Shown: in pieces, positions 1-64,000 of the stretch | Numbering within the stretch: the first letter of the stretch is position 1 | How the letters are laid out: each line of letters starts with the position of its first letter | Assembly: GCA_965230955.1 (NCBI GenBank) | Contig: OZ246404.1 | Span: 685,426 to 749,425 of the forward strand | Origin: an uncultured Candidatus Saccharibacteria bacterium | GTDB lineage: Bacteria; Patescibacteriota; CALEFQ01 | Direction of reading: 5' to 3' | DNA length: 64,000 nt | Notes under the pieces: model-generated | Database searches by the model: none | Told to the model about the DNA's origin: nothing | The model's input: the letters and a program-made list of their open reading frames with translations, nothing else | Made by a program: the position numbers and the translations under genes

Positions 1-253
1 AGCGGTACAATTCATCCACCACCCGCTGGGAACGACGCAGATTATATAAACCGCCGAGAGCAAAAATTGCCAGCCAAACCAAAGCAATCATGACCACGAT
101 CCCGGAATATTCCCGGAAGGTGAAAAGCAACGGATCTTCTCCCGCCACATCGGTACGAAGGCGAACATAATAAGCCAAGGCCGCCGCCGCCGCGATGGCG
201 ATAAAATCTACCGGAACTTGAATGACCGCAAAAGCCAGTTCGGATTTTTTCAT
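1..253 (-). CDS. Membrane protein, 5' end only (gene runs off the window). The N-terminus MKKSELAFAVIQVPVDFIAIAAAAALAYY resembles a polyprenyl-phosphate sugar transferase, but this is uncertain.
   Basis: ATG at 251-253 on the minus strand, with an open frame to the window edge and a hydrophobic N-terminus. The track ORF 42..263 is in a different frame and is likely spurious. Confidence 0.45.
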   Translation of the reverse strand, partial: MKKSELAFAVIQVPVDFIAIAAAAALAYYVRLRTDVAGEDPLLFTFREYSGIVVMIALVWLAIFALGGLYNLRRSQRVVDELYR

Positions 254-329
254 AATTTAACAAATTCAGCCAAAAACCACGTGGTCAAAAGTTACGTGGA
301 TTTAATTTGGCTCAATCAAAATATCTAAA

Positions 330-760
330 GTACCCAAGAAGACCTGTAAGCCGAGTTCTGTTCCCGCCATAGGCGGGAGACGACCATCTATCTGGGCCGG
401 GCATTACTGCTCGGCTCAAGCTGTCGGATTCTATACCCGAAGGCACAGAGTCCACCGACATTACACCAGGTAGGGTTTGTAGCCGGCGGCTGTCACCAGC
501 CGCGGAGAGGGGTCTTACTCCCTCACTTTTCATCCTTACCCTGTGCCAAATGGCACAAGGCGGTATAGTCTCTGTTACACTTTCCCTGGGCTTCGCCGTT
601 TAAAAAGGCATATGCACTTTTCAAATGACTGCTCCCGCTGGACGTTATCCAGTACCACTTTCACCCTTAATCGGGTTTGGTGCTCGGACTTTCCTCTCCA
701 CCCAGCCCCAAAAAGGAGCGTAGTGGAGCGATCATCCGGTAATCTTGGGTAGTGAAATCA
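330..760 (-). ncRNA. rnpB: RNase P RNA (bacterial type A-like)
   Basis: The minus strand contains GAGGAAAGUCCGAGCACC (P4 5' strand; E. coli has GAGGAAAGUCCGGGCUCC). It also has AAGGGUGAAAG (P10/11 region), ACAGAGA and ACAGAACUCGGCUUACAGG (P4 3' strand; E. coli has ACAGAACCCGGCUUAUCGG). These are in the correct order and spacing. Boundaries are approximate. Confidence 0.75.
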
Positions 761-834
761 TACCTAAAATAGAGGGCGAAGTCAAGAAAAACCCCGCTAA
801 TGCAGATGCACTAGCGGGGAACAATCAATGGCGT

Positions 835-1509
835 TTATTGGGGCGGAAGCTTGATCTTCGAGCCGAAGAAAAGCTTCAGCTCTTCGGCGGGAGTACGCCC
901 TGTTTGAAGCGGTCCCCCGCACGGCTCGTAAAGAAGCTGTGCTAATTCCTCTTCCGCACCGGCTTTCTTTTGAACGATTTTCCAATCGTTCATTGCCCTT
1001 TCTGTCGCTACCTTTTTACAAGGAGGCTGCATAAGGGCAATTTGCTCCAGATTGGAATAAACGAATTCGCACTCGTAACAATCCAATCCCAGGAAGAGCA
1101 TAGTCGATTTCCGCACTAAATCGACAAAAATTTCCTGATCTGCTGGCAACGAAGATCTGCCAAGGAAAAAAATGGCATCGGTCAGCACCGAACTCCAATG
1201 GTTGTTGTCGGGATGGTCACCCGCGTACCTCGGATCCACTGGAATATTGTGCTCCAAACTTTCTTCGACGAGATAGCGAATTCCCCGGAAATCATCCGAT
1301 GTCTCCACCATTTTTTTCGCGGCCTCCAAAGCCATGATTGGCTTGGTTTGACCGACCAAATTCTGAACATTTTCGAACATCGGATCGGTTTCTTCAAGCA
1401 TCTCCTGCTCAGACTCCGGAGAGTCCGGCATGACGGAGAGCCGATCTTCGGCAGACGCAAAACCCACAAAACAAGCACTCATCAAAATGACCCAAATATA
1501 GAACCGCAT
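835..1509 (-). CDS. Hypothetical secreted protein. The signal peptide is MRFYIWVILMSACFVGFASA.
   Basis: Long ORF. I placed the start at the internal Met, which gives a signal peptide. A sigma70-like promoter lies just upstream. Confidence 0.6.
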   Translation of the reverse strand: MRFYIWVILMSACFVGFASAEDRLSVMPDSPESEQEMLEETDPMFENVQNLVGQTKPIMALEAAKKMVETSDDFRGIRYLVEESLEHNIPVDPRYAGDHPDNNHWSSVLTDAIFFLGRSSLPADQEIFVDLVRKSTMLFLGLDCYECEFVYSNLEQIALMQPPCKKVATERAMNDWKIVQKKAGAEEELAQLLYEPCGGPLQTGRTPAEELKLFFGSKIKLPPQ

Positions 1510-1565
1510 ATAGATCCTCCTTCTTTTTTGATCGCGGTTATTGGATACGCCAATTGAATAAAAAC

Positions 1566-1594
1566 AGTCTACCATATATGCATAATTTTGTCAA
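1566..1594 (-). promoter_or_regulatory. Sigma70-like promoter (TTGACA, 17 nt, TAGACT) for the 835..1509 gene
   Basis: The minus strand reads TTGACAaaattatgcatatatggTAGACT. Confidence 0.5.
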
Positions 1595-1595
1595 T

Positions 1596-1626
1596 AGAAA
1601 AAGGCCCCTAAAATAAGGCCTTTAAA
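1596..1626 (-). terminator. Intrinsic terminator after rnhA/recJ
   Basis: The minus strand reads aaaggccttattttaggggccttttt. A short 4-5-bp stem is followed by a T-run. Confidence 0.5.
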
Positions 1627-1720
1627 CATGGGAAAATCGCTTTGTCCGTCACATCGGGCGTCTGTACTTGTTGTGTTTTAGAGTGGTTTTAAACCGCATA
1701 TTCCTGTTCGCCATTCCGGT

Positions 1721-2134
1721 TTAATTTTTACCTGTTGCCTGATCGATCGCTTCATTCACCAACTTATCCGCTTCTTTGTTTTTTTCGCGAGGAATATGAT
1801 GAAAAGCTATTGAATTGAATTTATTGGTCAGGGCCAACGATTTCGCGAACAAAGGCTTGAGATCCGCATTTTTCACCCGGTACTCTCCCCGCATTTGCTT
1901 CACGATCAATTCACTGTCCATAAAGACCTTCAAATCTTCAACTTGTTCCGTTCTTGCCAGTTCCAATCCAGCAATCAATGCCTGATATTCCGCCTGATTA
2001 TTCGTCGCGGTCCCAATAGTTTTTTTGACTTTTGACTTTTGACCTTTGACTTTCAAAACAACCCCGATCCCCGCCGGTCCGGGATTGCCCCGGGCTCCTC
2101 CATCGGTATATAGTTCCGCATTATTCTTTAACAT
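1721..2134 (-). CDS. rnhA: Ribonuclease HI
   Basis: YTDGGARGNPGPAGIGVV and the catalytic core are conserved. The protein carries an in-frame KVKGQKSKVKK insert encoded by a GTCAAAR heptad array. Confidence 0.85.
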   Translation of the reverse strand: MLKNNAELYTDGGARGNPGPAGIGVVLKVKGQKSKVKKTIGTATNNQAEYQALIAGLELARTEQVEDLKVFMDSELIVKQMRGEYRVKNADLKPLFAKSLALTNKFNSIAFHHIPREKNKEADKLVNEAIDQATGKN

Positions 2135-3842
2135 TGGTGCGTATATCTAAAATATTTAATTGAAGCTCTCTATTCCCATTCCATTCGTTGGCCTCAAGCT
2201 CGTAGGCCACATCGACAGTGTCCTGGAAATTGATCCGATTCACCATTTCCCCGAAACCGAAAGCAATGGCCGGAATAACATTGGCCGGAGCTTCCGCCGA
2301 GCGCAAATCAAGTTTGAGATGTTTTCCCTGCTTACCCACCGCTCTCACGCCGGCCACCAATAATTGCTTGGTGGCAAAACGAGGCTTTTCATTGGCGAAA
2401 CCATGCGGCTCAAAAACCTTCAAGGCATCGTGCAATTCCCAATTAATCTGATCCGGCCGCAAAACGGAATCGATCGCCAGCTCACTGCGCAAATCATCGG
2501 GGGCTAATTTTTTCTTGGCCACCGCCTTGAGCCGGCGGGCGAAACTATCAAGATTCTTGTTCGGTACCGTACAACCGGCGGCCTGAGAATGGCCGCCATG
2601 TTTTTCCAGCAAATCATCACACATTCGTATCGCTTCGATAATATTAAATTTGGCGGTACTGCGCGCCGAGCCGACACTGAAAGTCGCCTTTTTTTCCAAA
2701 ATTAACACCGGCCGGGCGTGGCGTTCGCACAGCTTGCCGGCAACCAAACCAACCACACCGGAAGGCCAGTTTTCGCTATAAGCCACCAGGAGGGATTTCT
2801 CATCGGTCACATCCCCGATCTGCGTTTCCGCCTCTTTCATGAATTTATCGGTAATCACTTGGCGCTGGCGATTGATCAAATCCAATTCCTGGGCCAAGGC
2901 CAAAGCTTTTTCCCCGGAATCGGCCATCAGCAAATCAAAAGCTATTTGGGAATGCTTGAGACGGCCGGCGGCATTCAGCCGCGGACCGATACGAAAACCG
3001 ATATCATAAGTGTCCAAATCCTGAAGATCAACTTGCGATTTTTCCATGAGCGAACGTAACCCGGTCCGTTTGGTTCGCGCCAGCACTTGCAAACCGTATT
3101 TCACCAAGGTGCGGTTTTCCCCGATAATCGGCGCGCAATCGGCCACGGTGCCCACCGCCACCAAATCAAGATACCATTTTTCCGACTGGGCTAATTTTTG
3201 TCCGGCCGGCAATTTGGTCTTGAGCGCTTGAATCATTTTAAAAGCCACACCGACACCGGCTAATTGTTTGAAAGGATATTTGTCGTCTTGGCGCGAAGGA
3301 TTGATGACCGCATCCGCCGCGGGAATTTTATCCGGCACGGTATGATGATCGGTGATTACCACGTCCATTCCCAGTTTTTTGGCCAGGGCCACCTCGGTAA
3401 TATTGGTAATTCCGCAATCCACGCTGACGATCAAATTAACGCCATCCGCCTTAAACTTTTTGATAGCTTCTTGATTGATACCGTAGCCCCCTTCTTGCCG
3501 GGACGGAAGAAACACACCTACATCCGCTTTGAGTCCTTTGAGGACATCAAACAAAAGAACGGCGCCACTGACGCCATCGGCATCATAATCGCCGTGGATT
3601 AATATTTTTTCCTTTTTGGCCAGTGCTTTTAAAATTCGCGCCACTCCCCGATCCATATCTTTCATCAGAAAAGGGTCGTGCAAATCCTGTTCGTAATCCG
3701 GATTGACAAATTCATCCACCAGGGCCTGCGTTTTGATTCCACGATTAAAAAGCAACTGCGCCACAATTGAAGAATACTCTGGAAATTTCTTCAGAAATTC
3801 CCGCGGGACAGCCGGAGCGATTTTCCAATCTTGATTTAACAT
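2121..3842 (-). CDS. recJ: Single-stranded-DNA-specific exonuclease RecJ
   Basis: DHH motif HGDYDADGVSG and a DHHA1 domain, about 570 aa. Confidence 0.85.
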   Translation of the reverse strand: MLNQDWKIAPAVPREFLKKFPEYSSIVAQLLFNRGIKTQALVDEFVNPDYEQDLHDPFLMKDMDRGVARILKALAKKEKILIHGDYDADGVSGAVLLFDVLKGLKADVGVFLPSRQEGGYGINQEAIKKFKADGVNLIVSVDCGITNITEVALAKKLGMDVVITDHHTVPDKIPAADAVINPSRQDDKYPFKQLAGVGVAFKMIQALKTKLPAGQKLAQSEKWYLDLVAVGTVADCAPIIGENRTLVKYGLQVLARTKRTGLRSLMEKSQVDLQDLDTYDIGFRIGPRLNAAGRLKHSQIAFDLLMADSGEKALALAQELDLINRQRQVITDKFMKEAETQIGDVTDEKSLLVAYSENWPSGVVGLVAGKLCERHARPVLILEKKATFSVGSARSTAKFNIIEAIRMCDDLLEKHGGHSQAAGCTVPNKNLDSFARRLKAVAKKKLAPDDLRSELAIDSVLRPDQINWELHDALKVFEPHGFANEKPRFATKQLLVAGVRAVGKQGKHLKLDLRSAEAPANVIPAIAFGFGEMVNRINFQDTVDVAYELEANEWNGNRELQLNILDIRTNVKE

Positions 3843-3982
3843 AAAAATCCCTAGACGGGGGTTTGTGGATTAGCTTCTAACATTGTAACGCAAAAATCCC
3901 AATAAAACAAGGCTATACTCCTCGCCAACAAAGCACTCTGAAAACAAAAAGACAACCTCAATCATGGTGTCTTTTTGATTGA

Positions 3983-4052
3983 AATTCAAAATGCATAATT
4001 CATAATGCAAAACTACTAATCCAGATTATGCATTTTGAATTTTGAATTATCA
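3983..4052. repeat. Inverted repeat ttcaaaatgcataat / attatgcattttgaa (family E, TGCATTTTGAATT)
   Basis: Perfect 15-bp arms with a 26-nt spacer. A related motif occurs at 22017-22050. Confidence 0.6.
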
Positions 4053-4053
4053 A

Positions 4054-4851
4054 TTATTTCGGCACTTCTATGTCCGGCACGTATTTTTTGTATATCCTTT
4101 GCAAAGTACCGTCGTGCTTTATTTCATCAAAAGCATCTTGCCAATCAGCCGCTATTTTTGGGTCAGTCCCTTTTGATACAGCAATGTAAAACTCGGTTTC
4201 CAATATTTGATACAGAGACTTGATCTCGTCCGGTGAATAGCCGGCATCTTGGACTAAATTACTCACGGTCATGTCGGTAAAAACCGATAAATCTGCTTTC
4301 CTGTCGATTAATTGACGCACATCTTCCTGGGGATCGGTGAAACTTTGTAAATTAGTAAAACCCTGATCTCTGAGATATTGCTCGGTAAACCAAGAAGAAC
4401 AAGTCGCGATCTTGGGCACTTTTTTGGCCTGCGCCAAATCACCGATTTTTAGATCCGAATCGCGGTGAACGTAAAAATATGTTCGATTACGGCCCAGTGG
4501 GCCGACCCAATTAAACAAAGTCTCGCGCTCAGCCGTCCGCTCCGTGCTGAAAAGAATCGTATTGGGATTTGTTTTCGCTTGCGCGTAGGCCTCATCCCAG
4601 GGCAAAAGCGCCAGATCGTAATTACGCACCTCGAGTCGCTTCATGATCTCGGTCACTATCTCCGTCGCCAGGCCGGAAATCCGACCATCTTTTTCGCGAT
4701 AAGTGATCGGGGGATACTCTTCGGTCAGCAGTGTCAATTTAACTTCGCTCACGGGCCGTGTTTTTACGGCAGCAAAATATATCCCCAAGCAACCGGCGAC
4801 GATCACCATCAGCACCATGGCGATAATAAATTTCTTCATTTTGGTTAGCAT
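4054..4851 (-). CDS. Family-3 solute-binding protein (amino-acid ABC transporter or sensor type) with an N-terminal TM/signal segment
   Basis: N-terminal hydrophobic segment. The architecture is that of a periplasmic binding protein (SBP_bac_3-like). Confidence 0.6.
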   Translation of the reverse strand: MLTKMKKFIIAMVLMVIVAGCLGIYFAAVKTRPVSEVKLTLLTEEYPPITYREKDGRISGLATEIVTEIMKRLEVRNYDLALLPWDEAYAQAKTNPNTILFSTERTAERETLFNWVGPLGRNRTYFYVHRDSDLKIGDLAQAKKVPKIATCSSWFTEQYLRDQGFTNLQSFTDPQEDVRQLIDRKADLSVFTDMTVSNLVQDAGYSPDEIKSLYQILETEFYIAVSKGTDPKIAADWQDAFDEIKHDGTLQRIYKKYVPDIEVPK

Positions 4852-4902
4852 TTCCTCCGATTAATAACAAGCGGGGCGGCAAAACTTACACCCCGACAAA
4901 AA

Positions 4903-5799
4903 TTATAATTTTTGCAAACTCTCCAATCTCAACCACTGCTCACCAATCTCTCGCTTCAACCGCTCCATCCCCTCTTTATCTTTAAATAACTTTGCGAAAC
5001 GCTTTTGCGGCTTCATAAATTCTTCCAGCTCTTTCGGCTTTTCTACCGGCACCGTAATTTTATAACGCCCATTTTCAACTTCGTACATCGGCCAGTAGCG
5101 AGATTCGACTGCCAACTTAGATAACTCAATCGCCATATCCGTCTCGATTTTCCAGCCAGGAATACACGGAGAAAAAACATTCAAAAACTTCGGTCCGGGA
5201 ATGGAAAAAGCCTTGTGCGCTTTTTGGTATAAATCATTCCACGGCCACAAGGCCGTCTGGGCCGCGTAGGGCAAATCATGCGCGGCGATAATTCTGGTCA
5301 GATCTTTTCTTTTTCCCGACTGTCCCGCCGGAGTTGTCGTCGTTGAAGCGCCGAACGGAGTCGCGCCGGACTTCTGGGCGCCGGTATTCATATAGGCCTG
5401 ATTATCGTAGCAAACATAGAGAAAATCATGGCCGCGCTCAATGGCGGCCGAAAGAAACTGCAAACCGGCGTCATAAGTCGCTCCGTCGCCGGCAAAAACC
5501 ACAAATTTGATCGGCCGATCAATTCGTCCGCGTTTTCTCATGACTTTATAAGCCGCCTCTATTCCGCTGATCGTAGCCGCGGGATTTTCCAAAAGCGAAT
5601 GAACAAAAGGCACCCGCCAAGAAGTCTGCGGGAAAACAGAGGTGGTCACTTCCAAGCACCCGGTTGCCACCGCCACCACGACCGGATCGTCGGTCGCCCG
5701 TAAAACATGCCGAACGATCGTCGTGATCGGACAGCCGGCGCAGGTGCGATAGCCGGGCGCAAGAGTAGGGCGTTTAGTTGTGAGTGAAGCGAGGCGCAT
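4903..5799 (-). CDS. porB: Pyruvate:ferredoxin oxidoreductase beta subunit (TPP-binding)
   Basis: GDGATYDAG TPP motif, and its position in a porGDAB gene order. Confidence 0.85.
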   Translation of the reverse strand: MRLASLTTKRPTLAPGYRTCAGCPITTIVRHVLRATDDPVVVAVATGCLEVTTSVFPQTSWRVPFVHSLLENPAATISGIEAAYKVMRKRGRIDRPIKFVVFAGDGATYDAGLQFLSAAIERGHDFLYVCYDNQAYMNTGAQKSGATPFGASTTTTPAGQSGKRKDLTRIIAAHDLPYAAQTALWPWNDLYQKAHKAFSIPGPKFLNVFSPCIPGWKIETDMAIELSKLAVESRYWPMYEVENGRYKITVPVEKPKELEEFMKPQKRFAKLFKDKEGMERLKREIGEQWLRLESLQKL

Positions 5800-5920
5800 G
5801 AGACGAAATTTAAAGCTAAAAATTTAAAAGAAATTTAAAGATTAAAAACGAAAACCGCGATTTTAATTTTCGGCTTTAAATTTATTTCAAACTTTGATTT
5901 TTTAATTTTAAATCTTGATA
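5800..5920. repeat. AT-rich tandem approx. 12-mer repeats (aaatttaaag-type) in the porA-porB spacer
   Basis: Sequence aaatttaaagctaaaaatttaaaagaaatttaaagattaaaaacg. Confidence 0.5.
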
Positions 5921-7054
5921 TCATATCGATTTAACAATCTCTTCAACGGTAACATCCTTTCCCCCCAATCCATATATCCGACTGATCACTTCCGGCGCCG
6001 GTTCCAGCCCATAGAGCGCGTTCCGGATTTCACCGACCAGCGGAGCTTGCGCGCCGTAAGACATCGAGCGGTCATAAACAATCACGCGGCGCACTCCCGC
6101 CAGAGCGCGGCGGATTTCATTATAAGGAAAAGGACGAAAAAGTATCGGCTTCAGCAAACCGACTTTCCGCCCGTCGCGGCGCAAGACCTCAACCGCTTCT
6201 TTGGCCGTACCGGCGGTGGAATTAAGAAAAACCAAAGCCGTGTCAGTATCACCGAATTCTTCGACCGCCTCGTCCTCATACAACTCAAACAGCGGATAAG
6301 CTCGCCCGGTCAGAGATGAAAGCTGTTCGCCCAACTCAATATATTTTGCCTTGACGCTTTCCAAAGTCTCGTGCTGATTTATCCGAAAATCCATGTACTG
6401 CTCCGGCAGAACCAGCGGCCCCCAGGTGGAAGGATGATCGACATCCAAAGCGCTTTTCTCGATGGAACGCCCGCCGACAAATTCCGCCGCCGATTGATCA
6501 TTCAGAATCTCCAGGTTTTCCAGAGAATGAGTCGTGACAAAGCCATCCAACAGGACCATCGCCGGCAACTGGATATCTTTGTCCTCGGCAATCTTCGTCG
6601 CCAACAACATGTGTTCATAAACCTCCTGAACATTTTCACAAGCGATTTGTATCCAGCCCAGATCGCGAGTGCCCATGCTATCCGAATGGTCGCAGTGAAT
6701 ATTAAGCGGGCTGGAAATCGCCCGGTTGCCGACAGCCATCACAATCGGCAAACGTAAACCGGCGGCGACACCCAAAACTTCCCACATCAGCGCGATCCCT
6801 TGCGAGGCCGAAGCCGTGATCACGCGAGCGCCGGCGATCGAAGCCCCGACGGCGATACTCATAACCGCATGTTCCGATTCGGCCCGGACCACTTCTCCGT
6901 CGAGCCGACCTTGCGCCGCCATGTCAGCGACCGTTTCAATGATTTGAGTTTGCGGAGTAATCGGATATACCGGAATCACGTCAACTTGCAATTGGCGTAT
7001 CGCTTCGGCCACCGCTTGCGAGCCGGTTAATAATGTTTTATTTACTGTCTTCAT
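5921..7054 (-). CDS. porA: Pyruvate:ferredoxin oxidoreductase alpha subunit
   Basis: Conserved POR/KOR alpha N-terminal domain with the transketolase-like fold. Confidence 0.85.
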   Translation of the reverse strand: MKTVNKTLLTGSQAVAEAIRQLQVDVIPVYPITPQTQIIETVADMAAQGRLDGEVVRAESEHAVMSIAVGASIAGARVITASASQGIALMWEVLGVAAGLRLPIVMAVGNRAISSPLNIHCDHSDSMGTRDLGWIQIACENVQEVYEHMLLATKIAEDKDIQLPAMVLLDGFVTTHSLENLEILNDQSAAEFVGGRSIEKSALDVDHPSTWGPLVLPEQYMDFRINQHETLESVKAKYIELGEQLSSLTGRAYPLFELYEDEAVEEFGDTDTALVFLNSTAGTAKEAVEVLRRDGRKVGLLKPILFRPFPYNEIRRALAGVRRVIVYDRSMSYGAQAPLVGEIRNALYGLEPAPEVISRIYGLGGKDVTVEEIVKSI

Positions 7055-7304
7055 CGATCATTTCTATGGCTTTGCGCGGCGCCGGACAAACTTGGGCGCA
7101 AACTCCGCAGCCTTTACAATAAGTTAAATCCAAGCCGGAAATTTTACCGTCTTCGGCTTGCCAGCACTGATCCGGACAAAAGTTAACACAAGACAAACAA
7201 TTGATGCAATTTTGCTTCAAATGTTCGGGTTTTTTACCCGTCCGCCAAGAACCGGTTTGGTAATTGATAGACGAGCCGGGTTGGTCGATACGCGAAGAGG
7301 ACAT
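7038..7304 (-). CDS. porD: Pyruvate:ferredoxin oxidoreductase delta subunit (2x[4Fe-4S] ferredoxin)
   Basis: CINCLSCVNFCP and CKGCGVCAQVCP motifs. Confidence 0.85.
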   Translation of the reverse strand: MSSSRIDQPGSSINYQTGSWRTGKKPEHLKQNCINCLSCVNFCPDQCWQAEDGKISGLDLTYCKGCGVCAQVCPAPRKAIEMIDEDSK

Positions 7305-7307
7305 AAA

Positions 7308-7388
7308 TCAGGTAACAAGTATCAAGTAATAGGTAACAAAAAGGAAATTATTCCAATTTGATACTTGTCACCTGTTACTTGTTAATTT
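7308..7388. repeat. Palindromic heptad-repeat element, family C (GGTAACA/TGTTACT)
   Basis: Sequence ggtaacaagtatcaagtaataggtaacaaaaaggaaattattccaatttgatacttgtcacctgttacttgtt. It is near-identical to the copy at 43741-43832. Confidence 0.7.
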
Positions 7389-7963
7389 TAATATTTTATC
7401 TGCTCGACAGCTTTCTCCATTAACTTCACATTCAGCTGGCCCATTTCCGCATTATATTTCTTGGTGAAAAAATCGCCGACCACTTTTTTCAGCACCGTGG
7501 CATCAATAAAATTAATGGCTCGAACGGCGGCGGCCAAGACCGCCATATTGGGCAAATTTTTTCCCAAAGCGGCTCGGGCGATGGGCGAAGCGTCGATAGT
7601 CGCCGCTCGGCCTCGGAATCCCAATAAAGTTTTTATTTCACCGGCCGAACGATTATCATTCACCACCAACCAGCCGTTATCATTTAAACCGGCGACCACG
7701 TTTTCGGATTTGAGCAGCGAAGCATCGATGACCATTACCGTCTGCGGACGATAAACCAGACTGTGAATTTTGATGGGCGCCGATGAAATTCGCACAAAGG
7801 TTTGCATCGGGGCACCGGTCCGCTCCGGACCATAGGAAGGAAAAGCCTGGACAAACCGGCCACACCTAAATGCCGTCTCAGCGATCATCTGAGCGGTAGT
7901 TTCCGCGCCTTGTCCGGCGCGCGCGTGGATTCTAAGTTCGTATAGAAATGCCATCTGGGTCAA
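7388..7963 (-). CDS. porG: Pyruvate:ferredoxin oxidoreductase gamma subunit
   Basis: POR gamma (CoA-binding) domain, first gene of the por cluster. Confidence 0.8.
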   Translation of the reverse strand: MTQMAFLYELRIHARAGQGAETTAQMIAETAFRCGRFVQAFPSYGPERTGAPMQTFVRISSAPIKIHSLVYRPQTVMVIDASLLKSENVVAGLNDNGWLVVNDNRSAGEIKTLLGFRGRAATIDASPIARAALGKNLPNMAVLAAAVRAINFIDATVLKKVVGDFFTKKYNAEMGQLNVKLMEKAVEQIKY

Positions 7964-8022
7964 AAGTCAAAGGTCAAAAGTAAAAAGTTAATGATTGTAC
8001 TTTTGATTTTTGACTTTTTACC
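7957..8022. repeat. Palindromic heptad-repeat element, family A (GTCAAAR)
   Basis: Sequence gtcaaaagtcaaaggtcaaaagtaaaaagt ... actttttgatttttgactttttac. Confidence 0.7.
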
Positions 8023-8326
8023 TGGCTAAAGGGTCATGCCCTGTTTCAACTTCCTGCTGATCGGAATAACCATCGCTATCGGTATCGACCAAAAAGAGAT
8101 CGGTACCGAGCTCGACTTCCCGGCTATCCGGCAAACCGTCACGATCGGAATCAATCTCGGCCACTTCAGTCGAAGTCGGAACGGGTGTCGTTTCCGAAAC
8201 CGGTTGGCTAATCGCCGTCCCACTGTCGGTATTAGTCACATCTCCGCAGGAAAAACCCAAACCGGCAAAGCCCAAAATACAAACGCTCAGAGCCAAAGGA
8301 ATAAAAATTTTTGTAAAAACATTCAT
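8018..8326 (-). CDS. Small secreted or lipoprotein-like protein with two DxDxDG calcium-binding (thrombospondin type-3-like) repeats
   Basis: Signal peptide with an LGFSC lipobox-like motif. Repeats DSDRDGLPDSRE and DTDSDGYSDQQE. Confidence 0.55.
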   Translation of the reverse strand: MNVFTKIFIPLALSVCILGFAGLGFSCGDVTNTDSGTAISQPVSETTPVPTSTEVAEIDSDRDGLPDSREVELGTDLFLVDTDSDGYSDQQEVETGHDPLAR

Positions 8327-9379
8327 CTATCTTTCCGCCAGTTTAAGAGTCTCGCGCGCGATCAAAACCTCTTCTTTTGGAGCAAAATGCAGAACTTTTA
8401 TTCCTCGCGCCAGCGCCAGATCTTTCAGTACCAGCTGGCGAATATATTCGCTTCCCTCCCCGATCGCGCCGGTAAAAACCAAGGCATCAACTCGATTGAG
8501 CACTGCGAAATAAGCTCCCAAATATTTTTTCAGGCGGTAGGCGTAAAAATCCAGCGCCGCCAATGCTTTTGCCTCGCCCGACTTCGCCGCTTCCTCTATT
8601 TTCAGCATGCCGTCCTTGATTCCTGATAGCGCCGTCATGCCCGATTCTCGATTGAGCAACTGATAAACTTGTTCGGCGCTCATCTTCGCCTGTTTCTGCA
8701 AATAGAGAGGAATTGCCGGATCGATGTCGCCACACCTAGTCATCATGACCAATCCCTCCATGGGTGTGAATCCCATGCTGGTATCAATCGGCTGACCGGC
8801 CTTGATCGCCGCGACGGAGGCTCCGCCGCCGAGGTGAATCGTAATCAAATTAAGTTTATTCAGGTCTTGCTCCAATTCTTGGGCGGCTTGCTGCGCCACC
8901 GATTGGTGAGAAATCCCGTGAAAACCGAAACGGCGCAGGTGATATTTTTCTTCCAAATCAGCCGGCAAGGCATAATGCCGAGCCACGGCGGGCAAATTCG
9001 CGAACCAGCCTGTATCAAAGACGGCAACATTGGGAATATTTTGGCCCAAATTTTTCAAACTCGCCCGGAGACAAGCCAGGCCGGGAGGATTATGCAACGG
9101 CGCCAAATCATTATAGCGCTCCAGACGCCGGATGATAATCTCATTGGCGATCAGCGGGTCGAAAAATTCCTCACCGCCATGAACAATCCGGTGCCCGATC
9201 GCCATCAAATCAGCCTCGCCGTTTAAATCATCCAACATCATTTGGAACGCCATGTCATGATTTTTCACCAAGGTACCAATTTCTCGGATAGTACCGGCGC
9301 TTTTTTGATTCAACTCTCTATCAAATAAAATATACTTCAGCGAAGTTGATCCGGCATTGATGACTAAGATATTGTTCAT
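8327..9379 (-). CDS. ackA: Acetate/propionate-family kinase (acetate kinase-like)
   Basis: N-terminus MNNILVINAGSTSLKY. It is shorter than the usual 400 aa, so it could also be a butyrate-kinase type. Confidence 0.75.
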   Translation of the reverse strand: MNNILVINAGSTSLKYILFDRELNQKSAGTIREIGTLVKNHDMAFQMMLDDLNGEADLMAIGHRIVHGGEEFFDPLIANEIIIRRLERYNDLAPLHNPPGLACLRASLKNLGQNIPNVAVFDTGWFANLPAVARHYALPADLEEKYHLRRFGFHGISHQSVAQQAAQELEQDLNKLNLITIHLGGGASVAAIKAGQPIDTSMGFTPMEGLVMMTRCGDIDPAIPLYLQKQAKMSAEQVYQLLNRESGMTALSGIKDGMLKIEEAAKSGEAKALAALDFYAYRLKKYLGAYFAVLNRVDALVFTGAIGEGSEYIRQLVLKDLALARGIKVLHFAPKEEVLIARETLKLAER

Positions 9380-9948
9380 AAGATTATTATTTTTCCACTC
9401 GATCGCCCGGTCAGACCCAGAGCGTTTCCTTCGTCAGTATCCAAATGAAAAGACATCTGAAAACCCGGCTTAATTCTGACCACGCATTGATCCAACCGTC
9501 CTCCCCGCTCTCCCGCCACTTCCAGCGCTACTAGCTGGTCATTGTTCAAATCAAATTTGGCCGCATCCTCGGGGCCGATATGCAAATGACGCTTGGCGAT
9601 AATCATACCTTCCGACAGATCAACCGTACCGTTCGTGCCGATCAACTTGACCGGCGCCGAACCTTTCACGTTTCCCGATAAACGCAGAGGGACTCGGGCT
9701 TTTAGCGTGCGTGCATCGGTCAGGGAGATTTCAATCTGATCATGTTCGCGACTAGGCCCCAGCACTCGAACCTTTTCTATTTTCCGATCACCCGATTGAA
9801 TGGTCAAAGTAAAATCCGAAGCAAACTCATCCGCCTGGCTCAGCTTCTTATGCGACTGCATTTTCGCCGCCTGACCAAACAGTTTAACCAAAGTCGCTTC
9901 GGTCAAATGCGCGTGACGGGCGGAGATTTCTATGGGAATGGTGACCAT
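9376..9948 (-). CDS. pduL: PduL-type phosphate acyltransferase (phosphotransacetylase function)
   Basis: Duplicated PduL motif IEISARHAHL, about 190 aa, adjacent to the acetate kinase. Confidence 0.75.
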   Translation of the reverse strand: MVTIPIEISARHAHLTEATLVKLFGQAAKMQSHKKLSQADEFASDFTLTIQSGDRKIEKVRVLGPSREHDQIEISLTDARTLKARVPLRLSGNVKGSAPVKLIGTNGTVDLSEGMIIAKRHLHIGPEDAAKFDLNNDQLVALEVAGERGGRLDQCVVRIKPGFQMSFHLDTDEGNALGLTGRSSGKIIIL

Positions 9949-9978
9949 ATTTGGATAAAAATTTATAATATTTGGATT

Positions 9979-10377
9979 TTAGCGATCCCACGGCTTGGCC
10001 TCCGGCTGAAAATCAACTTGGTATGCCGGAATTCCCAAAGAAATTCCGTATTTTTTAGCCTGATCGTATTGCTCCGAGCTGGTTCGATCTATCTTGAAAA
10101 CACGTCCACGAAAAACTATATAGTGCCATTGATCATTCTTGAAATCGGCGTACCAATTGTGCCTGGAATCCAATGACCGACTGACGGCTTGCGCTATTGA
10201 CGCGGCTTTTTCTGCCGGGACTTCCACCGTATGCATGGTCCATTGCTTGATCCAAGGAGTTTGGTGTTCCGCGGCCACCTTTTCAACTTCTGTCTTGATT
10301 ATTTTTATGCTGCCCAAGATATCCTTTTTTTCCAAGCTTTCTTCGATGATCACTCCGCGAAAAAAATCATTCAACAT
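9979..10377 (-). CDS. Hypothetical protein
   Basis: ORF in an operon context with no recognisable motif. Confidence 0.45.
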   Translation of the reverse strand: MLNDFFRGVIIEESLEKKDILGSIKIIKTEVEKVAAEHQTPWIKQWTMHTVEVPAEKAASIAQAVSRSLDSRHNWYADFKNDQWHYIVFRGRVFKIDRTSSEQYDQAKKYGISLGIPAYQVDFQPEAKPWDR

Positions 10378-10379
10378 AA

Positions 10380-11366
10380 TTATAATTCCGTTACCATGAT
10401 CTTGTCCAAATGATTCTCGATTTCCTCCAGTTTCATGGCCCCGTCATGAGCGCCCCAGCGGCGCGTGACCGCGCCGGCATTGATCGCCCCCATTTTCAAA
10501 GAGGTGGTAATGTCCTTCCGCATCATCAACCCGCCGACAAAAGTAGCGCCGAAAGTATCACCGGCCCCCGTCGCGTCCACCGACTCAAAGCGGTAGAGCG
10601 GAACCTGATACCAGCGGCGTCCGTCGTAAAGCGAAGTTCCCTCTTTGCCCTGCGTCAGCAAGATATACCGCGGTCCCAGATCGGATAACTTTTTTAGGAT
10701 GGTGCGTAAATCGTTCATTTCTTCTTTATCAGTGATGCGCAACAAACGAACCGCTTCATGATGATTCAGAATCAGCACCTCCACTCTTTTAAGCAAAACC
10801 GCCAGCGCTTCCGGCTCGTTCAGCTGGACCAGTCCCGGATTCCAAGCCAGAGCGACTGTTTTCGGCAACCGGGCTAAATAGTCGATGTCTTCCTGCCAAG
10901 TTGCGCCGGACAAGGCCGAGAGATAAATCCATTCGGACGGGGGTAATCCCCGCTCGGCCAGCCCCAAACTGTCGCTGGCCCCTTTGTAATTAAACGACAA
11001 ATGTTCTTGGCTCATGACATCATGAATCAGAAAAGACAATCCGGTTTGTTGGCCGGAAGCCACTTTTACCAAGGAAGTATCAAGACGGGAATTTACCAGA
11101 TAGCGCACGAGATTTTTACCGCTACTGTCATTTCCCACCTGAACCAGCGGGACGGCGGAACAGCCCAGTTGGGCCAAAACCATCGCCGTATTCACACCGG
11201 CGCCGCCGAATCTGACGCGTAAATTTTCCATCGGGATTTTGTCATCCAGTCCGAAACCCAAAAGCGCCGGAACGCTAACCACCCCCGGCTGTTTAACCAC
11301 TTGCCCGCCGGCAATTTCCCCGAAAAAATCCTGCAAGGCGCTGCCGATTGTAATGATGTCGAACAT
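10380..11366 (-). CDS. PfkB-family carbohydrate kinase. It may be a phosphofructokinase or ribokinase-like enzyme heading the glycolytic cluster.
   Basis: DATGAGDTFGATFV motif and N-terminal GG motifs. Confidence 0.75.
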   Translation of the reverse strand: MFDIITIGSALQDFFGEIAGGQVVKQPGVVSVPALLGFGLDDKIPMENLRVRFGGAGVNTAMVLAQLGCSAVPLVQVGNDSSGKNLVRYLVNSRLDTSLVKVASGQQTGLSFLIHDVMSQEHLSFNYKGASDSLGLAERGLPPSEWIYLSALSGATWQEDIDYLARLPKTVALAWNPGLVQLNEPEALAVLLKRVEVLILNHHEAVRLLRITDKEEMNDLRTILKKLSDLGPRYILLTQGKEGTSLYDGRRWYQVPLYRFESVDATGAGDTFGATFVGGLMMRKDITTSLKMGAINAGAVTRRWGAHDGAMKLEEIENHLDKIMVTEL

Positions 11367-11369
11367 ATA

Positions 11370-11446
11370 TGGTCTTTAGTCGTTAGTCTTTGGTCTTTAG
11401 ATTAATCGAGAAAAGCTAAAGACTAAAGACGAAAGACTAAAAGATC
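11370..11446. repeat. Palindromic heptad-repeat element, family B (TCTTTRG)
   Basis: Sequence tggtctttagtcgttagtctttggtctttag ... ctaaagactaaagacgaaagactaaaag. The right arm overlaps the gpmI stop codon. Confidence 0.7.
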
Positions 11447-13038
11447 AAACTCCGCCCGGTCATGTAGGACGGGCGCTCAATGCCCATCAGCTCTAAAATC
11501 GTCGGCGCGATATCAGTCAGCACGCCTGAAGGCGTCTCGGGTTTGAAGCCGAAATTGACTCCGGGAGGCGAATACTGCCGGCGCTCAAAACCATCGGCCA
11601 CAATGGCAAACGGAATCGGATTGGAGGAATGTTCTTTTTCGATCTCGCCGGTCGCCGGATCGCGCAACTGTTCGGCATTACCGTGATCGGCCGTCACGAT
11701 GACCGCACCGCCGAGAGGCAAAATCGTATCCAGTAAGCGCCCCAAGCAAGCATCGACCGTATTGATCGCCACTTTGGTTGCTTCAATGTTTCCCGTATGG
11801 GCCACCATATCCGGATTGGCGAAATTGACCAAAATAAAATCGTATTGATTTGAGGAAATTTTTTCAATCAGCTGATCCGTCAGGGTGGCCGCACTCATCT
11901 CCGGCGCCTGATCATAAGTATTAACATCGCGCCGCGAATGCACCAGTAAAAATTCTTCCCTGGGGAAAGGCTTATTGCTGCCGCCGTCAAAAAACGACGT
12001 AACATGGGCGAATTTCTCCGTCTCGGCGCCATGAATTTGCTTCAGGCCGTGCTCGCTGATAATTCGCGCGATGGGATACTCTATTTTTTGGGGATGGAAA
12101 GCAATATGTAGCGGCAAATCGACGCCGTAATCATTCATGGCCGCAAAATAAATATTTTTCAACCGCGGCTCATTTTCACCGGTCGAGGAAAATTTATTGA
12201 AGCCGGGCAAAAGAAAAGCTTTGCACATTTCGCGCGCCCGATCGGGGCGATAATTGAAGAAAATTATCGCGTCATTATCTTTGATCGGCTGATAAGGATG
12301 TTCGGGTGAATCAAGAATCACCGGCACGAAATTCTCATCAAAGACATTACGCTGGTAGGAATCGGTAATCGCCGCGGCCGCCGAAGGATATTTCGGTCCA
12401 TGTCCTTTGACCATGGCGTCATAAGCAAATTTTACGCGATCCCAGTGCTCATCGCGATCCATCGCATAAAAACGACCGCTGAGCGAATCAATTTGCCCGA
12501 TTTTCGCCGCTTGCAGTTTATTTTCCAGCTCGGTGATAAATTCCAAGCCGCTTTTCTCCGGAGTATCACGACCGTCCAGCCAGGCGTGGATATAAAGCTG
12601 GCTGACTTCTTTGTCCTTGGCAAAATCGATTAAGGAAAAAAGATGTTCGTTGTATGAGTGAACCTTGCCCGAGCTGACCAATCCCATGATATGCAAGGCG
12701 GAATTGTTTTTTCGGACGTGCTCCACTGCCTGGCGAAACGATTCGTTGCGGAAGAAAGAGCCGTCGCGGATAGCGCTGTTGATTTTGCTCACCTCCTGAT
12801 AGACGGTAAAACCCGCCCCCATATTCATATGGCCGACTTCGGAATTGCCCATCTCGCCCCACTCCAAACCGACAATCTCACCCGAGGCCTGTAAAGTCGT
12901 CGCGTAGTACTCTTTTTCAATCCTGTCCATTATCGGCTTATCCGCCAAAGTAATGCCGTTATAAGATGAAGCCGGAGCGATTCCCCAACCATCTAAAATA
13001 ATCAGCGCGACCGGACGATATTTTTTGTTTAAAGACAT
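11437..13038 (-). CDS. gpmI: 2,3-bisphosphoglycerate-independent phosphoglycerate mutase
   Basis: N-terminus RPVALIILDGWG, about 530 aa. Confidence 0.9.
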   Translation of the reverse strand: MSLNKKYRPVALIILDGWGIAPASSYNGITLADKPIMDRIEKEYYATTLQASGEIVGLEWGEMGNSEVGHMNMGAGFTVYQEVSKINSAIRDGSFFRNESFRQAVEHVRKNNSALHIMGLVSSGKVHSYNEHLFSLIDFAKDKEVSQLYIHAWLDGRDTPEKSGLEFITELENKLQAAKIGQIDSLSGRFYAMDRDEHWDRVKFAYDAMVKGHGPKYPSAAAAITDSYQRNVFDENFVPVILDSPEHPYQPIKDNDAIIFFNYRPDRAREMCKAFLLPGFNKFSSTGENEPRLKNIYFAAMNDYGVDLPLHIAFHPQKIEYPIARIISEHGLKQIHGAETEKFAHVTSFFDGGSNKPFPREEFLLVHSRRDVNTYDQAPEMSAATLTDQLIEKISSNQYDFILVNFANPDMVAHTGNIEATKVAINTVDACLGRLLDTILPLGGAVIVTADHGNAEQLRDPATGEIEKEHSSNPIPFAIVADGFERRQYSPPGVNFGFKPETPSGVLTDIAPTILELMGIERPSYMTGRSLIF

Positions 13039-13046
13039 AGGATGTA

Positions 13047-13105
13047 GAGTCTTTGGTCTTTAGTCTTTGGCTAACGACCAAAGAATAAAAACCGCTGACC
13101 AAAAA
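13047..13105. repeat. Heptad-repeat element, family B
   Basis: Sequence agagtctttggtctttagtctttggctaacgaccaaagaataaaaacc. Confidence 0.6.
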
Positions 13106-13122
13106 ACAAAATCAAAATACTT

Positions 13123-14439
13123 TTACAATCCGCTATATTTCCCCATGCCATCGGCTCGCAATTCATCTTCAATTTCCATCAAACGATTGTATTTGGCGAC
13201 CCGTTCCCCGCGCGAGGGCGCGCCGCTTTTGATCCGGGTGGCATTGACCGCCACCGCCAAATCGGCGATGAAAGTATCGGTGGTCTCGCCGGAACGATGG
13301 GAAACGAAAGCCCGCATTTTGTTTTGGTACGCGAGAGCGATAGTTTCAAAAGTTTCCGAAAGGCTGCCGATCTGATTGACTTTAATCAACACCGTATTGC
13401 AAGCTTTGTTGTCGATCGCCATCTGCACCCGCACCTTATTGGTCACCAAAAAATCATCGCCGACAATCTGGATCTTCGATCCGCAGAGTTCGTTCAGTTT
13501 CTTCCAGCCATTTAAATCATCTTCCGCCAGGCCGTCTTCAACCAAGATCAATTGGTAAGCCTCGATCCATTGTTTCACAAAATCAACCATCTGCTCGGTC
13601 GTCAGAGACTGGTCTTTTTCCTTAAAAGCCATATGATACTGGCCCGACTTGAAAAATTCCGAAGCCGCCATGTCCGCTCCGACACCGACCTGAGAACCAT
13701 ATTTATAGCCCGCGTCGACGATCGCCTTTTTCAAAAGAACCAGCACTTGTTCATCCGGATCCCGGTTCGGCGCACTTTTGGCCTCGAGCGACGGAGCAAA
13801 ACCGCCCTCATTGCCGACATTGGTCGAAGCTTTCAGTTCTTTCAAAATTTTCTCCAAGTGATGGAAAACTTCCGAGCCCATCCGCACCGCCTCCCGAAAA
13901 CTCTCCGCCCCGACCGGGCCGATCATGAATTCCTGGCAGTCAAGATTATTATCGGCGTGCGCCCCGCCATTGATCACGTTGAACATCGGCACCGGCAACA
14001 AATAACCTTCCAGATCGTAATAGTTATCAAATAATTCACGCAGATAGACATAGAGCGGCATTTTGCGTGACTGCGCCGCCGCTTTGGCGCAGGCGAGCGA
14101 GACGGATAAAATCGCGTTGGCACCGAGATTTTTTTTCTGGGGATCGCCGTCCAGCTTGATCATTTCGTGATCCAGCATTTTTTGGTCGAAAACATCGCGT
14201 CCCTGCAAATGATTGGCAATCTTGACATTGACGTTTTCACACGCTTTCAAAACCCCTTTGCCCAAAAATCTTTTTTTATCGCCGTCGCGCAATTCCCAGG
14301 CTTCATGCACGCCGGTTGAGGCGCCCGATGGCACGCCAAATTCACCGCGTGAACCATCTTCGAGCGTCACGACCGTGTTAATCGTCGGTTCGCCGCGAGA
14401 ATCCAAAATCTCTCGCGCTTGGATTGATTTGATATTCAT
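13123..14439 (-). CDS. eno: Enolase
   Basis: N-terminus MNIKSIQAREILDSRGEPT and the enolase signature. Confidence 0.92.
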   Translation of the reverse strand: MNIKSIQAREILDSRGEPTINTVVTLEDGSRGEFGVPSGASTGVHEAWELRDGDKKRFLGKGVLKACENVNVKIANHLQGRDVFDQKMLDHEMIKLDGDPQKKNLGANAILSVSLACAKAAAQSRKMPLYVYLRELFDNYYDLEGYLLPVPMFNVINGGAHADNNLDCQEFMIGPVGAESFREAVRMGSEVFHHLEKILKELKASTNVGNEGGFAPSLEAKSAPNRDPDEQVLVLLKKAIVDAGYKYGSQVGVGADMAASEFFKSGQYHMAFKEKDQSLTTEQMVDFVKQWIEAYQLILVEDGLAEDDLNGWKKLNELCGSKIQIVGDDFLVTNKVRVQMAIDNKACNTVLIKVNQIGSLSETFETIALAYQNKMRAFVSHRSGETTDTFIADLAVAVNATRIKSGAPSRGERVAKYNRLMEIEDELRADGMGKYSGL

Positions 14440-14444
14440 GAAAG

Positions 14445-14506
14445 TTGTCTTTAGTCGTTAGTCTTTAGTCTTGGGCTAACGACCAAAGACTAAAGACCAA
14501 AGACTT
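14445..14506. repeat. Palindromic heptad-repeat element, family B
   Basis: Sequence gtctttagtcgttagtctttagtcttgggctaacgaccaaagactaaagaccaaagac. Confidence 0.7.
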
Positions 14507-14509
14507 TAA

Positions 14510-15697
14510 TTATCCCTTATCCAAAGCATCTATCGCCACCAAATGCCCGTCGGCCAGGAAATCCAGCATGGCTCCCCCGCCGGTAGACACAAAACTGAGC
14601 TTATCTTTTACTTTCATTTCATCCAGGAAATCGACAGTCTCACCGCCGCCGACAACGGTATGCGCCTTTGTCGCCGCCAGCGCTTCCACGATTCCCTTGG
14701 TCCCGGCCCGAAAATGCATATGTTCGAAATAACCCATCGGACCGTTCCACAAAACCAGCTGGGATTTAGCGATTATTTCTGAATACCGTTTGACAGTGCG
14801 TGGTCCAATATCATAAATAATGTCATCCGTCCCAATCTCTCTAACCGCGCAGGTTCTGGCATCACGCGGCTTCGCTTGCGGTTCGTCTTTTTCCAGTTCC
14901 CGGGAAACCGCCACATCGACCGGAATCAGTAATTTTGCATCGGTAATTTTCGGCACCAGCGTCACCGCCTCGCTCAAAGCCCGACCGCTCACTTTCGACG
15001 CGCCGACCGGCGCTCCGCTGGCCTTCAGTAACGTGTTCGCTATTTCGCCACCGATCAGAACATGATCGGCCTGCTGGACGAATATTTTCAGCAATTTCAG
15101 CTTGGTCTCCAATTTCGCGCCGCCCAGGATAAAAGTAAAAGGGTGCGGCGGATCCGTGCGCACCGCGCTCAATTCGCGGACTTCTTTGTCCAGCAACAAT
15201 CCGGCCGCTCCGGGCAGATATTTCAGAATTCCGGTCATGCTGGCATGCTCGCGATGACAATTGGCGAAAGCATCGTTGACATAAAATTCACCGTTTCGCG
15301 CCAGTTCTTTTGCGAAAGCGTCGTCATTTTTTTCTTCTTCCGGATGAAATCGAAGATTTTCCAGAAAATAAATATTGTTCTCTCGATTGCCGAGGGCCGA
15401 ACGCACGGGCTCTCCGATACAATCGTCAAGTTTGGTCACCGGCTGCCCGATTAATCGTTCCAACCGACGAGCGACTCCCGTGGTACGATACTTCTCCACC
15501 ACTTGCCCCTCCGGACGCCCGACATGTGTCATCAAAATCAAAGTACAGTTTTGCGAAAGCAAATATTTCAGGGTCGGGATTGTCGAGCGGATCCGATAAT
15601 CATCTTGGGGATTCCCTTGAGAATCCAGCGGTTCATTAAAATCCACGCGCACCAATATGCGCTTTCCTTTTAAATCGAAGTCCTTGATCGTTTTCAT
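14510..15697 (-). CDS. pgk: Phosphoglycerate kinase
   Basis: N-terminus KRILVRVDFN, with conserved PGK domains. Confidence 0.9.
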   Translation of the reverse strand: MKTIKDFDLKGKRILVRVDFNEPLDSQGNPQDDYRIRSTIPTLKYLLSQNCTLILMTHVGRPEGQVVEKYRTTGVARRLERLIGQPVTKLDDCIGEPVRSALGNRENNIYFLENLRFHPEEEKNDDAFAKELARNGEFYVNDAFANCHREHASMTGILKYLPGAAGLLLDKEVRELSAVRTDPPHPFTFILGGAKLETKLKLLKIFVQQADHVLIGGEIANTLLKASGAPVGASKVSGRALSEAVTLVPKITDAKLLIPVDVAVSRELEKDEPQAKPRDARTCAVREIGTDDIIYDIGPRTVKRYSEIIAKSQLVLWNGPMGYFEHMHFRAGTKGIVEALAATKAHTVVGGGETVDFLDEMKVKDKLSFVSTGGGAMLDFLADGHLVAIDALDKG

Positions 15698-15698
15698 T

Positions 15699-15732
15699 AT
15701 TGTTACTTGTTCCGTGTTACTTGTTACTTATC
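15699..15732. repeat. Heptad tandem array, family C (TGTTACT). It is a half-element that overlaps the gap 3' end.
   Basis: Sequence tgttacttgttccgtgttacttgttactta. It encodes the C-terminal ...ISNK of GAPDH. Confidence 0.55.
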
Positions 15733-16751
15733 TTTTCCGCCATCTCCACCAATCGGACCGAATAAGCCCATTCGTTATCATACCAGGCCACGACTTTAGC
15801 CAGATTTCCGCCAACCACTTTGGTAAAAGGCAGGTCGACGATTGACGATTCGGTCGATCCGATGATATCGGAAGAAACAATATCATCATCCGAAACGGCG
15901 AGGATGCCTTTCATTTTTCCCTGAGACGCCGCCGTCAGCTTGGCGTTAATTTCCTCTACGGTCGTATCTTTTTTCAGAACCATGGTGATGTCGGCAATCG
16001 AACCGCAGATGACCGGAACACGAATCGCCGTCCCGTCAAAAATTCCTTTCAATTCCGGAATCGCTTTCGTCGTCGCAATCGCCGCGCCGGTACTCGAAGG
16101 AGCGCTATTGGCCGCGCCGGCCCGTCCCCGACGATGGTCTTTTTTGTCCGGCCCATCAACCAATAATTGAGTCGCCGTGTAAGCGTGGGTCGTCACCATC
16201 ATTGATTTGGCCACGCCGAATTCATCGCACATAACCTTCATGACCGGAGCAATGCAGTTCGTCGTACACGAAGCGTTGTCGATGATTTTTTCGCCCCGGT
16301 ACTCTTCGTCATTTACTCCTCGGATATAAGTCGGCACCGGGTCTTTTTCATTGGAAGGCGCGGACAACAAAACTTTTTTAGCTCCGGCTTTTAGATGCAA
16401 ATCCATGTCGGCCGCTTTGGTAAAAACACCGGTGCATTCCAGAACCACATCAACCCCGAGTCTACCCCAAGGCAGTAGAGCGGGATCTTTTTCGCGGAGC
16501 ACTTTAATTTTTTTGCCGTCGATGACCAGATTATCCCCGTCCACTTTGACCGACTTGTCATATCGGCCATAAACCGTGTCGAAACGCATCAGATAAGCCA
16601 GGGCCTCTATATCCCCCAGATCATTAATAGCCACAATCTCCAGATTTTTTTTGGCGAAAATTATTTTGCAGGCGGCCCGGCCGATCCGGCCGAAGCCATT
16701 GATCGCGATCTTTAGCATAAAATTACAATTAAGCGATAAGTCAAAAGTCAA
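15717..16751 (-). CDS. gap: Glyceraldehyde-3-phosphate dehydrogenase
   Basis: N-terminus INGFGRIGR and catalytic SCTTNC. Confidence 0.92.
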   Translation of the reverse strand: MTFDLSLNCNFMLKIAINGFGRIGRAACKIIFAKKNLEIVAINDLGDIEALAYLMRFDTVYGRYDKSVKVDGDNLVIDGKKIKVLREKDPALLPWGRLGVDVVLECTGVFTKAADMDLHLKAGAKKVLLSAPSNEKDPVPTYIRGVNDEEYRGEKIIDNASCTTNCIAPVMKVMCDEFGVAKSMMVTTHAYTATQLLVDGPDKKDHRRGRAGAANSAPSSTGAAIATTKAIPELKGIFDGTAIRVPVICGSIADITMVLKKDTTVEEINAKLTAASQGKMKGILAVSDDDIVSSDIIGSTESSIVDLPFTKVVGGNLAKVVAWYDNEWAYSVRLVEMAEKISNK

Positions 16752-16800
16752 AGGTCAAAAGTAAAAAGTGCCAGACTTTTGACTTTTGATTTTTGACCTG
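16738..16800. repeat. Palindromic heptad-repeat element, family A
   Basis: Sequence agtcaaaagtcaaaggtcaaaagtaaaaagtgccagacttttgacttttgatttttgacc. It is followed by the GC palindrome cctgcctgccggcaggcagg (16797-16816). Confidence 0.7.
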
Positions 16801-16817
16801 CCTGCCGGCAGGCAGGC

Positions 16818-17687
16818 TTAGATAATATGCCCGTCCGCTTTTCCGGAAACTCCGAATTCATCCATCTTTTCTTCGACCACCGCCGCCACCGCCCGCCGGC
16901 ACGGAGCAATCAAGACGCGCGGGTCGAGCTCGGTCGGCTTCGCCTGAATGGTCTTTTTGAGCATCAAGGTAAAGGCTTGCCGTAATTCCGAATCGATATT
17001 GACATCATTAATACCGCCGGCGATGAGACGTTTGATATCTTCGGCCTTGATCCCCGATCCGCCATGCAGGACTAAAGGAATATCAATCGCATTACGTAAC
17101 TGTTTCAACAAATCATAGTGCAAAGAGGCCTCAAATAAACCATGGCAGTTTCCGATCGAAATGGCCAGAGTGTCCACTCCGGTCTCGGCCACAAACCGAA
17201 TCGCTTCATTTACGTCAGTCAATGCGCCTTTAATCACTCGGGTTTTTTCGGCCGTGGAATGAACCCCGGGAATGCGCCCGACTTCGCCCTGCACAATGAC
17301 ATTTCGACTGTGCGCATATTCGACAATTTGCTTGGTCAACATAATGTTTTCATCAATCGCCAGGCTCGAGCCGTCAATCTGAACCGAGGTAAAACCGGCG
17401 TTGATCGTTTCCACCACCGAGTGGAATTTTTTACCGTGATCAAGATGCAACGCCACCGGAACGGTCACCGCTTCGTTTTTGGCGATAGTGCTCACGATAT
17501 GTGTTATCGGTTTGAGGCCGGCATACTCGATTGTGCCTTCGGAAACCATAATAATCACCGGGGCGTTTTTATTACTGGCCGCGTCGACGATGCCCTGGGT
17601 AACTTCCAGATTGTAAGTATTAAAAGAACCGACCGCGTACGAGCGTTGAAAAGCGTCTTTAATCAGGTCTTTGGCGTGAGCGAGCAT
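16818..17687 (-). CDS. fba: Class II fructose-bisphosphate aldolase
   Basis: Class II aldolase family with an HLDHG motif. Confidence 0.85.
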   Translation of the reverse strand: MLAHAKDLIKDAFQRSYAVGSFNTYNLEVTQGIVDAASNKNAPVIIMVSEGTIEYAGLKPITHIVSTIAKNEAVTVPVALHLDHGKKFHSVVETINAGFTSVQIDGSSLAIDENIMLTKQIVEYAHSRNVIVQGEVGRIPGVHSTAEKTRVIKGALTDVNEAIRFVAETGVDTLAISIGNCHGLFEASLHYDLLKQLRNAIDIPLVLHGGSGIKAEDIKRLIAGGINDVNIDSELRQAFTLMLKKTIQAKPTELDPRVLIAPCRRAVAAVVEEKMDEFGVSGKADGHII

Positions 17688-17692
17688 AGAAT

Positions 17693-17725
17693 TAAGTCAA
17701 AAGTCAAAAATAAAAAGTCAAAATT
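17693..17725. repeat. Heptad tandem array, family A (one arm only)
   Basis: Sequence aagtcaaaagtcaaaaataaaaagtcaaaa. Confidence 0.5.
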
Positions 17726-17728
17726 GCA

Positions 17729-17962
17729 TTAGGATGCGCCCAGGTATTCAAAGCGGGGAATTTTTTTTCCGTCTTTTTCAACCGTTTCCATAAACATCTT
17801 TTTCGGCCGAGCCCAGAGCGCCCCGCGACCGTATTTGGGCTGATCGTAAAGAGCGCGATAAAAAACCAGTTCTTCCAGGGTTTCCGAATGATGCCCCACG
17901 CCGATAACTTCGTATTCATTTCCTTTGTAATGCCGATAGCGGCCGATCTTAACCTCGTCCAT
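17729..17962 (-). CDS. DUF1653-family small protein
   Basis: Motif YRHYKGNEYEVIG...HSET...VFYRALY. Confidence 0.6.
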   Translation of the reverse strand: MDEVKIGRYRHYKGNEYEVIGVGHHSETLEELVFYRALYDQPKYGRGALWARPKKMFMETVEKDGKKIPRFEYLGAS

Positions 17963-18719
17963 AATAATTAGCCGTTTGTTTTATGATCGAAGCGAATTCT
18001 TTCGGTTCCAGGCTCGCCCCGCCGACTAAAAATCCTTGATTATCTGGCAACGAAAAGAATTGAATGATATTTTTGCTATCGACGCTGCCGCCGTAAAGCA
18101 GACGGCCGGGCAAACGGTGCCGAGCCAGGCACTGCTTGATAACGGCATAAGCCGACCGGACATCCTCCGCCGTCGCCGGCGACCGACTCCCCACCGTTCC
18201 CGTCCCGATCGCCCAGACCGGCTCATACGCGACCAAGAGCGACGATATCTGATTGGCGGAAAATCCATCAAGCGCAATTTTGATCTGCTCGCCCAAAACC
18301 CATTCGGTTTTATGTTCGGCCTTTTCCTTGGCTTGCTCACCGACGCATAAAACCGGCGTCAATTCATGCCGCCAAGCCGCCTCAAGTTTTTTATGAATCA
18401 TGGCGTCCGTCTCGCCCATTTTCCAGCGGCGTTCCGAATGACCGACCAAAACATACTGACAACCGGCTTCACGAAGCATTCCGCCGGAAATCTCGCCGGT
18501 GTAAGTCCCGTCATCGGCCCAGTGCAGATTTTGGGCGCCTAAAATAAGGCCGTCTTTGTTCCGGCCGACCTCATCCAAAGAAGTGTAAGGAGGACAAACC
18601 ACAATCTCGGTTTTTTCCTTCGGGACATGAGCCATTTCGGATTTCAAAGCCGCCAGCCAGGTTTGGCTTTCGGCAATGGTCTTGTTCATTTTCCAATTGG
18701 CGATGATAACCGGTTTCAT
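17949..18719 (-). CDS. tpiA: Triosephosphate isomerase
   Basis: Motifs IIANWKMN and VGHSERR. I trimmed the start to MKPVIIANWKMN, which removes the overlap with galT. Confidence 0.9.
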   Translation of the reverse strand: MKPVIIANWKMNKTIAESQTWLAALKSEMAHVPKEKTEIVVCPPYTSLDEVGRNKDGLILGAQNLHWADDGTYTGEISGGMLREAGCQYVLVGHSERRWKMGETDAMIHKKLEAAWRHELTPVLCVGEQAKEKAEHKTEWVLGEQIKIALDGFSANQISSLLVAYEPVWAIGTGTVGSRSPATAEDVRSAYAVIKQCLARHRLPGRLLYGGSVDSKNIIQFFSLPDNQGFLVGGASLEPKEFASIIKQTANYYGRG

Positions 18720-18723
18720 AAAA

Positions 18724-19743
18724 TTATATTTTGGTTTCGCGTAAAAATTTGGCCGCATCTTCCGGCTTGACCACGTTGATCATAATACCGGTGCCGTACT
18801 CAAAACCGGCGCGAGTGGTCAGGTGCGGCAGGATCTCCAGATGCCAGTGATAATGATTGTATTCCTGTCCGTCACTGGGCGCGGATTGAATATAATAATT
18901 AAAAGGAGGATTATCCAGGCCGACGTAGTATTTTTTCAGAACCGCTCTCAAGCATTCGCCCAGCTGGACGCGTTCCATGTAATCGACAATTTGGAAAAAA
19001 GGATTATGGCGGCGCGGCAAGATCCAGACTTCAAAAGGATTCTGAGAAGCGTAAGGACAAAGAGCAATAAAACCCTCGTTTTCAAAAACCACGCGCTGTT
19101 TTTTTGCCTCCTTAACTTCGTTCTCGATGATCCGGCAGAAAACGCATTGCTGATGTTTCCGGTAAAAAGACGCCGCACCATCCAATTCCTGGCGCAGATA
19201 ATTGGAAATCACGGGAATGGCAAACAATTGGGAATGAGGGTGAGCCAGTGAAGCGCCGGCTTCTTGTCCGTGATTGTAAATAATCAAAACATATTTGACC
19301 AGCTCGTTGGAACAGTGGACTTGAAAACGCTCTTCGTAGGCGCGAATCATCATTTCCATTTCGGTACTGGAAAAAAGAGCCGGCGGTTTGGAATGATCGA
19401 CGGTGGCGATAATCTCGTGCCAGCCAATCGCTTGGCCGACATGATAAACTTCATGGTGCAATGATTCGAATTTTTGGCCGGGAATGAGCGCCGGAAATTT
19501 ATTCGGGAAAACCCGCACTTGCCAACCGGGCTGGTTCGGTTTACGGTTTCCGGCCGGATACGCCAAAACTTCAGCCGGAGTTTGCTTCTCGTGCCCCTCG
19601 CAAAAAAAACAACCATCAACGACTTTGGGGCCGTTCGTGGGCGGAACTTGCCTGTTTTTGGTGAAATCTTCCGGGCGTTTGGCTCGCTCCGTCGCGATAA
19701 TCACCCATTCGCCCCGCACCAAATCTTTTCTAAATTCCGGCAT
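18724..19743 (-). CDS. galT: Galactose-1-phosphate uridylyltransferase (HIT family)
   Basis: Zinc site CFFCEGHE and active-site AHPHSQ (HxHxQ). Confidence 0.8.
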   Translation of the reverse strand: MPEFRKDLVRGEWVIIATERAKRPEDFTKNRQVPPTNGPKVVDGCFFCEGHEKQTPAEVLAYPAGNRKPNQPGWQVRVFPNKFPALIPGQKFESLHHEVYHVGQAIGWHEIIATVDHSKPPALFSSTEMEMMIRAYEERFQVHCSNELVKYVLIIYNHGQEAGASLAHPHSQLFAIPVISNYLRQELDGAASFYRKHQQCVFCRIIENEVKEAKKQRVVFENEGFIALCPYASQNPFEVWILPRRHNPFFQIVDYMERVQLGECLRAVLKKYYVGLDNPPFNYYIQSAPSDGQEYNHYHWHLEILPHLTTRAGFEYGTGIMINVVKPEDAAKFLRETKI

Positions 19744-19756
19744 ATTTTCTCTTCTT

Positions 19757-19795
19757 AAATCTTATATCTTATATCTTATTTCTTATTTCTTTCTG
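19757..19795. repeat. Heptad tandem array, family D (TAAGATA)
   Basis: Sequence cttaaatcttatatcttatatcttatttcttatttc. Confidence 0.55.
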
Positions 19796-19802
19796 TAGCC
19801 CG

Positions 19803-20636
19803 TCATTGTTGCTGTTTTAATTTCTGCCACCTCTTATCCAGCCCCTCGCCTTTGATCCGGTCATACAAGCCGCTTTTTATTTGTCGTCTGATCCGCAGTA
19901 AGTCCGACATGGTATTGGTATACGAACTGCCTTTGATTAAATCCGTTTCCATGTGGTACCAGGTCACCGGCACTTCGGCGATTTTATAATTCCATTTCCG
20001 AGCCAAGGCCAAGACTTCGATATCAAAGCCCCAGCGCTCAATCGTAATCGCGGAAAAAATATCATGAGCCGCTTTTCTGGTAAAAACCTTGAAACCGCAC
20101 TGGGTATCGGAAATCCCCGGCACCGCCAGCATTCGAATCATCAGATTTCCCGCCCGCCCCATCATCTCCCGCATAAACGGCTGTTTTTTCGCCAGCTTGG
20201 CACCCTTGATGCGGCGCGAACCGATGACGACGTCATAGCCGGCTTCAAACTTGGGCCAGACTTTATCCATTTCTTCAATCCGCGTGGCATTATCGGCATC
20301 CATGAACAAAATATAATCGCCCCGCGTTTGCGCCACGCCGCGCTGAACCGTACAGCCCTTCCCCGGACACGGTTCGTGCAAAACAAAAACCGCCGAGTGC
20401 TCGACTTCGTCACGATATCGGCGCACGACCGCCGCGGTATCATCGGTCGAACCATTATCCACCACAATAATCTCGTACATGTAAGGCTGCTTTTGCAGAT
20501 ACCGATCAATATCAATCAAAGTCGGCTTGATCCGTTTGGCTTCATTGCGTGCCGGGATCACGACCGATAATTTAACCTGCTTGGGATCAGAGCCGGTAAA
20601 TCCCGGATGAATTTTCGACGAGAATTCTAGCGGCAT
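19803..20636 (-). CDS. Family 2 glycosyltransferase (dolichyl/polyprenyl-phosphate sugar transferase-like)
   Basis: Motifs VVIPARNE, VDNGSTDDT and DAD. Confidence 0.8.
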   Translation of the reverse strand: MPLEFSSKIHPGFTGSDPKQVKLSVVIPARNEAKRIKPTLIDIDRYLQKQPYMYEIIVVDNGSTDDTAAVVRRYRDEVEHSAVFVLHEPCPGKGCTVQRGVAQTRGDYILFMDADNATRIEEMDKVWPKFEAGYDVVIGSRRIKGAKLAKKQPFMREMMGRAGNLMIRMLAVPGISDTQCGFKVFTRKAAHDIFSAITIERWGFDIEVLALARKWNYKIAEVPVTWYHMETDLIKGSSYTNTMSDLLRIRRQIKSGLYDRIKGEGLDKRWQKLKQQQ

Positions 20637-20720
20637 AAAAAAGTATTAATTGCTGAAATTTTTATCCTGCCCCGGCTTCATCCGGAAATTATTTTCGCGC
20701 TTGAACATCGGGCGGACAAA

Positions 20721-21131
20721 TCACTCCTCTGGAATATTATCTTGGACTGAATCCAAGTAGGCTTGTAATATCACCTGGGCGCTCAACGAATCAATCGAAG
20801 CTTTGGGATTCTCGCGTTGTAAACGCTGGGCCGCCTGGGTGCTGAGACGCTCATCGGCTAAATGCACGGGGATTTTGGTTTCGGCCGCCAATCGATCGGC
20901 AAAGCTCCTCGCCCGCCGCGCCGCCATCTCGCTGGTGCCGCGCAAGGAGAGCGGCCAGCCAACCACCACCTCGGTGATTTCCTCGTCAATAATCAGCCGT
21001 TGTAAATCGGTAATCAGCTGATCGTCATTTTGCCGTCTCAGCGGTGAGCGAGCCAGAGAAATCCGCGTCTCGCCATCGCCCGTCGCCAAACCGATATTTT
21101 TTTCGCCGTAATCGATACCGAGTAAACGCAT
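20721..21131 (-). CDS. ruvX: Putative Holliday junction resolvase / pre-16S rRNA nuclease YqgF (RuvX)
   Basis: Motifs LGIDYGEKNIGLA and VVGWPLSL. Confidence 0.8.
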   Translation of the reverse strand: MRLLGIDYGEKNIGLATGDGETRISLARSPLRRQNDDQLITDLQRLIIDEEITEVVVGWPLSLRGTSEMAARRARSFADRLAAETKIPVHLADERLSTQAAQRLQRENPKASIDSLSAQVILQAYLDSVQDNIPEE

Positions 21132-21133
21132 AA

Positions 21134-21877
21134 TTATTCCGTTAGAACTTCACAGCCGTCCGCCGTGACCGCTACCGTGTGCTCGAAATGAGCATTGAGG
21201 CGTCCGTCAGCCGAAACAAAAGTCCAGCCGTCAGGCAAGCATTTGACTTCCGGCTGACCGAGAGCCAGCATCGGTTCGATCGCCAGGGTCATCCCCTCTT
21301 TTAATTTTATCCCTTTGCCGGGCGTTCCGAAATTAGGAATCTGGGGCTCTTCATGGACCCGGTGTCCGACCCCATGCCCGACCAAATCGCGAATGACGCT
21401 ATAGCCCTGCTCATCGGCCACTCTTTCCACCGCCGCTCCGATATCGCCCAGAGTATTGCCGGGCTTCACTTGCTGAATCGCCGCCGCTAAAGATTTTTCG
21501 GTTGTATCGATCAGTTTTTGGACGGAACCGGGACCGCGGACAACCAATTGAGATAAAGCCGCATCGGTATATAGCCCTTTATAGCGCACCCCTAAATCCA
21601 GACTGATCAGATCACCTTTTTTTATTAAACGATTGCCAGGAATGCCGTGGACTATTTGGTCATTAAGTGAAACACACAAAGCGGCCGGATAACCCTGAAA
21701 ATTTTTGAAGGACGGTTCGGCCCCGCGCTTGGCCAGCTCTTGCTCGACAAATATTTCTAATTCTTTAGTCTTTATGCCGGGCTTAATTCGTCCGGCCGCT
21801 AAATTTAAAACTTCAGCTAAAATTCGCCCGCCCGCGCGCATTTTCGCGATTTCTTCGGTTGTTTTGATCAGTCCCAA
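21134..21877 (-). CDS. map: Type I methionine aminopeptidase
   Basis: Conserved MetAP fold. In the spc operon it normally follows secY and adk. Confidence 0.88.
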   Translation of the reverse strand: MGLIKTTEEIAKMRAGGRILAEVLNLAAGRIKPGIKTKELEIFVEQELAKRGAEPSFKNFQGYPAALCVSLNDQIVHGIPGNRLIKKGDLISLDLGVRYKGLYTDAALSQLVVRGPGSVQKLIDTTEKSLAAAIQQVKPGNTLGDIGAAVERVADEQGYSVIRDLVGHGVGHRVHEEPQIPNFGTPGKGIKLKEGMTLAIEPMLALGQPEVKCLPDGWTFVSADGRLNAHFEHTVAVTADGCEVLTE

Positions 21878-22016
21878 GGCTTTGAATTACGCAAAAACGG
21901 TCTTTTCCAGCGAGCCGGAAAAGCGATTTTTCCTTTAAAATTATAACATTTTAACTATAATTCTTCAATTTTCAAAAGGGGAAAACTATTCAATTAAAAA
22001 CATGAAATTGTAATCT

Positions 22017-22050
22017 TGATTTTGCATTTTGAATTATGAATTCTGAATTT
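22017..22050. repeat. Family E motif (tttgcattttgaattatgaatt)
   Basis: Similar to the element at 3983-4052. Confidence 0.5.
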
Positions 22051-22105
22051 CTTAAAAAAAATCTCCCCACCCGGTTACCCAGGCAGGGAGAAAAATTCAC
22101 ACGGT

Positions 22106-22870
22106 CTAGAACTCCTCAACCCCCAGCGGAAAACACCCGAGAAGGCTGAGACGACCGCCATCACCGCAGTCCCAGTCGATGCAAAAGAGGCCATTACCAT
22201 CGAAGCCGCCGATCAGCAGGCGCAAATCATCCGAACGCACCGTATCGGTTCGTACCCAGTTGCAGTCCAGCGGAACCCGCTCGCCGATGCGTTTGAAGTG
22301 GGAGAGGATCAGGCCGGAGAGCAGAGCGGCGCTACCGAAATTGGAAAGGTGATGCTCGGGAAGCGAATGAGCTTGCCGGAGATCTGCTAAAAGCTGGAGC
22401 TGCTCATCTTTGTTCTTTCCCGTGCTGTTGGCAACCAACCGAGGCACGAAGAAGACCAGAGCATCAGGCGTCGGCTCGTCATTCTTGAGCTCACAATCCT
22501 GCAAGTACCCGAACCCCTCATAGCAGGGACCGGCCAGCGGGGCGTGAACCTTCAGGATGAAACCGGCACGCACCAGAATCGCTACCGGCCCGGTGTAGCC
22601 CAGGCTGGTCGCAATCTGGCGCCATTCCCGAACAACACGCTCCGCCTCAGTGCGCTCGTAACCCTTGCGGGACACCAGCATCTCGATCGCCTCTTCGTCG
22701 GAAAAGTAAGTAAAGTAAGTCGACTCCACCACACGTCGCACGAGATCTGCCGCGAACGCCTTGAGGTCATCGAGATGATCCACCAGCACGACTAACTCTT
22801 CGTCGGTCAGCTGATCGAGCACGGCGACCACGCCTTTGAAACTCGCTTTTCTTTCTTTCACATTGTCCTC
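22106..22870 (-). CDS. Hypothetical protein with a Cys-rich C-terminus. It is GC-rich and looks foreign.
   Basis: I placed the start at a GTG at about 22870, preceded by GGAGGacaat. GC content and codon usage are higher than in the neighbouring genes. The track start at 22957 would lie inside the flanking repeat. Confidence 0.55.
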   Translation of the reverse strand, partial: EDNVKERKASFKGVVAVLDQLTDEELVVLVDHLDDLKAFAADLVRRVVESTYFTYFSDEEAIEMLVSRKGYERTEAERVVREWRQIATSLGYTGPVAILVRAGFILKVHAPLAGPCYEGFGYLQDCELKNDEPTPDALVFFVPRLVANSTGKNKDEQLQLLADLRQAHSLPEHHLSNFGSAALLSGLILSHFKRIGERVPLDCNWVRTDTVRSDDLRLLIGGFDGNGLFCIDWDCGDGGRLSLLGCFPLGVEEF

Positions 22871-22897
22871 CTTTTCCCGAAATGGGAAAACGCCCTT

Positions 22898-23014
22898 CGG
22901 CGGGATATTTTTTCTGCTATCCAAATTTTTATCATCTGCCCCTGTTATGCAGGGCATCCTTCCATTTCGCCTCGCTCAGGGTCAGGAGACTCAGTCAATT
23001 TACCTTTTGCATTA
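22898..23014. repeat. Left copy of a ~115-bp direct repeat flanking the 23130..23597 gene
   Basis: About 90% identical to 23680-23789. Sequence cggcgggatattttttctgctatccaaatttttatcatctgcc...cgctcagggtcaggagactcagtcaatttaccttttgcatt. Confidence 0.8.
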
Positions 23015-23033
23015 TTTCGTCTCATCCCAATAC

Positions 23034-23062
23034 TTGACAAAAACAGCGAAAGAGAGTATAGT
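23034..23062 (+). promoter_or_regulatory. Sigma70-like promoter TTGACA, 17 nt, TATAGT
   Basis: Sequence cTTGACAaaaacagcgaaagagagTATAGTg, about 70 nt upstream of the 23130 ATG. Confidence 0.6.
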
Positions 23063-23129
23063 GTATATATCGAAATTACCGTTTTTCCAATTCTGGTCAG
23101 CAGTTTATTGACTGCAAGGAGGTACGCAA

Positions 23130-23597
23130 ATGAAATACAGTTTTGGTGTGTTGGCGCTGGTTCTACTGTCTGCCTTTAATTCCGTGCTCGCTGATGCCGT
23201 TGACTTTCCGCCCGGTAACAACAAAAAGATGCCCGAAGTAGGATTGGCCGCTGCCGAGGATTACGGAGATCGACAGTTTGCAGCGTGGTTACCTTACTTC
23301 CCAAGCGACAAGGATCACGGTACCTTCGAAGTAAGCACCCGCTACACTCTGTTCGTGCTAATCCCGGAGAGCTTTGGACCCGGCGCAACCGTCAAGGTTT
23401 CGGTCAGTCGTGAAGACGCAAAGGTTCCAATCGATGCTGAAGTTCTACTTTTATCAGAAAAGCTGACAACACATTTTCCCTTAGCGCCTGATGGCATCTT
23501 ACGTATTCCCGACAGTGGCGCCTCAATCATGTTACGCGCGCTACCGCCCCTGACCGTCAAATTCGAGAAAGTACCGAGCCTAACGGACGCGCAGTAG
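23130..23597 (+). CDS. Hypothetical secreted protein. The signal peptide is MKYSFGVLALVLLSAFNSVLA.
   Basis: ATG ORF with its own promoter and terminator. Flanked by direct repeats. Confidence 0.6.
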   Translation: MKYSFGVLALVLLSAFNSVLADAVDFPPGNNKKMPEVGLAAAEDYGDRQFAAWLPYFPSDKDHGTFEVSTRYTLFVLIPESFGPGATVKVSVSREDAKVPIDAEVLLLSEKLTTHFPLAPDGILRIPDSGASIMLRALPPLTVKFEKVPSLTDAQ

Positions 23598-23611
23598 CGC
23601 ACAACATCAGA

Positions 23612-23655
23612 CGGAGTACCCCAGCCACTATGGCCGGTACTCCGTTCTTTTTTTA
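23612..23655 (+). terminator. Intrinsic terminator
   Basis: Hairpin cggagtacc...ggtactccg followed by ttcttttttt. Confidence 0.7.
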
Positions 23656-23659
23656 TAAA

Positions 23660-23692
23660 AAAACCGCCTCTCGGCGGGATATTTTTTCTGCT
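23660..23692 (-). terminator. Intrinsic terminator downstream of secY
   Basis: On the minus strand ccgccgagaggcgg is followed by a T-run. Confidence 0.6.
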
Positions 23693-23789
23693 ATCCAAAT
23701 TTTTATCATCTGCCTCTGTTATCTAAGGGATCCTTACCCTTCGCTTCGCTCAGGGTCAGGAGACTCAGTCAATTTTACCTTTTGCATTT
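23680..23789. repeat. Right copy of the ~115-bp direct repeat
   Basis: See 22898-23014. Confidence 0.8.
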
Positions 23790-23798
23790 TACCTTTAT

Positions 23799-25082
23799 CT
23801 AGAACCCCTCGTAATCCCTCATCACCAACTGCGCGTCCAGCTGTTTCATCGTTTCAAGAATTACACTGACCACGATCAAGAGTGCGGTGCCGCCCAAAGT
23901 CAGGGTCTGCACGCCAGTGATAAATTGGATAGTGAGCGGTAAAACCGCAATGATTCCCAGGAAAATCGAACCGGTCAGAGTAATGCGATTAGTAATCTTT
24001 TTAAGATAATCGGCTGTATTTTTACCCGGCCGGATTCCCGGAATAAAGCCGCCGTTCTTCTGGATATTTTCGGAAATATATTTGGGATCGAAGGTGACGG
24101 AAGTATAGAAATAAGTAAACGCAATAACCAAAATGAAATAGAAAATCCCGTAAAAAAGCTGATTTTGGAATAAATCGGCCACTTTTTGGGCACCAGTCGC
24201 GACCCAGCCCCAATTAAGACCGGCGACAAACTGAGCGATAACGCCAGGGAAAAGCATAATGGAGATGGCGAAGATAATAGGCATAACTCCGGCTTGATTG
24301 ACCCGCAAAGGCAAATGCGCCGACGTGCCGCCGTACATTTTGCGTCCGCGCACCCGTTTGGCATAAGACACTGGTATATTTCGCTGGCCTTCCGTCAGCA
24401 AAACCACACCGGCGATGGTGACCACTGCGATGGCGCCAAAAGCGATAATACCGGTCAATTGGGTCGGATCAAAAACCGCTACCGTTTGCTGAAGTTCGGC
24501 CGGCAAACGAGCAATAATACCGGCAAAGATCAGCAGTGAAATTCCGTTGCCGACTCCCTTTTCTGAAATCATTTCTCCGATCCACATCAGGAAGATCGTA
24601 CCGCCGGTAACCGTCACGATAATCGTGACAAAATTCCAAAAACTCAAATTGGTAATCAGAGGCACCGGGCCGCGATTAAGTAAGCTAATCAAACTATAAG
24701 CCTGGAGAGCCGCCAGCGGCACAGTCAAATAACGGGTCCAGCGGTTGATCTTGCGGCGTCCTTCTTCCCCTTCTTCCTTGGCGATTTTTTCCAATTTTGG
24801 AATGACCATCGTCAAGAGCTGCAAGATGATGGACGCGGTGATGTAAGGACCGACGCCCAACATGACGATCGACAGGTTATCCAAACCGCCGCCGGAAAAA
24901 ATATTCAATAAACCGAAAAGCTGATTGTTCTGCATGAACGACCGTAAAGCATCGACATCGACGCCCGGCACCGGAATGGCCGCCGCCACACGAAAGACGA
25001 TCAACATCGCCAGGGTAAACAAAATTTTGTTCCGGATCGACGGAATTTTGAAAATCTGGACGATTTTTTGATACCAAGCCAT
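23799..25082 (-). CDS. secY: Preprotein translocase SecY
   Basis: Ten-TM SecY fold with conserved motifs. It follows rplO, as in the spc operon. Confidence 0.92.
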   Translation of the reverse strand: MAWYQKIVQIFKIPSIRNKILFTLAMLIVFRVAAAIPVPGVDVDALRSFMQNNQLFGLLNIFSGGGLDNLSIVMLGVGPYITASIILQLLTMVIPKLEKIAKEEGEEGRRKINRWTRYLTVPLAALQAYSLISLLNRGPVPLITNLSFWNFVTIIVTVTGGTIFLMWIGEMISEKGVGNGISLLIFAGIIARLPAELQQTVAVFDPTQLTGIIAFGAIAVVTIAGVVLLTEGQRNIPVSYAKRVRGRKMYGGTSAHLPLRVNQAGVMPIIFAISIMLFPGVIAQFVAGLNWGWVATGAQKVADLFQNQLFYGIFYFILVIAFTYFYTSVTFDPKYISENIQKNGGFIPGIRPGKNTADYLKKITNRITLTGSIFLGIIAVLPLTIQFITGVQTLTLGGTALLIVVSVILETMKQLDAQLVMRDYEGF

Positions 25083-25142
25083 GTTTTAGTCTTTGGTCGT
25101 TAGTCTTTGGTCTTTGGTCTTTTGTCGCTTGTCTTTGGTTTT
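25083..25142. repeat. Heptad tandem array, family B (TCTTTGG). It overlaps the 3' end of rplO.
   Basis: Sequence tagtctttggtcgttagtctttggtctttggtcttttgtcgcttgtctttgg. It encodes the L15 tail KPKTSDKRPKTKD. Confidence 0.6.
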
Positions 25143-25624
25143 TCAGACTGGGCGGTTGTTTTCGGCTGTCCGACTGTCTCTATCTTTCCGCCAGACTTGA
25201 GAATCGCCGCTTGCGCTGACTGGCTGAAAGAGATATTTCGAAAACGCATAGAATCAATTTTCCCGGCACCGATAATTTTGGCGCCGCCGCGAGAAGCTTT
25301 GATTAAACCGCGCTGGCATAATGATTTCGGAGTAACCAATTCCCCGTCTTTGAAATGCTTGGCCAAACGGCTCAAACTGACTTCCTCGGCATAAAAACGA
25401 GCGGTTCGCGCGCGAGGATTCTTGTAACCCATACCGCGCAATTTGGGAATTCTCTCGACCAACGACGTCTGTTCGCCTTCAAAACCCAGGCGTTGTCGAC
25501 CGCCGCTGCGCGATAGTTGTCCTTTTTGACCTCGGCCGGATTTGGCGCCTTTGCCACTACCAATACCGCGTCCCCGGCGAAGCTTCTTGTGCTGACGAAA
25601 AATTTTGATATCGTTTATTCTCAT
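25100..25624 (-). CDS. rplO: 50S ribosomal protein L15, with a repeat-encoded C-terminal extension
   Basis: GRGIGSGKGAKSGRGQKGQ motif. Confidence 0.9.
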   Translation of the reverse strand: MRINDIKIFRQHKKLRRGRGIGSGKGAKSGRGQKGQLSRSGGRQRLGFEGEQTSLVERIPKLRGMGYKNPRARTARFYAEEVSLSRLAKHFKDGELVTPKSLCQRGLIKASRGGAKIIGAGKIDSMRFRNISFSQSAQAAILKSGGKIETVGQPKTTAQSEKPKTSDKRPKTKD

Positions 25625-26223
25625 TTTTTTGATACAGGTTTAACGGGCGGCTTCGCCGGAACAGCCGGCTTGGACGCCGGGCGATCTGTTTTCGGCTGGC
25701 GCACACCCAACTCCGACAAGGTCTTGCCGCGCGTGGTAGCTACTGTTTGAGGCATTCGCAACGCGGAGAGCGCCAACAAAGTAGCGCGGATATTGTTGAT
25801 CTTGTTGGCAGAACCGAGCATCTTGCTCAGCAAGTTTTTGATCCCGGCCAATTCCGCCACGGCGCGCACACCGCCGCCGGCAATAATACCGGTACCCGGA
25901 CGAGCCGGTTTCAAGAATACCGAGGCACTGCTGTATTTGTAAGTGATTTCATGAGGAATTGTTTCATTGACCAGCGGCACCATAATAAAATTCTTCTTCG
26001 CTTGGTTTACCGCTTTCGCGATCGCCGTCGTCACGTCCGGTCCCTTGGCCACACCCATACCGACTTTTCCCTTACGATCACCAATCACAATAGTAGCCCG
26101 AAAACGAAAACGTTTACCGCCCTTGACGACGCGAGCCACCCGAGCGACATCCACCAGCGATTGGTCAAAATCACGCGGTTTACGGCTTCCACCCCGGCGA
26201 CCGAATTGTTTCTTTTCACTCAT
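25621..26223 (-). CDS. rpsE: 30S ribosomal protein S5
   Basis: S5 dsRBD and C-terminal domain. rpmD (L30) is absent between rpsE and rplO. Confidence 0.9.
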   Translation of the reverse strand: MSEKKQFGRRGGSRKPRDFDQSLVDVARVARVVKGGKRFRFRATIVIGDRKGKVGMGVAKGPDVTTAIAKAVNQAKKNFIMVPLVNETIPHEITYKYSSASVFLKPARPGTGIIAGGGVRAVAELAGIKNLLSKMLGSANKINNIRATLLALSALRMPQTVATTRGKTLSELGVRQPKTDRPASKPAVPAKPPVKPVSKK

Positions 26224-26232
26224 AGTAAAAAA

Positions 26233-26583
26233 TTAAAATTTCAAACCGCCCTCACGGGCGCCTTCGGCCAAAGACTTAACCAAACCATGATAAGCATACG
26301 CGCCTCGATCAAAAGCCACTTCCAGCACTTTTTTCTTGGCCGCGCGATCGGCCACCAATTTACCCACCAGCTTGGCTCGCTCCATACCGGATTTACCTTT
26401 TACTTCCAGATCAGAAGCACTGACCAATGTTTGCTGTTTTTTATCATCAATAATCTGAGCCGTCAGGTGTTTGGAACTGCGAAAAACGCACAAGCGAGGA
26501 CGAAGCGACGTCCCCCGAAGCTTGGTACGCACCCGATGAGCCCGTTTCTGGCGCAGAATCAATTTATTGCTTAGTTCTTTCAT
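26233..26583 (-). CDS. rplR: 50S ribosomal protein L18
   Basis: spc operon order and L18 motifs. Confidence 0.9.
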
Positions 26584-26594
26584 AAATATTTAAT

Positions 26595-27146
26595 TTAAGC
26601 GCTACCTTCGGCAGCGGCGGCTTTCTTTCCTTCCTTGCGACGAACATGCTCGTCGGAATATTTTATACCTTTGCCTTTATATGGTTCCGGCGGTTTTAAT
26701 CCCCGGACTTCAGCCGCGAATTGTCCCAGTAATTCTTTTTTGATGCTGGTCAAAATCAGGACATTTTTAACGACCTTCGCCTCAATTCCTTCCGGGATCA
26801 CAATTTCGATCGGATGAGAAAACCCCAAATTGAGAGTCAGCTTTTTACCCTGGACCGCCACGCGGAAACCTACCCCCGTCAGCTCGAGCTTTTTTTCATA
26901 TCCCTGACTGACGCCGATAATCAAATTAGCGACCAATGAGCGCTCTAACCCCCAGAGCATCATGGCGTGTTCTCGTTGGGCATCAACCGTCAGTATTACC
27001 TTGCCCTGATCCGCTTTGACCGTCACGCCCGGATGAAGCGTATGCTTCAACTCGCCTTTACCGCCCTTAACCGAAAGCTGCTGTCCGTTGATTTTAATTT
27101 CAACACCAGCCGGGACAACGATAGGTTTTCGTCCAATCTTTGACAT
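26595..27146 (-). CDS. rplF: 50S ribosomal protein L6
   Basis: I trimmed the start to MSKIGRKPIVVP. Confidence 0.9.
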   Translation of the reverse strand: MSKIGRKPIVVPAGVEIKINGQQLSVKGGKGELKHTLHPGVTVKADQGKVILTVDAQREHAMMLWGLERSLVANLIIGVSQGYEKKLELTGVGFRVAVQGKKLTLNLGFSHPIEIVIPEGIEAKVVKNVLILTSIKKELLGQFAAEVRGLKPPEPYKGKGIKYSDEHVRRKEGKKAAAAEGSA

Positions 27147-27150
27147 AAAT

Positions 27151-27540
27151 TTACCAAATCTTACAAATGATCTCGCCGCCAAGCTTTTGTTTCTTGGCTT
27201 CGCGGTCAGTCATCAAACCCTTGGAAGTAGAAATAATTGAAATACCTAAACCTTGTAAAACCTTCGGCAATTCGGTCGCCCGTCGATAAACCCGACGGCC
27301 CGGTTTGCTGATGCGCTCCAGGGTATCGATAATCCCCTTGCCCTGTTCGTATTTCAACAACAAACGCAATTTGGGACCGCGTTGGCCTTCTTGTTCTTCA
27401 AAATCAGCCAAATAACCTTCCGCTTTAAGAATTTCAGCCATCCGCTTCTTGATCTTTGAGAACGGCACAAAAACTTCCTCAAGCTTGACCGCTTGGGCAT
27501 TACGGATGCGTGTTAGCATGTCGGCAATAGGATCATTCAT
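27151..27540 (-). CDS. rpsH: 30S ribosomal protein S8
   Basis: MNDPIADMLTRIRNA. Confidence 0.92.
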   Translation of the reverse strand: MNDPIADMLTRIRNAQAVKLEEVFVPFSKIKKRMAEILKAEGYLADFEEQEGQRGPKLRLLLKYEQGKGIIDTLERISKPGRRVYRRATELPKVLQGLGISIISTSKGLMTDREAKKQKLGGEIICKIW

Positions 27541-27555
27541 AAATATATTGACGTT

Positions 27556-27750
27556 TTACCAGCTAGCTTTTCGAATCCCGGGAATATCACCGCGGGTGGC
27601 CATTTCTCGAAAACAAATGCGACATAAACCAAACTTACGCATGTAACCATGCTTGCGACCGCAACGCCAACAGCGCCGTACCACTCGGGTCATATATTTA
27701 GCGCGCTTGATCGATTTATTCGCTTTGTACTCTTTAGCTTCTGTAGACAT
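27556..27750 (-). CDS. rpsZ: 30S ribosomal protein S14 type Z (zinc-binding)
   Basis: 61-aa S14 with [23 protein letters not shown]. Confidence 0.9.
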
Positions 27751-27760
27751 AAATTATCAA

Positions 27761-28396
27761 TTAGGCTTTCTTGGCTGGCTCGGCCGCCCCGGACGAGGCA
27801 CCGGTAGTCTGACCGGACGGTTTTTGAAAACGACGCTTCTTTTTCTTCTTGCGCTTTTCATGGCGGAAAGGAATACCAAGCAAGGTGAAAAGACGTAAAC
27901 CTTCGGCCTGATTGTGAGCGGTCGTGTTGATCGTTACTTCCAAACCGTGAATTTTTTCAACTTCATCAGGATTAATTTCCGGAAAAACCATATGCTCTTT
28001 GAAACCAAGGGCTAAATTTCCCTGGGCATCAACCGAATAATCCGGGATACCGCGGAAATCACGCACCCGAGGCAAAACCACGCGCGTTACCTTCTCCAAA
28101 AAATCATACATTTTTTGCTTGCGTAAGGTGACCATCAGGCCGACTACCATACCGGCGCGAATTCCGAAACCCGATACCGCCTTGCGAGCCAAAGTCTTGA
28201 CGGGACGCTGGCCGGTAATGCGCTGGAGAGTATCGGTCATAACATCAAGATATTTGGCATCTTTGATCGCTTTGCTCAATCCAATATTAACACTCACCTT
28301 TACTAAGCGCGGCACCGCCAAAACATTGGTATAGCCGAACTCTTTCTGTAAAGCCGGGACGATTTCCGATCGATATTGTTCAAGTAATCGCTTCAT
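27761..28396 (-). CDS. rplE: 50S ribosomal protein L5, with a K-rich C-terminal tail
   Basis: L5 domain and operon order. Confidence 0.9.
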   Translation of the reverse strand: MKRLLEQYRSEIVPALQKEFGYTNVLAVPRLVKVSVNIGLSKAIKDAKYLDVMTDTLQRITGQRPVKTLARKAVSGFGIRAGMVVGLMVTLRKQKMYDFLEKVTRVVLPRVRDFRGIPDYSVDAQGNLALGFKEHMVFPEINPDEVEKIHGLEVTINTTAHNQAEGLRLFTLLGIPFRHEKRKKKKKRRFQKPSGQTTGASSGAAEPAKKA

Positions 28397-28399
28397 AGT

Positions 28400-28708
28400 C
28401 TAAAATTTCTCCTTACATTTACGGCAAATACGCCATTTTTTACCCGCTTCAATCTTGGTTCGTCCCACTCGATTGGGTTTGTTGCACTTGGGACAGACGA
28501 CCTGGACATTGGACATATGCAAAGGGGCGTTAAATTCTACGATTTGTCCTTTCTCGCCCTGGCGTCGGGGCCGGACATTTTTCTTGCGCATATTGATATT
28601 TTCTATCACTAATCGCTCGGCACTGGTAAGAACCTGCAAAACCTTCCCGGTTTTACCGCGATCTTTGCCTGACAGCACTTTTACATTGTCGCCTTTATGA
28701 ATTTTCAT
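28400..28708 (-). CDS. rplX: 50S ribosomal protein L24 with a C-terminal zinc-ribbon extension (CPKC...CRKC)
   Basis: KOW motif KGDNVKVLSGKDRGKTGKV. I placed the start at MKIHKGD. The track start at 28786 would overlap rplN. Confidence 0.85.
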   Translation of the reverse strand: MKIHKGDNVKVLSGKDRGKTGKVLQVLTSAERLVIENINMRKKNVRPRRQGEKGQIVEFNAPLHMSNVQVVCPKCNKPNRVGRTKIEAGKKWRICRKCKEKF

Positions 28709-28712
28709 AATC

Positions 28713-29084
28713 TTAGATAACTTCAGGAGCGAGTGAAATAATTTTTTGGAAGCCGGCTTTGCGGACTTCGCGAGCCACCGGGCCAAAAATACGAGTGCCG
28801 CGCGGTTCTTGATCGTCCTTGTTGACGATTACCGCCGCATTTTCATCAAAACGAATATAGGAACCGTCTTCGCGGCGATGCTCTTTCTTTACCCGCACCA
28901 AAACCGCTCGAACCACATCGCTTTTCTTGACGATCCCGCGGGGAATAGCTTCTTTAACCGCACCGACAAAAACCTCGCCTAACCGAACATAGCGTCGTCG
29001 GGTGCCACCCAAAACACGGATGCACTTGATTTCTCGAGCGCCGGTATTGTCTGCTACTTTTAGCCAGGTTCCGGTTTGAATCAT
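28713..29084 (-). CDS. rplN: 50S ribosomal protein L14
   Basis: [16 protein letters not shown]. Confidence 0.92.
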
Positions 29085-29091
29085 ATATTTC

Positions 29092-29349
29092 TTACTTTGC
29101 TTTAGGATAAACTACGCGCCAGCGCTTGGTGCGCGACAAGGGTCGGCATTCTTCAAAGTTAATCGATTCACCTTCTTTGAATTTACCCTGCTCGTCATGA
29201 ACATGATAAAGCTTGGTCACCAAGTAGCGCTTGCGGTACTTGGGATGCTCTTTCTGCCGATCAACCGATACCACCAAAGTCTTCTTCATTTTGGCTTTCA
29301 CCACAATACCTTGCAGGGTCCGTTTAATTTTATGATCTGGCTTATTCAT
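29092..29349 (-). CDS. rpsQ: 30S ribosomal protein S17
   Basis: Operon order and an OB-fold. Confidence 0.88.
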
Positions 29350-29359
29350 AACGTAAAAA

Positions 29360-29545
29360 TTATTTAGTCTCGTTTATGACAGTCAAGATCCGAGCGATAT
29401 CCTGACGCAATTTCTTGTGCTCGCGGTAATTCTTCACTTGCTTATTGGCAATCCGAAAATTCAAATCCCGCAGCTTTTCTCTCAGACTGGCGAGCTGTTT
29501 ATGTAAATCAGGTTTGGATTTTGAGCGCAGGTCTTTCGCTTGCAT
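29360..29545 (-). CDS. rpmC: 50S ribosomal protein L29
   Basis: 61 aa, with the L29 helix pattern. Confidence 0.85.
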   Translation of the reverse strand: MQAKDLRSKSKPDLHKQLASLREKLRDLNFRIANKQVKNYREHKKLRQDIARILTVINETK

Positions 29546-29553
29546 ATCTTTAG

Positions 29554-29970
29554 CTATTCTTTAGCTTCTTGTGAAACGATTTTGGATGTGACCGGTAATT
29601 TATGGGAAGCCAAGCGCAGAGCCTCATCGGCGATCTGCGGCGTCACACCATCGATCTCAAACATTATTTTGCCCGGCTTAACTACCGCTACAAAATGATC
29701 CACGCCGCCTTTTCCGCCACCCATGCGATTTTCTGATCCGTGAAAAGTAACCGGTTTGTCGGGGAAAATGCGAACCCAGATTTTACCGCCGCGCTGAACA
29801 AATCGGGTCATGGCTCGCCGCGCCGCTTCGATCTGGCGCGCCGTCACCCAAGCTGATTCTTGGGATTTCAAACCCCAGGAACCAAAACTCAGGCGGTTTC
29901 CGCGACCGGCCGTCCCGGTCATGCGACCGCGGTGCTGCTTGCGATGTTTTACTTTACGTGGCATCAACAT
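29554..29970 (-). CDS. rplP: 50S ribosomal protein L16
   Basis: [16 protein letters not shown]. Confidence 0.92.
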
Positions 29971-29985
29971 ATAAGAATCTGGTAA

Positions 29986-30657
29986 TTATTTTTTCTTAAC
30001 CGGAGCGGCTGATTTTTCGAAAACTTCACCGGAATATATCCAAACTTTTACACCTACCGCCCCATAAGTCGTACGGGCCGTGTAACAAGCGAAATCGATA
30101 TTGGCTCGAATCGTATGCAAAGGGATATTGCCTTTGGCTAACCACTCGCGTCGTCCCATATCGGAACCGTTCAAGCGTCCGGAAACGGCGATCTTTACTC
30201 CTTTGACATTCTGAGCTTCCATAACTTTCTCGGCCATTTGCTTCATGATCCGGCGGAAAGCAACACGTTTTTCCAATTGTTCCGCGACCGCCTGAGCCAC
30301 TAATTTGGCATGGCCGTAAGGATTGCGAATTTCTTCAATATTTACCTTCACTTCCATCTTTTGATTGGCAGCCGAAATCTGCTTCTTAACTTCATTCTTG
30401 AGCTGCTCCACCCCCGCTCCGCCTCGACCGATAATCAAACCGGGACGCGAAGTCTGAACAGTAATCGTAATCAAACGAGGAGAACGCTCGATTTCAATGC
30501 CCGCTACGCCCGCTTCTTTCAGCTTGCGCTCCAAAAACTCACGGATGCGGGTATCTTCCTGCAGCATTTCGCGAAAATTCTTTTTCCCAAACCATTTCGA
30601 AGGCCAGGAATACAGAACCCCTAATCGGAAACCTCTTGGATGAACTTTTTGCCCCAT
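29986..30657 (-). CDS. rpsC: 30S ribosomal protein S3
   Basis: MGQKVHPRGFRLG, with a KH domain. Confidence 0.92.
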   Translation of the reverse strand: MGQKVHPRGFRLGVLYSWPSKWFGKKNFREMLQEDTRIREFLERKLKEAGVAGIEIERSPRLITITVQTSRPGLIIGRGGAGVEQLKNEVKKQISAANQKMEVKVNIEEIRNPYGHAKLVAQAVAEQLEKRVAFRRIMKQMAEKVMEAQNVKGVKIAVSGRLNGSDMGRREWLAKGNIPLHTIRANIDFACYTARTTYGAVGVKVWIYSGEVFEKSAAPVKKK

Positions 30658-30666
30658 AGTAGGATA

Positions 30667-31224
30667 TTAATTCTCAGACGATTTGCGTCGGAAAATCTTA
30701 TTCATAAAACCACCCGTTCCCGGACCAGATTTTTTCTCAGGGTGCTGCTCTTTAAATTTACCGGACCGCTTCTTGTCGGAAGCGTCAGTCTCGGTGTTTC
30801 CCAGCTTGGCGATATCATCCTTGGTCTTGAGCCGGGTAACTTTGGGCTGGCCGGATTTGCTCTTCTTCACTTTCGGCTTTTTCTTCCCTTTAACTCTTTC
30901 TTCAAGCACAATGACAACTTGTGAAGTTCGCTTAAAAATTTCTGCCGCGACGCCCTTGGCTTCCGCGTGCCAGCGTTTGTAAGTCGGACCGGGATTGACC
31001 ATTATTTCCTTGACGAATAAATTATTTTTATCCATCTCGAAATTATTTTCCGCATTGGCCATGGCCGAGCGTAGCAAAGACAGAACCGGCCGCGCCGCTG
31101 TTTTCGACAGAAAAGCCAATTGCTGTTCCGCCGCCACCGCATCAAGTCCGCGAATCAAATTAACCACCAGTCGCACTTTGCGCGGTGAAATTCTGATTTG
31201 TTTGACGGAAGCTTTTACTGACAT
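30667..31224 (-). CDS. rplV: 50S ribosomal protein L22, with a K-rich C-terminal extension
   Basis: L22 core and operon order. Confidence 0.88.
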   Translation of the reverse strand: MSVKASVKQIRISPRKVRLVVNLIRGLDAVAAEQQLAFLSKTAARPVLSLLRSAMANAENNFEMDKNNLFVKEIMVNPGPTYKRWHAEAKGVAAEIFKRTSQVVIVLEERVKGKKKPKVKKSKSGQPKVTRLKTKDDIAKLGNTETDASDKKRSGKFKEQHPEKKSGPGTGGFMNKIFRRKSSEN

Positions 31225-31244
31225 ATCTTCAAATAATTAACTGA

Positions 31245-31583
31245 TTACTTTTTGGCGGGAGCCGCCGGTTCTTTGGCCGCTTTGGGACTATCGGCCTCTT
31301 TGGCCGCCGCGGCTTCTTCCGCCGCTTTGCGACCGCCGTGCGCCACAAACTTCCGGGTCGGCGAAAATTCACCTAATTTATGTCCCACCATATTTTCAGT
31401 GATGAAAACCGGTAAGTGTTGTTTACCATTATGTACTCCGATCGTCAAACCAACCATTTCCGGAAAAATAACCGAATCACGCGACCAGGTCTTGATCATC
31501 GTTTTGTCACCAGGCTTCAAATTCTTGATTTTTTCCATCAGCCGAGGATCGGCGAATGGCCCTTTTTTAAGACTTCGTGACAT
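31245..31583 (-). CDS. rpsS: 30S ribosomal protein S19, with an Ala/Lys-rich C-terminal tail
   Basis: [10 protein letters not shown]. Confidence 0.9.
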
Positions 31584-32418
31584 GGCCTTGACGATTATGG
31601 ATAATAAACTTGTTGGAACTTTTCTTCTTGGAGCGCGTCTTGACTCCCAAAGCCGGCTTGCCCCATGGAGTGCGCGGACCTTTCTTCAAACCGATGGAAG
31701 TATGTCCTTCACCGCCACCGTGCGGGTGATCAACCGGATTCATGGCCGTACCAACCACTGTCGGACGAATACCCATCCAGCGCTGTCGGCCAGCTTTTCC
31801 GATAGTCACATTTCCGTGATCTTCATTGCTCACTTGACCGATCGTGGCCAAACAAGTACCGAGAAAATTCCGGACTTCCCCCGAAGGAAGCTTCAACTGG
31901 GCATATTTACCTTCATGACTCATCAATTGCGCCATGGTACCGGCCGAACGTACGACTTGTCCGCCCCGGCCCGGCTGTAATTCGATATCGTATAAGAAAA
32001 CACCGTCTGGTAAATGTTGCAAAGGCATCCGATTGCCGATTTTCACTTCAATTTTATTATGCGAAGACAGAACATCCGCTCCGGTTTTCAATTCATGAGG
32101 AGCAATGATGTAGCGCCGTTCGCCATCGGAATAAACAATCAAGGCGATAAAAGCCGAGCGATTTGGATCATATTCCAAAGCTTCCACTTTTGCCGGAATA
32201 TCAAATTTGTCGCGGCGAAAATCCACAAAACGATAGCGCTGGCGATGTCCGCCTCCCTGGTGCCGAACCGTGATCTTGGCGCCCATTCCCCGGCCAGAAT
32301 GTTCCTTTTTGGTCTGGGTCAATTTTTTATGGGGTCGCTTTTTAGTGAGTTCACTAAAATCGACGGTCGTCATGTATCGTCGGGAGGGAGTAAGCGGTTT
32401 GTAAGTTTTAATTGGCAT
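31567..32418 (-). CDS. rplB: 50S ribosomal protein L2
   Basis: L2 signature GGGHRQRYR. Confidence 0.92.
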
Positions 32419-32442
32419 TAGATAGTAGTTAGTCGTCGGAAA

Positions 32443-32859
32443 TTAGACTCCTTCATAAATCTGGATCTTCTGTCCGGCCGGAAGCGTGACAATGGCCTTT
32501 TTCCAATTCTGGGTCTGACCCTGGCTGCGGCCACTGCGTCGGCGCTTGCCCAAAACATTTATCACGCGTACACACACAGGCTTGATTCCGTAAACGTGAT
32601 ACACGGCTCGGGCGATTTCCGGTTTCGAAGCGGCTTTCGCCACTCGAAACAAATAAGTATTCTGCTCGGCTAAAATTGTTCCCTTTTCAGAAATGATCGG
32701 ACGCATCAAAACCCGGTAAGCGAGTTTGGTATCGGCCTTAAGCTTTTTATCTTTCGGCTTTGCCGTTTTTTCGCCTTTTCCCGGCTGCACTAAACCAACT
32801 CCGCGGCTCGGCGCCGAGGCAGGCTGATCAGATTTTGATTTTCCGCCGAAAAGAGCCAT
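32443..32859 (-). CDS. rplW: 50S ribosomal protein L23, with a K/P-rich N-terminal extension of about 45 aa
   Basis: L23 core YRVLMRPIISEKG. The start is uncertain. Confidence 0.85.
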   Translation of the reverse strand: MALFGGKSKSDQPASAPSRGVGLVQPGKGEKTAKPKDKKLKADTKLAYRVLMRPIISEKGTILAEQNTYLFRVAKAASKPEIARAVYHVYGIKPVCVRVINVLGKRRRSGRSQGQTQNWKKAIVTLPAGQKIQIYEGV

Positions 32860-32860
32860 A

Positions 32861-33592
32861 TTATTTCTTTACAGGTTTTTTAATCTTCTTCTTCGGTGCC
32901 GCGACTGCTTTCGCACCGGATTTCTGGCCACCCTTTTTCACCAGCGATGCCCCGAAAGTCTGACTGATGACCGCAATGCTATCTTTCAACAAAATCAATT
33001 CTTCATAATCCAACAAATCTTTGATGTTCAAACTATCCGCTCGAGTCAGTTTGATCACCGGAATATTGCGCCCGGCTCGGTAAATCATCGATTCTTCTTT
33101 CAGACCGCGCAAGGCCACCAAAGTGGTTTTTCCCGCTACCGGCAATTTCATCAAAATCGCGGCTAATTCCTTCGTCTTGGGCTGTTCAAGTTTCAAAGCA
33201 TCCAAAACCACCAATTGCTTATCCAGAACTTTTGAAGTCAGAGCCATAAATAAAGCTTTGTGCCGAGCTTTGGCATTCATTTTCTTGCTGTAATTCCGTT
33301 CATTGCGCGGACCGAAAGTCGTACCGCCGCCGATCCAAATCGGAGACCGAATAGACCCGGCGCGAGCGCGGCCAGTCCCTTTTTGCTTCCAGGGTTTTTT
33401 CCCGCCGCCGCGAACTTCGCCGCGGGTTTTGGTATGAGCCCAGGGAGTGCGAGCATTGGCCGTCTGGGTAACCAAGGCTTGATGCAAAACATTCATCTTC
33501 GGCTTCACTTCAAATATCTCGGCCGGCAAATTAACTTCACCGACTTTTTCACCGGATTGATTGTGCACTGCGATCTTCGCCATATTAGTCAA
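32861..33592 (-). CDS. rplD: 50S ribosomal protein L4
   Basis: L4 family and operon order. Confidence 0.9.
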   Translation of the reverse strand: MTNMAKIAVHNQSGEKVGEVNLPAEIFEVKPKMNVLHQALVTQTANARTPWAHTKTRGEVRGGGKKPWKQKGTGRARAGSIRSPIWIGGGTTFGPRNERNYSKKMNAKARHKALFMALTSKVLDKQLVVLDALKLEQPKTKELAAILMKLPVAGKTTLVALRGLKEESMIYRAGRNIPVIKLTRADSLNIKDLLDYEELILLKDSIAVISQTFGASLVKKGGQKSGAKAVAAPKKKIKKPVKK

Positions 33593-34191
33593 GCGTATGA
33601 ATTTGAATAAGAGTCTTCGGCGCTCCGGGCAAAGGTCCTTTGATCGCTAAAATCCCGGCGGCGCTATCTACCTTGACCACCCAGGTCTGTCGCGTGACGC
33701 GATCATGCCCCATCCGACCAGCCATTTTCAAACCCTTGCGAGTATGCTGGGGAAAACGGGCACCGGCAGAACCTGGCTTGCGCTCGTCATGACGATGGCC
33801 ATGGGTGGATGATTGGCCGGCAAAGTTATGACGACGAACCACGCCTTGATAACCCTTCCCTTTGGATAAAGCTACGATCTTAACTTTGTCGCCGTCTTTG
33901 AATATTTCGGCCGTGACTTTATCGCCGCGCTTGAATTGAGCATCCGCTCCAACTCGAAATTCCCGTAAATAACGAAAAGTTTCCAGATCTTTCAAGTGAC
34001 CTTGAAGCGGTTTGGTCAGGTGTTTGCGCCTTCCGAAACCAAGCTGAACCGCCCGATACTTATCTTTGTCGGCATCTTTGATTTGGGTCACCGTGCAAGG
34101 ACCGGCCTGAACTAAAGTTACCGGGGTAACTTTCCCGGTCTGATCGAAGACCTGCGTCATGCCTAATTTTTGACCCAAAATAAATTTCATA
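33585..34191 (-). CDS. rplC: 50S ribosomal protein L3
   Basis: I trimmed the start to MKFILGQKLGMTQVF. Confidence 0.9.
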
Positions 34192-34201
34192 GTAATCGTA
34201 A

Positions 34202-34268
34202 ACAAAAAAACTGTAATTGCCTGAGATCGACCTCTCTAAACTGCGCCGTCATTTCAGGCACTTACAGT
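34202..34268 (-). terminator. Terminator- or attenuator-like hairpin immediately upstream of the rplC start
   Basis: A 15-bp stem (actgtaattgcctga / tcaggcacttacagt, one mismatch) with a 29-nt loop. On the minus strand it is followed by a T7 run about 11 nt before the rplC ATG. Confidence 0.55.
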
Positions 34269-34401
34269 TTTTGGGCCGATTCAGTATCGCCCCCTCTCTC
34301 AAAAATTTATAAATAAATCTTTGGTGAGGAGGGACTTAAATCCGTGTCCCCCTACACTCAAGCGCTCAACCATAAGACTTGAACGTTTGAGTGTGGGAGG
34401 A

Positions 34402-34764
34402 TTACATTTTTATCTCAACATCGACTCCACTGGGAAGATTCAGATTCATCAGCGAATCAATTGTTTTCGCTGTCGGCTGCTGAATGTCAATCAGTCGCTT
34501 GTGAACCCGCATTTCGAATTGTTCCCGGGAATCTTTTTTCGCAAAGGAGGCCCGAATCACAGTATACTTACTGTTTTCGGTTGGCAAGGGAATCGGACCG
34601 AGTACCTGCGCACCTGTGCGCTGGGCGGTCTCGACAATCTGCTTGGCGGATTGATCAATAATCTTATGATCATAAGCTTTGATCTTTATCCGGATCCGCT
34701 GACTGCCTTCTTCGTTTTCAACCTCTTTCTTATCCATGAGACTGGTTGTTAATGTCTCGCTCAA
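34402..34764 (-). CDS. rpsJ: 30S ribosomal protein S10. The start may be the internal MDKK.
   Basis: [15 protein letters not shown]. Confidence 0.9.
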
Positions 34765-34926
34765 TCGAGTAATTACTCGATAAAGTTTTAATCAATAAAG
34801 TCTGCCAGCAAAGTAATTTTTCAACTTCCTGGTAGAAAAGGAAATGACGATTCATTTCCCTTCCTTATCAAGAAATTACCCGCGCACCGACCCCGAAGTA
34901 ATTTCGAGCCGGTGCAAGGTGAGTGC

Positions 34927-36135
34927 TTACTTGATTATTTTCGTGACCAATCCGGCGCCGACGGTTTTGCCGCCTTCGCGGATAGCAAACTTCATCTCTT
35001 CTTCCATGCCGACAGCTGAGGTCAATTTGATTTTCAAATTAACGTCATCGCCAGGCATAACCATCTCGGCTTTTTCGGGCAGAGCCGTCACTTCACCGGT
35101 CACATCGGTCGTACGGATATAGAATTGGGGTTTGTACCCTTTGAAAAACGGAGTGTGCCGTCCACCTTCTTCTTTGGTGAGAATATACACTTTCGCTTCG
35201 AATTCGCTGTGCGGTGTGATAGAACCCGGTTTGGCCAAAACTTGGCCGCGTTGCACTTCATCCTTTTTGGTACCGCGGAGCAAAATACCGGCATTATCAC
35301 CAGCCATACCTTCATCCAGAGATTTGTTGAACATTTCAATGCCGGTCACGACGGTTTTCTTGGTCTCGCCCAAACCGACAATTTCGACTTCGTCGTTGAT
35401 CTTGACCATGCCGCGCTCGATGCGTCCGGTAACAACCGTTCCGCGACCTTCAATGGTAAAGATATCTTCGATCGGCATCAATAAAGGCTTATCGGTATCG
35501 CGCTTCGGATCGGGAACATTTTCATCTAAAGCTTTGATCAAGTCGAAAATCGGCTTGCAAGTGGGACATTCCGGTTTCTTATCCTTGCATTCCAGAGCTT
35601 TGAGAGCTGAGCCGCGAATGACAGCTGTTTTTTCGCCGTCGAATTCATACTTAGTCAGGAGTTCGCGAACTTCTTGCTCGACTAAATCAATCAATTCCGG
35701 ATCATCAACCGTATCGACTTTATTCAGGAAAACGACAATGGTCGGCACGCCGACTTGGCGAGCGAGCAAAATATGTTCTTTAGTTTGAGGCATAGCACCA
35801 TCAGCGGCTGACACAACTAAAATTGCGCCGTCCATCTGGGCTGCGCCAGTAATCATGTTTTTGATATAGTCGGCATGTCCCGGACAATCGACGTGAGCAT
35901 AGTGGCGCTTGGCTGATTCGTACTCAACGTGCGAAGTGGCAATTGTAATGCCGCGTTCTTTTTCTTCCGGAGCGTTGTCAATGGTGTCAAAGGCACGAGC
36001 TTTAGCTAAACCCTGAGCCGCTAAACAAGACGTAATAGCCGCGGTCAAAGTAGTCTTGCCGTGATCGACATGACCAATCGTCCCGACATTGACATGGGGC
36101 TTAGATCGGTCGAATTTGGCTTTTTCTTCAGCCAT
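34927..36135 (-). CDS. tuf: Elongation factor Tu
   Basis: [11 protein letters not shown]-loop and full-length EF-Tu. Confidence 0.95.
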
Positions 36136-36443
36136 GGTGGTGGTTTTTTGTCACCGCAATTACCCACGCGGTGAATTAGAAACGTTTAAATAAAAAGATA
36201 AGTTAAAATAACGAACTCACGATATCCTGCAATCAATTACTGAGTTTAACAGCCTTCTTTTGAACCGTCAAGAGCTGGACAATATTATAGAGGAGTCTCC
36301 CGGAAAGAGCAAGTTGATAAATCCAAAACATGACATTCGAAGCCCGAAACAATATTCAAATCAAAACCCCAAAATACTAGTATTTAAATGCCGGGATTTC
36401 AGATTTAGAAATTGTTTCGGATTTCGAATTTATGGTTTCGCGC

Positions 36444-38522
36444 TTATTCCTTCTCTTCTCCCGTAATCTGGCGCGCAATATTCGGCGGAACTTCGGCGTA
36501 ATGATCGAACTGCATATTCGGCACCCCGCGTCCCTGAGTCAAAGAGCGTAAAGTAGTCGTATAGCCAAACATTTCAGCCAGCGGAACTTTGGCATCAATC
36601 ACTTTTAATTTACCGCGATCATTGATGGCATCGATTTGCGCCCGCTTGGCATTCAAGTCACCGACAACATCACCCATGTAATTATCCGGACAAATAACTT
36701 CCAATGACATGATCGGTTCCAACAAAATCGGATTGGCTTTACGCACGCCTTCTTTCAAAGCCTTTGATCCGGCGACTTTGAAAGCCGCCTCGGAAGAATC
36801 GACTTCATGGTAAGACCCGTCAAAAATCGTAACACTGACATCGATCACAGGATAGCCGGCAATAACGCCATTGTCCATGGCTTCTTTTACACCTTTTCCA
36901 ACCGGAGCAATATACTCTTGGGGAACAACACCGCCTTTAATATCATCAATAAATTCAAAGCCTTTACCCCGTTCTCTCGGTTCCAATTTCAGCCAGACAT
37001 GACCATACTGTCCGCGACCGCCAGTTTGCTTGATATACTTGCCTTCGGATTCAACAGCTTTTTTGATAGTTTCTTTGTAAGCGACTTGCGGTTTCCCGAC
37101 ATTGGCTTCCACCTTAAACTCACGACGCATGCGTTCGACCAAAACTTCCAACTGTAATTCACCGACGCCGGAAATAATCGTCTGACCGGTTTCTTCATCG
37201 GTCTTGACGCGGAAAGTCGGATCTTCAATCGCCAGCTTATTAAGGGCAATGCCCAATTTTTCTTGGTCGGCTTTTGTCTTGGGTTCAATCGCCATCGAGA
37301 TGACCGGTTCGATGAAAGTAATGCTTTCTAATTTTATGGGGTGCGTCTCATCACACAAGGTATCGCCGGTGCGAGTATTTTTTAAACCGACCACCGCGGC
37401 GATTTCCCCGGCATAAACCACATCGACATCTTCGCGTTTATTGGAATGCATCCGCAAAATGCGGCCGATGCGTTCTTTATCGCCGCGTACCGGATTCAGA
37501 ACATAAGTTCCAGCCGTCAATGTACCGGAATAAACGCGGAAAAAAGTCAGAGTTCCCACAAAAGGATCGGTCGCAATCTTAAAAGCCAAAGCGGCAAAAG
37601 GCTCGGCGTCATCGGTTTTGCGAACTAATTTCTTTTTTTCATCGCTGGGATCAGTTCCTTCAATCGGCGGTACATCAAGAGGCGAGGGCAAATAATCCGA
37701 TACGGCATCGAGAAGCGCCTGGACCCCTTTGTTTTTCAAGGCGGAACCGCACAATACCGGAATAAGTTTCAAGGTCAAGGTCGCCCGGCGCAAAGTCTTT
37801 TTTAAATCGGCAGGACTGACTTCTTTTCCCTCTAAATAATCGGCCATTAGTTTATCATCCTGCTCAACAATCTTTTCCACCAGTTTTTCGCGCCATTTTT
37901 TAACTTCCGCTTTCAATTCTTCCCGGACAGGTTTTTCGGTCACGTCCTTTCCCAATTCACCGCTGAAAATCTGCTCTTTCTGCTCGATCAAATCAACTAC
38001 GCCTTCAAAAGAATCCTCAATGCCAATCGGGATTTGGATCGGCACGGCATCCTCCGTCAATCGATCATAAATGGAAGCCACATCAGCGTCGAAATTCGCG
38101 CCGGTACGGTCCAATTTATTAATAAAACAAATACGGGGAACTTTATATTTGTCGGCTTGGCGCCAGACAGTTTCTGATTGGGGCTCGACTCCGGCGACAC
38201 CGTCGAAAACAACAACACCGCCATCCAGCACACGCAAGGAACGTTCAACTTCGGCGGTAAAATCAACGTGACCGGGAGTATCGATCAGATTTATTCGAAT
38301 CCCCTTCCAAAAACAAGTGGTCGCGGCGGAAGTAATAGTGATTCCGCGTTCACGCTCCTGATCCATCCAATCCATTTCGGCCGCGCCCTCGTGAACTTCG
38401 CCGATTTTGTGTTTTTTACCGGTGTAATACAAAATTCGCTCCGAAACCGTCGTTTTACCAGCATCGATGTGAGCGATAATACCGATATTGCGTGTATTGG
38501 CGAGAGAATATTCGCGGGGCAT
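36444..38522 (-). CDS. fusA: Elongation factor G
   Basis: AHIDAGKTT, 692 aa. Confidence 0.95.
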
Positions 38523-38615
38523 CTTAGTTAGTCTTTAGTCTTTAGTCTTTAGTCTTTAGTCTTTAGCCGCGTTTTTAGTCTACCGACTAAAGACTAACGA
38601 CCAAAGACCTAGGAA
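38523..38615. repeat. Palindromic heptad-repeat element, family B
   Basis: Five copies of tagtctt, then a loop, then gactaaagactaacgaccaaagacc. It lies between fusA and rpsG. Confidence 0.75.
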
Positions 38616-38617
38616 AA

Positions 38618-39085
38618 TTATTGGGCGAAATGAGCAAAAGCTTTATTGGCATCGGCCATTTTGTGAACCATATCGCGCTTGCGGATAGCGCCACCTTCTT
38701 TGTTAGCCGCGTCCATGATTTCAGCCGACAGTTTTTCTTGCATCGAATGGCCCTTTCGGCTTTCGGCCGCGCCGATTATCCAGCGGAAAGCCAGAGCTTG
38801 GCGCCGGTGCCCGCGAACTTCGTGCGGGATCTGATAATTAGCTCCGCCGATTCGCTGGCCTTTGACTTCCAGCAACGGGCCGACATTTTGGATGGCTTTT
38901 TCAAAAATTTCCAGCGGATCCTTTTTGGCCTTTTCTTTAATAATCTCAAATGAACGATAAACAATCTTCTGGGCGATACTCTTCTTCCCCCGTTTCATTA
39001 CGACATTAACAAACTTGGCCACGATAACACTATTGAAAATCGGGTCGGGAGTGATTTTGCGTTTTTTAGCACGAGCTCTGCGCAT
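38618..39085 (-). CDS. rpsG: 30S ribosomal protein S7
   Basis: S7 family and str operon order. Confidence 0.92.
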   Translation of the reverse strand: MRRARAKKRKITPDPIFNSVIVAKFVNVVMKRGKKSIAQKIVYRSFEIIKEKAKKDPLEIFEKAIQNVGPLLEVKGQRIGGANYQIPHEVRGHRRQALAFRWIIGAAESRKGHSMQEKLSAEIMDAANKEGGAIRKRDMVHKMADANKAFAHFAQ

Positions 39086-39088
39086 AAT

Positions 39089-39160
39089 TGGTCTTTAGTC
39101 ATTAGTCTTTGGTCATTGGTTCAGTCGAAAGACGAAAGACCAAAGACGAAAGACCTAAAT
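39089..39160. repeat. Palindromic heptad-repeat element, family B
   Basis: Sequence ggtctttagtcattagtctttggtcattgg...cgaaagacgaaagaccaaagacgaaagacc. Confidence 0.7.
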
Positions 39161-39163
39161 AAA

Positions 39164-39607
39164 TTATTTAGCGGCTGCTTCTTTCTTCGCCCCACTGCCA
39201 CGTTTAGTACCATATTTTGATCGACCGCGATTACGTCCCTCAACACCGGCAGTATCCAGGCGACCGCGAACAACATGATATCTGACACCGGGTAAATCTT
39301 TGACGCGACCGCCGCGGATCACAACGATAGAATGTTCTTGTAAATTGTGTCCTTCACCCGGAATATAGGCGGTAACTTCCATCCCATTGGTCAAACGGAC
39401 ACGGCAAATCTTCCGCAAAGCCGAGTTAGGCTTCTTCGGAGTGGTGGTGGAAACTTTGATGGCCACACCACGCTTGAACGGACTACCCTTTTTCAGCTTA
39501 ACCGAGCGATTCTTGTTATGGTTAAACTGGCTCTGCAGTGCAGGAACCGTAGATTTGTACTTAGTTTTTTTGCGTCCCTTACGGACGAGCTGATTGATTG
39601 TTGGCAT
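39164..39607 (-). CDS. rpsL: 30S ribosomal protein S12, with a K-rich C-terminal tail
   Basis: Start at [12 protein letters not shown]. Confidence 0.92.
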
Positions 39608-39682
39608 AAAAATACTTACCACTGTGAATAATCAGTAGACGTGGCCTAGTTTAACAAAAGAGTTTTGGGACGTCAAGGGCTA

Positions 39683-39720
39683 GATTAAGATATAAGAATT
39701 AAGATATAAGATTCAAGAAG
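39683..39720. repeat. Heptad tandem array, family D (TAAGATA)
   Basis: Sequence tagattaagatataagaattaagatataagattcaag. Confidence 0.55.
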
Positions 39721-39741
39721 AAATATGGACTTCGGACGGTT

Positions 39742-40497
39742 TTAATTGCCAGATTTAAGGAAATTAGAAACCTTTTTATAAATCCCTTTCTTCTTCATTA
39801 AAATTGAGCCGCCCATATGACCCCCGCTTTTTAATATCGTCAGCCGGCATTCGGTCAGTCGGGCAAATTTTTTAACCGGGGCGATCGAACAGGAATGGTC
39901 ATCTTGAGCATGAATGATTAAAGTTTTTTGGCCAGAAACTTTGCCGGGATCATTAATCGGACTATAAAACTTGCCGGTAAAAAGCTTGCGCCAGTGTTTT
40001 TGCCAGCCACGATAGCCAGCACCGAAAGCATCTCGTACGAAAGGAACTAATTTGGTCGGCGGTTCATCCCGACTGGGATAACGCCAATCAATCACCGGCG
40101 AAATTGCCACCACCTTCGTCACGCGCGGATCGTTGGAAACCAGCAGTGCGGCCGGTCCGCCAAAACTATTTCCGATGACAAATAACTTTTCCGGCTTAAG
40201 CTTATACTTACGGCCGCTCCTCAAGTCCGTGAAACCTCGCGGCAGCTGGTCAATAATATCCAAAATATCTTGGTGGGGAGAGACTTTTAAGAATTCTCCC
40301 CCGCTCTCCCAACTGCCACGATAGCGAGGTAAAAACACCCAATACCCTTTGGCGGAAAAAAAGCGTAACAGAGCGTCTTTTTTCGGAATACTGGGCATCC
40401 CGCTACACAAAATAATCACCTTCCGGGAAGGCTTGCGAGGAGATAAAAATTCAGACACAATGTCTTGGGCAAAACGGGTGCGAAGTATTTCGGGCAT
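39742..40497 (-). CDS. Alpha/beta-hydrolase fold protein (dienelactone hydrolase / peptidase S9-like)
   Basis: GNSFGG nucleophile elbow, with C-terminal D and H residues. Confidence 0.65.
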   Translation of the reverse strand: MPEILRTRFAQDIVSEFLSPRKPSRKVIILCSGMPSIPKKDALLRFFSAKGYWVFLPRYRGSWESGGEFLKVSPHQDILDIIDQLPRGFTDLRSGRKYKLKPEKLFVIGNSFGGPAALLVSNDPRVTKVVAISPVIDWRYPSRDEPPTKLVPFVRDAFGAGYRGWQKHWRKLFTGKFYSPINDPGKVSGQKTLIIHAQDDHSCSIAPVKKFARLTECRLTILKSGGHMGGSILMKKKGIYKKVSNFLKSGN

Positions 40498-40502
40498 AAT
40501 AA

Positions 40503-40590
40503 TTTAAGATGTAAGATATAAGAATTAAGAACAGAAGACGTTTTATCTTACATTTTATTTCTTAAATCTTATATCTTAGAATATCAAACT
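40503..40590. repeat. Palindromic heptad-repeat element, family D
   Basis: Sequence taagatgtaagatataagaattaaga ... tcttaaatcttatatcttagaat. Confidence 0.7.
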
Positions 40591-41202
40591 ATATACCCAC
40601 TGCACCACCGTGTTGAAAAAAGCGCCGAAAAAAGAGCCGGCAAAAATAACGACAAAAATAAGTAAATACGAACCCCAACGTTCAAATGCCATCACGGCAC
40701 CAAGAGCACGCGCAGGTAAGAATGCGTATATAACTTTGGATCCGTCTAAAGGCGGAATCGGAATCAGGTTAAAAACCGCCAGCACAACATTAATCACGAT
40801 CATGGCATTCAACAATTGAATCAATCCGTTTTCGAAAGGGATTGCGCTGTAAATGACAAACAACTTAAGTATTACGGCAAAAATGGCCGCCAGGACGATA
40901 TTCATAAGTGGCCCCGCCAGCGAGACAAAAGCCGGTCCCCAGCGTTGATATTTAAGATTGTAGGGATTAAACGGCACTGGACGCCCCCAGCCGAAACCAG
41001 CGAAAATTAAAAGCAGCGTCCCGACAATATCGAGATGCTTGAGCGGATTGACCGTCAGCCGCCCTAAATCTTTGGCGGTGTTATCGCCCAGCGTGTAAGC
41101 CATCCAAGCGTGAGCAAATTCGTGCAGTGAAATCGAAAGAACCATGGCCACAATCCAGGCTAAGGCGACAATTGGAGATGAGAATAGTAAATCAAAAAGC
41201 AT
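40576..41202 (-). CDS. Peptidase M50 (site-2 protease family) membrane metalloprotease
   Basis: HEFAHAWMA (HExxH) motif in a TM helix, about six TM segments. Confidence 0.75.
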
Positions 41203-41376
41203 ATAGTCTTATGTTAGCGAGTCTGGAGGATATTTCAAGGAAAATTTAAAATCTAAAAATTAAATTCAAAAGAAATTCACAACATAAAATCTAAAATATT
41301 CAAGTCTTTTTAATTTTCATTTAAAATTTCTTTTTATTTTTTTATTTTAAGCTTTGGATTTCAACCCTATCTACTC

Positions 41377-41405
41377 TTGCCAATCTTCTCTTATTCATAT
41401 ATACT
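41377..41405 (+). promoter_or_regulatory. Sigma70-like promoter TTGCCA, 17 nt, TATACT upstream of rpmB, in an A-tract-rich region
   Basis: Sequence cTTGCCAatcttctcttattcataTATACT. Confidence 0.45.
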
Positions 41406-41444
41406 CTTCTTTGTCCCTATAACTTTCACTAAATATACAAATCT

Positions 41445-41630
41445 ATGTCTCGCGTTTGCTCTATCTGCGGCAAAGGCTCAAAAGTCGTCACTAAGACCGT
41501 ATTTTTGCGTTCGCATACCAATCCCACCGGCAAGAGACGCCAATACCCCAACCTGCAAAAAACGACTTATCAGGGCAAAAAGGTTCGAGCCTGCGTTAGC
41601 TGTATCAAAAAACAGAACAAGACTAAGTAA
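41445..41630 (+). CDS. rpmB: 50S ribosomal protein L28
   Basis: MSRVCSICGKG...RSHTNPTGKRR. Confidence 0.88.
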   Translation: MSRVCSICGKGSKVVTKTVFLRSHTNPTGKRRQYPNLQKTTYQGKKVRACVSCIKKQNKTK

Positions 41631-41682
41631 AAAGTCAAAAGTAGAATTACAAAATTTTTTACTTTTGACCTTCGACTTTTAA
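41629..41682. repeat. Palindromic heptad-repeat element, family A
   Basis: Sequence aaaagtcaaaagtagaattacaaaattttttacttttgaccttcgactttt. Confidence 0.65.
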
Positions 41683-41862
<180 letters not shown>

Positions 41863-41867
41863 TTCCA

Positions 41868-41912
41868 CGCCAATTAAAAAGGTGTGGCCTTTTGGCCACA
41901 CCTTTTTAATTG
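41868..41912 (+). terminator. Intrinsic terminator
   Basis: Sequence aaaaaggtgtggccttttggccacaccttttt. Confidence 0.75.
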
Positions 41913-41918
41913 GCGAAA

Positions 41919-42581
41919 TTATTTCCCCTGCAGCAGATCCATAATCTTCGGCACCATTTCATCCGGTCCGGCCGTCGCTCGAAAAACTTTGACCAGCCCC
42001 TTTTTATTGTAATACATAATAATCGGGTCGGTCAGCTTGTGATAAAACATCAAGCGCTGTTTGACCGTTTCTTCCGTGTCGTCACTGCGTTGCATGAGCT
42101 TGCCGCCGCATTTATCACACTGGCCGTCTTGTTTCGGCATTAGAGCCGGCATCTTTATCCCCTGTTCGTCAATTTCAATGACGTTGTATATTTCTCCGCA
42201 TTTTTCACAAACGCGACGCGCCGTGATTTTTTTGATCAAAATATTTTCGGGTAAATCGACATGCAAAACAGTATCAATCGGGGTAATTTCTTCCAAAATT
42301 TTAGCCTGCTCCAGATTGCGCGGAAACCCATCCAGAATAAAACCCTTTTGAGCATCGGGTTTTTTCAATCTCTCTTTAATCATGCCCACAATCATCTCAT
42401 CAGGCACCAATTTCCCTTGGTCCATGAATACTTTGGCTTCGCGCCCCAATTCGTTCCCCTTCTTTACTTCGGCTCGCAGCAAATCACCGCTGGAAATATG
42501 CGGAATGCCGAGCTTCGGACCGATTTTTTTGGCATACGTCCCCTTGCCCACTCCCGGGGCACCGATGAAAATCAGTTTCAT
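41919..42581 (-). CDS. adk: Adenylate kinase (zinc-lid type)
   Basis: P-loop GAPGVGKGT. Zinc-lid cysteines CEKCGEIY...CDKCGGKL. Confidence 0.92.
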   Translation of the reverse strand: MKLIFIGAPGVGKGTYAKKIGPKLGIPHISSGDLLRAEVKKGNELGREAKVFMDQGKLVPDEMIVGMIKERLKKPDAQKGFILDGFPRNLEQAKILEEITPIDTVLHVDLPENILIKKITARRVCEKCGEIYNVIEIDEQGIKMPALMPKQDGQCDKCGGKLMQRSDDTEETVKQRLMFYHKLTDPIIMYYNKKGLVKVFRATAGPDEMVPKIMDLLQGK

Positions 42582-42597
42582 AGATTTTATTAGTAAA

Positions 42598-43737
42598 TTA
42601 TTTAATCAACTGAATGATATCCTGCGCCACCGCCACGGCCGCTCGGGGCCGAGCCAAACGGGCGATGTTTTCTTTGATTGACGCTTGTTTGGCTTGATCG
42701 CGGAAAAACAAATTCAATTTGTAATCTAGTAAATCCGGAATCTCGACATTAAGCGCCGCTCCCTGCTCCAAAACAAAATTACGATTAGTTTCCTCCTGGC
42801 CCATAATCGGATTGACAATCATCAGCGGCAAACCCATCGACAGAGTTTCGGCGATAGTTAGTCCGCCCGACTTGGAAATCAGCACATCCGCCAGAGCATA
42901 GTATTCTTCGATATTAGAAACCCGGTCAATCACCCTTAAATCATGCGCCGTATGGCGCAGAGCTTCGATCATAGTCGCCCTGACCTTGGGCGAGGAGGCA
43001 ATCACAAATCCTTGCAAAGATAAGTGCATCTGCTGAAGCTGTCGAGTCATTTTAGTCAGAAAAATCTTTTCGATGCCGTCAAGAATCATCAAAACGGTCG
43101 GCTGGCTCAGCTTCAGTTGGTACTTGGACCGCAACTGCGCCTGATCAAACTTTTGAGAAAATCGATCGCTGATCGGGATGCCCAAGGCCTTCACAATCTC
43201 CGGATTAACTCCCTGGGACTTAATATAGGCGCCGACTTCCTCAGTCGCCACATAATACCGCTCGACCGTCGGGTGAACCCAAAAACGGTGTCCGCTAAAA
43301 TCCGTCAAAACAGCCAAGTTTTTTGCCTGGGGAAATTTATGATGCTTCTTCCAGTACGATACCAGACTAAGCGGCAAATGATGGGTATTAATAATCGCAT
43401 CCGGCTCGAACTTCTTGATTAGGCGTTCAAGCTTCCAGGCATTCATTTCCTCCATCACTACACGAGGCTTAAATACAATTTGCTGAAATTTTCTGAAATC
43501 TTCTGTTTCCTTGTAAATATACTTCCAAGCCACCGGAGCTCGGCGAATAGCAAACCCGTACCAGTCTTTATAGATACCTTCAACTAACTTGCTTATATAT
43601 TCCAGGGAATCTACCGTTTGAATTTCCCAATTTGGACGGAGTTGCTGCAATTTTTCCTGAATAGCCAACGACGCCCGCAAATGGCCGCTGCCGATGGAAG
43701 CCTGGAGCAATAAAATTTTCTTGGTATCAGTAGGCAT
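42598..43737 (-). CDS. GT28-family glycosyltransferase (monoglycosyldiacylglycerol synthase / UgtP-like)
   Basis: N-terminus KKILLLQASIGSGHLRAS, typical of MGDG synthases. I placed the start at MPTDTKK. The track N-terminus is encoded by the family C repeat. Confidence 0.75.
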   Translation of the reverse strand: MPTDTKKILLLQASIGSGHLRASLAIQEKLQQLRPNWEIQTVDSLEYISKLVEGIYKDWYGFAIRRAPVAWKYIYKETEDFRKFQQIVFKPRVVMEEMNAWKLERLIKKFEPDAIINTHHLPLSLVSYWKKHHKFPQAKNLAVLTDFSGHRFWVHPTVERYYVATEEVGAYIKSQGVNPEIVKALGIPISDRFSQKFDQAQLRSKYQLKLSQPTVLMILDGIEKIFLTKMTRQLQQMHLSLQGFVIASSPKVRATMIEALRHTAHDLRVIDRVSNIEEYYALADVLISKSGGLTIAETLSMGLPLMIVNPIMGQEETNRNFVLEQGAALNVEIPDLLDYKLNLFFRDQAKQASIKENIARLARPRAAVAVAQDIIQLIK

Positions 43738-43740
43738 AGG

Positions 43741-43832
43741 GACAAATAACAGGTAAAAAGTAACAGGTAACAAAAGGGATTAATCATTCCAATTTGTGAC
43801 CTGTTACTTGTGACTTGTTACCTGATTCTAAC
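43741..43832. repeat. Palindromic heptad-repeat element, family C
   Basis: Sequence aacaggtaaaaagtaacaggtaacaaaagggattaatcattccaatttgtgacctgttacttgtgacttgttacc. Confidence 0.7.
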
Positions 43833-43839
43833 AAACCTT

Positions 43840-44664
43840 TTATTCCAAGTCTACAGTAATATCCCCATCTTGATCAGTCCGCCTGATGACAATCCCCGCT
43901 TGTTCCACCCGCTGAAGTGTCTCACTGGCCGGATGGCCAAAGCGATTGTCAGCGCCCACAGAAAAAATCACTTCTTGCGGCGACACGGCCTTGATCCAGG
44001 CGGCACTGGTGGAATTTTTACTGCCGTGATGACCGGCTTTCAGTATATCGGCCGCGACATTCGACCGGTGATCGAGCAGTTGTTCCTCCACATCAAAACC
44101 GGCATCACCGGATATAAGGATCGACTTTTTCGGAGAATCCACCCGAACCACCACCGAGGTATCATTAATATTTTTCGGCGTTTGACCGCGCCACTGATCT
44201 TCTTCGAGTGGAAATAAGACAGACAGACGAGCCGAGCCGATTTCAAACTGATCACCCGCGTTCGCTATTTCTTCCGTTGCTCCTTCCCGGGATAATGAAT
44301 CCAGGAAGGTCTCAAAATCCCGGCCCTTGTTCAGAGCTCCCGTCCAGACAAAAGTTTTCACGTCAAATCGATCCAGGACATCAATCAGGCCGGCAAAATG
44401 ATCGCTGTCAGCGTGAGTCAAAATAACCACTTCTATCTCTCGGTCAAAATAAGGCATGGCTTCGCCTAATTTTTCAACGATAGTACGCGACGGACCGCCA
44501 TCAACCAATATCTGGGTCGTCCCCTTTTGGATCAGAGCGGCGTCCCCTTGCCCGACGTCAAAAAAAGTCAGCGTAGCGGGTATTTGTGACTGGCAACCGG
44601 CTACTGCTACCAAGACGGCAGTAATGCCGATGGCGACTAAACTATAAAGTAAATTCTTTTTCAT
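43840..44664 (-). CDS. comEC: ComEC/Rec2 metallo-beta-lactamase domain lipoprotein. It corresponds to the C-terminal part of ComEC but is encoded separately.
   Basis: MBL motif ILTHADSDHFAG. The lipoprotein signal ends in AGC. Confidence 0.75.
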   Translation of the reverse strand: MKKNLLYSLVAIGITAVLVAVAGCQSQIPATLTFFDVGQGDAALIQKGTTQILVDGGPSRTIVEKLGEAMPYFDREIEVVILTHADSDHFAGLIDVLDRFDVKTFVWTGALNKGRDFETFLDSLSREGATEEIANAGDQFEIGSARLSVLFPLEEDQWRGQTPKNINDTSVVVRVDSPKKSILISGDAGFDVEEQLLDHRSNVAADILKAGHHGSKNSTSAAWIKAVSPQEVIFSVGADNRFGHPASETLQRVEQAGIVIRRTDQDGDITVDLE

Positions 44665-44676
44665 GAATTTCTAGTC

Positions 44677-44705
44677 TTGACAAATAGAAATAATTGGCTT
44701 AATAT
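44677..44705 (+). promoter_or_regulatory. Strong sigma70-like promoter TTGACA, 17 nt, TAATAT with no downstream ORF
   Basis: Sequence cTTGACAaatagaaataattggctTAATAT. Confidence 0.5.
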
Positions 44706-44711
44706 CCTAAA

Positions 44712-44889
44712 TTGGATCGTCAGTCAGTATTTGGCATAAACCTCATCAAGCGCCGGCAGCAATGGAGTAGTCTAGGTTGTCCACCGACATCCCAAGCATT
44801 CCAGATTCCGGCCCAAGACGGAGCAGCCATCTAAAGACTTTCTGATCCCGCCCTCGACTTCTACGGAAGTTCGAGGGCTCATTTTTTTT
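44712..44889 (+). ncRNA. Candidate small non-coding RNA of about 175 nt. It is an orphan promoter-terminator unit and its function is unknown.
   Basis: It is bounded by the promoter at 44677-44705 and the terminator at 44850-44889. It has no ORF (only ATGGAGTAG). Confidence 0.35.
44850..44889 (+). terminator. Intrinsic terminator
   Basis: A 12-bp GC-rich hairpin gccctcgacttc-tacg-gaagttcgagggc followed by tcaTTTTTTTT. Confidence 0.75.
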
Positions 44890-46333
44890 CCCGGCTCTGC
44901 TTTTTCATCATTTCCCACGCCAAAACAGAAATCACAATAACCATATAGACAGCTAAAACTAACCACCGCCCTTCACCGGCTATCTGCATTGACACCCCGG
45001 GGAGGGACGCTCCCCATTTTACCACTCTTATCCCGTACGTCAGAATCAGCCAAGCCGGATAAGACGCGATCTCCCCCAGCGGCACCGCCACCAGTCCGGC
45101 CAGAGCGACGATAAAAGACGCCGTCATCGCCATCGGAATCGAGGGAAGCAAGATGACATTGATGATTGGCGCGAGCGGAGATACCTGACCGAAATATACC
45201 AAGCTAATCGGAAAAGTCATGGCATTGGCGGACAAAGTCGCCGTCAGGGATTCCCGTAACATCAAAACTTTTGGAACTTTTATCAGATATTTTTCCAACA
45301 GCGGTCCGACATAAACCAATCCCAACACGGCCATAAAAGACAGCTGGAAGCCAATATCAAATCTCAGCACCAACGGATTTATTGCCACCATAATAACCGC
45401 CGTGGCTACCAAGACATTCCGCACGCCGGAAGTTCGACCGCTCTGTTGCGCCAATAACACCAATCCTCCCATCAGCGCCGCACGCACCACCGAGGCTTGC
45501 GCCCCCGTGATCAAAACAAAAGCCGTAATTCCGATTACCGCGATGAAAAAAGACCAGCGCCGACCGGCCCATTTGGTCGCACTGATCATCAAGGTCGCCA
45601 CAATGGTAATGTTATAACCGGAAACCGCCATGACATGCATCGTTCCGCTATCCCGAAAAGCTGATTGGGTCAATTCTCCCACGGCAGATTTTTGACCGAG
45701 CAATATTCCCAAAGCAAAACCCGCTTCCGGCTCCGGCACGGTTTTTTGAAGTGATTGGGCCAGATACTTTTTGGCAACCAAAAGTGCCGCCAGTACCGGA
45801 TTACCTCCCCGGCCGATCACTTCAATCGCCGGCTCATACATAGTTGAATAAATGCCGTACCGCGCCAAATAGTTTTGATAATCAAATTCGGCGAAATTTT
45901 CCGGAGCCTGGAGCTTCCCGCCAAACTCGATTTTCTGTCCATACTCATAAGTCGGATAACGCGGCACCAAAACCAAAACCTTGCCCGCCGCCGCTTCTCC
46001 CTCTGCCTGTTCAACCGCTACGATGAGTTTAGTCCGCGCGGCTAGTTCTTCCGGTTCGGCCGCAATCGTCCCGGTTAATTTTACCTTTTGATCGTTCCAA
46101 TTCCCGACATGATTATCCGGCAGATCTCTCGCCTGACACAGGCGAATCATTCCCAAACCAATAAACAATATTATCAAACCCATCATTAGGCACTTACTAT
46201 TTATCAGGGCCAGGAAAAACCCCGCCGATAATAGTGCCACGGGCCAATACCAATCCGGTTCCCAAAAAGATGCTATTCCCACCCCCGAGAGGAAAGCCGC
46301 TCCGGACCAGAAGAAAATTTTTCCGCGAGACAT
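44879..46333 (-). CDS. comEC: ComEC/Rec2 competence membrane channel domain (DUF4131 plus competence domain)
   Basis: Polytopic membrane protein with the ComEC core. Confidence 0.8.
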   Translation of the reverse strand: MSRGKIFFWSGAAFLSGVGIASFWEPDWYWPVALLSAGFFLALINSKCLMMGLIILFIGLGMIRLCQARDLPDNHVGNWNDQKVKLTGTIAAEPEELAARTKLIVAVEQAEGEAAAGKVLVLVPRYPTYEYGQKIEFGGKLQAPENFAEFDYQNYLARYGIYSTMYEPAIEVIGRGGNPVLAALLVAKKYLAQSLQKTVPEPEAGFALGILLGQKSAVGELTQSAFRDSGTMHVMAVSGYNITIVATLMISATKWAGRRWSFFIAVIGITAFVLITGAQASVVRAALMGGLVLLAQQSGRTSGVRNVLVATAVIMVAINPLVLRFDIGFQLSFMAVLGLVYVGPLLEKYLIKVPKVLMLRESLTATLSANAMTFPISLVYFGQVSPLAPIINVILLPSIPMAMTASFIVALAGLVAVPLGEIASYPAWLILTYGIRVVKWGASLPGVSMQIAGEGRWLVLAVYMVIVISVLAWEMMKKQSREKK

Positions 46334-46334
46334 A

Positions 46335-46394
46335 AAAGAAACCCTCAGGGAGGGTTTTTATAGTCTTTGGTCTTTAGTCTTTAGACTCTAGGCT
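46335..46394. repeat. Terminator hairpin (aaaccctcagggagggttt) plus a short family B element
   Basis: On the minus strand aaaaccctccctgagggtttctttt lies immediately upstream of the comEC ATG. Confidence 0.6.
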
Positions 46395-46652
46395 AGTTAT
46401 TTCTACAATTTTTTCTCGGCTTTTTAGCCCATGCACGATATGTACCGCTCGTTTCTTCACCTGGTACCAATCGGCCAGACTGGCAATTACCGCCTGGTTA
46501 GCCTTACCGTCAACCGCCGGTTCGGTAACGTAAACTTTTAAGGAATCAGGAGCCGACTGAGCTTCAATCCGAGCCTGCTTGGCTCGTGACACGACTTTTA
46601 TATTAATCCTGATCATCTGAAGAAATTTAGCATATTTACCACTGATTGGCAA
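46374..46652 (-). CDS. DUF167 / YggU-family protein (UPF0235)
   Basis: About 90 aa, with the YggU pattern. Confidence 0.6.
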   Translation of the reverse strand: MPISGKYAKFLQMIRINIKVVSRAKQARIEAQSAPDSLKVYVTEPAVDGKANQAVIASLADWYQVKKRAVHIVHGLKSREKIVEITSLESKD

Positions 46653-47351
46653 TCAACGCACCTGACATTTCTCCACATAACGCCTCGCCACCTCCGCCAG
46701 CGCTCGCATCTCCTCCGGCGCAAAACTACGCTCCTGCATAAACGCCTCGTCCAAGGTATTCCGCGGGACAAAATTTTGGAGATAATACAGCTGCGCGCCT
46801 TTGATAAAACGAGCCATTTTTTCAACTTCGGCTTCCGGATGGAAGCGCGGCAAGATGGTCGAACGAAATTCATAGCCGATCTTGCCTTCCATCACGATCT
46901 GCACACTCTCTTTGATCTTGGCCATGTCAACATTGACCCCGCTCACTTCGGCATATTTTTCGGGCGAAGCTTTGATATCAAAGGCCACGTAGTCAATGAG
47001 TTTCTGGGTATATAAATCTTTGAGCAATCGAGGATTGGTCCCGTTGGTATCGAGTTTTACCGCCAAACCCAATTTTTTAATGGCGGCGATGAAGGAAACA
47101 ATGTCGTTATAAATCAAAGGTTCTCCCCCGGTCACGCAGACACCTTCCAGGTATTTGCGCCGCTGTTTCAAATAACCCAAAACTTCCTCCGGCGATATTT
47201 TTTGGAGCCACTGTTCATTTAATACCAGATTACGATTGTGGCAAAACGGACAGCGGAAATTACAGCCCGCCAAAAATATCGTGGAAGCGATTTTCCCGGG
47301 GTAATCGATGAAGGTGGTTTTTTGGATCCCGCTGATAATCATAATAAGCAA
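46653..47351 (-). CDS. nrdG: Anaerobic ribonucleoside-triphosphate reductase activating protein (radical SAM)
   Basis: CNFRCPFCHN. Confidence 0.88.
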   Translation of the reverse strand: MLIMIISGIQKTTFIDYPGKIASTIFLAGCNFRCPFCHNRNLVLNEQWLQKISPEEVLGYLKQRRKYLEGVCVTGGEPLIYNDIVSFIAAIKKLGLAVKLDTNGTNPRLLKDLYTQKLIDYVAFDIKASPEKYAEVSGVNVDMAKIKESVQIVMEGKIGYEFRSTILPRFHPEAEVEKMARFIKGAQLYYLQNFVPRNTLDEAFMQERSFAPEEMRALAEVARRYVEKCQVR

Positions 47352-47424
47352 GCAAAGAGAGCGTGAAAGTTTGAGACCGATTAGTATAACACGCTCTCTT
47401 TAGGGAGAGAAGCTGGTTTTAAAA

Positions 47425-47595
47425 TTAGTGGTTGCCGCAGCCGCAAATGTGGGAAGATTTGTCGCCGACGCTATAAGTCTTGCGATCAGACCATTCGCCG
47501 CCGATCCCCTTGCCCTTGTTCCAATTCTGAACCGGATTGTGATATCCGACCACTCGGCTATAAACTAAAGTTTTTTTGCCGCATTTTGATTCCAT
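47425..47595 (-). CDS. nrdD: Glycyl-radical C-terminal domain of NrdD, encoded as a separate 56-aa ORF in frame with nrdD
   Basis: Translation MESKCGKKTLVYSRVVGYHNPVQNWNKGKGIGGEWSDRKTY...CGCGNH. It contains an RVxGY glycyl-radical motif. Confidence 0.6.
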   Translation of the reverse strand: MESKCGKKTLVYSRVVGYHNPVQNWNKGKGIGGEWSDRKTYSVGDKSSHICGCGNH

Positions 47596-47628
47596 AGGAT
47601 TGTAATTTGTTTTTATATAATTAATTAT

Positions 47629-49668
47629 TTATTTGCTTTTGCTACTCAAGACCTGATTGCACTCATAATGTTCCCCGGAAATGTAACCGTGTTCCGGACA
47701 GATGCTGAAAGTCGGCGTAATGGTAAAATACGGCAGATGGAAATTATAAGCGATCGCTTTTACCAGTTTGCCGCAAGTTTCGGGATCGCTGATTCGCTCG
47801 CCCAAAAAACCGTGGAAGACCGTACCGCCGGTGTACTTGGTCTGTAATTCATCCTGTAATTCCAGCGCCTCAAAGATATCGTCGGTATAATCCACCGGCA
47901 GGTGGGTAGAATTCGTATAATATGGATTCTCTTTGCCGCGAGCAATGATGTCGGGAAATTTTTTCTTGTCGATTTTAGCAAATCGATAAGAAGTCCCCTC
48001 GGCCGGCGTCGCTTCCAAATTATATATATTGCCGGTCTCTTTTTGAAATTTTTCCAATTTGCCCCGCATGAAATCCAGCACCCGAACGGAAAACTGGCGA
48101 CCTTCTTCGGTTGACATATTGACATCGGGACCGAAAAAGTTCTGGAGCGCTTCATTCATGCCATTTATGCCAATCGTCGCAAAATGATGCTCCAGACTGC
48201 CTAAATATCTTTTGGTATAAGGCAATAAACCATTATCCATATTGCGCTGAACCATTTCCCGCTTAATTTCAAGCGATTTTTTGCCCAGATCCATCAATCG
48301 ACCTAGTCGCGACATAAATTCTTCTTCGTTTTTAGCCTGGTAGCCAATCCGGGGCAAATTTATGGTGATGACGCCCAGAGAACCGGTTTTTTCACCAGAG
48401 CCAAAGAGGCCGCCGGTCTTTTGTTTAAGCTTGCGCAAATCCATCTGAAGACGGCAACACATACTGCGAACATCACTCGGTTTGAGCTCGCTATTGATGA
48501 AATTTTGAAAATAAGGCAAGCCGTATTTGGCCGTCATTTCAAACAAAAGCTTGGCATTGTCTGATTCCCAATCAAATTCTTTGGTAATGTTATAGGTCGG
48601 GATCGGAAAAGTAAAAATCCGCCCCTTCATGTCACCAGCCAACATGACTTCAATGAAGGCTTTATTGATCATGTCCATTTCCCGCTGGTAATCTCCGTAT
48701 TTGGTGTCCAGAATTTTACCGCCGACAATTACATTTTGATTTTTAAGGTCGGCCGGCACGGTCCAGTCAAAAGTCAGATTAGTAAATGGCGTCTGGCACC
48801 CCCAACGTGAGGGAGTATTCATACTAAAAACAAATTGTTGGATGTTTTGCTTTACCCTTTTGTAGTCACACTTATCGGCTCTGACAAAAGGCGCCAAATA
48901 GGTATCAAACGAACTGAAAGCCTGAGCGCCCGCCCATTCGTTTTGCAGCGTACCCAGAAAATTAATCAGCTGGCCGATGACGGTTTCCAAATGCTTGGCC
49001 GGACCGGATTCAACCTTAGAAGGAACTCCATTGAATCCTTCCAAGAGTAAATCTTTTAAGCTCCACCCGGCACAATAGCCGTTAATACCCATGGACAGAT
49101 CGTGAATATGCAAATCGCCGCTCTTGTGGGCATCGGAAATTTCCCGAGGATAGATATTTTCCAGGACATAATTGGCAATAATCGACCCGGATAAATGAAG
49201 AGCCAACCCGGAAAAAGAATAATTCACATTACTGTTTTCATTGACCCGCCAGTCTTCCCGTTTCAGGTATTCATCCATCGTCTTGGTGGCATCAACCAAA
49301 ATAGTTTTGGTATCGCGGATTTTTCGATGCTGCTCGCGATACAGAATATAAGCCTTGGCGGTATCAGCATATCCCGCATGAATTAAAACCCGCTCGACGA
49401 CATCCTGTACTTCCTCCACGGCCGGAATATATCCTTTGTCCTTGCCAGATAGTCTCTTTTCTAATTCAGCCACCGCGCGCCAAGCCAGATTACTGGCGGT
49501 CTCTCGATCTTTTCCTCCGACAGATTGAGCGGCTTTAAAAATAGCAGATTCCATTCGATTAACATCAAAATCGACGATCCGCCCATCACGCTTGCGCACT
49601 TTCTCAAAAGGTACAGTCTGTTTTATTTTGGTCATGGAGGTTTGCTTCCTGCCGGCGGACAGTGACAC
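47629..49668 (-). CDS. nrdD: Anaerobic ribonucleoside-triphosphate reductase (class III), main body. It ends at an in-frame TAA 11 codons before the glycyl-radical ORF.
   Basis: N-terminal ATP cone and the class III RNR core. Confidence 0.85.
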   Translation of the reverse strand: MSLSAGRKQTSMTKIKQTVPFEKVRKRDGRIVDFDVNRMESAIFKAAQSVGGKDRETASNLAWRAVAELEKRLSGKDKGYIPAVEEVQDVVERVLIHAGYADTAKAYILYREQHRKIRDTKTILVDATKTMDEYLKREDWRVNENSNVNYSFSGLALHLSGSIIANYVLENIYPREISDAHKSGDLHIHDLSMGINGYCAGWSLKDLLLEGFNGVPSKVESGPAKHLETVIGQLINFLGTLQNEWAGAQAFSSFDTYLAPFVRADKCDYKRVKQNIQQFVFSMNTPSRWGCQTPFTNLTFDWTVPADLKNQNVIVGGKILDTKYGDYQREMDMINKAFIEVMLAGDMKGRIFTFPIPTYNITKEFDWESDNAKLLFEMTAKYGLPYFQNFINSELKPSDVRSMCCRLQMDLRKLKQKTGGLFGSGEKTGSLGVITINLPRIGYQAKNEEEFMSRLGRLMDLGKKSLEIKREMVQRNMDNGLLPYTKRYLGSLEHHFATIGINGMNEALQNFFGPDVNMSTEEGRQFSVRVLDFMRGKLEKFQKETGNIYNLEATPAEGTSYRFAKIDKKKFPDIIARGKENPYYTNSTHLPVDYTDDIFEALELQDELQTKYTGGTVFHGFLGERISDPETCGKLVKAIAYNFHLPYFTITPTFSICPEHGYISGEHYECNQVLSSKSK

Positions 49669-49682
49669 TGCCTACCGTTTTA

Positions 49683-50132
49683 TTATTGAAATTTTTTTAG
49701 TTCCTGAGAAAAGCTGTCGATACTATCAAAGGAGCGATAAACCGAAGCGAAACGTATATATCCGACTTCGTCCCAATTTTTCATCTCTTTTAGAACAATC
49801 TCGCCAATTTTTCCTGTCTTTATCTTTCCCTGCTCGGCGACATTGACCACTTCCCGTTCGATATTAGCCAAAATGGTTTTAATTTCCTTTTCACTAACCG
49901 GCCGCTTCTTCAGCGCCTGACGCAAACCCACTTCAATCTTTTCCAAGCTATAGGGTTCAACTCGGCCGTCTTTCTTGATTACACTGAGATCGAGGACTTC
50001 CAACTGCTCATAGGTGCTAAAACGCGCTTTACATTTCAAACACTCGCGACGGCGGCGGATAGCCTGCCCCTCATCCACCTCGCGCGAATCGATCACTTTC
50101 GATTCACTTTTTTCACAGACCGGACAATTCAT
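49683..50132 (-). CDS. nrdR: Transcriptional repressor NrdR
   Basis: Zinc ribbon MNCPVCEKSESKVIDSRE plus an ATP cone. Confidence 0.9.
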   Translation of the reverse strand: MNCPVCEKSESKVIDSREVDEGQAIRRRRECLKCKARFSTYEQLEVLDLSVIKKDGRVEPYSLEKIEVGLRQALKKRPVSEKEIKTILANIEREVVNVAEQGKIKTGKIGEIVLKEMKNWDEVGYIRFASVYRSFDSIDSFSQELKKFQ

Positions 50133-50242
50133 ATATTTTCAGCCAAATTTGAGGTCAAAAAAATACCTAGCCGTTCACCCGTGGTTTCCTAAGAAAGAGC
50201 TATTTATCCACGACCAGAAAGATTTTCTACCAGCTGGCCTCT

Positions 50243-50285
50243 AGATATAGTGCTAATATTTTTATTATAGCACTATATATAAATC
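50243..50285 (-). promoter_or_regulatory. NrdR-box-like palindrome overlapping a TATAAT -10 element. I read it as the operator/promoter of nrdR-nrdD-nrdG.
   Basis: atatagtgcta / tagcactatat are 11-bp inverted arms. gCACTATATATA matches the left half of the NrdR-box consensus ACACTATATATAGTGT. Confidence 0.45.
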
Positions 50286-50377
50286 TCTAAAAGTTCCCTC
50301 CCTACCTGAATATTTAGCTTATAATAAAGGAAAACTACCAGTATTTATATCACTTATGTATAACCACGGGGTATTTC

Positions 50378-50386
50378 TGTGGATAA
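50378..50386. promoter_or_regulatory. Perfect DnaA box (TGTGGATAA). A second near-consensus box TTATCCACG is at 50204-50212.
   Basis: Exact match to the DnaA-box consensus in the 540-nt nrd upstream region. Confidence 0.4.
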
Positions 50387-50617
50387 CTCTAATGTTTTCC
50401 GAAGCAATTGAAATTTTTTTAGAAAATCCCCCAGCCAATCTGTCAAACACCCTGCCGAATAAAAATTTTCGCGGTTGAAAAAAATTTTCCGGCGAAAAGT
50501 TTTTTTATTGTAGCAGTCCTTTACCCGACTGGGAAGTTTTTTTCTGGGGATAAATAAAAGTCCGGCCAGAATAGTCCCCGCTGGCAAAAAAAAACGGTGA
50601 CTCCGAACGTTTTAACG

Positions 50618-50660
50618 GCCAAAACAAAAGCTGGTTGACTCGCGCCAACCAGCTTTATGT
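50618..50660 (-). terminator. Intrinsic terminator after ftsZ
   Basis: On the minus strand aaagctggttggcgcgagtcaaccagcttttgtttt. Confidence 0.7.
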
Positions 50661-50671
50661 TTTCTAGAATA

Positions 50672-51871
50672 CTATTTCATCTTCCGGCGAATAAAAGCAG
50701 GAATATCCAGTTCTTCCTCGTTAGCCACTTCTTCCTTGGCAGTAGCGGTGACGAGAGCCGGCTTCTTTTTCTGGAAAGAAGCGGCATTTTTCTTATTATC
50801 TACTTCGACGCTATGCTTTTGGAAAAGAGATGCACTGGGTTTTCCGGGTTCGATCGTCGTCCCCCACGGGGTACGGATCGGGCGTTCTTTCTTTTCAACT
50901 TTTTTGACTTTCTTGGACGCTTCATCGAAACCGGTCGCAACCACGGTGATACGGAATTCGCCTTTTTCCATCGATTCATCAATGACGGCACCAAAGATAA
51001 CCTTTGCCTCCGGATCAGCCGACTCGGTAATAATCTTGGCCGCTTCGTCAATTTCAAACATTCCGAGATCCGGTCCACCGGTAATATTGAAGAGAATACC
51101 CTTAGCTCCGTCAATCGACATTTCCAGCAACGGACTGTCAATCGCTTTCTTGGCCGCTTCCACCGCTCGATTTTCACCGTTTGCTTGACCGATACCCATC
51201 AGAGCCGAGCCGGTGTTTTGCATGATCGCCTGGACGTCGGCGAAATCAACATTAACCACCCCGGGAACCGTTATTAAATCTGAAATCCCTTGGACACCCT
51301 GGCGCAACACATCATCTACAATAGAGAAAGCTTCCAGCAACGAAGTTTTGCGATCGATAATCTGTAGCAAACGATCATTGGGAATAGTGATTAGAGTGTC
51401 GACGCGCTGCCCCATTTCGTTCATCCCTTCTTCCGCAATCGCCCGACGCTGTGAACCCTCAAAAGTAAAAGGTTTGGTTACAACGGCGACCGTCAAGGCA
51501 CCGACTTCTTTTGCGATATCAGCAATAACCGGAGCGGCACCGGTCCCGGTTCCGCCACCGGCTCCATAAGTGACAAAAACCATGTCGGCTCCTTCCAGGG
51601 CCTTCTTGAGATCTTCTTGGGATTCTTCCGCCGCACTTCGGCCGATTTCCGGATTCATGCCGGCACCGAGCCCTTTGGTCAGAGTCTTTCCGATCTGAAC
51701 TTTTTTGGGAGCTTGGTTGTGATGCAGTGCCTGAGCATCAGTATTAACCGCAATAAATTCGATCCCCTTGAGCCGGGATTCCATCATGCGGGTAATGGCA
51801 TTGCCGCCACCGCCGCCGACGCCAACAACTTTGATTTTGGCGAAGGTTTCGAGTTCTGGCTTGATTTCCAT
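50672..51871 (-). CDS. ftsZ: Cell division GTPase FtsZ
   Basis: Tubulin-like GGGTGTG motif. Confidence 0.95.
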
Positions 51872-51941
51872 AAAATTACATCTTTATGGTGTAACTTTTC
51901 TCACACCAGCTCGAGAAAAAGTTCACTCATTTATTAATTAA

Positions 51942-51992
51942 GTTAAAAGTCAAAGGTCAAAAGTCGAAACTTTTTACTTTTGACTTTTTACT
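51942..51992. repeat. Palindromic heptad-repeat element, family A. It is followed by the GC hairpin gccccgaggtgtctcggggc.
   Basis: Sequence aagtcaaaggtcaaaagtcgaaactttttacttttgacttttt. Confidence 0.7.
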
Positions 51993-52042
51993 TAGTAATA
52001 AAAATGCCCCGAGGTGTCTCGGGGCGCAACTATTATAGTTGT

Positions 52043-53287
52043 TTATGGCAGGAAGGTTTTGAACCACTTCTTCATTTTCCCGACAGTATCGGAAACGGAA
52101 GAAGGTAAACCGCCGCGTTTGAAACGGCCGGTTCGAACCTCGGTTCCTGCACCCCATAAGACTAAACCTACGGCTGTGGCAAAAGAAGGATCTTCAATCT
52201 TATCGACGGCGACCGGAATTCCAGTCGGCAAACCAATTTGCGCCGGCAAGCGTAATTCTTCTTTGGCATAGTCGACAATGTCAGGCATCTTGGCTCCGCC
52301 TCCGGTCAAAACAACACCGGCGGGAAGCTGCCCGCTTTTGCCAACCTTGCGTAATTCTTTATCAACGAGCGAAAATATTTCCGACAATCTGGCTTCGACA
52401 ATTTCAGCGATTTCTTTGCGATCAACAGTCTGAGCTTCGTGACGATCGATTTTAGCCAGGTTGATTTCTTCTTTTTCAGTGATAGTCGAAGGCAAAGCAG
52501 TTCCGTATTCCAATTTGACCGTTTCGGCCACATCAACCGAAGTCCTGAGTCCGATCGCGATATCATTTGTAATATGTTCGGCTCCGACCGGTAAAACTTT
52601 GGTATGGATCAAATCGCCTTCTTCGTACGCGATCAAACTGGTGGTACCCGCCCCGACATCAACCAGGACTACACCCAATTCCTTTTGGCGCTTGGTCAAT
52701 ACCGCTTCCGCGGCTGCCAAAGGAGAAAGAACCAAATCATCAATATCAACTCCGGCACGATATATGCATTTCGTCAGATTTTTAATGAAAGACGACGCTC
52801 CTTGGATAATGTGGGCTTCCACTTCCAGCCGGACGCCGCTCATGCCAATCGGATCTTTGATACCTTCTTGATCATCGACAATAAAAGTTTTAGGAATAAC
52901 ATGTAGAATTTCCCGATTGCTTGGTAAAGAAATGGCCTGAGCCGCTTCTATCACTCGGGAAACATCATCTTCGCCGATTTCACCATCCGCCCGCGAGACC
53001 GCAATTACGCCTCGGCTCAATTGCGAAGTTACGTGGGCGCCGCCGATGGAAACATAAGCCGATTCAATCGGAAAGCCGGTAACTCTTTCCGCCTTTTCCA
53101 GGGCAGTGGAAATGCTGCCCACTGCTTCTTCCACATCAACAATCACGCCACGTCGGATTCCGGAAGACGGAGCCAGACCGACACCAATAATATGAGGCTT
53201 TTCATCATTCGCCGCATACTGTCCGACTAACACTCGGACTATACTGGAGCCGATATCCAGACCAACAATTATTTCTTCTTTAGCCAT
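52043..53287 (-). CDS. ftsA: Cell division protein FtsA
   Basis: Start at MAKEEIIVGLDIGSS, with an actin-like fold. The track start is TTG. Confidence 0.9.
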   Translation of the reverse strand: MAKEEIIVGLDIGSSIVRVLVGQYAANDEKPHIIGVGLAPSSGIRRGVIVDVEEAVGSISTALEKAERVTGFPIESAYVSIGGAHVTSQLSRGVIAVSRADGEIGEDDVSRVIEAAQAISLPSNREILHVIPKTFIVDDQEGIKDPIGMSGVRLEVEAHIIQGASSFIKNLTKCIYRAGVDIDDLVLSPLAAAEAVLTKRQKELGVVLVDVGAGTTSLIAYEEGDLIHTKVLPVGAEHITNDIAIGLRTSVDVAETVKLEYGTALPSTITEKEEINLAKIDRHEAQTVDRKEIAEIVEARLSEIFSLVDKELRKVGKSGQLPAGVVLTGGGAKMPDIVDYAKEELRLPAQIGLPTGIPVAVDKIEDPSFATAVGLVLWGAGTEVRTGRFKRGGLPSSVSDTVGKMKKWFKTFLP

Positions 53288-53406
53288 TCGCTTGAGGAAG
53301 AAGCTCGGGAGATTGAACAAATTTACTGTTCTTCGAAACCCGCGGTTTTGTTCAAATCAACCTCTGCGTTCTTAATTATAATTAGTTTACCGATAAAGTC
53401 AATGCA

Positions 53407-53796
53407 CTAGGAAAAACAATTTACAATTTTTGGGATGATAATCAGCGAGCCCACCACCGCCGAACCGAGAGCCGCTACCAGGACCCCGCCCGCGGTCATG
53501 TCTTTCATGATACCGACGGCACGATTAAACTTAGGGTCGATATAGTCTAGTAAATTTTCGAGAGCGGTATTTAGCAATTCCAAGGACAGAACAATCATGA
53601 TACACAAACAGATCACCGCCCATTCGACCAGAGTCGCATTGATCAGGAACATGACCGCGATAACTCCCACTGCAGCCACGACTTCTATTTTGAAATTTCT
53701 TTCACTCTTGATGACCGCGCCAATCCCCTTGAAGGCAGATCTAAAACTATTACCGATCGTTCCTTGATTTTTGAAGACCTCTTTATCGTCAGACAT
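53407..53796 (-). CDS. dgkA: Diacylglycerol / undecaprenol kinase, DgkA family
   Basis: Three TM segments and an ELLNTALE motif. Confidence 0.75.
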   Translation of the reverse strand: MSDDKEVFKNQGTIGNSFRSAFKGIGAVIKSERNFKIEVVAAVGVIAVMFLINATLVEWAVICLCIMIVLSLELLNTALENLLDYIDPKFNRAVGIMKDMTAGGVLVAALGSAVVGSLIIIPKIVNCFS

Positions 53797-54217
53797 GGAA
53801 TTGCCGTACTAATTTATCTTGGAGAGTGAACATCTTCTGGGCTTGTTTAAGCGAAACATTCTCGTGCTCATAACCAGCCAGGTGCAGTATACCATGAATA
53901 ATCAACCAAAGGAACGCCCGACTTAAACTGATGTTTCGTTCAGAGGTTATCTTCACCGCCTCATCATGACACAATACAATTTCACCTTGAATTCCCGGGA
54001 CCGAACGCTGGTGCAGATCAAAACTTAGCACATCGGTTGGTTTATTTTTACCGCGGTAAACTCGATTCCAGCGTTTCATCTTGATCCGCCCGACGATAAC
54101 CACACTAACATCTATCGGTTCGCTCAGTTTGAGTTTGCGGATAACCTGTTTGATTTTTTTTATCAGCCAACCGGGCTTCACCCGCGCCGCGGTCAAATTA
54201 GTTATCGTGATTTCCAT
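53789..54217 (-). CDS. ybeY: Endoribonuclease YbeY
   Basis: HGILHLAGYEH. Confidence 0.88.
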   Translation of the reverse strand: MEITITNLTAARVKPGWLIKKIKQVIRKLKLSEPIDVSVVIVGRIKMKRWNRVYRGKNKPTDVLSFDLHQRSVPGIQGEIVLCHDEAVKITSERNISLSRAFLWLIIHGILHLAGYEHENVSLKQAQKMFTLQDKLVRQFHV

Positions 54218-54337
54218 GGAAATAAATTATTCCGGCGAAACAACAAGCCATGTAATTATTTACGCCGATGACGCACAGTTGTTCAACTTGTCCACAGGGG
54301 CTGTTCGAGTCAGAAAACCATCGAGCACATTTATTGT

Positions 54338-54793
54338 TCAACTCTGTTTCTTCGTCAGTTCCTGACGAACCAGCTTTTGAACTAGAGTACCGTCAGCTTT
54401 ACCCTTTAGTTCTTTCATGGCCAGACCCATAACCTTACCCATATCAGCCGGACCGGAGGCGCCGGACTGACTAACAGCCCTGGCAACCACTTCGGCTATT
54501 TGCTTCTCCGATAGCTGGGCCGGCATGTATTTCATGAGCAGGTCGATTTCTTTTTGCTCCTTGGTCGCCAGATCTTGGCGCTGGCCGGAAGTGTACTGCG
54601 AAACCGAATCCTTCCGCTGTTTTATCTCGTGACTGATAATCGCTATCAAATCGCTATCGGTTAATTCCCCTTTTTTGTCGATTTCCCGGTAGCGGATAGC
54701 CGTCCGCACCATTGTTAAAACATCCGCTTCAGTTTTCTTTTGGGCCTTGCGAGCCGCAATAAAATCTTGATTGAGCCTATCTTTTATACTCAT
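54338..54793 (-). CDS. GatB/YqeY-domain protein
   Basis: YqeY-like helical domain. Confidence 0.65.
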   Translation of the reverse strand: MSIKDRLNQDFIAARKAQKKTEADVLTMVRTAIRYREIDKKGELTDSDLIAIISHEIKQRKDSVSQYTSGQRQDLATKEQKEIDLLMKYMPAQLSEKQIAEVVARAVSQSGASGPADMGKVMGLAMKELKGKADGTLVQKLVRQELTKKQS

Positions 54794-54807
54794 TGTATTT
54801 TAGCAAG

Positions 54808-55131
54808 CTATTTAGATTCGGGACGAGCGGCATTTTGAGCCAAAGTATGTTTTTTTTCAAGAGCCTTGGGACGACGCATTTGAAAAATGCGTTGCTGGCT
54901 ACGGCGGAACTTATGCATACCGAAGCGACCAAGTTTTTTAAGATGTTCTCGTCGTTCCATAATCATGTTTTTGCGCATGGCCTCTTCTTTCAGAATCGTC
55001 CGGCTCTTGGTTTTCTGATGAAAACGAATTTTGCGGGCACGATAAATATTCCCGCTTTGTTGAAGCTTTTTAGTGAAGCGTCGGATCATGCCTTCAATTG
55101 ATTCCCGATCTTTTCGTTTAATTTCAACCAT
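54808..55131 (-). CDS. rpsU: 30S ribosomal protein S21, with a C-terminal extension
   Basis: Start at MVEIKRKDRESIEGMIRRFTKK. Confidence 0.75.
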   Translation of the reverse strand: MVEIKRKDRESIEGMIRRFTKKLQQSGNIYRARKIRFHQKTKSRTILKEEAMRKNMIMERREHLKKLGRFGMHKFRRSQQRIFQMRRPKALEKKHTLAQNAARPESK

Positions 55132-55331
55132 TAAACTCACCTCTCTTTCAATGCAAGTTATCAAATTAAATTGACCTTTTTAGCAAAGGTTTCGACCAAG
55201 TGATGTGATTCAATAATAATATAAAGGACTTGAAATGTCAAAGGCTTGCGCCTATTTTACTATTCTGACAATCGCCGCACGTTGGCGGATAATTTAAGCA
55301 AACGGCCATCCTACATTCGCTGAATTTTAAG

Positions 55332-55676
55332 TTAAATTTCACCTTTCAGTTCTTTGCCGCCTAACAAATGCATATGGAGATGAGAAACAAGCATTTCAAC
55401 ATGGGGACCACCTTTGTTGATTACCAGCTTGAAGCCAGTTTCCGCCACCCCTTCACTGGCCGCGATTTTTTTCACACAGAGCATCATTTCCGCCGCTGCC
55501 GCCCGATCCTGCTCTTCCAGTTCCGTGACGGAATTAACATGTCTCTTCGGGACGATTAAGATGTGTGTTGGTGCCAGCGGGTTGATATTCCGAAAGGCAA
55601 CGACCTTGTCTCCCTGATAAACAAAATCCGAAAGCGATTTGCCGGCAATAATTTTGCAAAAGATGCAATCGTCCAT
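55332..55676 (-). CDS. HIT-family nucleotide hydrolase
   Basis: Histidine triad HLHMHLLGG. Confidence 0.85.
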   Translation of the reverse strand: MDDCIFCKIIAGKSLSDFVYQGDKVVAFRNINPLAPTHILIVPKRHVNSVTELEEQDRAAAAEMMLCVKKIAASEGVAETGFKLVINKGGPHVEMLVSHLHMHLLGGKELKGEI

Positions 55677-55679
55677 GTT

Positions 55680-55725
55680 AGTGGTCTTTAGTCATTAGTC
55701 TTTGGTCTAGAGACTACTGACTGAT
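55680..55725. repeat. Short family B element between the HIT gene and the miaB-like gene
   Basis: Sequence ggtctttagtcattagtctttggtctagagactac. Confidence 0.55.
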
Positions 55726-56970
55726 TAATGTTGCCAACGTTTGGTTAGCAGTAACGGCCATTATTTTCGCGGTCACTAAAGTATTTGTTTTACCGTCGGA
55801 ATCAAAATTTATTTTGAGCCCGGCCGGGCTTAACCCGGACCGAGAAGTCTCCAACAATACCGTGACTTTTTTGCCGAGCTGGCTACGGCGATACTTCAGA
55901 TTTAATTGATCGCTCAAGCGGCGCAGGCGCCGGCTACGACCGACAATAACCTCTGGACAGAGCTGGCCGGGATAATGACTAGCCTCCGTCCCTTCCCTAT
56001 TAGAATAGCTAAAAACGTGAATTTTCGCAAAGCCTGCCAGGCGACAAAATTCGGCAGTGCGTCGAAAATCAGTCTCACTCTCTCCCGGAAAGCCAACGAT
56101 AACATCGGTCGACATAAAAACCCCGGGAACCGTCTTTTTTATCCGCGCAATCAGTGCCATTAATTGCTTGGCGGAATAGCGTCTTTTCATCATTTTTAAT
56201 ACTCGATCCGATCCGCTCTGGATCGGTAAATGCAGAAAAGGGCAAATCCGCGGCTGTCTGAATAATTTCAATATCTCTGGCGACAGATGCTGAGGTTCGA
56301 TGGAGCTAAATCTAATCCGTGATATCTGTGTCTGGGTCAAGATTTTTTTTACCAGACCGGCCAGCGATAAACCCTGACTGTGGTAGCTGCCAATATGAAC
56401 ACCGGTCAAGACAATTTCTTTGCCCCCCATGGACTCGATTTGTTTAACTTTTCCTAAAATTTTCGCCCCGGGAACACTGTGCGGTTTTCCCCGCCGAAAA
56501 GGCACGATACAATAAGTACAAAACTCATCGCATCCATCTTGAATTTTTAACAAGACCCGAGTCCGACCGTTTGACAACAATGTCTTCCCTGTTTTCAATT
56601 TTTGATTTTGCACTTGCTGGCACAAAAAAGCGCCGAATTTCTTAACTATAATATCCGCCGTCCTCGCTTTATCCTTTAGCGGTATCGCCAAATCGACTTC
56701 CGGCATTTTTTTCAGTTCAGGTTCACTGCACCCCCAAACGACGATTTTTGCCCGGGGCCAACGGTGATGGTAAATCCTGAGCGACTGGCGTGATTTGCGA
56801 GCGGCAACATGAGTGACAGCACAGGTATTGACTATCAAAATATCCGCTCCGGCTTTGCCTGAAACCACGCTGAAACCAGCCGAGGCTAAAGCTTCAGCCA
56901 AATCTTGGCTTTCGGCTTGATTAAGCCGGCAACCAATCGTCAGCAAGCATAAAGAAATAGTTTTCCGCAC
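55714..56970 (-). CDS. Radical-SAM methylthiotransferase (MiaB/RimO/MtaB family)
   Basis: MTTase N-terminal domain ILIVNTCAV. Radical-SAM cluster CDEFCTYC. TRAM-like C-terminus. Confidence 0.82.
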   Translation of the reverse strand: MRKTISLCLLTIGCRLNQAESQDLAEALASAGFSVVSGKAGADILIVNTCAVTHVAARKSRQSLRIYHHRWPRAKIVVWGCSEPELKKMPEVDLAIPLKDKARTADIIVKKFGAFLCQQVQNQKLKTGKTLLSNGRTRVLLKIQDGCDEFCTYCIVPFRRGKPHSVPGAKILGKVKQIESMGGKEIVLTGVHIGSYHSQGLSLAGLVKKILTQTQISRIRFSSIEPQHLSPEILKLFRQPRICPFLHLPIQSGSDRVLKMMKRRYSAKQLMALIARIKKTVPGVFMSTDVIVGFPGESETDFRRTAEFCRLAGFAKIHVFSYSNREGTEASHYPGQLCPEVIVGRSRRLRRLSDQLNLKYRRSQLGKKVTVLLETSRSGLSPAGLKINFDSDGKTNTLVTAKIMAVTANQTLATLISQ

Positions 56971-57106
56971 AAAAAATAATTATTGGTAAAAGAGGTAAGA
57001 TCCTAAATCAGTAATTTATTAACAGTCTTTCGCCCCGTTCATTTCCAGATCATTGACAAACGGTCCGACTTCATCTAAGCTGGCGGCAACGGAAAGGAGG
57101 GTTTCG

Positions 57107-57565
57107 ATGAAATCAGAAGACAGAGTAAACGTATTCATAAAAATCTATGGGTTCCCCAGCGGCTCGCGCTGGATCGGCAATGAGACAGTAACGGTGAAAA
57201 TCGATCCGACAGAAAAGAAGGTGGTCGGCTCAGAAGGAGGAATTATCAATCCCTTGTTGCCCAAGAATATTCTGGATCTTTGGACTAACGTTTGGCAATC
57301 TCAAGCCGGACAATTTCGGAGCGCATACGCCATCATGAATTCCGAGGTTCAAGTTGGCCCAATTATCTCAAGTCCAATTGTTTTGAGCTCCCATCCGGTG
57401 ATTGAAATTCATTTCCTGCACTTCCCCGATCCCAACAGCCAAAGAGTAATTCGACCAGCGGTGTCCGAGTTTAAAAAAAGGGTCTGGCAACTGTTTCGGC
57501 TGGCCAGAGAAAAAGTCTCCGACCTGGATATTATCGACCCGATTTTTATCGAGTACGAGCACTGA
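57107..57565 (+). CDS. Hypothetical protein
   Basis: Start at MKSEDRVN, preceded by GGAAAGGAGGG. It is the only plus-strand gene in this stretch. Confidence 0.5.
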   Translation: MKSEDRVNVFIKIYGFPSGSRWIGNETVTVKIDPTEKKVVGSEGGIINPLLPKNILDLWTNVWQSQAGQFRSAYAIMNSEVQVGPIISSPIVLSSHPVIEIHFLHFPDPNSQRVIRPAVSEFKKRVWQLFRLAREKVSDLDIIDPIFIEYEH

Positions 57566-57572
57566 CAAACGA

Positions 57573-57602
57573 AAACCGGTCCGCTCAGGCGCACCGGTTT
57601 TA
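57573..57602. terminator. Bidirectional terminator between convergent genes
   Basis: Hairpin aaaccggtccgctcaggcgcaccggtttt with A/T runs on both sides. Confidence 0.7.
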
Positions 57603-57612
57603 TATTATCTAC

Positions 57613-59061
57613 TTATTTTCCCTTGGGCTCAGGCGCTGAGATGTCCGCTGGTTTTTCGGCATTCTTTTCATTTTCTTTTTCCAACAAACGACGCCTCATA
57701 TATTTTATCATTTGCTCCTGTGAAATCACTTCTTGCACCCCGGTCGCCATATCACGCATGATCATTGTACCGTCCACGGCCTCTTTTTGCCCTAAGATCA
57801 AGGTGAAGAGGACTTGTTTCTTTTCCGCCTGCTTCAATTGCGATTTGAGACTATCGCGACCCAACGATTCAATCACATCAATTCCCGCCGCAAACAAGTC
57901 TTCGAAAATTTTGAAGCTCTGTTTTTTGGCTTTCTCGCCCAATTGAGCCAAGAAGACTCTCGGCGCCGGAGCGATCGGAGCTTTGATATTTTGCTTTTTC
58001 ATTTCCTCAATCACCCGCTCAATTCCCAACGCCACACCCACCGCCGGGGTCGGCTGTCCGCCCATTAACTCCACCAAGCCATCGTAACGGCCGCCGCCGC
58101 CCAGGGAAGACTGAGCCAGTTCGCCACCTTTCATTTCCGGCCAAATTTCAAAAACTGTCCGGCGATAATAATCCAAACCGCGTACCAAACGCGAATTCAA
58201 ATTATAAGGTATGTCCAGCTCATCGAGCATTTCCAAAACCAATTTGAAATGGTCGTGGCAAGCTTCGCACAAATTATCAAACATCTGCGGAGCGTTTTGC
58301 GCTATTCTTTGACACTTTTCTTCTTTGCAATCAAGCAACCGCAAAGGATTGCGCTTGATCCGCTTTTTGCAATCGGCACAGAGTTTATTGACGTGCGGCC
58401 GGTAATAATCCAATAACGTCTGGCGATAAATCGGCCGACAATCCGGACAGCCGATACTGTTAATTTGCACGGTGAGACCTTTCAGGCCCAAACGCTCTAA
58501 AATGCGCCAGGTCAATTGAATCACCTGGACGTCTAATGCCGGCTTAGAACCGCCGAAAATTTCAAAATCCAGCTGGTAAAACTGACGAAAGCGGCCGGCC
58601 TGGGGACGTTCGGCTCGAAACAGGGGTCCATAGGCGTAAATTTTCACCGGCTGGGGACGTGAATTCATGCCGTCCTCAATATAAGCGCGCACCAATCCGG
58701 CCGTAAATTCCGGACGCAGGGCTAATTTTTCTCCGCCACCGCGATCCTTGAGCGCGAACATTTCCTTTTCCACGATATCGGTACTCTCGCCGATCGCACG
58801 GGCAAACAGATTGATATTTTCAGCCACCGGAACATCCATATGGTCAAACTCGTGTGATTTAAGAACTGATTCCGATGTTCGCAAAACAAAATCCTGGTAC
58901 TGCCAATCTTCCGGCAGTACATCGTGCATCCCACGCGGACGTTGCAGACGATCCTTGCGTCGTAACGGAGCCGCTTTCAGCTCCAAGACCGATTGCTTGC
59001 TCTGATCAGGCTCTTCCTTACGCGGCGGTTTAGGACGCGCCGCAATTTTCTTTTTTACCAT
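57613..59061 (-). CDS. hisS: Histidyl-tRNA synthetase, with a K/P-rich N-terminal extension of about 44 aa
   Basis: Motif RPRGMHDVLPED (HisRS motif 1 region), class II core and an anticodon-binding domain. Confidence 0.88.
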   Translation of the reverse strand: MVKKKIAARPKPPRKEEPDQSKQSVLELKAAPLRRKDRLQRPRGMHDVLPEDWQYQDFVLRTSESVLKSHEFDHMDVPVAENINLFARAIGESTDIVEKEMFALKDRGGGEKLALRPEFTAGLVRAYIEDGMNSRPQPVKIYAYGPLFRAERPQAGRFRQFYQLDFEIFGGSKPALDVQVIQLTWRILERLGLKGLTVQINSIGCPDCRPIYRQTLLDYYRPHVNKLCADCKKRIKRNPLRLLDCKEEKCQRIAQNAPQMFDNLCEACHDHFKLVLEMLDELDIPYNLNSRLVRGLDYYRRTVFEIWPEMKGGELAQSSLGGGGRYDGLVELMGGQPTPAVGVALGIERVIEEMKKQNIKAPIAPAPRVFLAQLGEKAKKQSFKIFEDLFAAGIDVIESLGRDSLKSQLKQAEKKQVLFTLILGQKEAVDGTMIMRDMATGVQEVISQEQMIKYMRRRLLEKENEKNAEKPADISAPEPKGK

Positions 59062-59111
59062 ATAACCTCAATTCCCCTCAGGCCATAGGAGTCCATGAAG
59101 GAAAGATTATT

Positions 59112-59702
59112 TTAATAATGAGTATCTGGAATCAAACCAAAATCCGGAAAAACTCGAAGCAAAACCTTGCCGATAATCATGTCACGGGGCAATTCTCCCC
59201 AACTGCGCGAATCCGAACTGGCATTGCGATTATCGCCCATGACAAAATAATTACCCGGATCGACTTCAAATTCTTTATTGCCCGGAGTGCGTTCGTGCGG
59301 TTTCAGATATGGGGATTCATCCAGCGCGAAACAATCGGGGTGATCGCTATTACAAATCCAAACTTCGCCGTTTTGAATTTTGACTGTTTCACCCGGCAGA
59401 CCGATCACGCGCTTGATATAATACTCGCGAGGATTTCCGGGATAACGGAAAACAATCACATCTCCGCGTTCGATTTCATGGAAGCGATAACTGATTTCAT
59501 CCACCACTAAGTAATTACCGTCAGAGAAATTTTGCTCCATACTAGCTCCTTTTACCTGAAAAGGCTGAACCAGGAAATAGCGTACCGGAATAATGATCAT
59601 GGCCGCAATCAAAACGACTTTGACCAATTCCCAAAAGAAAGAACCGCCTGATTGCTTAGGCTCTTTGGTCTCCACGCCTAACTTGTCGGTTTCATCAACC
59701 AT
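59112..59702 (-). CDS. lepB: Signal peptidase I
   Basis: Catalytic Ser motif GASMEQ and the GDNRNASSDSR box. Confidence 0.88.
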   Translation of the reverse strand: MVDETDKLGVETKEPKQSGGSFFWELVKVVLIAAMIIIPVRYFLVQPFQVKGASMEQNFSDGNYLVVDEISYRFHEIERGDVIVFRYPGNPREYYIKRVIGLPGETVKIQNGEVWICNSDHPDCFALDESPYLKPHERTPGNKEFEVDPGNYFVMGDNRNASSDSRSWGELPRDMIIGKVLLRVFPDFGLIPDTHY

Positions 59703-59789
59703 ATCAATAATATTAACATTCTAGATAATAACATATCGCCGTGGTCATGGCAAGAGCGAGAAATGGGGAAATCCAGGCAAATTTAACAT

Positions 59790-59819
59790 TTGACGCAACC
59801 GGGCAAAATCATTTATAAT
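59790..59819 (+). promoter_or_regulatory. Sigma70-like promoter TTGACG, 17-18 nt, TATAAT for the LCP gene
   Basis: Sequence tTTGACGcaaccgggcaaaatcatTTATAATa. Confidence 0.6.
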
Positions 59820-59866
59820 ACAAGTACTCTCAGACGAACTGATAGTTTTGGTTTTAGTAAAACAAA

Positions 59867-61711
59867 ATGAAGCATCTAGACATTGCTACACGGTCAAGCC
59901 GCGCAGAGCGGATTGATTTAAGGACCTCACGCGTAAAAGAATATTCTACAATTAGAACGCACCACCCCAAGCCGGTGGCGCCTTTTGTTACTCCGGCAAT
60001 TTCACCGGCGACAAAACCCGACCAAACGGCGAAATTGTCTCCCCTGATACCATCGGCACCGAGGAAAAAACAGCCGATCGCCCCCGCCGCCAAACCATCC
60101 TTGTCTGCCAAAAAGACGAAAGAGGTAAAAGACCTCTGGGAAGAGCGCGGATCGGACCATCAAGCCGAGCAAATTTTTTCCAATGAAGAAGTACCCTCCA
60201 AACCCATCCAGATTTTTCCTCAAAAAAAGATAAAGAGCCAAAAGAAATTTGTCCTGGCGATCAAAACCGTTATTTCGGTTTTAATTATTTTCTTACTGAT
60301 AGGCGTCGCCCTGTTTGGACGAGCTTTTTTTACCGGAGCCAATATCTTCAACAACGAGGGTTCTTCACCTTTGGATCAAATTAAGCAACTGGTGCTATCA
60401 AACGATAAACAACTTCAGGGTGAAGCCGATGGCCGAATCAATGTTCTGCTGCTCGGAATGGGCGGGGAAGGCCATGACGGCGCCCTACTGACCGACACAG
60501 TCATGATCCTCAGTATCAAACCAGACACCAAGCAAATGGCCATGATTTCTTTGCCCCGCGACCTCTGGGTCAAATCAGAAAAGTTTGGCTACTCAAAATT
60601 AAACAAAGTAAATTTTTACGGAGAAACGGAAGGCAATAAAGGCGACGGCCCCAAATACACCCGCGATGTGGTCCAAGAAATTACCGGATTGACGATCCCC
60701 TATTACGTGCGCATTGATTTCTCCGGCTTTGAAGATATCGTTAATAGTATTGGCGGTGTTGATGTAAACGTTGAAAACGGTTTTGTCGACAAAGAATATC
60801 CCACTGACGATTACGGTTACCAGACGATAAAATTTGATCGCGGTTTACAGCATCTGGACGGAGAAGCCGCTCTGCAATACGCCCGATCGCGCCATGGAGT
60901 GATAACTGATCACGACCCGGAAAGTCCCGTCAGAGACGAGGCCTCCGATTTCGCCCGATCGCGCCGCCAGCAAAAACTGATTGCCGCCATCAAAGACAAG
61001 GCCCTAACCACTGGTGTCCTCGCCAATCCCCAAAAACTAAACTCTTTATTTGAAGCCTTGGGAAAACACATCAATACTAACGCGCAGATGTGGGAAGGAG
61101 TGCGCCTGTTTGAACTAACTCGAGACTTCCAATTCAATAATGTCAAAATCAACGTCATCTCAAATGAAAAATATCTAAAAGTTTACACTACGCCAGATGG
61201 CGCCTATACCCTGATTCCAGTGGATGGCTTTGGCCAATACGGAAGAATCCAAGAACTGGCTCTGAATACCTTTGATCAAGGCGAAGATCAAAACGGCGCG
61301 AATGAAATCAGCGTGCCGACCGGAGAAGCGCCGCCGGAAGAGCGGACGACAGGATATGACGAGTTGACCCAGGCAGAGCAAACCGCCGCCGAACAAAAGG
61401 AAACCACGGCTACCATCGCCATTCAGAATGGTACAACCACCAACGGGATCGGCGCCAAAGCCGGCAATGAATTGCGTAACAGCGGGTATACGATTGTCGC
61501 CGTCGGCAATGCCGCCGATCAAACCCGCCAGCACACGGTAATCTATGACAACACTAACGGCAAAAAATCACAGCAGCTTCAAGCAATAGCGGCGCAATTC
61601 GAAGCCGATATCATCACCGAAGCCGCCCCAGCCAACAAAGCCGGCGTCAGAGAAAGCGCTGACTTCGTATTGATCTTAGGTGCTGAAAGCGCAGCAAACA
61701 GCAAGATTTAA
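59867..61711 (+). CDS. LytR-CpsA-Psr (LCP) family cell-envelope phosphotransferase with a C-terminal LytR_C domain
   Basis: Motif GRINVLLLGMGGEG...LTDTVMILSIKPD...LPRDLWV, and a proline-rich N-terminus with a TM segment. Confidence 0.85.
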   Translation: MKHLDIATRSSRAERIDLRTSRVKEYSTIRTHHPKPVAPFVTPAISPATKPDQTAKLSPLIPSAPRKKQPIAPAAKPSLSAKKTKEVKDLWEERGSDHQAEQIFSNEEVPSKPIQIFPQKKIKSQKKFVLAIKTVISVLIIFLLIGVALFGRAFFTGANIFNNEGSSPLDQIKQLVLSNDKQLQGEADGRINVLLLGMGGEGHDGALLTDTVMILSIKPDTKQMAMISLPRDLWVKSEKFGYSKLNKVNFYGETEGNKGDGPKYTRDVVQEITGLTIPYYVRIDFSGFEDIVNSIGGVDVNVENGFVDKEYPTDDYGYQTIKFDRGLQHLDGEAALQYARSRHGVITDHDPESPVRDEASDFARSRRQQKLIAAIKDKALTTGVLANPQKLNSLFEALGKHINTNAQMWEGVRLFELTRDFQFNNVKINVISNEKYLKVYTTPDGAYTLIPVDGFGQYGRIQELALNTFDQGEDQNGANEISVPTGEAPPEERTTGYDELTQAEQTAAEQKETTATIAIQNGTTTNGIGAKAGNELRNSGYTIVAVGNAADQTRQHTVIYDNTNGKKSQQLQAIAAQFEADIITEAAPANKAGVRESADFVLILGAESAANSKI

Positions 61712-61778
61712 GATATAAGATGTAAGAAAGTAAATCGATCTTATATTTTATATCTTAAATCTTATATCTTACATCTTG
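61706..61778. repeat. Palindromic heptad-repeat element, family D
   Basis: Sequence tttaagatataagatgtaagaaag ... cttatattttatatcttaaatcttatatcttacatctt. Confidence 0.7.
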
Positions 61779-61790
61779 CTTTTTCACTGT

Positions 61791-62330
61791 ATGCCGATAA
61801 ACATTCCAACAGATACCAAGTTGGTGATCGGTCTGGGAAATCCCGGATCGCGTTTTTCAAATACCCGGCATAATGTCGGCGCCATGGCCGTGGAAAAATT
61901 GGCAGAACACCGAGGCGCCATCAAGAAAACTGATAATCAAGCCGGCGCCACTATTTACGAAGAACCGAATCTACACCTGATGACTCCTCTCTGTTTCATG
62001 AATGAAGCCGGACAGGCGGTAGCTGCCGTGTTAAAAAAACTCGATCTCCGGCCGGCAAATATTCTGGTCATCCATGATGATTTGGACTTACCGCCGGGAG
62101 AAATGAAACTTAAAGAAGGCGGTTCGGCCAGCGGACACAACGGCGTACGTTCAATTATTGCCCATCTGAAAACCGACAAATTTCCCCGGCTGCGCGTCGG
62201 GATCGGACGGCCTTTCCCCCATAAACCAACCACGCCGGAGGAAGAAGCGATCGTCTCGCAATTTGTCCTGGAATCTTTCAACGACACGGAACAGACTCTC
62301 ATAGAAAAATCTCTGGAAGAAATCGCCTAG
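61791..62330 (+). CDS. pth: Peptidyl-tRNA hydrolase
   Basis: Start at MPINIPTDTKLVIGLGNPG. The track start at 61776 is TTG inside the repeat. Confidence 0.9.
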   Translation: MPINIPTDTKLVIGLGNPGSRFSNTRHNVGAMAVEKLAEHRGAIKKTDNQAGATIYEEPNLHLMTPLCFMNEAGQAVAAVLKKLDLRPANILVIHDDLDLPPGEMKLKEGGSASGHNGVRSIIAHLKTDKFPRLRVGIGRPFPHKPTTPEEEAIVSQFVLESFNDTEQTLIEKSLEEIA

Positions 62331-62349
62331 ACGGGAAAAATTACAATTA

Positions 62350-62380
62350 CAAAAACAACGCTCTAGGCGTTTTTTTTGTA
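62350..62380 (+). terminator. Intrinsic terminator after pth
   Basis: Sequence aacgctctaggcgtttttttt. Confidence 0.7.
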
Positions 62381-62601
62381 AAAAAACTCCTCCAATGGCA
62401 TTTCGGACGGTCTGGCGGGATCAAGTCGCCTGGGCGGGACAATCGGAGCTGAGCGGCGACAATGTTTATGACGACCGGCAGGATACCGAAAATGGAGGAG
62501 TTAGGTAAGTCCAGCGTAGCAGAAAAGATAAAAACGTCAATGATTCACTTTGCTTTTTACTCGGGGCTTGTTAAGATAGCCTTATCCGTAACCAGTCTTT
62601 T

Positions 62602-64000
62602 GTGAGTATTTCGGTTCACCCTCAAGCCGAGCTGACCAAACAGCTTGGCCGGCAATCAAAAGTCCTGCTGTCGGGCATAATCGAAAACGCGAAAGCCCGA
62701 GTAGTCAGCGACTTATTGACCTACCCCCAACTAGACGCCAAGTCTGGAGTTTTTTGGTTTGTCGATGACAAAAAAATGCCGGACAACGCGGCGCGTTTCC
62801 GTTTTTGGAATGCCGAAAAAACCCGGCTGTTCGTTTTCCAAGAAAACGATCTCGACTTGCTGAATCGATTGGCCGCTGAAAACCGAGGTCTCTTTATCCT
62901 GCCGCTCGGTTTGTCTCAGAAATTTTTTCCGCAGTTAAAAGATTATCAAAGACATTGCCTGGCAATACAAAAAGGGACTTCCCTATCATTCACCCAACTG
63001 TCAAAATTTTTAGTCGATGAGGGATATGAACTAGCCGACACGGCGGCGGAGAGGGGCTACTGGGCCAAACGCGGAAATTTAATCGAAGTTTTTCCCGGGA
63101 ACCAAGCCGATCCTCTGCGCTTGGAATTTGACGGCCAGGTCCTGGACCGACTGGAAACTTTTGATCCGCGCACCAAACAAACAAAAAAATCTCTGGCCGC
63201 CGCCAATTTGATACCGGCTCGAATTCCGACCGGACATACGACGCTTTTATCTCTGCTGGCCGCCGACAAGCATTCGATTTTTATCCATGATGATTTAGTC
63301 AGTTGGCCCGCCATTGGCAGCCGCGAAATAATTTTCCAAACCTTTGCCGATGGAAAAATCAAATTTGATTATACCCCCGCCACTTCTTACTACGGCAACC
63401 AACGATTGCTCGCGGCTGATTTGGAAAAATTTTCCCGGAAAAATTACCACACTACGATTTACGCCAAACAGACGGACCAACTGGCCAAATCCCTGGCTCA
63501 CCTGAAAAACATTTCATTTCAAAATGCGACGTTTGATTTCCCCCTGGGGTATATCGACAACCAGAATAAAAAAATCTGGCTCGGACCGCGAGAAATTTTC
63601 GGGATAGAACGCAGTAAATTACGACCGGCGAAAGCCGACCTGGCTTTTTTGAGTTCACTGAAACCAGGAGATTATGTCGTCCATATCGACCACGGTATCG
63701 GCCGTTTTATCGGCATGCAAAAACAGCGGGTGGATGAATGCGAACATGAATATTACCTCCTGGAATACGCCGACGGCGATAAGCTTTACGTACCGGTCGA
63801 ATACGCCGACAAGATCAGCCGCTACCTGGGACAATCCAATCCCATCATCCACCGCCTCCATGGCACCCAATGGCATCAAGTGAAACGTCGAATTCAGGAG
63901 CAAACGCGGGAAATAGCCGGCGAACTTATCAAGATCTACGCCAAGCGCGCCGTCAGCAGCGGACACACCTATCTAAACGACACCGCCGAACAGATCGAGC
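62602..64000 (+). CDS. mfd: Transcription-repair coupling factor Mfd, N-terminal part (the gene continues past the window)
   Basis: Open frame to the window end. It contains the TRCF motif LKPGDYVVHIDHGIGRFIGM...KLYVP. The start is uncertain; I placed it at a GTG near 62602. Confidence 0.8.
   Translation, partial: MSISVHPQAELTKQLGRQSKVLLSGIIENAKARVVSDLLTYPQLDAKSGVFWFVDDKKMPDNAARFRFWNAEKTRLFVFQENDLDLLNRLAAENRGLFILPLGLSQKFFPQLKDYQRHCLAIQKGTSLSFTQLSKFLVDEGYELADTAAERGYWAKRGNLIEVFPGNQADPLRLEFDGQVLDRLETFDPRTKQTKKSLAAANLIPARIPTGHTTLLSLLAADKHSIFIHDDLVSWPAIGSREIIFQTFADGKIKFDYTPATSYYGNQRLLAADLEKFSRKNYHTTIYAKQTDQLAKSLAHLKNISFQNATFDFPLGYIDNQNKKIWLGPREIFGIERSKLRPAKADLAFLSSLKPGDYVVHIDHGIGRFIGMQKQRVDECEHEYYLLEYADGDKLYVPVEYADKISRYLGQSNPIIHRLHGTQWHQVKRRIQEQTREIAGELIKIYAKRAVSSGHTYLNDTAEQIE

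Follow-up and report, generated by a model that had tools for sequence, protein, structure and literature searches.

Glycyl-radical enzymes have been described as single chains in which the radical loop is buried, and the anaerobic reductase NrdD, an oxygen-sensitive enzyme that makes DNA building blocks, is destroyed when oxygen breaks its chain at the radical glycine. The small proteins GrcA (YfiD) of E. coli and Y06I (vs.6) of phage T4 serve as autonomous glycyl-radical cofactors for pyruvate formate-lyase, and according to a June 2026 review such spare-part proteins are known only for formate lyases. Among ribonucleotide reductases (RNRs), the NrdJa/NrdJb enzyme of Pseudomonas aeruginosa consists of a separately encoded RNR body and a C-terminal piece on which turnover depends, both of which are required, and it has been called the unique split RNR of a free-living organism by RNR specialists (PMC4520616); that account implies that a split NrdD was not known in 2015. 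RNR genes in pieces also occur in phages, namely nrdA-a and nrdA-b of Aeh1, which are split by mobE, and the nrdD fragments of phiAS4, Lactococcus phage 949 and the Jug phage. A search of the open-access literature found no published description of a split NrdD radical domain.

The locus described here lies in a 64-kb stretch of DNA, the whole of which is referred to as the window. It is read, with a probability of about 0.85, as encoding an obligate two-subunit class III reductase that is naturally fissioned, in which the radical domain acts in trans and a cysteine of the small protein (Cys5) completes the zinc site.

Organization of the locus

The genes and elements of the cluster are as follows.

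49683..50132, minus strand: nrdR repressor, 149 aa (TIGR00244; Pfam Zn_ribbon_NrdR and ATP-cone), the first gene of the cluster
47629..49668, minus strand: nrdD large subunit, with ATP-cone and catalytic alpha/beta barrel, glycyl-radical domain absent
47629..47631, minus strand: nrdD stop codon TAA, read from the sequence
47596..47628, minus strand: intercistronic spacer, 33 nt, A/T-rich, 11 sense codons in the same frame as nrdD
47425..47595, minus strand: stand-alone glycyl-radical domain gene, 56 aa plus stop (PF13597)
47353..47402, minus strand: 13-bp RNA hairpin between the small gene and nrdG (-18.4 kcal/mol, z = -3.6)
46653..47342, minus strand: nrdG radical-SAM activase, 229 aa (TIGR02495 NrdG2; Pfam Radical_SAM and Fer4_12)

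The nrdD ORF (49668..47629, minus strand) encodes 679 aa if translation starts at a GTG and 668 aa if it starts at the ATG at 49635; the ATG is likely to be the true start, as 668 aa equals the length of the relatives. The protein belongs to the class III RNR family (PF13597 / TIGR02487 / NF006126), with the ATP-cone and the barrel with its finger-loop cysteine (SMCCRL) both present, and it ends with ...CPEHGYISGEHYECNQVLSSKSK before the TAA. In a Pfam profile search the ORF covered positions 1-526 of the 562 in PF13597 (NRDD; E 4.3e-181), and in an NCBIfam search positions 3-646 of the 684 in NF006126 (1082 bits against a cut-off of 548). An AF2 model of the large subunit (pLDDT 80.9) matched every solved class III RNR with a probability of 1.0. 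The RVxGY loop is absent from this polypeptide and is encoded by the next ORF, so that the two-gene system does possess it.

This second ORF runs from the ATG at 47595 to 47425 and encodes the 56-aa protein MESKCGKKTLVYSRVVGYHNPVQNWNKGKGIGGEWSDRKTYSVGDKSSHICGCGNH. Its residues 4-41 align with positions 526-562 of PF13597 (E 8.4e-7; 28.5 bits against a cut-off of 26.2), and it covers positions 646-683 of the 684 in NF006126 in the NCBIfam search. The same continuity was seen when the PDB was searched with the full large ORF and with a profile of the small ORF: the large ORF aligned with T. maritima NrdD up to residue 603, and the aligned part of the small ORF corresponded to residues 608-645. 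A PDB sequence search with a 121-residue peptide spanning the junction gave zero matches. All seven homologues of the small protein found through a word index were stand-alone proteins of 49-56 aa. Neither the small ORF nor 10 of its relatives matched PF01228 or the GrcA models in Pfam and NCBIfam, PF13597 alone being found at E <= 0.01, and no family for the small protein was found in PHROGs.

An earlier note on this DNA had described nrdD as interrupted by a single in-frame TAA, followed 11 codons later by an in-frame ATG that opens a 56-aa ORF carrying RVVGY. These coordinates were confirmed and the TAA is real, but the stop is not the only difference from a fused gene: relative to fused homologues, about 22 extra codons (the tail of the large ORF, the stop, the spacer and Met-Glu-Ser) separate the third and fourth zinc ligands. 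Taken together, the large and small ORFs make up the full Pfam NRDD profile without loss, and the extra codons fall inside the second zinc knuckle, the large ORF ending four residues inside the CPxC knuckle region.

Both neighbouring genes are intact, as had been noted before, with nrdG scoring 214.3 bits against TIGR02495 (cut-off 131.15) and nrdR 171 bits against TIGR00244 (cut-off 124.65). The gene order nrdR-nrdD-GRD-nrdG is common to the relatives. Hairpins were found at the equivalent position in five relatives, their sequence differing in the more distant ones.

The zinc site and the radical loop

The residues of interest on either side of the junction are listed below.

47659..47700, minus strand: three of the four zinc ligands, Cys657, His660 and Cys670 (679-aa numbering), read from the sequence
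47581..47583, minus strand: Cys5 of the small protein, equivalent to zinc ligand 4, second Cys in the CPxC knuckle
47542..47556, minus strand: RVVGY glycyl-radical loop, aligned with RIVGY of the T. maritima enzyme
47428..47451, minus strand: C-terminal tail HICGCGNH of the small protein, with a CxC motif that lies outside the canonical zinc site

By alignment, the predicted four-ligand zinc site would be divided between the two ORFs, with three ligands on the large ORF and the fourth on the small one. The codons for Cys657 (47700-47698), His660 (47691-47689) and Cys670 (47661-47659), all on the minus strand, correspond to columns C646, H649 and C659 in the 668-aa numbering, which are invariant in alignments A2 and A3. 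The T. maritima NrdD residue aligned with Cys5 is Cys608. In fused homologues, Cys makes up at least 90% of this column (C685 in A2), which is invariant in A1, and the Cys4-equivalent residue is kept in 115 of 117 stand-alone representatives. In 72 of those 117, Met1 lies two to three residues before it. In some members of the clade a fourth Cys is found inside the large subunit (CTC or CSC), and Cys5 may therefore not be the sole candidate for the fourth ligand in every lineage. The zinc-knuckle region had a pLDDT of 47-55 in the isolated large subunit and of 87-92 in a fused homologue with a loop insertion, a contrast that may in part reflect sparse alignment columns after Cys3.

The proposal in the earlier note that the Cys residues of the small ORF would complete the zinc site agrees with the alignment for Cys5, which matches a canonical ligand, but not for the C-terminal CGC, which lies outside the site. 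The corresponding tails in close relatives read HICGCGDH, HICGCGQH, HICGCDE and NSCGCGN, and similar CGCG motifs occur C-terminal to the radical domain in fused Clostridia enzymes. The S-R-V-V-G-Y sequence is invariant in alignments A1, A2 and A4, and Gly17 of the small protein (47547-47545) is the predicted radical site.

Conservation of the split and the nature of the junction

The radical domain is absent from all 14 of the closest NrdD clusters (74-100% identity) and from 70 of the 120 closest NrdD homologues, the named ones among these being labelled Patescibacteria or DPANN archaea; one NrdD labelled Patescibacteria (P0019) is 81% identical to that of the window, and this label, together with synteny, is the basis for assigning the window to Patescibacteria. 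When orthologous nrdD loci were compared, the small gene was found downstream in six of the six clade lineages with DNA examined, although its in-frame relation to nrdD was not kept. More widely, every one of the 12 domain-less lineages examined carried a small radical-domain gene just 3' of nrdD, several with a Shine-Dalgarno site. Four of the lineages (L001, L100, L102 and L104) share an order in which nrdD is followed by a small NRDD-matching gene (53-76 aa), then optionally by a small thioredoxin-like gene, and lastly by nrdG. The split at the knuckle was found at none of 80 fused control loci, which were Firmicutes NrdDs from GTDB genomes among the matches listed, a set with no Patescibacteria relatives.

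A stop within a normally single gene is the usual sign of a pseudogene or of a sequencing or assembly error. Here, the stop and spacer are identical in assemblies from three separate sequencing runs (L011, L012 and L013), and both proteins are also encoded on a 1.136-Mb NCBI contig. The split is kept across lineages whose synonymous sites are saturated, and purifying selection is strong on both genes, with dN/dS of about 0.01-0.05 (0.024-0.052 for the small gene against its nearest relatives; pN 0.04 against pS 0.74 for the large gene). The presence of some 22 additional codons, rather than a point change, and the intact nrdG and nrdR argue in the same direction. Decay or error, which the earlier note had kept open, is contradicted by these observations and is extremely unlikely.

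The two ORFs of the window are in frame with no further stop between them, and fused relatives carry 5 to about 35 inserted residues in the Cys3-Cys4 loop, which is the point of fission (P0069, P0081 and P0087). It could therefore be proposed that the TAA undergoes programmed readthrough, so that one fused NrdD with 22 additional loop residues is made and the small ORF is not separately translated. However, the spacers of the six clade lineages measure 26, 31, 32, 33, 45 and 62 nt and so fall in all three frames, those of the nearest relatives (31 and 32 nt) being out of frame, as are the 62- and 26-nt spacers. The in-frame arrangement in the window is therefore a coincidence and readthrough is not a conserved mechanism; the weight that had been put on the shared frame was misplaced. 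In two other lineages the small gene is out of frame and preceded by a Shine-Dalgarno site: L014 has GGAGG and an 11-nt gap, and in L001 the last part of the large ORF contains GGGGGTG, followed by the stop, 1 nt and a GTG; Shine-Dalgarno sequences also precede the small gene in L100 (AAGGAGG) and L104 (AGAGGTG). An ATG or GTG is kept directly 5' of the Cys in every small ORF. TAA is the ordinary stop in the window, ending 34 of its 50 long ORFs, as had been observed earlier, and no Rfam family matched between 46500 and 50300 at E <= 1. Programmed readthrough is consequently very unlikely, and a minor readthrough product may be made in this genome, where the ORFs are in frame.

A further proposal is that the ORFs are joined through a very small intron, through a split intein, or through a bypass like that of T4 gene 60, leading from the AAA-TAA at the end of nrdD to codon 4 (AAA) of the small ORF. 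An AAA does precede both the stop and Cys5, 45 nt apart, and interruption by introns, inteins or homing endonucleases is frequent in phage nrdD genes (PMC3653736; PMC12880540). At this locus, there was neither an Rfam intron nor a Pfam intein or endonuclease domain, and an intein would by no means fit into the short tails and spacers. L108, where the large ORF ends GCC-TAA, and L001 lack the matched AAA codons, several further AAA triplets lie within the gap, and the small gene has its own ribosome-binding site in other lineages. Joining of the two products can hardly be credited.

The 33-nt spacer is likely to be the translation-initiation region of the small gene; 27 of its 33 bases are identical to those of a relative (L106) despite saturated synonymous sites. 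Shine-Dalgarno sites are scarce in the window, being found at 8 of 50 genes. These observations indicate that the two-gene NrdD is a natural arrangement conserved in many small-genome microbes, and neither a mutation nor a sequencing error. The earlier note had raised several possibilities; conservation, purifying selection and operon context lend strong support to the first, a true split in which the radical domain is provided in trans.

A model for the proposed two-subunit enzyme

We infer that the small protein docks, bridges zinc and is activated in trans. It would dock on the large subunit, where Cys5 would complete the structural zinc site and so form an inter-subunit clasp, and its RVVGY loop would enter the barrel beside the MCCR finger loop. 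NrdG and S-adenosylmethionine would then generate the radical on Gly17, after which catalysis would proceed as in fused NrdD. One speculative advantage is that only the 6-kDa part would have to be remade after oxygen damage; another, equally speculative, is that the activase could reach its target without pulling a domain from an 80-kDa protein. In P. copri NrdD, the radical domain acts as a mobile rigid body (PMC11226230).

The small protein might alternatively be mainly a diffusible spare part or regulator for another glycyl-radical enzyme or for a second, fused NrdD, the large ORF having some other catalytic role or none. The window is 64 kb of about 1.14 Mb, so a second RNR may be encoded elsewhere, and orphan NrdD-type radical-domain genes occur on phage contigs with no NrdD body nearby, which shows that the module is evidently usable away from its own large gene. 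Yet purifying selection on the large ORF is strong, and its finger loop, ATP-cone and three zinc ligands are retained; the small gene lies between nrdD and nrdG at every cellular locus examined, and its product matches the NrdD family only, not PF01228. This alternative is improbable, and the obligate two-subunit reductase is preferred.

Phage genes and implications

Deposited and cultured phage records gave seven matches to a consensus radical-domain query, six of which lay under an annotated NrdD gene. The seventh (H1, MT835493.1) was the best, at 65.8% identity, and lies in an unannotated record of 57,236 bases. A two-feature match in an Oceanotoga phage was considered as a split and rejected, as it is a normal fused gene with a 4-nt overlap with its neighbour.

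Tentatively, NrdD-type radical domains might be widespread, exchangeable ‘radical cartridges’: zinc-clasped obligate subunits in Patescibacteria and DPANN, with phage orphans that re-arm the oxygen-damaged or cartridge-less NrdD of the host during infection. Were this so, pyruvate formate-lyase would no longer be the only glycyl-radical enzyme with a known spare-part system, and there would be a natural case of an activase working on a free substrate of 6 kDa.

The two-gene NrdD bears on how the activase gains access to the loop and how cells cope with cleavage by oxygen. Through it, the spare-part question can be tested directly in class III RNR, and a natural substrate of minimal size becomes available for NrdG; it also suggests that subunits can be clasped together by a zinc site. 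There are consequences for annotation too: such small ORFs are left unnamed, called ‘hypothetical protein’ (as is the one deposited as EKD49255.1 from the ACD_63 bin) or given the name of a full-length reductase, and in reconstructions of nucleotide metabolism in small-genome symbionts the truncated large ORFs can be taken for pseudogenes.

Comparison with known systems

GrcA and Y06I resemble the protein described here in being small, stand-alone radical-loop proteins; they are activase substrates and work in trans with a large barrel protein (PMC8683613; PMC13450708). The analogy with GrcA drawn in the earlier note therefore holds for the mode of working, but not for family membership, as GrcA belongs to the PFL-type Gly_radical family (PF01228), nor for the role of a spare copy. 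GrcA duplicates a domain that pyruvate formate-lyase still has and acts only after oxygen damage, whereas the large subunit here lacks a radical domain of its own, and the small protein would thus be obligatory. GrcA also has no zinc ligand, while the split in this system passes through the zinc site.

With canonical NrdD (T. maritima 4COI and 4U3E, P. copri 8P23, phage T4 1H78) the system has in common the fold, the ATP-cone, the finger loop, the RVxGY loop and NrdG, together with the residues of a predicted Cys/His/Cys/Cys zinc site. The canonical enzyme is one polypeptide; here there are two, cut between the third and fourth zinc ligands. The likeness to NrdJa/NrdJb is one of architecture only: in both cases adjacent genes, both conserved, jointly equal a single-chain homologue, but NrdJa/NrdJb is a B12-dependent class II enzyme whose small piece serves dithiol exchange, in place of the radical storage expected here.

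The phage genes in pieces likewise encode separate fragments that can still function (PMC3653736; PMC12880540). Introns, inteins or homing endonuclease genes cause their breaks, apart from isolated cases that have no explanation, whereas no mobile element is present at this locus, and the break lies at a fixed domain boundary that is conserved over many cellular lineages.

The split nrdD of the window

The class III ribonucleotide reductase (RNR) of the window is encoded by two adjacent ORFs on a strand, the minus strand, that carries nearly all of the window's genes:

49668-47629, minus strand: nrdD large ORF, 679 aa (ORF listing); C-terminal end SICPEHGYISGEHYECNQVLSSKSK, then TAA at 47631-47629
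47595-47425, minus strand: stand-alone radical-domain ORF, 56 aa, reading MESKCGKKTLVYSRVVGYHNPVQNWNKGKGIGGEWSDRKTYSVGDKSSHICGCGNH

The window sequence confirmed the arrangement described in the earlier note, in which the ATG of the small ORF lies 33 nt (11 codons) past the TAA in the same frame. The reported nrdG and nrdR were likewise found intact by family matches, and TAA was an ordinary stop elsewhere, as had been claimed, ending 34 of 50 long window ORFs (TAG 9, TGA 7). The Pfam NRDD profile (PF13597) matched the large ORF over positions 1-526 of 562 (E 4.3e-181) and the small ORF over positions 526-562 (E 8.4e-7; 28.5 bits, cut-off 26.2), and NCBIfam NF006126 was split between both ORFs at the same point. 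The two ORFs jointly cover the NRDD profiles, and therefore no part of a normal NrdD is absent; about 22 codons are extra between the halves. Fused homologues follow the pattern ...HGYxxGExxxC-P-x-C-G-x-x-T-E-V-Y-S-R-V-V-G-Y, which places the break inside the structural zinc site (C-x2-H...C-P-x-C), after its third ligand and ahead of its fourth. Aligned with Thermotoga maritima NrdD (4COI), the large ORF extends to residue 603 and the small ORF covers residues 608-645.

Exact copies of the small protein, and the 679-aa large protein, were also present on contigs from three separate runs (SRR10083292, SRR10083293 and SRR10083296) and on an NCBI contig of 1,136,458 bp, with the TAA and 33-nt spacer unchanged across the three run assemblies. 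A sequencing or assembly error, or a pseudogene, which the earlier note had offered as one possibility, is excluded by these identical independent assemblies, by retention of the split in relatives and by purifying selection on both pieces.

Conservation, reading frame and selection

Seven homologues of the small ORF came from a word-index protein search, each a stand-alone protein (49-56 aa), and the 14 closest large-protein clusters (74-100% identity) all stopped a few residues past the third ligand without a radical domain. The order nrdR, nrdD, small radical-domain gene, nrdG was read in the DNA of six out of six clade lineages, and in several ftsZ and comEC flank the cluster, as in the window. 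Both members of the GenBank pair from the ACD_63 bin (EKD49256/EKD49255) are annotated 'hypothetical protein'.

Spacer between the two ORFs, and frame of the small ORF relative to the large ORF (large-protein identity to the window in brackets)
Window: 33 nt, frame 0
L105/L106 (94%): 31 nt, frame +1
L009 (91%): 32 nt, frame +2
L107 (84%): 62 nt, frame +2
L005 (78%): 45 nt, frame 0
L108/L109 (74%; ACD_63 bin): 26 nt, frame +2

The stop and small ORF are therefore kept in all six lineages, but the in-frame arrangement is not. Programmed readthrough of the TAA, also proposed earlier, would make a fused NrdD; the spacers of the nearest relatives (31 and 32 nt) place the small ORF out of frame, and therefore readthrough there would yield no fused protein. 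With spacers of 26, 31, 32, 33, 45 and 62 nt, readthrough fails on conservation of frame, and by this comparison the in-frame relation in the window is a coincidence. A bypass like that of gene 60 could also join the ORFs, and an AAA...AAA match is present in the window; the match is superficial, is not conserved in L108 or in a more distant split locus (L001), and other lineages have ribosome-binding sites of their own. No intron, intein or endonuclease was found at the split nrdD by Pfam or Rfam.

Between the three closest lineages, small-gene dN/dS (Nei-Gojobori) was 0.024, 0.034 and 0.052. In the large gene, pN was 0.04 and pS 0.74, so synonymous sites are saturated. Judged from these substitution patterns, selection has maintained both pieces since the lineages diverged. 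The spacer is identical to that of L106 at 27 of 33 positions, above synonymous-site conservation, which fits a role in translation initiation. Shine-Dalgarno sequences are rare (8 of 50 long window ORFs), and leaders are A/T-rich.

A hairpin lies between the small gene and nrdG (47353-47402, minus strand; 13 bp, -18.4 kcal/mol, z -3.6), and hairpins occupy the same position in five relatives (L106 at about 3730-3780, L009, L107, L005 and L108), of different sequence where the relative is distant. The window hairpin may act as an attenuator or mRNA-end element and so uncouple expression of the activase. Intergenic regions of the window are filled by tandem heptamer repeats (GACTAAA/GACCAAA/GACTAAC), often as two inverted blocks able to form long hairpins; GACTAAAGAC had 41 matches with at most one mismatch, versus 2.4 expected. 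The only Rfam family over its gathering score in the window was RNase P RNA.

11372-11437, 13049-13065, 14447-14504, 25089-25126, 38531-38608, 39091-39154, 46363-46386, 55684-55707: heptamer repeats
331-747, minus strand: bacterial RNase P RNA class A (RF00010, 201 bits)

Breadth of the split architecture

The radical domain is missing from 70 of the 120 closest NrdD homologues, the others being fused. The 70 end 2-60 residues past the third ligand, mostly in a CP(Y/F/H/V)-acidic tail; their sources, named for some only, are Patescibacteria/Parcubacteria and DPANN archaea (Nanoarchaeota, Woesearchaeota, Pacearchaeota). A small NRDD-matching gene was immediately downstream of nrdD in every split locus opened, including:

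L001: archaeal gene context; stop, 1 nt, GTG; GGGGGTG within the large-ORF end
L014: 11-nt gap, GGAGGAAGTAT
L100: 33-nt gap with AAGGAGG; large ORF retains a complete CPRC
L102: 128-nt gap; extra small thioredoxin-like gene ahead of nrdG
L104: 20-nt gap with AGAGGTG; extra small thioredoxin-like gene ahead of nrdG

None of the 80 control loci listed (GTDB genomes, mostly Clostridia) was split at the zinc knuckle. Split and fused forms were interleaved when 117 large subunits were placed in a rough neighbour-joining tree, built without support values (14 parsimony changes). The Cys3-Cys4 loop of fused relatives carries insertions of 5 to about 35 residues, and the tails of split P0098/P0111/P0116/P0123 are homologous to the insertion of fused P0081/P0069 (CPxEH[ST]xE..K[YF]G[VI]...); an expanded Cys3-Cys4 loop was therefore the site of fission or re-fusion, probably on more than one occasion. 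Some close homologues (among P0074, P0104, P0123; P0062, P0115) have an N-terminal NrdR-type zinc ribbon (PF22811) before the ATP-cone and NrdD. Others (Kuenenbacteria and others) reach about 1,000 aa, extra length that looks like an intein insertion; P0062 has a precomputed PF14528 match.

An exhaustive profile search for the radical domain returned 4,806 proteins (E <= 1e-3). The best 150 cluster representatives were all short (48-380 aa), 92 being plain stand-alone proteins and a few contig-edge fragments of fused enzymes. Among these 150, the Cys4 equivalent was retained in 115 of 117 with a short N-terminus, 2-3 residues past Met1 in 72 of the 115; the module boundary is thus sharply defined. 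Eight proteins (P0133, P0137, P0150, P0174, P0184, P0227, P0242 and P0266) continue from a complete radical domain into a lipoprotein-like signal sequence and 100-170 further residues, and may be gene-calling run-ons (reassigned stop codons) or real fusions.

Proposed working of the two-piece enzyme

Comparative sequence evidence establishes two separately initiated, co-located and selected genes that jointly equal NrdD. The genuine split suggested earlier was thus the right option, from conservation in relatives, selection, separate initiation and operon position. That the small protein is purely a diffusible spare part for another enzyme is unlikely, judged from the 64-kb window, given its gene's operon position and the selection acting on the large gene.

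A speculative selective rationale starts from oxygen, which cuts the class III RNR chain at the radical glycine: a cartridge made separately would cost little to replace and give the activase easy access. The radical domain holds a structural zinc site (reference cited in PMC9669993) with the buried glycine loop after it, and moves as a rigid body (PMC11226230). By analogy, the 56-aa protein would dock on the large subunit, Cys5 would coordinate zinc jointly with Cys657, His660 and Cys670, and the RVVGY loop would insert into the barrel, next to the MCCR finger loop; the radical on Gly17 would be generated by NrdG, and turnover would be that of fused enzymes. In an alignment including fused homologues, the Cys5 column is at least 90% Cys and Gly17 lies inside an invariant SRxVGY block.

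An AF2 model of the large subunit alone gave a confident class III barrel (mean pLDDT 80.9), which Foldseek matched to every solved NrdD at probability 1.0. Low scores of 36-58 fell on the final 30 residues, containing half of the zinc site, and on the stretch past the finger loop, whereas the equivalent C-terminal region of a fused homologue scored 87-92, a contrast consistent with folding on partner binding and confounded by alignment depth.

The small protein ends in HICGCGNH (47428-47451). In Clostridia NrdDs of the fused kind (L020-L099, e.g. L043, L074, L086 and L097), the radical domain is likewise followed by a CGC/CGCG motif, and the chain then runs on into a thioredoxin/NrdH-like domain; in split operons of the DPANN type, a small thioredoxin-like protein has its own gene, placed after the radical-domain gene and before nrdG (L102 4891-5121, L104 4768-5010). 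The CGC tail may be a redox-shuttle tail for this thioredoxin-type (MCCR) NrdD.

Radical-domain genes in phages

Short NrdD-type radical-domain ORFs also occur on viral contigs of IMG/VR, and for 64 of the 66 no NrdD body or NrdG lay within ±10 kb (e.g. L148 3001-3114, L125 2998-3240, L157 about 3001-3123, among L110-L269). They start M-x-K/R-C-G, carry an RVxGY loop and match PF13597 positions 526-562; neighbours include large terminase, helicase, exonuclease, Sak4 and SSB, and none of the PHROGs families covers them. By sequence they resemble NrdD cartridges without a body, equivalent for class III to T4 Y06I, and may serve phages as a 'spare part' for the class III enzyme, so not all stand-alone proteins counted in the profile search stem from split operons.

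A 56-aa radical-domain gene 67% identical to that of the window (P0006) overlaps the start of an SU10-type portal gene (L017 1-171, L018 1-213, L019). In L018 the 42 nt upstream of it encode ...WMTYCSG-stop plus GGGGGTAAGG, and the contigs end there; a split large subunit could finish in this way, making a phage-borne split nrdD possible.

Comparison with known systems

In a June 2026 review, the glycyl-radical enzyme community gives spare parts as known only for formate lyases (PMC13450708), and the open-access literature searched contained no account of an NrdD with its radical domain split off; two-gene NrdD is a widespread, apparently undescribed variant of a known enzyme. Fragmentation of phage nrdD by introns and inteins is known (PMC3653736, PMC12880540) and is a different phenomenon from the cellular split. 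The earlier likening to GrcA/YfiD holds, by analogy, for the mode of action, a small radical-bearing protein that would work in trans, but not for family membership, as the small protein has no PF01228 match. Unlike in GrcA/YfiD, the partner itself lacks a radical domain and a zinc ligand takes part. With the split class II enzyme NrdJa/NrdJb the resemblance is limited to architecture.
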